Part shown: one piece after another, positions 1 to 25,269 of the stretch
Numbering within the stretch: position 1 is the first letter of the stretch
How the letters are laid out: each line of letters begins with the position of its first letter
Position numbers and translations under genes: made by a program
IMG/VR virus record: IMGVR_UViG_3300017707_001156
Span: 1 to 25,269 of that record
Source: a virus
Lineage: Duplodnaviria > Caudoviricetes
Direction: 5' to 3' (one strand)
Length of the DNA: 25,269 nt
Notes under the pieces: model-generated
Databases searched by the model: none
Told to the model about the DNA's origin: nothing
The model's input: only the letters and a program-made list of their open reading frames with translations

Positions 1-34
1 CTACGGTCATTGGCCAAGGAGATAGTTCACTCAT
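1..34 (-). CDS. N-terminal fragment of next late gene (MSELSPWPMTV...), truncated by window edge
   Basis: ATG at 34 overlaps the TGA of the 31..1536 ORF (ATGA coupling); frame is open to position 1. Confidence 0.5.
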   Translation of the reverse strand, partial: MSELSPWPMTV

Positions 35-1536
35 ACAGTTCTCTTTCCTTCAATGATGTGGGTTAGTGATGCGGTTGTATTTGCGTTACACCAAAGATTG
101 GTAGTAAGCGGAACTGCGGTTAGAAGCGTAATTACAGTTGTTCCAGTTGGGCAGGAAACAGCATTTGCGTACTGCGTACCACCAGATACATTACCAAGAC
201 TTACCGTTGTAGTTCCACCAGCATTAACAATAGTCCACTTGGTAATCAAGTCTTCGCTAGTTCCGTAAAATACAGGGCCACCAAGCAACTGCTCATTTCC
301 AGATGTTTTTGTTAAATCGGAAATGCGCCATACTTTTTTATTACTGGAAGAACGTGTATTCATACCAACAAGTAGTGCGCTATTGCCGCCGATGGTGGTG
401 AGGTCGTCCACCACGTTGCACGGCTGGATGCCGGGGAGGGAGAGTGCGCCTGCTCTAGTGATGATTAAGCCGCTTATTGCGTAGCTGGTATCGCCAGAAG
501 TTGAGAACGAGAGCACATCATTGCCGCCTACTGTTGGTGTCAGCGTCCAGTCATTCGCTCCACTGACAACAGTTGCAATGTTGCTGGCATTACCGACACC
601 TGCGGTATTAACGTAAACCGTAGGCACCGCGCCAGAGGTAAGAGTAGCCGTAAAGCGAACTCGCACCGTAGTCCCAAGCGGTGAGCTTATAGCGGCATAG
701 GCAAAGCCATTACCTCCGCCCGTTTTAGTTGCGGTAAAACCTGAGTCAGTAACACCCGTAAAAGTCGTGAGTGTTCCGCCTAATCCCGTCTGAAAAACTC
801 CGCGAGGTGCATTATAACTCCCACCCGCGACCACCCAAGCCGGATACTTGCCCGTCGAGCGGTGAAAGGCACGGTCGGCGTCGGTCAGCGAACCGAGAAT
901 CCAGCAGCCCACGGGCGCGGGGCCGGAGGGCCAGTTGTAGCCCGTCAGGTGGTAGGTCGGCACCATTGCGGCGTCGAGCCATGCGGGCGGTGTGCCTGTA
1001 GTCGTGGCAGTAAAGCTCGCGCTGATGTCTACCTCGTTGACGCGCGCCACGGGACTCGCCGTGCCCTGTGTCCAAATTATTTCTAGTGTGATCGCTTGGC
1101 CGGGGTACGCGGAAACAAACGAGGCGTTTGTCTCAAACTGTCGGTAAGACGAGCCTGGGGCTGTTTGCCGTATATTCAGTTTTCCAGAGGTAACTAAATT
1201 TATACTGAGTGTCCCAGCGTAAGTTGTGATTAGGTCAGCGGTATTAACCGATCCCGCTCCAGCTATACATAGGATAACAGCCGGATTGCTACTCGGCACC
1301 GTCACCACCCCGCGCCACGTCAGCGTCGCAGCGCCCGCCACCCAGCCTCGCGGGTTGTTGGTGCTATCAAACGGGCCTTGGATCTGCGCTCGGTTGCTCG
1401 TTGCGCCGTCGCTAATTACTTGCTCACTATTACGGTAACGCTCAAATCCTGCGTTCACACCAAATCCAGTCTCCATGAACAATTTGTTCGTGGATAGCGG
1501 AGGACTAAGCAGCGTACTTTCAAATGCGCCGCTCAT
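31..1536 (-). CDS. Virion structural protein, probable tail fibre/adhesin with beta-sandwich (LamG/ConA-like) character
   Basis: 501 aa rich in Thr/Gly/Ser/Ala with beta-strand patterning; lies downstream of head and adaptor genes; patchwork GC content. Confidence 0.6.
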   Translation of the reverse strand: MSGAFESTLLSPPLSTNKLFMETGFGVNAGFERYRNSEQVISDGATSNRAQIQGPFDSTNNPRGWVAGAATLTWRGVVTVPSSNPAVILCIAGAGSVNTADLITTYAGTLSINLVTSGKLNIRQTAPGSSYRQFETNASFVSAYPGQAITLEIIWTQGTASPVARVNEVDISASFTATTTGTPPAWLDAAMVPTYHLTGYNWPSGPAPVGCWILGSLTDADRAFHRSTGKYPAWVVAGGSYNAPRGVFQTGLGGTLTTFTGVTDSGFTATKTGGGNGFAYAAISSPLGTTVRVRFTATLTSGAVPTVYVNTAGVGNASNIATVVSGANDWTLTPTVGGNDVLSFSTSGDTSYAISGLIITRAGALSLPGIQPCNVVDDLTTIGGNSALLVGMNTRSSSNKKVWRISDLTKTSGNEQLLGGPVFYGTSEDLITKWTIVNAGGTTTVSLGNVSGGTQYANAVSCPTGTTVITLLTAVPLTTNLWCNANTTASLTHIIEGKRTV

Positions 1537-1539
1537 TTC

Positions 1540-1863
1540 TTAGAGATAGACAACCTCGGAAATATGAATGGTAGCATCAGAACTACCTTCACGAATTACC
1601 TTAACTTGGTTTGCCATACGAGCACACCAAACACCACTAGAACCAGCAGCAATCTGATGCCCATTTGTTGCCGTAGGAGTACTTCCATCCATAGTAAAAC
1701 GCACATTGGCATCAACACAATTCCAGAAGATATGCGTAGTACCAGCATCAAGTGCAGCCACAATCAAATTTGCAGCAGCACTACCAACAGTAACAGCACG
1801 ATCAGCAACCGTACCATTGTTAAAAATAGAAAGAGGGGAATTAAGTACGCGAGCGTTTGACAT
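1540..1863 (-). CDS. Small virion structural protein (beta-sandwich, FTxDGSxPT motif)
   Basis: 107 aa; VRFTMDGSTPTATNGH motif; tightly packed in the late operon. Confidence 0.65.
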   Translation of the reverse strand: MSNARVLNSPLSIFNNGTVADRAVTVGSAAANLIVAALDAGTTHIFWNCVDANVRFTMDGSTPTATNGHQIAAGSSGVWCARMANQVKVIREGSSDATIHISEVVYL

Positions 1864-1871
1864 AAATTTGA

Positions 1872-2480
1872 TTAACGTGATTGACGAGTGCCGTGTGTTG
1901 AAATGCGGCGAACGGTAATATTGTTATTGCGCTGGCTTTCAGCCTTTTGAAGCTCAGCAGCCAAGTAGCTTTGTGCCACCTGTTCCTCTGCCATAGCTTT
2001 ATCCAACTGTCCATCCATTCGCAGGAAATCGGCGTAAGTGGCGTGTGCCGTAAAGTAAAAGAACTCCATCGGAACATTTGTGCTACTCACATCAAATGGG
2101 CCGTCCCACACTTTCTTGTAAGTAACAAAAACCGATGTTGGCGCGTTATCCGTAGGATTGAGGATATGCGCACCAGTTTGATCTACATAAAATTCATACT
2201 CAATCGCACTAAGATTGAGGAAAGGCTGAGTGCGGTGGATACGAAGAAAGTCTGAAATCGTATCCATGCTAGTTTCAGCGAATGGAACAACTTGCCCGCT
2301 AAGTGTTCGCTCCTCGCCAACAACAATGTAGCGAGTCCAGCTTTGGCTTGCGCTATACGCTTCATAAAGACGACGATTTGCAAGGGCAATTACCTTTGCA
2401 CTCTCTGCAGGAGTAAACGACTCAACGCCAGACAATGCTTGAACCAGCGAAAAAAGGTCTGTAAACGTCGAGTCTTGCAT
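1872..2480 (-). CDS. Putative head-tail adaptor / tail tubular protein A-like
   Basis: 202 aa; N-terminal helical pair, central beta region and C-terminal helices typical of podovirus adaptors; position after capsid genes; start overlaps upstream stop. Confidence 0.6.
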   Translation of the reverse strand: MQDSTFTDLFSLVQALSGVESFTPAESAKVIALANRRLYEAYSASQSWTRYIVVGEERTLSGQVVPFAETSMDTISDFLRIHRTQPFLNLSAIEYEFYVDQTGAHILNPTDNAPTSVFVTYKKVWDGPFDVSSTNVPMEFFYFTAHATYADFLRMDGQLDKAMAEEQVAQSYLAAELQKAESQRNNNITVRRISTHGTRQSR

Positions 2481-2788
2481 TAGGCGTTATTAGGAGACAT
2501 TTCAGGAAACTTCTGATTGAAGTATTGAATGAACTCCTTGCTGTGAACAGTGGCTGCACCGTACTTAGCTTGAAGGCGGAAAAACTCACGCGCTGGCATA
2601 ACAGCCACACATTTACCCAATCCCGGAATGGTCTTGTGCTTCTTCATTGAAGCTGCATGAGCACGCATCAAAATCTCGCGCTCCTGTTGCGTATCAAGCT
2701 CATCTTTCAGCGATTTACGGATTTCCTCGTTGATAGCACTATCAATCTCTTGATCCGTATATTGCTCCGACTTTTGGATAATTTGCAT
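2480..2788 (-). CDS. Hypothetical late protein
   Basis: 102 aa ORF; its TAA overlaps the next ATG by one base. Confidence 0.75.
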   Translation of the reverse strand: MQIIQKSEQYTDQEIDSAINEEIRKSLKDELDTQQEREILMRAHAASMKKHKTIPGLGKCVAVMPAREFFRLQAKYGAATVHSKEFIQYFNQKFPEMSPNNA

Positions 2789-2827
2789 AAAAAAAGAGGG
2801 GGAAGGCTACCGAAGTAGCCCACCCCC
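2789..2827 (-). terminator. Rho-independent terminator after capsid/decoration genes
   Basis: Minus strand GGGGG-TG-GGCTAC-TTCG-GTAGCC-TT-CCCCC-TC-T7: GC stem, C(UUCG)G tetraloop and U tract. Confidence 0.9.
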
Positions 2828-2855
2828 AAACGTTACCACCTAGGTCAATCGCTTA

Positions 2856-3311
2856 TTAGGCGAAGCGACCCAGATTGATAACACGGAAACCAACAACAAT
2901 CTCACCAGCCGTAAGCGAGGCGAGAGCGGCATCAGTAATCTTAAGCTGAACGTCTGTAGCAGACGAAACGGCTTTAACAGGAAGCGAACCACCTTCAATT
3001 GTAGTTGTGCCAGCAGCTTGCACGAAGTCAGTACCAGTGTTGAACACCGGAAGCATGACAGTTGCGGCATCGGCATCCCACGAAGCAATGAAGGCTGTAG
3101 CAGCACCAGAATAGCCAACATCAATAACGACGCTGCTGGAGCCAGCGAAGTCAACAGTGTTGATGATGCCAACCAAGTCCACAGCGGAACCAGCGGGCAA
3201 TTTAAGGATGTTCTTGGTGTTGCCTGTGCCAATTGCAATCAGGTCGAGGTAGTTGAGCTTCACAACATGTGTGAAGTCACCAGTGGATTCATTAACAGTA
3301 AGGGAGGGCAT
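2856..3311 (-). CDS. Putative capsid decoration/cement protein
   Basis: 151 aa all-beta-like protein directly after the major capsid gene and before a strong terminator; codon usage resembles the capsid gene. Confidence 0.6.
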   Translation of the reverse strand: MPSLTVNESTGDFTHVVKLNYLDLIAIGTGNTKNILKLPAGSAVDLVGIINTVDFAGSSSVVIDVGYSGAATAFIASWDADAATVMLPVFNTGTDFVQAAGTTTIEGGSLPVKAVSSATDVQLKITDAALASLTAGEIVVGFRVINLGRFA

Positions 3312-3329
3312 ATCAGTAGTTGTTAGGGG

Positions 3330-4313
3330 TTAGGCAATCTGAGTGATCTTGCCGTGCGCACCCGGATGCTTCACGAGCAGCGTGAGGGCGGTATCAACAT
3401 AACCGCGCTCGCCACCACCGAAGTTGGGGAGGCGGGTAGAACCAAGCGGAATGTACTCGGCAACGCTGTAGTAGTCAGGGTTGAGCAGGTAGCCAGTGTC
3501 CTTGTTGGTTGTGTCAGGAGCGCAGTCAGGGTTCATGTTCACAACGGAAACAAGACCATGGTCGCTCTGATACATCTCAACCGACAGCTTGATTGTGCTG
3601 TTGCCCATGTCCGTGTTGACATTACGAACAGTGTAATCAGCCGAACCGGAGGTGCGGGCGAAGTCCGTAATCTTACGGCGCAGAGCAGTGTCGGCAACCA
3701 GTGTCAGGTTGTTGGTGCTGCCAGTGACGCGATAAATCGAGGTAATCAGGTCATTGAACACAGTCTCGGTAAACGCATTGGAGGCGTAAATCGAGCCAGA
3801 CGGAGTGCGGTAGGCGGCAGGAACATCGGTGCCGGGCGAAGTGTCAACCCACTTGCCGAGGCCACGAAGACCATACACCGTGCCAGCACCGTCTTCAACA
3901 GAGCGGTCATTGCTAGAGCAGAGGGTGGCCTCAATGTCGCGCTTAATCTCGCGCACAGCTTTGGCTTCAGCCTGAGCAATCTTGGCAGGGCCAACAGAGT
4001 CAGCAGCCTCTTGCAGGTCGGAAACCATAAAGTCGCGGCGGAACTTCTGGATGTAGTTACCAAGACGGGCACGACCACTGAACTTGTCAGTGAAAGTGAT
4101 AACGTCGGCACCCTCGGCAACACCAGCGGTACTGGGAGCAGCGAGAGAGTCAACAGTCCACTCTACGAAAGTGGCGGACGCCTTGGTTTTGGTCGCAGCG
4201 GAGAGAACAGGAGTCTCCTCGGGAGCGAGAATTGTGAGAACGTCGAGCAGTTGCTCGCGGTTGGAGACAGCAGCACCGGGATTGGTGGTGTCGTATGTGC
4301 CGGAAAAGGCCAT
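3330..4313 (-). CDS. Major capsid protein (HK97 fold, SU10/DUF5309-like)
   Basis: N-terminal NREQLLDVLTILAPEETP..EWTVDSL..EG motif, RLGNYIQKF, EIKRDIE and C-terminal HPGAHGKI resemble SU10-type capsid proteins; follows portal and scaffold. Confidence 0.9.
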   Translation of the reverse strand: MAFSGTYDTTNPGAAVSNREQLLDVLTILAPEETPVLSAATKTKASATFVEWTVDSLAAPSTAGVAEGADVITFTDKFSGRARLGNYIQKFRRDFMVSDLQEAADSVGPAKIAQAEAKAVREIKRDIEATLCSSNDRSVEDGAGTVYGLRGLGKWVDTSPGTDVPAAYRTPSGSIYASNAFTETVFNDLITSIYRVTGSTNNLTLVADTALRRKITDFARTSGSADYTVRNVNTDMGNSTIKLSVEMYQSDHGLVSVVNMNPDCAPDTTNKDTGYLLNPDYYSVAEYIPLGSTRLPNFGGGERGYVDTALTLLVKHPGAHGKITQIA

Positions 4314-4344
4314 GGTATTAGGTAGTTATAGGGTTAATCTGACG

Positions 4345-5382
4345 TTAAGAACGGACGGAACGCTGAATTGCTCGGAGAGCTGCAAAGTCACTAACTGAGC
4401 CTGACGAACTGAATCTCTTTGCTACTTCTAACACAGCTTTATTACTACGAGCTTCCGGTTTTTCAGATGCTCCATTGTAACTTGCAGGACTAGAAGGTGG
4501 GTTAATCTTAGGTTTGGCTTCCGTAAGAGGAATGGTTTTGCGACCATACATGGAATTGGCTGCGTGAGCCAAAATGTAAGGAAGCTGCGGAGCAATGTCG
4601 GGATCGGCCTCGATTAGCTTTGTGAGACGCTTATCAGCAAGCATTGCCTCATATTGCTTACGAGTGTCATTATCCTCGCCATTCATCCAATCCAACTCTT
4701 TGCGGGCATGTTCGTCGAAGGACTTTTTAAGCTGGGAGCGATGTTCGCGGGCTTGCAACTCTTGGAGTTGGGCGGGCAAAAACTTGTCCTTAGCTTTGCG
4801 GGCATTTTTAAGAGCGGCTTTCACGTCCGCCTTAGTCATTTCCTTTCCTTCAACGGTAACAACAATGTCGTCGTGCGCAAGGTGGTCAGCTTGGTCAAGT
4901 TTATCCTCTGCCCATTCGATAACATCATTTACCTCGCGGGCTTTCGCCTGTAAAGTTTCAATGGTGTCCAAATTGGCGTATGGATTCTTTTCAACCGACT
5001 TCACCTCAAGCGGGGACTCCTGACTGCGTTTCGCCAGTTCGGACTGGAGAGCGGCAATTTGCTCCTCTGCTTGCTTGCGTTTTGCTGTGAGTTCACCGAA
5101 GCGAGCTACGGCGCGAGAGCCTAGCTTGTCCGACAATTCACGCAATTCTGCATCCGACATTTCACCTAGATCAAACTTAGAAAGAACGTCTTTTTCCTTC
5201 GGCTGTTCTGGTTGCTCCTCTTGCTTTTCAGCTTTTGGTGCTTCCTCAGCTTTAGGCGATTCTTTGGGGACTACTTTCTTTTCCCCCAGCCGTCGAGCGG
5301 CTAACTCGGCAACTGTAATGTTCGACTTTTCCACTGTTTTGATTTCGGAGCCAGCGTTCTCCGTAGTAACTTCATTAGACAT
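4345..5382 (-). CDS. Capsid scaffolding protein
   Basis: 345 aa, highly charged coiled-coil with RFGELTAKRKQAEE motif and Pro-rich C-terminal linker; directly upstream of the capsid gene. Confidence 0.75.
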   Translation of the reverse strand: MSNEVTTENAGSEIKTVEKSNITVAELAARRLGEKKVVPKESPKAEEAPKAEKQEEQPEQPKEKDVLSKFDLGEMSDAELRELSDKLGSRAVARFGELTAKRKQAEEQIAALQSELAKRSQESPLEVKSVEKNPYANLDTIETLQAKAREVNDVIEWAEDKLDQADHLAHDDIVVTVEGKEMTKADVKAALKNARKAKDKFLPAQLQELQAREHRSQLKKSFDEHARKELDWMNGEDNDTRKQYEAMLADKRLTKLIEADPDIAPQLPYILAHAANSMYGRKTIPLTEAKPKINPPSSPASYNGASEKPEARSNKAVLEVAKRFSSSGSVSDFAALRAIQRSVRS

Positions 5383-5450
5383 AGTTTATACGCTCATTAA
5401 CGCCTGAGACGGTGGGCGATAGTGTAAACCTAACACTAAAGTCAATTGGC

Positions 5451-5485
5451 TTGCTCTAGTAACATCATACATGTTAATAGAGCAA
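5451..5485. repeat. 15 bp inverted repeat (14/15) upstream of scaffold gene
   Basis: TTGCTCTAGTAACAT-CATAC-ATGTTAATAGAGCAA. Confidence 0.8.
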
Positions 5486-5500
5486 AAACAATGTTAGCTA

Positions 5501-5725
5501 TTATGGCGTAAAATAAGGCGAGGCGTAACCTAAATGAGTTAGGCTTAGTTCATTCAATTCTCTTTTCGCTTCATTATCTGCCTTAGCCATATCACCCATC
5601 CACCTAGGATTTCTTTCAGCCATACGAGCTCTAACTGCAATAGCTTCGTATTGAAACCTGTTAATTTTCTCCCGCATTCCAGAGGCTACTGATGGAGTGG
5701 GTGGATATACAGATGAAAAGGCCAT
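5501..5725 (-). CDS. Hypothetical protein (possible moron)
   Basis: 74 aa; starts 2 nt after the upstream stop; AT-richer than flanking head genes. Confidence 0.6.
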   Translation of the reverse strand: MAFSSVYPPTPSVASGMREKINRFQYEAIAVRARMAERNPRWMGDMAKADNEAKRELNELSLTHLGYASPYFTP

Positions 5726-5727
5726 TT

Positions 5728-5940
5728 TTATTGTGTGTGTTTGCGAATAAGGTCTTCTGCATTAACCATGCGAAGAATGTCATCATAAGCCAAAACGCGC
5801 CCGCTAATCTGCATGATTCGCTCAGGAGTAGCATCATGTAGCGAACTGATATAGGATTCGCGGCTTTCCTTGAGTACGTTAATAAACATAGCAAACTGAG
5901 GGTGGTTACTAAGCCACTTAATATCTTGTTCCAAATTCAT
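5728..5940 (-). CDS. Small conserved-type post-portal protein
   Basis: 70 aa helical ORF starting 1 nt after the portal stop, a position typical of small podovirus head-associated proteins. Confidence 0.7.
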   Translation of the reverse strand: MNLEQDIKWLSNHPQFAMFINVLKESRESYISSLHDATPERIMQISGRVLAYDDILRMVNAEDLIRKHTQ

Positions 5941-5941
5941 A

Positions 5942-8023
5942 TTAGAGTCCTTGTGTTGTCACTCCACCCATCGAGGCAGGAGCAGTACCCAGCTTTCCAA
6001 TTTCCGCATTTTGAGCTTGCTGCAATTGGAAAGTATATTGCGCCATGTATTTCTCCAAACGGCCACGGAAAGCCTCATCCTGCGCCAGCTTTTGCTGAAC
6101 ATCAGGCTGCGAAGCGTATTGCTGAATAACCTGCATTGCAATTTGCGCACCATTTGGACGCGCTGGCATCTCAATGGAAGCACTAATCTTGGTCAGGTCA
6201 TCAGTTACTTGCTTTACGACTTGCTCTTGAGCCGCCTGAGAAGGCTGCAAGATTGTCGAAGCAAGAACTGGATCAATAGAAGAGGCGATAACATCAAGAA
6301 GAGCGTCAACATTGATACGCCCATTACGGTCAAGCTGAATAAGCGACACAAGTTGCTGGAGTTTTGCTTCCTGACTCTCCGGATCGTTGTTAAGCACATC
6401 GTAAGTAATAGTTGTATCGTAGTTCTCGTCTGGATTGCCCTTATCAAACTGTTGCGGGTCTGCAACGCCTGTAACTTGGAAAAATACTTGGTCTGGGCCG
6501 AAACGCTGGAAACAACGATAGCACATATTCAGCACCTCAGCGGAGTGCGACAAGAACTTATCCACCAAAAACTGCTGTTTAATTTGAGACAGTGGATTAT
6601 CCAAGTCTAGGCCAACCAAACGATCTGCCTGATTCTGCATGGTTTGCTCCATCTCAACAGAACCGGCGTTAAATTGAGGAACAGGGCCAAACTGAAACTC
6701 GCCAGCACGTTTGTATGGCACATAGCGTCCCGGCCCCCAATCGCTAGGAGCATTGCCAATCGGGTGCATGATAGGCGGAAGCGTAGCCAAGCTATTGCGG
6801 TCAATGCGCGAATCACGCTCAACTTTCACCTGCTGCTGAATGCCACGCAGCATATCAGGAATTGTTTGAACGTCATAAAGACGCTTGGAATCTTCGCTGA
6901 GACGAGTGACTACAACAGGGTAGTCTTCATAACCGTTTAGCAACTCAAACTTGGCATAACCTTTAACGGTTTCGTTACCACTAAACTCACGGTGGAAGAT
7001 AGTGCAATAGATTCCCTCGCTGTTGTCTTCCTTGTCAATTAGACGCTGATAGCCATACACCACTTCAATGAGGTCGCTATCGTTTGTGTGAACTGTAACG
7101 AGTGAAATGGACTTACGCCCGTCAACGTAGTTATCAACGGTGTCGGAATTAACTCCACGATGACGCTGGATAACCCAATCAACCCATTCCTCATCCCATC
7201 CATCCGTACTAACCTTATTCTTTAGCTCTTGGGCCGTATAAAACGTCTTCCAGAAGCAATAAGGTGCACGCTGAGGGTCGGTAACGTAAGGTGGAAAGAA
7301 GAAGTCGCCATCAGGGGATAGCGTCTTGACCATTGGCGCATCAATTTGACGACGCACAATCGGGATTTCAGCAGTACCTGTCTTGCGCAGTTGCGCCAAT
7401 GCTTTCTTAGCACGCTTATCCTGCACCGTAGGAAATGCCTTCTTCAGCATTTCAATTACTGCGTCATCCTGATTTCCAGCAAGAATGGCTTGAGCTACAT
7501 CAGGAGCAACCTGAGCAATTTGCTCCAAATTAAACTGCTGAAGATAGGTGCGGTCTTCACGGTGCCAGCCAACGTAAGTAATTAAAAGGCCGCGCTCCAA
7601 CAGGTAGTTGGCACCAAGCTCCATCTCGCGTTTGAAGCGAGGAATGTAGCCGCTAGTGCTCATCCACTTCATAAACGACGAAACAATCTTTGCTCGCGGA
7701 ATGTCTGTTGCCTCAGTTGGGTAAGCACGAATGTTCGCCCGATTGAGCGAAGACATAAACAGAGCTACGAGACGGTTAATACGCTCGTCAATAACGTGCG
7801 CCTCGGTATCAGCAGCACCTTCCCACGGAAAAGCATCGCTACCATGTTTTCGCAAGTCACGGCTTTTTCCCGCCCAGTAGTTACGGCGATCATCGTAGCT
7901 TGTTCGGCACAAGTCGATGTAAGACGCAAGTTCAAGTGCTGTTGATTCATACGCTTTACGCAATGTAAGGACATCAGGCTCCTTCGATACATAGGTAAGC
8001 GACTCGTGAGTTTTATTTTCCAT
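5942..8023 (-). CDS. Portal protein (P22/SU10-like, long type)
   Basis: 693 aa between terminase and scaffold/capsid; helical N-terminus, YPVVV..SKRLYD..IPDMLRGIQQQVK segment and Gln-rich C-terminal barrel region. Confidence 0.85.
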   Translation of the reverse strand: MENKTHESLTYVSKEPDVLTLRKAYESTALELASYIDLCRTSYDDRRNYWAGKSRDLRKHGSDAFPWEGAADTEAHVIDERINRLVALFMSSLNRANIRAYPTEATDIPRAKIVSSFMKWMSTSGYIPRFKREMELGANYLLERGLLITYVGWHREDRTYLQQFNLEQIAQVAPDVAQAILAGNQDDAVIEMLKKAFPTVQDKRAKKALAQLRKTGTAEIPIVRRQIDAPMVKTLSPDGDFFFPPYVTDPQRAPYCFWKTFYTAQELKNKVSTDGWDEEWVDWVIQRHRGVNSDTVDNYVDGRKSISLVTVHTNDSDLIEVVYGYQRLIDKEDNSEGIYCTIFHREFSGNETVKGYAKFELLNGYEDYPVVVTRLSEDSKRLYDVQTIPDMLRGIQQQVKVERDSRIDRNSLATLPPIMHPIGNAPSDWGPGRYVPYKRAGEFQFGPVPQFNAGSVEMEQTMQNQADRLVGLDLDNPLSQIKQQFLVDKFLSHSAEVLNMCYRCFQRFGPDQVFFQVTGVADPQQFDKGNPDENYDTTITYDVLNNDPESQEAKLQQLVSLIQLDRNGRINVDALLDVIASSIDPVLASTILQPSQAAQEQVVKQVTDDLTKISASIEMPARPNGAQIAMQVIQQYASQPDVQQKLAQDEAFRGRLEKYMAQYTFQLQQAQNAEIGKLGTAPASMGGVTTQGL

Positions 8024-8041
8024 TAGTTTTACAGAGCGTCT

Positions 8042-8431
8042 TTAGCAAACACTAGCATTTTGGTCAATTTTCACCCACTGATAGGACGTTTCTGCGCCAT
8101 GCACCAATTTCTCTATGCCAATACGCTTTTTATCCAACTTTCCAGACAATCGTGCCGGAATTTTAACAACAACCTTGCCCTCTACGTTAGGAATCTTTGC
8201 GTAAACAAAGCGTGGATTGCGGCATTGCCCCAAAACAATTCCAGACATGATATGACTGTCAAAATGAGGGCCAGTAAAGTGCTTTTTTACCTCATTTACG
8301 CCTTCAATGGTAAACCAAGTGCGTTTTCCAACTCCCGTATAGAGATCGGGAGACATGGTTTGCTGGAAAACCATAATCTCGTTAAAAGAGACGCAAATTT
8401 CGTTTGCTAGTTCAGTAATTAGTACCTTCAT
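8042..8431 (-). CDS. Hypothetical protein (N-terminal winged-helix-like region)
   Basis: 129 aa; ATGA overlap with the methyltransferase stop; ITELANEICVS..TWFTIEGV pattern. Confidence 0.7.
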   Translation of the reverse strand: MKVLITELANEICVSFNEIMVFQQTMSPDLYTGVGKRTWFTIEGVNEVKKHFTGPHFDSHIMSGIVLGQCRNPRFVYAKIPNVEGKVVVKIPARLSGKLDKKRIGIEKLVHGAETSYQWVKIDQNASVC

Positions 8432-9108
8432 AAAATGGTTGCTGCTGTTTTAATACGGTCGGAGGCAATCTCGAAATAGTTTTGGTCGAGTTCTATTCCG
8501 ATAAATCGCCGTCCGGCCCGCGCACAGGCTACGCCAGTCGTCCCGCTGCCCATGAATGGGTCAAGAACGATGTCCCCCTTGTTAGACGAGTTTGTTATAT
8601 ACATCTCCATAAGTTCTACGGGCTTTTGCGTTGGGTGAACCTTAAGTCCAACAGGGTTCAAGAACTCGTGGACGGTCTGTGACGATTTGTTATTTATTGA
8701 GAACGCCGCTCCCTTCCTGAGAAACAAAGTGTATTCACAATTTTTCATATACCACCTGTTTGCTGTCGTGTTTTGTTTTTTCCATACCAACAGGTTGTGT
8801 GCTTCAAAACCTGCGTTAATTGCGCTGTCTCGCGCATCAAACAAGTTCATAAAGTTTACCATCACATAAAAATGTGCATTCTTTCTCATCTTTCTGAACA
8901 CTATCGGCATCCACTCTGAAAATGATATGTCGTTATGCTTGAAAATCCTCCCGTTATTTCCGCCTAGCGACTTTGATAGTGAAGTGTTTGATTTATTTCC
9001 CCCACTTATTACTCGGTATGGTGGGTCGGTAAGCACCATATCCACGGAGCCGTCAGGTATCTCGGCCATGCGTTCGAGGCAGTCGCCAAGCATTAGTTCG
9101 TAATTCAT
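8428..9108 (-). CDS. DNA N4-cytosine/N6-adenine methyltransferase (beta class), orphan
   Basis: GDCLE..SVDMVLTDPPY catalytic motif, HPTQKP, and C-terminal VLDPFMGSGTTG SAM-binding motif followed by FIGIEL. Confidence 0.95.
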   Translation of the reverse strand: MNYELMLGDCLERMAEIPDGSVDMVLTDPPYRVISGGNKSNTSLSKSLGGNNGRIFKHNDISFSEWMPIVFRKMRKNAHFYVMVNFMNLFDARDSAINAGFEAHNLLVWKKQNTTANRWYMKNCEYTLFLRKGAAFSINNKSSQTVHEFLNPVGLKVHPTQKPVELMEMYITNSSNKGDIVLDPFMGSGTTGVACARAGRRFIGIELDQNYFEIASDRIKTAATIL

Positions 9109-9147
9109 AAAATGCTTAAAATGATCGTTTAGGTTGTTTTATCTATC

Positions 9148-10746
9148 TTAATAGCCACCAGAGCGTGACTTAGTTGCTTTGCTAGTAGGATCGGCATAGT
9201 AAATGTCGCTAACTGCAGCATAGCGCAAAACGTCGATAGGGTCTTTAGCCTGTTCATCCGGCCCTTGCGCACCAGTGTATTCCTGCAAAGCCCAAATTAT
9301 GTTCTCGCATCGCTCTGAGACATAAAAATGCGGTCGGTTAATGGCATCCATCGGCTTTGTATGCACCCACGCCATTTTGCTTTGTAGCGATTGCAATCCG
9401 TCATCTTCATGCAAGCCCGGTGCGGCATGGCAAATGATTCCATTGTCCGCCAAGTCCTCAATGATGGACGACTGCCCGCGCTCATGGCTATATTTAGCCT
9501 GTCCCAACCGAGGGTCAATGATTCGTTCAAATATGGTTTCACCTACCTCTGAATTGTTAATCAAATCAACGTAGTCCTTGATACCCATACCTAACGACTT
9601 ACAGCCTTCACCAGCAGTCCATTTGTTTCCGCGCCACTGCCCCCATGCGCCTACGTTAATATCAGGCCATTCACGGTAAACCCACCACGTTCCACTCTCA
9701 TCTACGGCAATCCACGCCATAAACCAGTTCTTGCGACCAGCAGGGTCAATGATGAGATAGCGTGTGACACCTTTCTTCGGTATGGCCTCATGCTTAACCA
9801 CATTGATCTTAGCATCGAAGCGAGGAAAAAGGCTAGTAATGCTTTTAGTAGGGATTCCATAAAGACGAGTCTTAATCCACTCAACGTCCTTTGCCTTTGC
9901 CTCCTTCAACACGCGCTCATAACCTGAGAACGGGTTATCCTTAGTATGCAGATAGATGATGTAAGCATCCTTGTTCTTAGACTTCTGGACATATGGCACC
10001 TCGATGTTGTTTAGTGCTTCTGCCTTCTTAGTCTCAAGCGTTGTTGCGCCTTCTAGGTAGTCACGCACGGTTTGCGTGTACCCATCAATCGGCGTAAACG
10101 TCAGGAGCATCTTTGCGTTACGAGTAGCCAGACGGAACACCAAAGTGTTGATAAGCTCAGGGCCGCCAAGGTACTCGTCGCACCAAGCACCAAGATTGAC
10201 GCCAGTAGGCTCATACGATCCAAGTTCCATACCTTCGAGAACCGTATTATTTTGACTAAACTGCGAATAAGTCTTAAACAACACACGGCTACCATTGGGC
10301 AAAATAAAACCAGAACCAGCAAATCCGTTCTGGCTAGTGAATGAAATATACTCATTTTGTCCTAGTGTCTTTTGTTTAAGTTCTTGTGGCAACGCCTTAT
10401 ACACTGCCGCTTGCTGAACTAGCACACTTAACTCCGCGTTCTGGCTGAAGCACACTATCAAACTCTTGGGGTTAGACATTGCGGAATTAACTACTAACCA
10501 AGCACCTCCGCATGTTTTTGATGCACGGTTGCCACCTAGCGCAAGAACTTCATTTGCATCATTGAAGCATTCCTTCATTCGCTTCCAGTTATCCAGAACA
10601 AAGCCATGGCGATAAGGATCATCATCAGCTCGCTTGATAACGTCATGATAGTTCTTCCAATAGGCCAGCAAGTCCTGTGGCTCCATCAGGAGCTGCTCCT
10701 CATCGCTAGGAGGCTGTAAAATGGCGTGTCTAGCCCAAGTTAGCAT
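9148..10746 (-). CDS. terL: Terminase large subunit
   Basis: Walker A LGGNRASKT, Walker B AWCDE, coupling motif LLTFTP, RNase H-like nuclease residues IIDPAG and KDPIDVLRY. Confidence 0.93.
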   Translation of the reverse strand: MLTWARHAILQPPSDEEQLLMEPQDLLAYWKNYHDVIKRADDDPYRHGFVLDNWKRMKECFNDANEVLALGGNRASKTCGGAWLVVNSAMSNPKSLIVCFSQNAELSVLVQQAAVYKALPQELKQKTLGQNEYISFTSQNGFAGSGFILPNGSRVLFKTYSQFSQNNTVLEGMELGSYEPTGVNLGAWCDEYLGGPELINTLVFRLATRNAKMLLTFTPIDGYTQTVRDYLEGATTLETKKAEALNNIEVPYVQKSKNKDAYIIYLHTKDNPFSGYERVLKEAKAKDVEWIKTRLYGIPTKSITSLFPRFDAKINVVKHEAIPKKGVTRYLIIDPAGRKNWFMAWIAVDESGTWWVYREWPDINVGAWGQWRGNKWTAGEGCKSLGMGIKDYVDLINNSEVGETIFERIIDPRLGQAKYSHERGQSSIIEDLADNGIICHAAPGLHEDDGLQSLQSKMAWVHTKPMDAINRPHFYVSERCENIIWALQEYTGAQGPDEQAKDPIDVLRYAAVSDIYYADPTSKATKSRSGGY

Positions 10747-11015
10747 TACTCGTCATCCTCCTCATCCTCGGCATCATCACATTCTTTCACCTTGTAAACA
10801 TCGCCGTAAGGCAAAATCTCGTACTCCCTAACCTCCGTCTCAACGCCTTTTTCTGCCACAAGGTAGGTAAACACACCAGCACCACGCACAATGATGCCAC
10901 TAACATAGGCAATGTCATTTACTCCATCATTGAAACAAATCCGTTCACCAATCCCAAAGGACGGAACAATTTGCTTTGCTTCAACAGGCTTACGAATTGG
11001 GAGATCGTTAATCAT
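10746..11015 (-). CDS. Small SH3-like hypothetical protein with acidic tail
   Basis: FGIGERICF..YVSGIIVR..TYLV..EYEI beta-barrel pattern; overlaps both neighbours by one base. Confidence 0.7.
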   Translation of the reverse strand: MINDLPIRKPVEAKQIVPSFGIGERICFNDGVNDIAYVSGIIVRGAGVFTYLVAEKGVETEVREYEILPYGDVYKVKECDDAEDEEDDE

Positions 11016-11560
11016 TAAGTTAATTCAATTGGTGGTTCCGTAACATTCTTTTCCAGCTTAATCTTTGCTCGCAGCTCGGCCAAGTGCCGCTGCACGTCCT
11101 CAAACGTAGGGCCGACATTGATCGTAACAGCCTTATTCGCACCTTCACCAATGGCATTCTGGTAACTCTCACCCATCATGCTTGCTGCCTGTGCAATGTC
11201 ACGCAAGTTAGTCTTCTTAACCTGTTCCTCGTCATCCTCCATCATATCCAGCTTCTTGTGCATCAATGCCTGTGTACGCTGCTTCAACAGGAAAGCCTCA
11301 CCAGCATTGTACTCACGGAACAGTCCAATTACATCCCTGTGGTCTGAATGAATCCGGCGAATGGTCTTAGGATCAATCTCAAACTTATTTACCGCATCCC
11401 TAATACGCCCACCCATTGCAATGAACTCAATCACATCCCTAGCTTTCTCAGGACTATGATTCTCAATCAGCCTGTGATCCTTATTCCCAATTGTGGCAAT
11501 AGACTTAGCCGTAGCTTTCCTTACCTTTTTTAGCGAAGGAACCTCATCTTCGTCTCTCAT
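11015..11560 (-). CDS. Putative terminase small subunit
   Basis: HTH-like segment (GGRIRDAVNKFEIDPKTIRRI), two oligomerisation helices and a C-terminal beta strand; two genes upstream of TerL. Confidence 0.65.
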   Translation of the reverse strand: MRDEDEVPSLKKVRKATAKSIATIGNKDHRLIENHSPEKARDVIEFIAMGGRIRDAVNKFEIDPKTIRRIHSDHRDVIGLFREYNAGEAFLLKQRTQALMHKKLDMMEDDEEQVKKTNLRDIAQAASMMGESYQNAIGEGANKAVTINVGPTFEDVQRHLAELRAKIKLEKNVTEPPIELT

Positions 11561-11787
11561 TTGTTATTTAATTGGTTATCTACTTTGTAATAGATATTAA
11601 GAAGGCCCCTGCGTTTAAGGGCAAAGAGTTCTTCTTTAGTCATATCAGTTCGCCCGGTTAACTTACACCAAGCAATGTATGCTTCATTGTTCCTGTCATC
11701 GGATACATTACTTACCAAAATACCAAGCATTGTAATGCAAAAAAATGAAACTACAGCAATTAAAGAAATTTGAATAAACTGCTTCAT
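11557..11787 (-). CDS. Small membrane protein
   Basis: N-terminal hydrophobic helix FIQISLIAVVSFFCITMLGILV; ATGA overlap with the downstream gene and a 4 nt overlap with the upstream gene. Confidence 0.7.
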   Translation of the reverse strand: MKQFIQISLIAVVSFFCITMLGILVSNVSDDRNNEAYIAWCKLTGRTDMTKEELFALKRRGLLNIYYKVDNQLNNK

Positions 11788-11993
11788 TTAGTTTCCTTTT
11801 GTTTAACGCCAACAGGCCTATCCCACAACCCTCGCCATTTAAGCAACAGGTTGCCTTTACTATCCCTCTCCATGCTAACAGCTATACGCCGATGCTCTGG
11901 AGCACACCAGCGATTAGGACTCTTACGCTCTCGCTTTTCATCTTCTTCTTCAATCTCCTTTCGCCTATCATTCACAAATTGCCGTAAGTCCAT
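11784..11993 (-). CDS. Hypothetical protein
   Basis: 69 aa charged ORF packed in the operon. Confidence 0.65.
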   Translation of the reverse strand: MDLRQFVNDRRKEIEEEDEKRERKSPNRWCAPEHRRIAVSMERDSKGNLLLKWRGLWDRPVGVKQKETK

Positions 11994-11995
11994 AA

Positions 11996-12304
11996 TTATT
12001 TAAGTTCAACATCAACTGAATCTCGCTTCTTCAATTGGTTCAACTCGTCAGCAAGCTCAAGGATTGTTTTCTTATGTCCATCCAGATCTCGCTCCAGTGA
12101 GTAGATTGACGCATTGGCCATTTGTAGTGCCTTTGTCTCGCTATGCACGCTAGTCGCATCCATACGAGCTTGCAAGGAAGCATTGGCGTCACGCCAGCGT
12201 AAAATCTCCTTAGAGAGTGATTCAACCCTAGCAGTTAGCTTGGCATTGGAATCACCTAAATCCATGATTTGTTTAATAAGCAGCAGGCAGTCTTCGGCAT
12301 CCAT
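11996..12304 (-). CDS. Coiled-coil hypothetical protein, first gene of left operon
   Basis: 102 aa with heptad pattern; promoter-like sequence immediately upstream. Confidence 0.7.
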   Translation of the reverse strand: MDAEDCLLLIKQIMDLGDSNAKLTARVESLSKEILRWRDANASLQARMDATSVHSETKALQMANASIYSLERDLDGHKKTILELADELNQLKKRDSVDVELK

Positions 12305-12310
12305 AATTCA

Positions 12311-12339
12311 ATCTTTAGTCGCCAACCTAAGATAGTCAA
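12311..12339 (-). promoter_or_regulatory. Putative sigma70-like promoter, possibly leaderless
   Basis: TTGACT-17 nt-AAAGAT, with ATG 6 nt downstream and an AT-rich upstream tract. Confidence 0.45.
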
Positions 12340-12344
12340 GATTT

Positions 12345-12570
12345 ATTTTCACTTATTTCACTCCTACCCATACAGACACAACTATCCTTAAGCCTTTATG
12401 TCCGTTGTTTGTCTCCGTTAGCAGTCTTTATGCCTTCCGTAAACCAACCAACTTCCATTCGCCAACTCCGTCAAAAAACAGACATAAAAACAATTCCACT
12501 GGCTTACCGCTTCCGCTCGCCAGACCGTATTATAATCCAATCTCACCTACACAGTCACCGCTTCGCGTTG
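12345..12570 (-). ncRNA. Candidate structured GGA-rich small RNA or long leader
   Basis: No sizeable ORF; own promoter; 17 bp helix 12395-12411/12472-12488 plus flanking helices; 10 GGA motifs. Confidence 0.5.
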
Positions 12571-12575
12571 GTTCG

Positions 12576-12603
12576 ATTGTATTACGCAAATTCAAAAAGT
12601 CAA
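12576..12603 (-). promoter_or_regulatory. Sigma70-like promoter
   Basis: TTGACT-16 nt-TACAAT on the minus strand. Confidence 0.7.
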
Positions 12604-12689
12604 GACAATTCTTCAAAAGATTATCAGAAAATACCACTCAACTAACCTCACATCATACACTTAAAAATTTTTATTTTATTTTCAGAAAT

Positions 12690-12736
12690 AGACTTCTAGC
12701 CAACTAAAGACTTCTAGTTAAACAAAAGACTTCTAC
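12690..12736 (+). repeat. Three direct repeats AGACTTCTA
   Basis: Copies start at 12690, 12708 and 12727, next to an A/T tract at 12661-12683. Confidence 0.85.
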
Positions 12737-12760
12737 AAATACCCAACCACAAGCAATTTA

Positions 12761-13127
12761 ACCTATCTCATCCTTAAAGCCTATCTACATCACCAGAACC
12801 TACAGCCTATCTACCCCCCATAACACTGTCAAAAACCTCTTAAATCCAAAGCAATCACCCATAGAACCAACCGCAAATAGGACGGCCTAAAGGATATTTT
12901 TTTTAACAGCTACTTAACCTATCGCAATTCTTCTGCCCACCCAACCTACCAACCCCCTCCCCCCATGCCGGAACAATAGAGGGAGGGAATGCTACAGCCT
13001 ATCCAATAGAATAGCATAGGCGCAGCTCGATGCTCTCGCGTGCGTGTGGGGAATATTAAGGGGTGAATCTATCTTACAGCCTATCTACAGCCTATCTCAT
13101 GCCTATCTACAGCCATATCTACAGGCC
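12761..13127 (+). repeat. TACAGCCTATC / CCTATC repeat family (dispersed copies plus 11 bp tandem array)
   Basis: Dispersed copies near 12761, 12779, 12801, 12916 and 12993; tandem units at 13075, 13086, 13097, 13108 and a partial at 13120. Confidence 0.9.
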
Positions 13128-13258
13128 AATCACACACACAAAGGAACGAGCTGGTAATAATAGCTTAATTGGAATGATTCTAAATAAGGAAATGAAGACA
13201 AAAGAAACATTTGAGCTTGCTTTGGTGTGATTGGTGTGATTGCTTGGTGTTCTCACCT

Positions 13259-13507
13259 ATGAAATACGAAATTACGCCAAAGGTTACACACATTGACGGC
13301 GCTACGCTTGCGAACGTTCCGTTTCGGCTTAGCTCGCACCATGACGCGAAGGGGCAAGTTGAATTGATCTCGCTTACTTGGCTACCATTCGGCGGAGTTG
13401 GCTCAATCCACACCACGTTTCGAGTTAAACACATTGGGGACATTTACTATCGGCTTACTAGGGGTATTGAGATTCCCAGGAATTGGTTTTCGCACAACGA
13501 ATCGTAA
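13259..13507 (+). CDS. Hypothetical early protein (MKYEITPK...)
   Basis: ATG at 13259 within the listed ORF; followed immediately by an intrinsic terminator. Confidence 0.6.
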   Translation: MKYEITPKVTHIDGATLANVPFRLSSHHDAKGQVELISLTWLPFGGVGSIHTTFRVKHIGDIYYRLTRGIEIPRNWFSHNES

Positions 13508-13511
13508 CCAC

Positions 13512-13540
13512 AAAGCCTCCCAGAAATGGGAGGCTTTTTT
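13512..13540 (+). terminator. Rho-independent terminator
   Basis: AAAGCCTCCC-AGAAAT-GGGAGGCTTTTTT. Confidence 0.9.
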
Positions 13541-13635
13541 ATGCCTTCCCATGTCGTTTGCTTGCGATTTAACGCCATTTGAAAGCGTAGGTGGTGCGAA
13601 GCTATGGGAGGAGAAACAGGGTTATTTTAAAGAAA

Positions 13636-13677
13636 GTTAAAAAAATAGCTTGCAAGTGAAAAACCATTTGAGACTGT
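13636..13677 (+). promoter_or_regulatory. Putative early promoter
   Basis: A-tract UP element, TTGCAA at 13650, 16 nt spacer, weak -10 GACTGT. Confidence 0.4.
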
Positions 13678-13715
13678 GAAGGAGTAGCAACGAAACAAAC
13701 CAAATATATAAAGAT

Positions 13716-13964
13716 ATGAAAAACACCTACGCCAACGGCACCATAGCTAATAGCCAAGCGTCAACATGGGAATACACGGCTGAAAACGCCGCCAAAGCCG
13801 AAGCGGAATGGTGGGAGTACCGCAACGGCAGTTTGCGACTGTGGGGCGACCTTGACCGCGCTAATGATAGCGCCAGCAGATACGTTTTTGAGAAAACAGG
13901 ACGGCGCAGAAAGTCGTGGGTTTCTATTCTGCCTAACGCACGCCAAACAACCAACCAGGCCTGA
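13716..13964 (+). CDS. Hypothetical early protein
   Basis: 82 aa; ATG preceded by an A-rich leader. Confidence 0.7.
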   Translation: MKNTYANGTIANSQASTWEYTAENAAKAEAEWWEYRNGSLRLWGDLDRANDSASRYVFEKTGRRRKSWVSILPNARQTTNQA

Positions 13965-14010
13965 CAGCCAACGGCCTACACTTTCAGCCAACGAAACACA
14001 CACAGACAAA

Positions 14011-14988
14011 ATGAAAACCAATAACCTGACTTATACGTTCACCCATAACACCCCACGCGAGCGGGTCACTGTCAAAGCGTCACTAAATGACGAATGTAGA
14101 AATGGGCATTCGCATTTTTCCCTCACTTGCTCCGCAGAGGAACTATCTCGTGGGCGTTGGGTGGACTCTTTCGGCGGTTGCGCCCATCAAGAAATTCTCA
14201 AGCGGTTCCCTGACGTTCCCGAGCTTCGCCTTTTGGCCTCCATGCATTTGTCAGAATCCGACGGCGTTCCAATGCACGCTTTCAGCAATGCATTTTATTG
14301 GTTTTGCGGTTTGTTCGCTGATGGACTAGGCAACCAATACCACGGAGGGAGCGGGCGGGACGGCAAGAGCCGCGAGAAATGCCGCGAGATATTGACAGGC
14401 CATTTGCGTGCAACCCCTGCGCAGATTGACGCCTTAATAGCTGCGCAGCCGCGCAACTATGCAGAGATGAAATTTCAGATTGAGAAGCTGGGATTCATTG
14501 AACAATGGAAAGCAGAAGCTGACACGCTGCGTAAATGGCTGGAAGAGAAAACCGACAAGGAATACTCTTACACGGGGGAGCGTTTGAGCTATAAGCCAAC
14601 AACACCAGAGGAGGCCAAGGCAATTGAGGACTTGTTCGCTAGTGGGTATTACCTACCCGAAAACGTAGCGAAACGGGACGCGGAGAAGAAGGCCGCGCAA
14701 CGCCGCAAGCTAACCGCCGAGGCAATGAAAGAAGCCGATGTAAAGATGGAGCATATAAAAAAGGAGCTAGCCCTCCGTTTGTGCGTTATTGATTGCGATA
14801 ATAAGGCCGCAAAAAACACGATCCTTTACAATCATATGAACACCGTGGCGGCGAATTGGTCTGAAAGTGAGCCACTATGGGCGGAGGCGGATTTCAACGC
14901 ATTCGCCGCCGAGTGCCAATTACGCCCAGAGCTAGAGAGCGTAAAGTTTGAGTTTCAAGCCAAGCCGAAAACCTACGGAAAGAAATGA
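14011..14988 (+). CDS. Phage early protein with Cys/His motifs (unknown function)
   Basis: Start reassigned to ATG 14011 after an ACACACAGACAAA leader; motifs DECRNGHSHFS, GGCAHQEI and HLSESDGVPMH. Confidence 0.8.
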   Translation: MKTNNLTYTFTHNTPRERVTVKASLNDECRNGHSHFSLTCSAEELSRGRWVDSFGGCAHQEILKRFPDVPELRLLASMHLSESDGVPMHAFSNAFYWFCGLFADGLGNQYHGGSGRDGKSREKCREILTGHLRATPAQIDALIAAQPRNYAEMKFQIEKLGFIEQWKAEADTLRKWLEEKTDKEYSYTGERLSYKPTTPEEAKAIEDLFASGYYLPENVAKRDAEKKAAQRRKLTAEAMKEADVKMEHIKKELALRLCVIDCDNKAAKNTILYNHMNTVAANWSESEPLWAEADFNAFAAECQLRPELESVKFEFQAKPKTYGKK

Positions 14989-15074
14989 TAACCGCTTTTA
15001 CCCTGCTTTGTGTCCTAATAATGAGCCTGCTTACATTTTCGGGCCTATTAAAAAACCACGAATCATGCAAATGA
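14985..15074 (+). CDS. 29 aa single-helix membrane peptide (MITAFTLLCVLIMSLLTFSGLLKNHESCK)
   Basis: Below the ORF-track cutoff; ATGA overlap at both ends; hydrophobic core. Confidence 0.65.
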   Translation: MITAFTLLCVLIMSLLTFSGLLKNHESCK

Positions 15075-15301
15075 AAACAATACCGATAATCGGAAGCCAT
15101 TGGATTAGCGAAAAGCGTGAACAGTTTGATTTCTGCCTTTGCGAGCGCACCGAAAAGGGGCTTTTAACCGTCGCCATTGTCAGTATAGGGACAGGCAATT
15201 TTTCGGCTTGGTCAATATCTCGTTATTCTTTAAGAATGCCTGCAATTGTTCGCTTGGCAAAGATATATAAAAACCGCAGTATTCCGCAACAAATTAAGTG
15301 A
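15071..15301 (+). CDS. Hypothetical protein (MKTIPIIGSHW...)
   Basis: ATGA-coupled start; flanked by 16 bp direct repeats. Confidence 0.6.
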   Translation: MKTIPIIGSHWISEKREQFDFCLCERTEKGLLTVAIVSIGTGNFSAWSISRYSLRMPAIVRLAKIYKNRSIPQQIK

Positions 15302-15325
15302 TACAAAAAAGCCCCTACTCGAATC

Positions 15326-15517
15326 ATGCAAATGACATTAAAACAAAGGCTGTCTTTTCATGTAAATCGCCTAATAAATGACGGCGGCGAGGTAGTAACT
15401 GAAATTCCCCCCAAAATTAAAGCATGGCGACAGCCAACAAACGCCGAAATAAGTTTCGGTTACGGCGCGATCATAGTGCTTGCAATGCGCAAGCGCTTGC
15501 GCATGGTGGAGGTGTAA
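15326..15517 (+). CDS. Hypothetical protein, possibly 3'-truncated
   Basis: 63 aa (start could be 15332); the last codons run through a palindromic promoter-like sequence. Confidence 0.5.
   Translation: MQMTLKQRLSFHVNRLINDGGEVVTEIPPKIKAWRQPTNAEISFGYGAIIVLAMRKRLRMVEV
15480..15507 (+). promoter_or_regulatory. Putative promoter with perfect 20 bp palindromic operator
   Basis: TTGCAA-16 nt-CATGGT enclosing ATGCGCAAGCGCTTGCGCAT (15485-15504). Confidence 0.6.
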
Positions 15518-15530
15518 CGAACAACATACC

Positions 15531-15704
15531 ATGAAAAACATCACCTCATTCAACTGCGTCGCCTACGTCGGCCACGGCCTCGAAAAAACCGTCGTAACCG
15601 TGGACGCCAAAAACACCCGCGAGGCTTGGAGCAAAGCAGACGCAGAACTCCGCAAGACTCACCGCATCGTTCAGATGCTCGACATCAAGGAGGTCGGAGC
15701 GTGA
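15531..15704 (+). CDS. Hypothetical protein (MKNITSFNC...)
   Basis: ATG after an AACAACATACC leader; TGA overlaps the next GTG. Confidence 0.7.
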   Translation: MKNITSFNCVAYVGHGLEKTVVTVDAKNTREAWSKADAELRKTHRIVQMLDIKEVGA

Positions 15705-15898
15705 AGGCCGGAGATAAGTGCATGTATAAACTGCCCACCCGTAAAAACGACGGGTGGCGCGAAGGCAGGGTGCAGGAAAAGATCGGTGATCTTTATCGTG
15801 TCACGCGACCGGACGAAGAATATGGCGGCATCCTCTTTTATCGTGAGGAACTTCTTTCGTGGCCGGAGTGGAAGAATCTGGTAAACGCCAACAAATGA
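15701..15898 (+). CDS. Small SH3/KOW-like protein (MKAGDKC...)
   Basis: GTG start with AAGGAGGT upstream; GDK..WREGRV..YRV pattern. Confidence 0.65.
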   Translation: MKAGDKCMYKLPTRKNDGWREGRVQEKIGDLYRVTRPDEEYGGILFYREELLSWPEWKNLVNANK

Positions 15899-16068
15899 AA
15901 ACCGCAACATACGAACAAATCCAAGTCGCACGCGACATCGCAAACGACTACGCCACAGGCGAACAAGACCGAAAGGCTTTGCTTGCCGTGGCGGAAGCCG
16001 CTGAAAACCTTACTAACCTTTTAACGGGGCTTGCCATGCTGGGCAAAGGCACTCCCGCCGCAGACTAA
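15895..16068 (+). CDS. Hypothetical helical protein (MKTATYEQ...)
   Basis: ATGA overlap with the previous gene. Confidence 0.65.
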   Translation: MKTATYEQIQVARDIANDYATGEQDRKALLAVAEAAENLTNLLTGLAMLGKGTPAAD

Positions 16069-16081
16069 ACGGAAGATTACC

Positions 16082-16285
16082 ATGAACCATCGTAAGATTA
16101 GCGCCAAAGGCGGGAAGGCTGGGCGCGGCGCGGCAAAAGCCCGCACTAGCGAACAGGCACGCGCCGCCGCGCAAGCGGGATGGGCTAAACGGCGTAAGGA
16201 AATGTTTGAACGATCCGACTGGTTAAAGCCTGATGGAAGTTTCTATAAATGGCGCAAGTTTGACGGTTTGCGTTATAACCGATAA
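16082..16285 (+). CDS. Small basic KGG-motif protein, probable nucleic-acid binder
   Basis: SAKGGKAGRGAAKARTSEQARAAAQAGWAKRR; followed by a terminator. Confidence 0.7.
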   Translation: MNHRKISAKGGKAGRGAAKARTSEQARAAAQAGWAKRRKEMFERSDWLKPDGSFYKWRKFDGLRYNR

Positions 16286-16288
16286 AAC

Positions 16289-16316
16289 AAAGCCCGCCAA
16301 TTACGGCGGGCTTTTT
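16289..16316. terminator. Intrinsic terminator between convergent operons (likely bidirectional)
   Basis: AAAGCCCGCC-AATTAC-GGCGGGCTTTTT. Confidence 0.9.
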
Positions 16317-16329
16317 CGTGTCCTTATTC

Positions 16330-17652
16330 CTACGCTTTGAACGTAGCGGTCGGCCTGTGAAAAGGAACGCCATCACAAATTGCCATACCTTCAGCGCGGC
16401 CTTTTAATTGGATTAACTGGGTGAAAATTGTTTCTTGTGACTGATCTCCGAAGGTTTGCTTGATTCCGTCGTGTTCACTTTTCCAGTTTATGGCCACCAC
16501 TCGGCTTGCTTCGCACTCAATCGAACCTGATTCACGCAAATCAGACAGCATTGGGGCGCGGTTCTCCTTTTCCGTAAGGCGTGACAATTGAGCTAATGCG
16601 ATGACTGGGCAAACATCATTTGCAAGGTCTTTGAGAGTTCGACAAAATCGGCCCAGTGCGACGTCTCGCGTTTCTCCCTTTTGCTGTTCTGGATCATATA
16701 TTTGAAGGTAGTCAATGAAGATTGCGACAGGCTTTTTCTTTAAGCATTGAGCTTTTACCCGTGCAACAATTTGCGTTAAGGTGCGATCACGGTCAAACAC
16801 TTTAAGAGACGTATTGGCTTTAACCTCCTTTAAGGACTCAATCAGTTCGCCAACGTCTTTCTTGTGCAAGCGTCCATTGCGAGCCTCGCGCCATGAGTGA
16901 CCACAAAGCGATTGAGCGAAAAGAGGTGGAAGTTCACTGACTGGCATTTCACGACTAAAAAGCATTACTTCTCCGTATATTTTCGACCAATGCCAAGCGA
17001 GCTGCCTCGCAACAGATGATTTACCCTGAGATGGACGGGCTGCAATGATTACGAGTTCCCCATTCTGGATGGGCCCTAGCCACCGATTAGCCTCTTTCCA
17101 AGGCCAAGGCATACCGTTGTCGCCTTCACGAATTTCACCGCTTAAAACACGTTTAAGGCGCGATTCAATGTCGTCACAAGAGTCGGCAAGGGTTAAAGTC
17201 TTTTCAAGGCCGTCTCTAATTTTAAGACATTCCTCGATTGACGTAGTTAGTTGCGCCATGTCGCCCGTGTAATCACGGGCAGCTTCAATGAAGCTGTGAG
17301 ACCTCTTAATGATCTCACGCAGCATTAAAAGCTCCTGAAGCTTGTCAATAGCATGGCGTGTTCCTGATGTGGTCGGAACTTTTTGTGTTACGTTAAGCAG
17401 GTGCTCAATTCCGCCAACCTGTGCCAGTTTGCCTTTCTCTGTTAAGGCGGCAACAATTGCGTCGTGTTCTAGTGGTGTGCCACGCTTAAAAGCCCACAGA
17501 AAGGTTTTCCATAAGAGCTTGTTCCGTTCGTCAAAAAATGAGTCTTCACAAACTTTCTTGTCGAGGGCAATTTGCATTGTCTCGATTCCGTCTAACAAAA
17601 TCGAGGCTATAACTGTCTCCTCCGCTTGTGATGAATTTGGTAATGGCTTCAT
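16330..17652 (-). CDS. dnaB: DnaB-like replicative helicase
   Basis: N-terminal LPNSSQAEETVIASIL domain, Walker A AARPSQGKS, Walker B IFIDYLQ, LAQLSR and LSDLRESGSIE. Confidence 0.95.
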   Translation of the reverse strand: MKPLPNSSQAEETVIASILLDGIETMQIALDKKVCEDSFFDERNKLLWKTFLWAFKRGTPLEHDAIVAALTEKGKLAQVGGIEHLLNVTQKVPTTSGTRHAIDKLQELLMLREIIKRSHSFIEAARDYTGDMAQLTTSIEECLKIRDGLEKTLTLADSCDDIESRLKRVLSGEIREGDNGMPWPWKEANRWLGPIQNGELVIIAARPSQGKSSVARQLAWHWSKIYGEVMLFSREMPVSELPPLFAQSLCGHSWREARNGRLHKKDVGELIESLKEVKANTSLKVFDRDRTLTQIVARVKAQCLKKKPVAIFIDYLQIYDPEQQKGETRDVALGRFCRTLKDLANDVCPVIALAQLSRLTEKENRAPMLSDLRESGSIECEASRVVAINWKSEHDGIKQTFGDQSQETIFTQLIQLKGRAEGMAICDGVPFHRPTATFKA

Positions 17653-17702
17653 TTATTCGCTGTTGTGTATGTTTTCTATGTTTCCTAGCAGTACTTAAGG
17701 AA

Positions 17703-17909
17703 TCAACCCATGATTGACCCGTTATGGTACTGAATTGGCTTATGTTTTTCAATGTCAAGAAAAGCGTAGCAAATTTGGTCTTCATCCCAGAGCGATTGGG
17801 CGTGTGGAGTTTGGTCGCTGCCGCTTGTGCGGAATATCCAGCGGCAGCATTGATAGCGGGTGTCACATGATGCGTTGTGGCATCGGCATATATCGTTTGG
17901 TAATGTCAT
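17703..17909 (-). CDS. Small Cys-rich phage protein
   Basis: DICRC..C..CCRW...C pattern, likely metal binding. Confidence 0.7.
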   Translation of the reverse strand: MTLPNDICRCHNASCDTRYQCCRWIFRTSGSDQTPHAQSLWDEDQICYAFLDIEKHKPIQYHNGSIMG

Positions 17910-17994
17910 GTTTTTTTACAATCGTTATGGGGTCTTGAACCCATAAACAAAAAGTCCACTTGTTTACGGGTTTGCAGGATTTATGGATGCCTAA

Positions 17995-18082
17995 GTTGAA
18001 CCGTGAATTGCTTACCTTTTTCCAGTTTAGACGGGGTGTTATCAGCCTATCTGGAAGAAGTTGAGGCTAGTTCACGTTGGGC
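17995..18082 (+). repeat. Long imperfect hairpin closing on AAC/GTT (attC-like or target site)
   Basis: Pairings AAC/GTT, GTGAATT/AGTTCAC, GCTT/AGGC and CTTTTTCCAG/CTGGAAGAAG; ends in GTTGGGC. Confidence 0.55.
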
Positions 18083-18587
18083 AAGGCGGAATCACGGGCG
18101 GCGGTGCTTGTCTTGGAGCGCATGGTATTTGTTTACCATATTTAGATACTCCTCATTCTTTTTACGAAGGGCATATTCAAGCCGCTCAATCTCTCGCTTG
18201 GCCACATCATTAGACTTCTTGGCCACCTCGCGCCATGCCCAATCAAGTCCATTACGAGCTGTAGGAGATGCGATATATGACGATCCTGCGCTACACACGT
18301 TCTCCGTCCATCTGTCTATTATTTGAGCGGTTACATGCTTCAGTATATCATCATCACATGACAAGCTCTCAACCATTTTTATCTTTGACTCAGCATCAAC
18401 TGACTGAAGCATATCGTGCAAATCTAACACCAACTCTCCGGCATTGTATTTTATTGTCATAAGTAAATTCGTTAAAGTTTATATCGGAACCAAAACCACA
18501 TACAGCCCAACCAGTCGCTACAGCGAATAGCCCGCAACGTCGCTCATGGTTCGGCTAGTTTCAGTGGGCTATCGCTGAGCTTGGGCG
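18077..18587 (+). mobile_element. Integron-type gene cassette with inverted ORF
   Basis: Starts at G^TTGGGC (18076/77), complementary to its own R'' GCCCAAC; contains one ORF; ends at the attC crossover G^TT (18587/88). Confidence 0.75.
18092..18460 (-). CDS. Hypothetical protein (cassette-borne, C-terminal coiled coil)
   Basis: 122 aa; fits neatly between the two GTTGGGC core sites. Confidence 0.75.
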   Translation of the reverse strand: MTIKYNAGELVLDLHDMLQSVDAESKIKMVESLSCDDDILKHVTAQIIDRWTENVCSAGSSYIASPTARNGLDWAWREVAKKSNDVAKREIERLEYALRKKNEEYLNMVNKYHALQDKHRRP

Positions 18588-18593
18588 TTGGGC
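18505..18593 (+). mobile_element. Integron attC recombination site (89 bp)
   Basis: R'' GCCCAAC, 5 nt spacer, L'' GCTACAGC with extrahelical A, second extrahelical A, 9 bp stem, L' GCTGAGC, 6 nt spacer, R' GTTGGGC. Confidence 0.88.
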
Positions 18594-18808
18594 AGAAACG
18601 GAGCAGCCATCAGAAACTCGCGACGGTCTTCTGAGATTGGCTGTCCCATTCGTGCACTGTATTTCATTTCTGCTATGCACGCAGCCAGTGCCGTTTTCAT
18701 ACCTATGTTCTCGCGCTCAAGCTCGCGGGCGAAGTTCACGCCTACGCATCGTCCCAGTCCAGTGATTGCCTCGCGTTCTTCTGCATCAGTTCTCGGTGTG
18801 TCGCTCAT
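18569..18808 (-). CDS. Phage hypothetical protein (MSDTPRTDA...FARELERE type)
   Basis: Recognisable N-terminal motif of a common small phage protein type; C-terminus encoded by the attC site. Confidence 0.8.
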   Translation of the reverse strand: MSDTPRTDAEEREAITGLGRCVGVNFARELERENIGMKTALAACIAEMKYSARMGQPISEDRREFLMAAPFLPNAQAQR

Positions 18809-19077
18809 TTCTTTCCTTTCGCCTTAATCCCAATCGCGGCGAGGGCTGCGTGGGCTATTTTCTCTGCCGTGAAATGCTCTGCCATATCTTCCCACTCTTT
18901 CTCAATCTGCCCGACCATGCGTTCGACGCTTTCGGCGTCGGCGGGCAGGAGGAAGACGGAATTGACCGCATACGGGGAGAATCCGGCGTAATAAACGGCT
19001 GACTCTTTCTTTGGGTACAGCACGCAGGTATTTCTCCCGCGCCAGTATTTCCGCGCCTTCACTTTTTCTATTTTCAT
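18805..19077 (-). CDS. Hypothetical protein (MKIEKVKARK...)
   Basis: Start reassigned to ATG 19077 after an AAACAACACAAACAAAT leader; ATGA overlap downstream. Confidence 0.7.
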   Translation of the reverse strand: MKIEKVKARKYWRGRNTCVLYPKKESAVYYAGFSPYAVNSVFLLPADAESVERMVGQIEKEWEDMAEHFTAEKIAHAALAAIGIKAKGKK

Positions 19078-19100
19078 ATTTGTTTGTGTTGTTTGTTTAG

Positions 19101-19352
19101 CTAACGACGCCATTCAAGTGCCCTCTTACGTCCTAACGCAAGAAAAATCTGCGTCTGATGCGAACAAATCGTTCTTTCTTTACTAGGCCAAGCTGCAAAT
19201 GGTTGATTAGCCCTACGTTTAGGAGCGCAGCGAAATATGTCATCCCTGCAAGTGCAGGTGGACGTTAAGGCGTTAACCGTGTATTCCCCCTCACCTGATG
19301 CACTCTTAACGTAGAAAATCCAAGGTGCTTCTCCTTGTCTTGAAGTGTTCAT
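19101..19352 (-). CDS. SWIM-type zinc finger protein
   Basis: EYTV..CTC...CSH (CxC-xn-CxH). Confidence 0.8.
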   Translation of the reverse strand: MNTSRQGEAPWIFYVKSASGEGEYTVNALTSTCTCRDDIFRCAPKRRANQPFAAWPSKERTICSHQTQIFLALGRKRALEWRR

Positions 19353-19503
19353 TGATTAGTTTTTTAAGTTCATCCTCATTCGTCCATTTCCCGTTTTCAT
19401 CCTGCCAGAAGTGCGGATTTTCGTTGGGTGTAGAGACGATTCCACAATAGGAGAAACCCAGTTCTGATGCGGCGTAACGCTCAATCTCGTTAAGTGTGCT
19501 CAT
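19306..19503 (-). CDS. Hypothetical protein
   Basis: 65 aa; ATGA overlap with the thyX stop. Confidence 0.65.
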   Translation of the reverse strand: MSTLNEIERYAASELGFSYCGIVSTPNENPHFWQDENGKWTNEDELKKLINEHFKTRRSTLDFLR

Positions 19504-20120
19504 AGCTTAAAAGCCTCAAGCGTTGCTTTGAACGGGTTTCCTTCGATGCTTTTCACTAGGTCAAGCATATTCGCAGCTATGTCCCTAATTTCCTTTTGTG
19601 CCGTAGGCTTATTGCGAAGACCAAGGAAATGCACGAAGGAGCGGAAGTTGAAACTAACGTCCAAGGTCAGCTGGTTAGCGTAAGGCAAGAAGAATCGCGC
19701 ACTCTCTTTAGCCCTAGCGCGGCCTAAGATTGGAGTTAAGCGTGCAAGCGTGGCGTGGTACAGCTCATTAGACGCCAAGCAATGCGTTTTAAGGGCATTT
19801 TGAATGTCGATAGGCCAGTCGGATGGGATTAGTGCTGTTGGCTCCTTAAACTCCTTGTAGCGGGCCGACTCGCCATTGCAACTTACGCCCACCCTGTGTT
19901 TGAGCAAATGTGTGTGCGCACTTTGATCGCATCGCACAAGAAAATGAAGCATTGACTTCTCGAAAGGCGTATGGTGTCCGGCCTCTGCTAGCTGGTTCAA
20001 GAGTGCTGGGATGCGTTCACGCTTCTTAGCGTCCAGCTCTCGGCTAGTGCTAGTCCATGCGCTGAGCGCGTGAATCTCATCGTTGCCGTAATGTCCAATC
20101 AATTCTACTGTGTTATTCAT
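19500..20120 (-). CDS. thyX: Flavin-dependent thymidylate synthase
   Basis: GHHTPFE, KHRVGVSCNGESARY (ThyX motif variant), KESARFFLP, NFRSFVHFLGLR and AQKEIR; start reassigned to ATG 20120. Confidence 0.93.
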   Translation of the reverse strand: MNNTVELIGHYGNDEIHALSAWTSTSRELDAKKRERIPALLNQLAEAGHHTPFEKSMLHFLVRCDQSAHTHLLKHRVGVSCNGESARYKEFKEPTALIPSDWPIDIQNALKTHCLASNELYHATLARLTPILGRARAKESARFFLPYANQLTLDVSFNFRSFVHFLGLRNKPTAQKEIRDIAANMLDLVKSIEGNPFKATLEAFKL

Positions 20121-20166
20121 TTCTTTGGGTTTGTGCTTGCTTTTGGTGTTTTCTCCTCTGTCAACC

Positions 20167-20194
20167 GTAACAAAAACTATGCCTTTTTTGTTAC
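20167..20194. promoter_or_regulatory. 28 bp inverted repeat upstream of thyX (operator candidate)
   Basis: GTAACAAAAA-CTATGCCT-TTTTTGTTAC, perfect 10 bp arms. Confidence 0.6.
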
Positions 20195-20212
20195 AAAAGT
20201 AAACAGTCAAGT

Positions 20213-20395
20213 CTAAAAAGACCTAGTTTTTTTAATTAGTGCTTTCCATGCTGCTTTAGACTCAGGCGATCCATAGCCATATTTGCGCTTGACTTCACTG
20301 AAAGCGTCAAAAGCACGCTTGCTTTCTCTTTCGAGAAACAACTCATTTTTAGTCTTGCTTTTCGTTACTTCACTTATGCGTCTTACGTTAATCAT
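20213..20395 (-). CDS. Small basic hypothetical protein
   Basis: 60 aa ORF in operon orientation. Confidence 0.6.
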   Translation of the reverse strand: MINVRRISEVTKSKTKNELFLERESKRAFDAFSEVKRKYGYGSPESKAAWKALIKKTRSF

Positions 20396-20409
20396 TTTAT
20401 TTCATGTGT

Positions 20410-20886
20410 TTACCAAACAATCGGCTTGTTTTTGATTACACTGGAAGCGTCGCTCCTAGCGTCGCTAGTAGCGTACCCCCTAGCGTCTAGTTCTATTCTC
20501 TTCTGTTCTATTCCTTTCTCTTCTGTTCTTTTCGATTCGGTTCCCTTCGGTTCTTTCTGGTTCGCTTCCTTCTTCTTCTCTCCATTTGCCCAAGCGGAAC
20601 GGAGCTGCTTATTCCACTCTTCCCAAGCTGGCATAGAATAGCAGTCATTGCCCAAAGGAATCAGCCAAGAGCCAATTAAGGCATCCCATAGCAGTTCCGT
20701 GTCAATGTCTCCAACTAGATCACAAACACGCACCAAAGCCGACGCATTTGCCAGCTTGATGCTGTTCTCTCGCCTAAGCTGAATAGTTGTCCCTAGGGAA
20801 ACAATTGCGTGCATGGCAACTGGGCCAATTTTCTCACGCAAATCCATAAAATCCGCATCGCGGGTAATGTAAGCAGGTAACATCAT
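20410..20886 (-). CDS. Putative replication initiator / replisome organiser
   Basis: Winged-helix-like N-domain ending in WEEWN, then a periodic K/R/E linker (KGTESKRTEEKGIEQKRIE) and internal DNA repeats; heads the operon containing dnaB. Confidence 0.65.
   Translation of the reverse strand: MMLPAYITRDADFMDLREKIGPVAMHAIVSLGTTIQLRRENSIKLANASALVRVCDLVGDIDTELLWDALIGSWLIPLGNDCYSMPAWEEWNKQLRSAWANGEKKKEANQKEPKGTESKRTEEKGIEQKRIELDARGYATSDARSDASSVIKNKPIVW
20445..20487 (+). repeat. Four 12 bp-period repeats (TAGCGT core), iteron-like
   Basis: AAGCGTCGCTCC, TAGCGTCGCTAG, TAGCGTACCCCC, TAGCGTC. Confidence 0.75.
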
Positions 20887-21013
20887 GGTGAATTGACCTC
20901 CGGCAGTAGTACCAGTACCACCGGAGGAATGAACAATTCACACCTGCACCTAGGGCAATTACTCCTAGGTAAATTGATTTTTCGGGAGGCTGGTACACCC
21001 CAAAGTGACGCCA

Positions 21014-21041
21014 ACAATCTACCATTTCGTGCAACCGTCAA
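21014..21041 (-). promoter_or_regulatory. Putative promoter of the replication operon
   Basis: TTGACG-16 nt-GATTGT in the divergent intergenic region. Confidence 0.4.
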
Positions 21042-21240
21042 GTGGCAGAACGAAACAAAGATTGATCGTAAGTAGTTGGTATTACGCACTTGAACTAAAT
21101 GTTGAAAAAATGTGCTCGTATTTTCAACAGGCACAATGCACGTTCTTTTTCGTTGAGTGACGGCGACCACGTATAAACGCCCTCTGTCCTAGCCAGCAGG
21201 ACACGAAACAAAGCTGGCACAAACATCAAACACAACACAC

Positions 21241-21522
21241 ATGACCGAACAAGTACAACTAAACGTAGAACAGGAAGCATTCCTAGCCTACCAAGCAGCC
21301 GCAACAAATCGGCTTGAATCCAGCAACAAGATCACCGAGGCGTTCAATGCCTACATTGAGGCATCCAAGGCGGCTTCTACTGCCTATGATGAGTATATCC
21401 GTATTACCGCTGCCTCAACTGCGGCTTATGCGGCTTACACGGCCCTAACTAAGGCTAATGATGCAGAGTTTGAGCGCACCAACGAACTGTACAACGAGTG
21501 GGTAAAAGTAAGGGGCTACTAA
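21241..21522 (+). CDS. Ala-rich helical hypothetical protein
   Basis: 93 aa; AC-rich leader; internal approximately 14 aa periodicity (AY/AASTAY). Confidence 0.75.
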   Translation: MTEQVQLNVEQEAFLAYQAAATNRLESSNKITEAFNAYIEASKAASTAYDEYIRITAASTAAYAAYTALTKANDAEFERTNELYNEWVKVRGY

Positions 21523-21523
21523 C

Positions 21524-21763
21524 ATGAGCGAAACACCATACCAACGCTTGCAGCAAACCGCTAATTGGGCAGCAACGCAAACTGATCGCCGCGAGGTGTC
21601 CATTAACAAGGATGATCTGTTCTGGCTTCTTGAAGAGCTTACCAAGTGGGAGATCGTCAAGGGTTCCGACTTCGACCTATCCGACGAGCTTCAAGTTGAC
21701 GCAGATTTGCAGCACGATCTCCAAACTGAGTCTCGTTCTTGGCTACAGGAGGTAATTGAATGA
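21524..21763 (+). CDS. Acidic hypothetical protein
   Basis: 79 aa, coupled to both neighbours. Confidence 0.7.
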   Translation: MSETPYQRLQQTANWAATQTDRREVSINKDDLFWLLEELTKWEIVKGSDFDLSDELQVDADLQHDLQTESRSWLQEVIE

Positions 21764-22098
21764 ACGATCAAATCGAAAGCCTGTTTGCCTTTCTGCAATC
21801 GGAAAAGGTCAAGAAAAAGTACGAGCTTTACCGCAACGGAGGCGGAGTGGCCAATTCAAGCTACCAGCCAAAATGCGGAACTGGATTTCGTATTACCGAT
21901 GATGAGAGGAATACGATCAAGGAGAAATACAACGCAATGGTGCCAATCTTCTCAATTGCGGAGGAAATTGGACGTTCACCGGATTCAGTTAGAAATGTTC
22001 TAAAAAAAGCTGGACTCTACGACAAAAGCCGTGAAGTCTTGCAGGGGCAAATGAAGGGTTACACAAAAACAAAAACTGTCAGAGTAGAAATTAAATAA
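21760..22098 (+). CDS. Helix-turn-helix DNA-binding protein
   Basis: ITDDERNTIKEKY..PIFSIAEEIGRSPDSVRNVL. Confidence 0.8.
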   Translation: MNDQIESLFAFLQSEKVKKKYELYRNGGGVANSSYQPKCGTGFRITDDERNTIKEKYNAMVPIFSIAEEIGRSPDSVRNVLKKAGLYDKSREVLQGQMKGYTKTKTVRVEIK

Positions 22099-22099
22099 C

Positions 22100-22906
22100 A
22101 TGGGACACTATTACAATTTAGACGGGGACGCTTGCCACACGCAGCCCACCAAGGCCGGATCTAAAAACAAGACACGCCCAACTACGGTGGCCGACGCACG
22201 CAAGCTCAAGTTGCTGCCTAGCGTCACGACCGTGTTTGACGTTATCAGCAAGCCATTCTTGACCGAGTGGCAGATCAAGGAAGCACTCAAGGTAGCTTAC
22301 GGTTGCCCTGCTGGGGTTTTCGAGAACGAAGACGAGTGGATTTCATACGTCCGCTCAAAAGCAAGCGAACAGGTGGGCATGGCAGCCGACCTTGGCACAA
22401 ATGTCCACAAGGCTATAGAAATGGCCTTAAACACGCAGGAATGGGCACAGGAACTCAAGTCTTACGTCCTGCCAACACTGGATATTGTTCGTTCAATGAA
22501 CATTAACGAGCAAATCAGCGAATCAGTCACAGTTAATTCAGAGATTGGCTATGCTGGATGCGTTGACCTTTCTGGATGGATGAAAGACGCAGAGAGCATG
22601 GTGGAAATTCCAACAGTTCCTGTTATTGTTGACTTCAAGACAAAGAAAACTAAGGCGGGCGAAAAGATTGACGTTAGCGAAACCTATCCTTGGCAGCTCG
22701 CAGCCTACCACGTTTCCAAGTTTGGTAAAGGCCAGCGTGAACTTCATCCATTGGCTAAAGCGTGCAACATTTACATATCTAGCACAGAACCGGGGCGAGT
22801 TGAAGTAAAGTGGTATGACAAGGACGAATTAGATGATTCATTTGAGTGCTTTAAGGCTTGCCATAAATTGTGGTGCCTAAGAAACAAATATATCTTAAAC
22901 AAATGA
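22100..22906 (+). CDS. PD-(D/E)XK exonuclease (RecB/Cas4-like phage recombination nuclease)
   Basis: LPSVTTV, GTNVHKAIE, GYAGCVDL, IVDFKT and QLAAY motifs. Confidence 0.9.
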   Translation: MGHYYNLDGDACHTQPTKAGSKNKTRPTTVADARKLKLLPSVTTVFDVISKPFLTEWQIKEALKVAYGCPAGVFENEDEWISYVRSKASEQVGMAADLGTNVHKAIEMALNTQEWAQELKSYVLPTLDIVRSMNINEQISESVTVNSEIGYAGCVDLSGWMKDAESMVEIPTVPVIVDFKTKKTKAGEKIDVSETYPWQLAAYHVSKFGKGQRELHPLAKACNIYISSTEPGRVEVKWYDKDELDDSFECFKACHKLWCLRNKYILNK

Positions 22907-23733
22907 ACGAAACACACATAATTAGCCTTGGTGCTGGCGTCCAATCTAGCTGTATGGCATTGATGGCAGCTAAAGGAGAAATAGGGCCAATGCCAGTAGC
23001 TGCAATTTTTGCAGATACACAAGCAGAGCCACGAAGCGTATATGACTGGCTAGATTGGCTTGAGACGAAATTGCCATTTCCTGTGTATAGAGTTACACAA
23101 GGATCATTGACTGAAATGAGCCTATCAACTAAAATAAATAAAAAAACCGGAAGTGCATATCTTCGGAATATGATTCCTGCCTATACATTAAATCCAGATG
23201 GAAGTAAAGGACTTCTAGGTAGAGACTGCACTAGCGATTTTAAGTTGAAACCGATATTTAGAAAGCAGAAAGAAATCGCTAAAGTGGTCAGAGGACAAAA
23301 GCACGCATCTGTAGTATCTTGGATCGGAATTAGTTTAGATGAGTACTCTAGGATGAAGCCGTCTCAAGTAAAATGGTCTAAATCTCGTTGGCCACTAATT
23401 GAGAAAGAAATGACTAGACATGATTGCTTGCGTTGGATGGAAAAAAACGGATACCCAAAACCACCAAGAAGCGCGTGTATTTACTGCCCTTTTCATTCAA
23501 ATCATGAGTGGCGCAGATTAAAGAAAGATGAGCCAGAAGAATTTAAAAAAGCAGTAGAGTTTGAGAAAAACCTGCAAGTGCTTCATTTAAACCATACTGG
23601 AAAAGGAAAAATTAAATCAATACCATATCTACATAACTCCATGGTTCCAATTAGCGACATTGATTTTGATGAAGATTTAACTCAAGGAAATTTTGCATTT
23701 ATCAATGAATGCGAGGGTATGTGTGGAGTTTGA
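22903..23733 (+). CDS. PAPS-reductase-like adenine nucleotide alpha-hydrolase (PP-loop) protein
   Basis: ISLGAGVQS PP-loop variant, IFADTQAE, WIGISLDE, PPRSACIYCPFHS and C-terminal ECEGMCGV; ATG 22903 overlaps the upstream TGA. Confidence 0.85.
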   Translation: MNETHIISLGAGVQSSCMALMAAKGEIGPMPVAAIFADTQAEPRSVYDWLDWLETKLPFPVYRVTQGSLTEMSLSTKINKKTGSAYLRNMIPAYTLNPDGSKGLLGRDCTSDFKLKPIFRKQKEIAKVVRGQKHASVVSWIGISLDEYSRMKPSQVKWSKSRWPLIEKEMTRHDCLRWMEKNGYPKPPRSACIYCPFHSNHEWRRLKKDEPEEFKKAVEFEKNLQVLHLNHTGKGKIKSIPYLHNSMVPISDIDFDEDLTQGNFAFINECEGMCGV

Positions 23734-23741
23734 TTTACTTC

Positions 23742-23769
23742 TTGACATGACGGAAAAATGAGCAATTAT
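23742..23769 (+). promoter_or_regulatory. Putative sigma70-like promoter
   Basis: TTGACA-16 nt-AATTAT, 10 nt before ATG 23780. Confidence 0.55.
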
Positions 23770-23779
23770 TTACGTCGAA

Positions 23780-23998
23780 ATGAATACACCACTTAACACA
23801 CATGAGGAAGAAGCTCTGCATGAAGTTCTTTCCGACATTACCGACAGTTCTAGCGAGCGTGAGCAAAACCTTGCCATTGATCGCTATTTGAAGCTAAACA
23901 TGGCTATCGCCATGCGCAACAACACACTTTCTGGCGAAATGTTCAACGCAGTGGTTGACGCCATTAAACCAAAACAAAAAACACATGAAACACGATAA
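23780..23998 (+). CDS. Hypothetical protein
   Basis: 72 aa; overlaps the erf start. Confidence 0.7.
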   Translation: MNTPLNTHEEEALHEVLSDITDSSSEREQNLAIDRYLKLNMAIAMRNNTLSGEMFNAVVDAIKPKQKTHETR

Positions 23999-24563
23999 TC
24001 TAAACGAAATCGCGCCCGCTTTGGTAGCTGCACAAGCTGCTATCACCTACGCAGCCAAGGATAGCACGAACCCGCACTTTAAGAATCGTTACGCCGACCT
24101 GCAAAGCGTCATCGAAGCTGTTAAAGGGCCGTTAAACGCTAACGGTATCGCCTTTATCCAAACTCCTAGCGAGGCACAGGCTGGCTTTCTTAACTTGACT
24201 ACCACTCTCATTCACAAGAGCGGTCAATTTATCAGCGATACAGCCACCATTCCTTTGCCGAAAAACGATCCGCAAGGTTATGGTTCTGCCCTTACCTACG
24301 GTCGTCGTTATGGACTCGCAGCCATTTGCGGGCTTTTCCAAGCTGATGACGACGGTGAAGCATCAGCACTACACTCACAGCCTGTTGTCGCATTGGCCAA
24401 CAAAGCCGACATTGAGACAATCAACACCTTTGCAACTGGTGCCGACACTGGGCCAGTAGTTGCAAAAGCATTTACCCATTACAAGGTAAAGACTGCTAAG
24501 GAGCTAACCGCTGAACAGGCGGCAGTTATCATCAAGCGTTGCATTGAGACCGTTCAGAAATAA
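23985..24563 (+). CDS. erf: ERF-family single-strand annealing protein
   Basis: KDSTNPHFKNRYADL and PQGYGSALTYGRRYGLAAICGL..DDDG motifs. Confidence 0.92.
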   Translation: MKHDNLNEIAPALVAAQAAITYAAKDSTNPHFKNRYADLQSVIEAVKGPLNANGIAFIQTPSEAQAGFLNLTTTLIHKSGQFISDTATIPLPKNDPQGYGSALTYGRRYGLAAICGLFQADDDGEASALHSQPVVALANKADIETINTFATGADTGPVVAKAFTHYKVKTAKELTAEQAAVIIKRCIETVQK

Positions 24564-24578
24564 AAAACAAATAACTTT

Positions 24579-24938
24579 ATGTCCAATAAAAATATCAGTC
24601 TTAGTATCGACCTAAACGCACTTAATGAGTTCATTGCAGAACATTCTGCAAAATGTGTTAAAGTAGGTAAAAACGGGAAGAAATACTTTAACATCAAGCT
24701 AAAAGCTAATGAGGTTCCCGATAATTATGGTAATGATTTTTCAGCAAAACCGCAAGGCACTAAGGAGTTAACTGCTGCTGGAATAAAAGGAAAGCTATTG
24801 CCTTTCATTGGAAACGCTAAGTTTGAGGAGCCTTACGATCCAACTAAGTATAGCGCACCTGCTGCACAGACGCCAATTCGTAACGCAGCACCTAAATCCG
24901 CTCCAAAGGTAGAGCTTGACGAAGAAGTGCCGTTTTAA
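24579..24938 (+). CDS. Putative single-stranded DNA-binding protein
   Basis: GKNGKKYFNI and FIGNAK strands, Pro/Ala linker, acidic C-terminal tip DEEVPF; follows erf. Confidence 0.75.
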   Translation: MSNKNISLSIDLNALNEFIAEHSAKCVKVGKNGKKYFNIKLKANEVPDNYGNDFSAKPQGTKELTAAGIKGKLLPFIGNAKFEEPYDPTKYSAPAAQTPIRNAAPKSAPKVELDEEVPF

Positions 24939-25147
24939 TAGATAAACACTAGCCCTAGGTGTTAAAATTAGGGCACCGTTCTTTTAACTAAACAAACTCC
25001 GTTCCTTGCAAGACGAGACTTCGGAATATATCGCCCGTTTGAGAGCAAGAAAGCTGGATCAAGTTTTGGCCTGCTAACACACGCAGAAGCGTCTGTGGCC
25101 GAAAGCGGAATATAGTGCCCGTCCTACCGATGACTGGGCTTCAATTT

Positions 25148-25250
25148 GGAGTGTCGGCCTTCGCGATGGTTCTAAGGGATCGCAACCCTAGCGTTAGACG
25201 CACGGAATATTAGAGCGTCACGGCAGGTGAGAATCCTGCACACTCCGCCA
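25148..25250 (+). ncRNA. tRNA-like RNA (103 nt) with encoded CCA and non-canonical anticodon arm
   Basis: Acceptor GGAGTGT/ACACTCC, discriminator G, CCA; T arm GCAGG-TGAGAAT-CCTGC; D-like arm CCTT/AAGG with GG in the loop; long variable arm GACGC/GCGTC. Confidence 0.7.
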
Positions 25251-25269
25251 ATTTACCACCATCATCTAA

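Follow-up and report, generated by a model that had tools for sequence, protein, structure and literature searches.

A candidate integron-type attC site and a putative single-gene cassette with an inverted ORF among the replication genes of an uncultured freshwater phage

Introduction

How does a small phage gene come to stand between replication genes with a hairpin of the integron type on one side of it and a bare copy of the same core site on the other, and could it have arrived there as an integron cassette? This question is raised by a locus in the row of minus-strand genes that spans positions from about 21170 down to 16330 of a viral contig and that includes the genes for ThyX and a DnaB-like helicase. 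The window, by which we mean the whole stretch of DNA analysed, is a complete IMG/VR viral record of 25,269 bases with a completeness estimate of 69%. The contig originates from an uncultured freshwater phage. Its principal genes and the features of the locus are collected in Table 1. Searches for relatives and for known RNA elements gave nothing, as blastn of 16300-20300 against phage records returned no match, a search of IMG/VR with the DnaB peptide found no relative, and Rfam and tRNA scans of the window gave no match.

Integron cassettes have been described outside integrons. The integrase IntI inserts cassettes at minimal GWT sites (attC × attG recombination), which leads to lone cassettes, and cassettes at such sites can be expressed and excised, as shown by Loot et al. 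(10.1101/2022.09.11.507474). The attC sites of virulent phages have likewise been shown to be substrates of IntI1 (Qi et al. 2023, PMC9892861). Here we examine whether the hairpin is of the attC type, whether a cassette-like unit can be delimited around the gene, how related sequences vary at its predicted boundaries, and which explanations suit these observations best.

A Hairpin with attC-Type Geometry

The rules set out for attC sites by Nivina et al. (2016, PMC5027507) concern the folded bottom strand, which is the one recombined: each arm contains an unpaired spacer of 5-6 nt, the arm facing the AAC triplet carries the extrahelical bases, these occupy positions 16 (usually G) and 23 or 24 (a conserved T), and a stem of 6 bp separates the first from the last of them. 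In the hairpin of the window, the core sites fit RYYYAAC/GTTRRRY with a complementarity of 7/7, both computed folds leave the spacers of 5 and 6 nt unpaired, and the bulges correspond to positions 16 and 23 of the bottom strand and are separated by a stem of 6 bp, in agreement with the attC rule. The bulged base at position 23 is T, as in the rule, and that at position 16 is T where G is usual; we regard the latter as a deviation rather than a failure, because the published rule says "usually". The minus strand is considered the bottom strand because its bulges sit opposite the AAC arm. Note also that the DNA fold energy of the hairpin is only modestly better than that of shuffled sequences (z = -2.16 and -1.74).

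Table 1. Coordinates of the genes and sequence features considered in the text; strand refers to the record as given.
Feature	Position	Strand	Remarks
SU10-type major capsid protein	3330-4313	minus	
DNA methylase			encoded on the contig
DnaB-like helicase	16330-17652	minus	
ORF adjoining left flank	17703-17909	minus	
Left flank	17910-18075		non-coding, between the putative cassette and the minus-strand ORF; conserved in relatives as far as the left core site
Left core site GTTGGGC	18076-18082	plus	predicted crossover G18076/T18077; outside any attC/attI-like structure
Putative complete cassette	18077-18587	plus	511 nt: TTGGGCA, antisense ORF, attC, G; basis: sequence and variation boundaries
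ORF122 (cargo)	18092-18460	minus	122 aa; phage family
attC-type hairpin	18505-18593	plus (top strand)	89 nt
R'' GCCCAAC	18505-18511		part of hairpin
Unpaired spacer CAGTC	18512-18516		5 nt
L'' GCT	18517-18519		3 bp
Bulged A	18520		bottom-strand T16
Stem CAGCGA	18521-18526		6 bp
Bulged A	18527		bottom-strand T23
Stem TAGCCC	18528-18533		
Variable loop	18534-18565		32 nt
3' arm GGGCTA/TCGCTG/AGC	18566-18580		
Unpaired spacer TTGGGC	18581-18586		6 nt
R' GTTGGGC	18587-18593		part of hairpin
ORF79 (upstream phage ORF)	18569-18808	minus	79 aa
ThyX	19500-20210	minus	
ERF recombinase	23955-24563	plus	

The fit was quantified with a geometry matcher, scored to 17, which was written from the rules in PMC5027507 after the hairpin had been seen. 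The hairpin scores 17/17 and is the sole match of at least 13 in the window, and the best score in 100 shuffles was 15, reached in one of them. Nine attC sites of known class 1 cassettes from plasmid integrons served as positive controls. At a threshold of 15 the matcher recovers six of these (aadA1, aac(6')-IIa, blaVIM-1, aac(6')-Ib4, aph(3')-XV and catB2) and misses three (blaIMP-1, dfrA14 and a second aadA1); the six recovered sites are called on the gene strand with spacers of 5/6 nt (once 5/5), and their opposite strand gives no match of at least 13.

Because the matcher postdated the sight of the hairpin, covariance models were built from real sites alone, R1 from 13 class 1 attC sites and R2 from 14 sites realigned to R1. 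With filters off, R1 finds 18505-18593 on the plus strand over its full length at 32.2 bits, the sole significant match in the window (next-best match, 10.9 bits), and R2 reports the same hairpin, again at full length and on the plus strand only, at 32.6 bits; the corresponding E-values of 3.8e-6 and 1.5e-5 are rough, as they come from home-made models trained on 13-14 class 1 sites. The R1 score stands at the low end of those of the real training sites (31.2-60.3 bits), and with the default filters of Infernal R1 does not report the hairpin, which appears only when they are switched off. The hairpin at 18505-18593 has integron attC-type geometry and matches models of real attC sites: on the presence of an attC, which the original prediction had claimed, geometry, matcher and both covariance models agree.

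The Repeated Core Site and the Putative Cassette

The eight-base word GTTGGGCA is found at 18076-18083 and again at 18587-18594, exactly where it had been noted, and the coordinates of the resulting unit of 511 nt were reproduced. A third copy lies at 146. These three matches, counted on both strands, compare with 0.95 expected, and three or more were reached in 6 of 100 shuffles; from the expectation of 0.95, the chance that the same strand carries an exact copy in the 1.5 kb or so upstream works out at roughly 0.02-0.03. In the copies at 18076 and 18587, the 7-nt core GTTGGGC can pair over its whole length with the R'' box GCCCAAC (18505-18511), its exact reverse complement, and a strict scan of the window finds a single complementary RYYYAAC...GTTRRRY pair. 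The left core site had been described as the exact complement of R'', which is true of the seven-base core but not of the eighth base of GTTGGGCA; the latter is unpaired with the R'' side because position 18504 is A.

Two G|TT points, 18076|18077 and 18587|18588, bound a stretch that carries the attC-type hairpin at its 3' end and that may represent a complete cassette. The distance between the left G|TT and the stop codon of ORF122 is 15 nt, and 44 nt separate the start of the frame from R''. The side of the bulges, the geometry matcher and the two covariance models all place the top strand of the hairpin on the plus strand, and the ORF is therefore inverted relative to attC; thus the 122-aa frame does lie inside the unit and opposite to the site, as had been proposed. 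In the common cassette form the ORF is carried by the attC top strand and ends at or in the attC, whereas ORF122 is on the bottom strand. In bacteria, reversed cassettes exist as a minority.

The original prediction had also spoken of cassettes in the plural, and this has to be corrected, since the matcher and both covariance models find one attC in the window and no second. To the left of 18076, the covariance models match no attC or attI, and the fold of 17985-18095 is not significant (z = -1.19). Neither an integron integrase (TIGR02249) nor a tyrosine recombinase (PF00589) was found in the contig; as only 69% of the genome is estimated to be present, this does not prove the absence of an integrase from the phage. 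The locus differs from a complete integron, which comprises intI with an adjacent attI and a promoter, and with its one site it differs from a CALIN, which has at least two clustered attC without an integrase. What is found here is the arrangement termed SALIN, a single attC with a coding sequence and without another att site or an integrase nearby.

The Cargo Gene and Its Homologues

ORF122 matches phrog_32847, a family of unknown function, with an E-value of 3.8e-15, and has 97 homologues of about 120-125 aa. No Pfam family scores above its cut-off. The AlphaFold2 model (mean pLDDT 78.8) predicts a mostly helical protein with a long C-terminal helix, for which comparison with the PDB gave no match at E <= 0.001 (best E 4.8). 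The phrog match and the presence of homologues in nine IMG/VR contigs uphold the earlier suggestion that the cargo is a phage-type gene.

Seventy-four other loci with homologues were compared, namely the nine IMG/VR contigs, one MAG contig and 64 metagenome contigs, in which the homologues are tightly packed among other small genes. A blastn-short search with the window hairpin found it in none of the 74. Near the homologues the matcher called such hairpins at one locus only (L006, scores 16 and 15), in addition to one weak match at another (L005), and three shuffles of all loci produced zero matches of at least 15. Whether homologues are flanked by attC elsewhere had been named as a check of the prediction, and its outcome is divided: at L006, on the viral contig G001, attC-like hairpins stand on both sides of the gene, but 73 of the 74 loci are without such a hairpin.

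Variation of the Hairpin and at the Predicted Crossover Points

The variation of the locus was followed in Logan contigs of public freshwater runs, one of which (X1) is a possible source sample. In X1 the hairpin is confined to this phage. It is also present in contigs of X3, X5, X6 and X7, which belong to four studies other than the possible source, and there the depth over the hairpin jumps at 18504 and drops at about 18592-18599. These copies agree in their arms (18504-18535 and 18560-18591) and differ, by substitutions and indels, in the loop between them (18536-18559); in X5, X6 and X7 all listed changes are within 18533-18561, with none elsewhere in the arms. The contigs that bear the hairpin have at least six distinct left flanks, left of 18499-18504, and at least four distinct right flanks, right of 18593-18598. 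Conservation across many contexts rules out a chance hairpin. Conserved arms with a variable loop fit an attC family but equally any hairpin repeat, and it is therefore the geometry and model tests that carry weight. IMG/VR contains no exact match to a 28-nt piece of the 3' arm; with the whole hairpin, plasmid records gave short chance matches only (six records, E >= 3) and phage records none.

Related contigs depart from the window close to both predicted crossovers. On the left, a 666-nt contig (record 3 of X2) aligns with its positions 37-209 to 17912-18084 and is unlike the window thereafter, and an 812-nt contig (record 14 of X3) aligns with positions 612-812 to 17882-18083, beyond which it too is unlike the window; in these two contigs, from two studies, the likeness stops directly after the left GTTGGGCA, at 18083/18084. 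On the right, a minor contig of X1 with a depth of 16.2 is common to the window at 18587-18616 and differs left of 18587. Its depth and that of the main contig (226.2) add up when set against the continuing sequence (245.9), which places a branch at 18586|18587. The upstream gene ORF79 crosses the crossover triplet in frame, with codon AAC (18589-18587) encoding Asn, and its last five codons and stop are supplied by the 3' arm of the attC. Three of eight ORF79 homologues have a ...PFL(P/A)N end, and their tails diverge right after Asn: PFLPN-AQAQR (P0098, as in the window), PFLAN-SRDEPRGANAKNL (P0099) and PFLAN-VPDEPRLRPKND (P0100).

Relatives thus change sequence at both predicted crossover points, 18083/18084 and 18586|18587. 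The boundaries in relatives had been named beforehand as a check; the likeness of related contigs ends at the two places just given, but the precise empty site that would complete the picture (a joint 18076->18588) is found in none of the contigs examined, nor did these show a circle junction; contigs cannot show rare excised forms.

Two further observations were set aside. The only joint across the region, 18028->18586, seen in one contig of X5 at a depth of 3.8 and with 30 nt on its shorter side, was too thin to rely on and lies 48 nt off the left point, and it was rejected as an empty site. Zero depth at the cargo bins 18176-18443 in X3, X5 and X6, the flanks being covered, was not counted as absence of the cargo, as an uncovered stretch is no evidence.

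The same data have to be confronted with a simpler account, in which only the hairpin of about 90 nt is repeated and mobile, either as an empty attC or as a small selfish hairpin, ORF122 was swapped by ordinary mosaic recombination between phages, and the left GTTGGGCA is a chance copy. It would explain why the repeat in other runs is bounded exactly at 18504 and 18593 with flanks that vary on both sides, why homologues of ORF122 occur in phage gene rows lacking the hairpin (the 73 of 74 loci), and why no precise empty site turned up among the contigs, and the copy of GTTGGGCA at 146 illustrates that the word also arises by chance. However, an exact 8-mer on the same strand at cassette distance has the low chance of about 0.02-0.03 given above, the likeness of the two related contigs from two studies stops at 18083/18084, and on the right the break is at 18586|18587 rather than at the left edge of the hairpin. 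We consider it unlikely that the hairpin alone is the mobile unit.

A Family of attC-Like Hairpins in a Second Phage Contig

G001, which carries locus L006, is a viral contig of 166 kb on which the matcher calls seven attC-like sites and a pattern search adds an eighth. The eight sites have one orientation, form three clusters and follow a common consensus, and the ORF122 homologue lies between two of the hairpins on the strand opposite to them. With the attC models, one of the eight is found at E < 0.01 (145087-145172; 19.5 and 25 bits); the family of G001 is therefore a candidate, attC-like by geometry. G001 has neither IntI nor another tyrosine recombinase, and its ORFs on either strand at 143-151 kb have no match in Pfam or PHROGs.

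A gene antisense to its site, both in the window and at the ORF122 locus of G001, together with eight same-family hairpins in one orientation in a contig devoid of IntI, just one of which satisfies the attC models at E < 0.01, might point to an integron-like system run by the phages themselves, employing an enzyme other than IntI and a "hairpin-first" logic in which the site precedes the gene on the sense strand. Such a system is nevertheless quite improbable in our view: the models of IntI1 substrates score the window site on a par with weak real sites, it carries both bulges used by IntI, and the window and G001 are both without any tyrosine recombinase.

Least of all would we expect the hairpin to regulate the phage transcript, as a terminator, attenuator or processing site, and to have no role in recombination, for although it sits in a gap of 108 nt between two genes of the same strand and attC sites are said to be weak terminators (PMC9892861), no intrinsic terminator (a G+C-rich stem followed by a T run) was called at 18505-18593 on either strand, promoter-like sites were not above chance (4 found versus 2.0 +/- 1.5 expected), the element is present as a single copy in the window, and the RYYYAAC/GTTRRRY ends, the 5/6-nt spacers and the bulges at 16 and 23 are unnecessary for a regulatory stem.

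A Model for the Origin of the Locus

In our assessment, 18505-18593 is probably an integron-type attC and 18077-18587 a single cassette (SALIN), which the integron integrase of a host would have inserted into the thyX-dnaB row. Enzyme, insertion, excision and expression are all parts of the scheme that we infer, which would run as follows. When the minus (bottom) strand becomes single-stranded, the attC would fold, and an IntI-type tyrosine recombinase of the host, not encoded on the contig, would bind the folded site. The bottom strand would be cut between A18588 and C18587 and then exchanged with a G|TT partner. With 18076|18077 as the partner, a circle of 511 nt would be released; the circle would be taken up by a G|TT elsewhere, be it in an integron or in the genome of another phage.

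The junction itself holds a hint as to the insertion partner. The bases that follow the right G|TT are TTGGGCA, identical to the first bases of the cassette, and they pair in full with R''. A plain attG insertion would take the bases after the right G|TT from the target, and the TTGGGCA repeat is thus unexplained by insertion at a GWT site. The sequence of the junction suggests that an R' box of the hairpin's own family served as the partner, and earlier cassettes may therefore have occupied the locus.

ORF122, being antisense to attC, runs in the direction of the phage genes on either side, whose transcript would include it. That the inversion puts the ORF on the strand of thyX and dnaB had been foreseen, and all three genes are indeed on the minus strand; judged by strand, ORF122 may be read together with both.

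A more far-reaching proposal is offered tentatively, as a possibility to which we give less than even chances. Freshwater phages may trade small genes as backwards, attC-bounded cassettes, in which the hairpin comes before the gene on the sense strand and operon transcription is unbroken. The upstream gene may be built to read through the crossover triplet, so that each arriving hairpin provides its last codons and stop, and the locus between ORF79 and dnaB could be a docking point that holds different cassettes across the population.

The locus deserves attention because, within the replication genes of an uncultured freshwater phage, a site of the integron recombination type stands together with a phage-family cargo, and because natural populations differ at both predicted crossover points. 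Should the cassette reading hold, integron recombination helps to build phage mosaic genomes besides bacterial resistance arrays, and phages can carry cassettes from host to host. The backwards orientation, in addition, suggests a route by which a cassette may enter an operon with its expression kept.

Comparison with Known Systems

Repeated intergenic hairpins that flank small, variably present genes are known from T4-type phages as PeSL cassettes, which depend on homologous recombination between many copies per genome and carry an early promoter. The window is unlike these in having one copy, no promoter signal above chance and attC geometry.

The attC of aadA1 (R100, L077:13475-13534) shares with the window site the 7-nt cores, the spacers of 5/6 nt and two bulges 6 bp apart, and the matcher gives it 16/17 compared with 17/17 for the window site. 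Class 1 attC sites have xxxTAAC/GTTAxxx cores, whereas the window site has GCCCAAC/GTTGGGC, and its first bottom-strand bulge is T and not G. It also differs from them in its length of 89 nt with a 32-nt loop, and neither plasmid nor phage records contain a similar sequence.

The SALINs, as presented by Loot et al. (10.1101/2022.09.11.507474), resemble the locus in that there is one attC and one ORF, integrase and attI are absent nearby, and the left bound is a bare G|TT. They differ in that they belong to bacterial genomes and the present unit to a phage, in that the ORF is antisense here, and in that TTGGGCA is repeated after the right crossover, which insertion at GWT sites as described in that account does not predict.

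The integrons and CALINs of phages (Qi et al. 2023, PMC9892861) are alike in that attC occur without an integrase in virulent or uncharacterised phages, and divergent site directions are remarked upon in that study. Beyond this remark, our literature searches found no report of lone or backwards phage cassettes. The screen of Qi et al. (PMC9892861), as described there, needed at least two attC, so that lone cassettes went unreported, and it covered cultured or complete phage genomes; the window stands apart from that set as an uncultured freshwater contig with a cargo gene of a phage family. Phage-borne attC clusters and lone bacterial cassettes are already in print, and the window is a further example of these and not a new kind of element.

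Alternative ORF79 Tails at the Predicted Crossover Point

The 79-aa phage ORF79 (18569–18808, minus strand) is read across the predicted crossover triplet, where the codon AAC specifies Asn. Leftwards of window position 18587, the ORF79 tails of relatives (a minor contig of freshwater run X1 and the homologous proteins P0099 and P0100) differ directly after this crossover Asn. Residues 1–2 after the Asn, which in attC geometry would be the unpaired spacer, differ among these alternative tails, and residues 3–6, which correspond to the L' box and stem, read (S/D)-E-P-R in all three. This pattern, taken from sequence comparison, suggests that a second hairpin family may be docked at the same point as the attC of the window (18587).

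In the same gene row as the cargo ORF, contigs of two other freshwater runs (two from X3, one from X5) skip 159 nt at window 19339–19499 and carry eight other letters instead. The skip falls within a 65-aa ORF (19306–19503), which is, as judged from these alignments, a second small gene of the row replaced in relatives, without any attC.

A Hairpin Family in Viral Contig G001

The IMG/VR contig G001 (166,137 bases; loci L082–L090), which encodes a homologue of the cargo ORF, carries eight hairpins of about 86–127 nt with attC-like geometry and three bulges, all in the same orientation and grouped as three clusters (see table). The covariance models of class 1 attC sites accept one of the eight, at 19.5 and 25 bits. 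Some copies may lie inside coding sequence, because a 348-codon ORF (143793–144839, plus strand) spans two of them. Neither IntI nor a tyrosine recombinase was found in this contig. In a pattern search of IMG/VR, the sole other record to match the family was L094 (10,281 bases), with a single further copy.

Hairpins and other features of the contigs compared
Contig	Feature	Position	Strand	Remark
G001	hairpin	89749–89844
G001	hairpin	92031–92157
G001	hairpin	143846–143943
G001	hairpin	144479–144574
G001	hairpin	145087–145172		passes attC models
G001	hairpin	147400–147487
G001	hairpin	149410–149504
G001	hairpin	150471–150566
L094	G001-type hairpin	2501–2588	+
Window	inverted repeat	12395–12488		28-nt arms
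Window	gene	13852–14988	+	phrog_17696, unknown function
Window	PAPS-reductase-like gene	22870–23733	+	phrog_424, E 2.9e-50

Other Gene Blocks and a Control Integron

Long ORFs are sparse in window 12300–16330, which separates two minus-strand gene blocks and has the phrog_17696 gene as its sole clear gene. In the rightward gene block, the PAPS-reductase-like gene adjoins an exonuclease-like gene and an ERF recombinase.

The class 1 integron of plasmid pIMP26 (L098) was one of the controls. Its blaIMP-26 cassette is followed immediately by the reverse transcriptase gene (3669–5018) of a group II intron; attC sites are known targets of introns of this kind.

Follow-up and report, generated by a model that had tools for sequence, protein, structure and literature searches.

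The closest described relatives of the locus reported here are integron parts carried by phages. The article text of Qi et al. (2023; PMC9892861) reports such parts in 21 of 10,705 genomes of isolate phages, with 17 CALINs (at least two attC sites and no intI) and 5 methyltransferase cassettes; the cassettes are mostly oriented as in bacteria, and IntI1 recombined 5 of 6 attC sites of virulent phages. Given that text, the idea of phage-borne attC sites without an integrase is not new. The text of Loot et al. (bioRxiv 10.1101/2022.09.11.507474) describes IntI-mediated insertion outside att sites (attG) as well as the SALIN, a single attC site without an integrase. A further group of relatives is formed by sedentary chromosomal integrons (Verrucomicrobiota, G003; loci L072, L049, L057 and L038). 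Finally, T4-type phages possess mobile regulatory cassettes, in which promoter-stem-loops flank small variable early genes and which are thought to move by homologous recombination.

The DNA analysed in this study (hereafter, the window) is a whole IMG/VR viral contig of 25,269 bases, estimated to be 69% complete. It shares with the phage CALINs, as these are presented in the article text (PMC9892861), the combination of attC sites and cassettes without intI (virulent phages included), methyltransferase cassettes and GTTRRRY at array borders. In contrast to them, the window and its relatives have up to 10 sites, belong to uncultured freshwater phages, carry bottom-strand genes and an end module, and show turnover between near-identical genomes. 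The words opposite, Verrucomicrobia and freshwater do not occur in the article text covered. With SALINs and attG sites, as given in the text of Loot et al. (bioRxiv 10.1101/2022.09.11.507474), the likeness is that one cassette with an attC site lies in a genome without an integron and relies on a nearby promoter for its expression; the difference is that insertion here falls at a conserved R box and a module common to 13 contigs, and is not scattered. The cassettes of T4-type phages are considered to carry promoters, whereas the architecture found here is that of attC, with junctions at R boxes, and a promoter scan of the region gave 4 sites versus 6.2 expected. Within the article texts covered, no description was found of a mirrored gene orientation, of an end module that is conserved, or of attC arrays on viral contigs from uncultured phages. 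Phage-borne attC clusters as such have been in print since 2023; what is new is the platform with its mirrored genes and its module cap.

The attC site and its bacterial counterparts

The attC site comprises 89 bases at 18505..18593, its top strand being the + strand of the window, and is flanked by the genes for the thymidylate synthase ThyX (19500..20210; Pfam Thy1, E 2.3e-32), upstream, and a DnaB-like helicase (16330..17652; phrog_19, E 4.4e-56), downstream. Both are encoded on the - strand, as are the genes around the site; the recombinogenic bottom strand is this same - strand, on which the phage is coded. The site begins with the R'' box GCCCAAC (18505..18511; sequence and covariance model R1, see below), the 5-nt spacer CAGTC (18512-18516) and the L'' box GCTACAGC (18517..18524; sequence, DNA fold and attC scanner). 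Within the latter, the extrahelical A18520 is left unpaired against the L' box GCTGAGC (18574..18580; sequence and R1), and a second extrahelical A lies at 18526/27 on the same arm. The stem (18527-18535 with 18564-18572) encloses a 28-nt loop (18536-18563), and beyond L' the 6-nt spacer TTGGGC (18581-18586) leads to the R' box GTTGGGC (18587..18593), in which the predicted crossover is G18587^T18588. R'' and R' constitute the inverted pair RYYYAAC ... GTTRRRY with 7/7 complementary positions. According to the attC scanner, spacers of 5 and 6 nt together with two bulges on the 5' arm of the + strand are arranged as in bacterial arrays; the extra base of L'' is A in the window and C or G in the aligned bacterial rows. 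The first-pass annotation, made from the sequence, had placed the boxes, the spacers and both extrahelical bases exactly where they were found in this study. Its stem of 9 bp was correctly located and is corrected here in one respect: of the nine pairs, eight are Watson-Crick and one is G.T (G18534/T18565).

When folded as DNA, a check which that annotation had itself suggested, the hairpin gave z -2.46 for the + strand, a value matched or bettered by 3 of 200 shuffles, and z -1.86 for the - strand (9 of 200). By folding energy alone it is moderately unusual; its architecture is far beyond chance. ARAGORN detected no tRNA or tmRNA in the whole window. A 17-nt inverted repeat (88% complementary; 20172-20231) is situated at the junction of a 60-aa ORF and ThyX, and the overlapping stretch 20211-20261, considered as a further attC site, was rejected (R1 match of 12.1 bits, E 0.38).

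The covariance model R1 was constructed from 24 bacterial attC sites located in arrays of intI-bearing genomes; sites chosen by the phage pattern and all of G003 were excluded from the training, and two 129-nt sites were omitted for alignment reasons. R1 is a proxy distinct from the IntegronFinder model, with training sites picked by a rule-based scanner that itself encodes attC rules. In the training alignment 97.9% of cells were paired and 12 of 20 pairs compensatory, a result equalled by 0 of 500 shuffles. With filters off, R1 matched 18505-18593 on the + strand over its full length (model 1-84 of 84; 61.4 bits, E 4e-15), which is the orientation that the first-pass annotation had proposed for an attC site and which bears out its reading; the - strand of the site scored 9.3 bits. 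Elsewhere in the window, and in three phage loci that served as controls, the best match, likewise with filters off, reached only E 0.38. For comparison, the scores were 23.8-76.1 bits on held-out true attC sites, 42.5-70.0 bits on the array beside intI in L072, and 31.3-61.4 bits on the 10 phage hairpins then known, all of which were matched. Over all 25,269 bases of the window, exactly one site was recognized by the rule-based scanner.

A pattern derived from the phage hairpins (fitting 7 of the 10 then known) occurred in a bacterial genome collection in 55 stretches at 54 loci, set against a chance expectation of about 17, which is a rough estimate of our own rather than a tool-computed value. 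At these 54 loci the rule-based scanner identified 48 sites, and in each of five shuffles (approximately 600 kb) none; the bacterial arrays of 3-8 sites had the same geometry as the window attC site. R1 matched 49 of the 54 loci, six of which had contributed training sites, and gave no match in L011, L012, L028, L058 and L055. The integron integrase profile TIGR02249 scored above its curated cut-off in each of the 5 genomes tested and in none of the 14 controls; the intI of L025 and that of L041 adjoin the array and diverge from it. Judged by its sequence, the window hairpin is a genuine integron-type attC site, and we infer that IntI would recombine it in the folded single-stranded form.

The similarity to sedentary chromosomal integrons includes the attC geometry, the short cassettes and the arm sequence itself (GCCTAACGCCCCAAGCTCAGCGA...TTCGCTGCAGCGACTGGTTAGGC in L072 versus GCCCAACGCCCAAGCTCAGCGA...TTCGCTGTAGCGACTGGTTGGGC on the - strand of the window). 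The bacterial integrons differ in that they reside in genomes with intI (adjacent in L025, L041 and L072), have top-strand genes in 31 of 38 cassettes and lack the end module. A sequence profile of 9 phage hairpins scored best on L057, L038, L049, L044 and L051, all of which are Verrucomicrobiota according to record titles and taxonomy, and then on G003; G003 and G006 (the genome of L049) both have intI. As the closest attC arms come from Verrucomicrobiota integrons, a host and a helper enzyme from this phylum are predicted, and the arm comparison points to them. A capsid-gene search, considered as a link to the host and run within the phylum of G006 only, gave matches of 27-31% in 3 of 301 genomes and was set aside as uninformative.

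Arrays, cassettes and the end module in related phages

The window is a real phage sequence, encoding a major head protein (phrog_1328, E 4.4e-61), a DNA methyltransferase, an Erf-like annealing protein, an exonuclease and a PAPS-reductase-like protein, in addition to the DnaB-like helicase and ThyX. No match to 17600-19600 was obtained by megablast against 50,697 phage records, and the best tblastn match of the helicase was 27.6% identical. A protein-anchored search for relatives with the DnaB query retrieved nothing; of the candidates considered, L002 was rejected (it contains a P0002 relative of 44% identity, but no hairpin upstream), and so were L003 and L004, which gave short irrelevant matches.

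Several other features of the window were recorded. Contigs of runs X3 and X8 join 19339 to 19499 with 8 other letters between, replacing most of a 65-aa ORF (19306-19503); this is a presence/absence polymorphism of a small gene in which no attC site is involved. A 35-nt near-palindrome (CTTGCAATGCGCAAGCGCTTGCG then GGTGGAGG) at 15478-15512 (+) is 97% identical to L006 1317-1351; in both it lies just upstream of a small gene, the contexts differ and the strand relative to the array is opposite, and the near-palindrome may act as an operator or promoter common to the two. The block of structural and packaging genes on the - strand (major head, DNA methyltransferase) ends in the gene-poor region 12300-13200, which contains a 28-nt inverted repeat (12395-12488; 75% complementary); from about 13.7 kb the genes are on the + strand. 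The cumulative GC skew drops steeply there (GC skew of the interval 12001-13000, -0.343), and the region may be a regulatory or origin region.

The predicted mobile cassette of the window has 511 nt (18077..18587, +) and comprises TTGGGC, then P0002 on the complementary strand, then the attC site up to its G, with GTTGGGC at 18076-18082 and at 18587-18593 as boundaries; its unit structure is deduced from identical cassettes in other phages. The cassette gene P0002 (122 aa; 18092..18460, -) belongs to a phage family of unknown function (phrog_32847, E 3.8e-15). The preceding 79-aa ORF, P0001 (18569..18808, -), receives its last 8 codons and its stop (TAG 18571-18569) from the attC site. Eight homologues of P0001 (P0003-P0010) were found at E<=0.01, of which one has an identical C-terminal tail and others diverge directly after PFLAN; in L008 a P0001-like gene is itself a cassette (3281-3538). 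By reading, 12 of 13 ORFs lying ahead of an R box terminate within the box or the hairpin, the exception being P0002, with its own TGA 9 nt before the R box.

In viral contigs, the exact hairpin pattern was found in 0 stretches and a first relaxed one in a single stretch; the pattern fitting 7 of 10 hairpins gave 28 stretches on 16 distinct viral contigs, with 15 of these being further contigs. R1 yielded 79 attC matches on 16 non-redundant phage sources, in arrays of up to 10 sites and in one orientation per contig. In an alignment of the 78 distinct sites, which was fitted to the R1 model, 94.5% of cells were paired and compensatory changes affected 15 of the 20 pairs, a result that none of 500 shuffles reached. 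The window, in which both the scanner and R1 found one attC site, is therefore formally a single attC site and lies below the two-site threshold for a CALIN used in the text of Qi et al. (PMC9892861); this threshold is reached by its relatives L007 (2 sites), L006 (3), L008 (4) and others with up to 10. Upstream of the first R1 match in L008, GCGGCGACTGGTTAGAC (2380-2397) resembles the 3' end of a degraded further hairpin, and that array may once have been longer.

The profile of tyrosine recombinases (PF00589), which includes intI, was found neither in the window, as the first-pass annotation had stated for intI, nor in G000 and G001. TIGR02249 at E<=1e-3 also detects ordinary tyrosine recombinases (14 of 14 controls matched), and at this threshold 13 of 14 related viral records (L088 not included) gave no match, among them all 4 with a completeness of 90% or more. 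The sole viral record with a true integron integrase (486.5 bits) is L089/G014, which is 27% complete and has three attC sites of 72-74 bits, at the top of the bacterial range; this record probably represents part of a bacterial integron that was classified as viral, or else the edge of a prophage. Two 100%-complete genomes, shown by their annotation to be real phages, contain no integrase and no serine recombinase among 66 ORFs of at least 110 aa at E<=1e-5. In G016 the gene order is that of the window, with a 3-site array between ThyX and DnaB. The organization of a complete integron, with intI and attI next to the array, is absent from the window. By these comparisons of sequence, the window attC site is shown to belong to a family of arrays of 1-10 sites in freshwater viral contigs without a tyrosine recombinase; the first-pass proposal of a phage-borne, integrase-less cassette platform thereby gains complete relatives that carry arrays and no integrase.

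By the longest-ORF criterion, which is a crude one, 40 of 58 phage cassettes (from 11 arrays) have their gene on the bottom strand, as compared with 7 of 38 bacterial ones (Fisher p 1.2e-6). P0002, on the - strand, departs likewise from the bacterial organization, in which the ORF is on the top strand, upstream of attC. This bottom-strand orientation, on which the first-pass annotation had not remarked, argues that the phage cassettes are not simply borrowed bacterial ones. Their cargo is of phage type and includes DNA methyltransferases in L006 (phrog_954) and L008 (phrog_757), as well as phrog_3451 and phrog_32847, and a comparison with 653 kb of bacterial integron loci produced one weak protein match only (56% over 39 aa).

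Read on the coding strand, each array is closed by a lone R box, which is followed three codons later by an in-frame TAG and by a conserved module of about 200 nt. In the window, the lone R box GTTGGGC (18076..18082, +) takes the position of the attI crossover site, and the end module (17885..18097, -; nhmmer profile) is made up of this box, the TAG in frame, TTCCAGATAGG and additional blocks, and occupies the attI position when the top strand is considered. A terminator-like hairpin closes the module in 4 of 6 aligned contigs. The nhmmer profile of the module was matched once per contig in 13 viral contigs, and in all of them at the same array end; 7 of the 13 are outside the training set and scored 84-157 bits. 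Against 653,605 b of bacterial integron loci it gave 0 hits at E<=1, and the module was rejected as a homologue of a bacterial attI. It was also rejected as a structured RNA, RNAalifold giving a few hairpins but an unsupportive covariation term of +1.98. Directly after the module, a 68-aa cysteine-rich ORF (MTLPNDICRCHNASC...; 17703-17909, -) without a family match is present in the window and also in L007.

Cassette turnover and the crossover point

In a metagenome scan, two short sister contigs (L006, L007) were recovered in addition to the window itself (L005). The sister contigs match the window at 100% identity through P0001 as far as GCCCAACGC, become unrelated to it directly after GTTGGGC, and keep the hairpin with compensatory changes (window GCTCAGC/GCTG[T]AGC versus GCTGACC/GGTC[T]AGC in L006). 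L007 rejoins the window at 18085, at the lone GCCCAAC after P0002. Contigs of other runs leave the window at 18082, 18084, 18494-18505 and 18594-18598: the X3 contig follows the backbone to 18082 and continues with the end of a cassette found in L006 before the third hairpin, and the X10/X11 contig (two identical contigs, counted as one) leaves at 18084 into a third sequence. At least four different sequences thus abut the lone R box within 0-2 nt (in the window, L007, the X3 contig and the X10/X11 contig). A lack of gene turnover at the hairpin in related phages had been named by the first-pass annotation as counting against its reading; the sister contigs and those of the other runs diverge exactly there. 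No empty-site join and no circular-cassette junction occurred among the contigs of 8 runs; a join of 18028 to 18586 in X8 (depth 3.8, side 30, letters between unknown) is too weak for use. Bins 18083-18446 were covered in X2 and X13 and uncovered in X3, X4, X8, X9 and X10/X11; neither this pattern nor the small word shares of runs X12 and X14-X24 were counted as evidence.

Cassettes of the same or nearly the same sequence were found in different arrays. L077_c4 equals L092_c1 (100% over 239/239) and L082_c7 equals L080_c1 (100% over 175/175), each pair at different array positions in different phages; furthermore, L075_c3 corresponds to the first 700 nt of L085_c1 (98.9%), L082_c6 to the terminal cassette of L099 (94.7%, 419/425) and L082_c3 to the methyltransferase cassette of L008 (94.3%). 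In the pair L082_c7/L080_c1 the hairpin upstream of the gene is 99% identical, differing solely in the fourth position of the R box, which precedes AA^C. In the downstream hairpin the identity does not extend past GCCTAACG, and the flanks show 60-65% identity, which is the baseline for unrelated sequences. Over the same five segments the pair L077_c4/L092_c1 has identities of 54, 92, 100, 79 and 54%. From the identity boundaries of these cassette pairs, the cassette unit is derived as C-hairpin-gene-RYYYAA on the bottom strand; the phage unit is a canonical top-strand cassette with its gene inverted. The boundaries fit the canonical crossover RYYYAA^C, and these sequence comparisons show whole cassettes moving between positions and between phages. 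On comparative evidence, the window attC is also a site that bounds discrete mobile cassettes, with the crossover in R' (G^TT on the top strand).

One hairpin, at L007 916-1007, is chimeric: its 5' arm is like hairpins 1 and 4 of L008, and its 3' half is 98% identical to hairpin 3 of L008 over 49 nt, with unrelated DNA beyond it. The folding of the whole hairpin is poor (-9.5 kcal/mol), and its R1 score is the lowest (31.3 bits). This hairpin, together with the upstream hairpin of the L077/L092 pair being 92% and not 100% identical, indicates that homologous exchange between hairpins also occurs. It is in our view unlikely that such exchange is the main process, the hairpins being merely attC-shaped and shuffled by phage homologous recombination (Erf-like protein, exonuclease, RuvC-like resolvase) between arms of approximately 25 nt, for which the two observations above speak, as do matches to an Erf-like annealing protein and an exonuclease in the window, G010 and G016 and to a RuvC-like resolvase in G010. 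Shuffling of this kind would resemble that of the T4-type cassettes. However, homologous recombination leaves unexplained why the full attC geometry (R and L boxes, 5/6-nt spacers, two bulged bases on one arm) persists with covariation over 78 distinct sites, why no fewer than four cassettes of different sequence adjoin the lone R box while having only 7-10 bases in common, and why the boundaries of the L082_c7/L080_c1 pair lie at the R box.

The probable recombining enzyme and the significance of the platform

We consider it probable that the attC site at 18505-18593 and the lone R box at 18076-18082 bound one mobile cassette in a phage early operon, which a host-supplied integron integrase likely recombines. 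Once the phage DNA is single-stranded, the - strand, which is the bottom strand, would form the hairpin. Its R and L boxes would be recognized by IntI, for which the two extrahelical bases would serve as a guide, and cleavage would take place between A and C of GCCCAA^C. Strands would next be exchanged with another attC site or with the lone R box adjoining the conserved end module, the product being resolved by replication. Because the array carries bottom-strand genes, the operon enters it at the far end, and a cassette inserted at the attI-like end would consequently become the last gene before the terminator-bearing module.

The sites might instead be recombined by a phage enzyme of an unrecognised family other than tyrosine recombinases, for which the end module would be the docking site. 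This module is specific to the phages and present once in each of the 13 contigs, the orientation is mirrored, the cassette pool is distinct from that of bacterial arrays, and many ORFs of the array phages have no family match, all of which would suit such an enzyme. Yet the sites score like IntI-linked attC sites, no candidate gene adjoins the arrays and the two complete genomes share no recognisable site-specific recombinase, making this explanation quite unlikely. That the arrays are inert relics, in which an integron fragment acquired a single time by an ancestral phage was spread by phage mosaicism, is very unlikely: the missing integrase, the fact that no excision product was seen and the single attC site of the window would agree with it, but near-identical backbones differ in their cassette content, 100%-identical cassettes occupy different positions in different phages, and the site structure is kept by compensatory change. 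Finally, a mainly RNA-level role of the hairpin (as terminator, processing site or mRNA stabiliser), with an incidental likeness to attC, is highly improbable, for although the hairpin is transcribed inside the operon and spans the P0001 stop codon, and attC sites are thought, in the text of Qi et al. (PMC9892861), to hold weak terminators, the RNA fold of the region is ordinary (z -1.03; 32 of 200 shuffles as good), no T-run terminator is called at the site, Rfam gave no match over the whole window at gathering thresholds and none in 17650-18700 at E<=1, and such a role predicts neither R-box junctions nor cassette mobility.

A broader picture can be put forward tentatively for the family of the window. 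Freshwater phages, probably of Verrucomicrobiota, may carry a 'mirror integron', that is an integrase-less platform with a cassette pool of its own, genes on the recombined strand and a conserved, phage-specific docking module at the attI position, which would hijack the IntI of the host or use a phage enzyme of an unrecognised kind, and would add and swap accessory genes (e.g. anti-restriction methyltransferases) at the 3' end of the early operon.

Integrons are usually seen as bacterial, and the window adds evidence from natural populations for cassette turnover in phages at the canonical crossover. Moreover, a whole uncultured phage lineage keeps a standardised platform, characterized by mirrored orientation, an end module and no integrase. 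If host IntI does service these arrays, the phages would diversify their early and anti-defence genes by means of a bacterial adaptation machine. The integron integrase is SOS-induced, and, should the above be true, it would be a point of conflict between the phage and its host.
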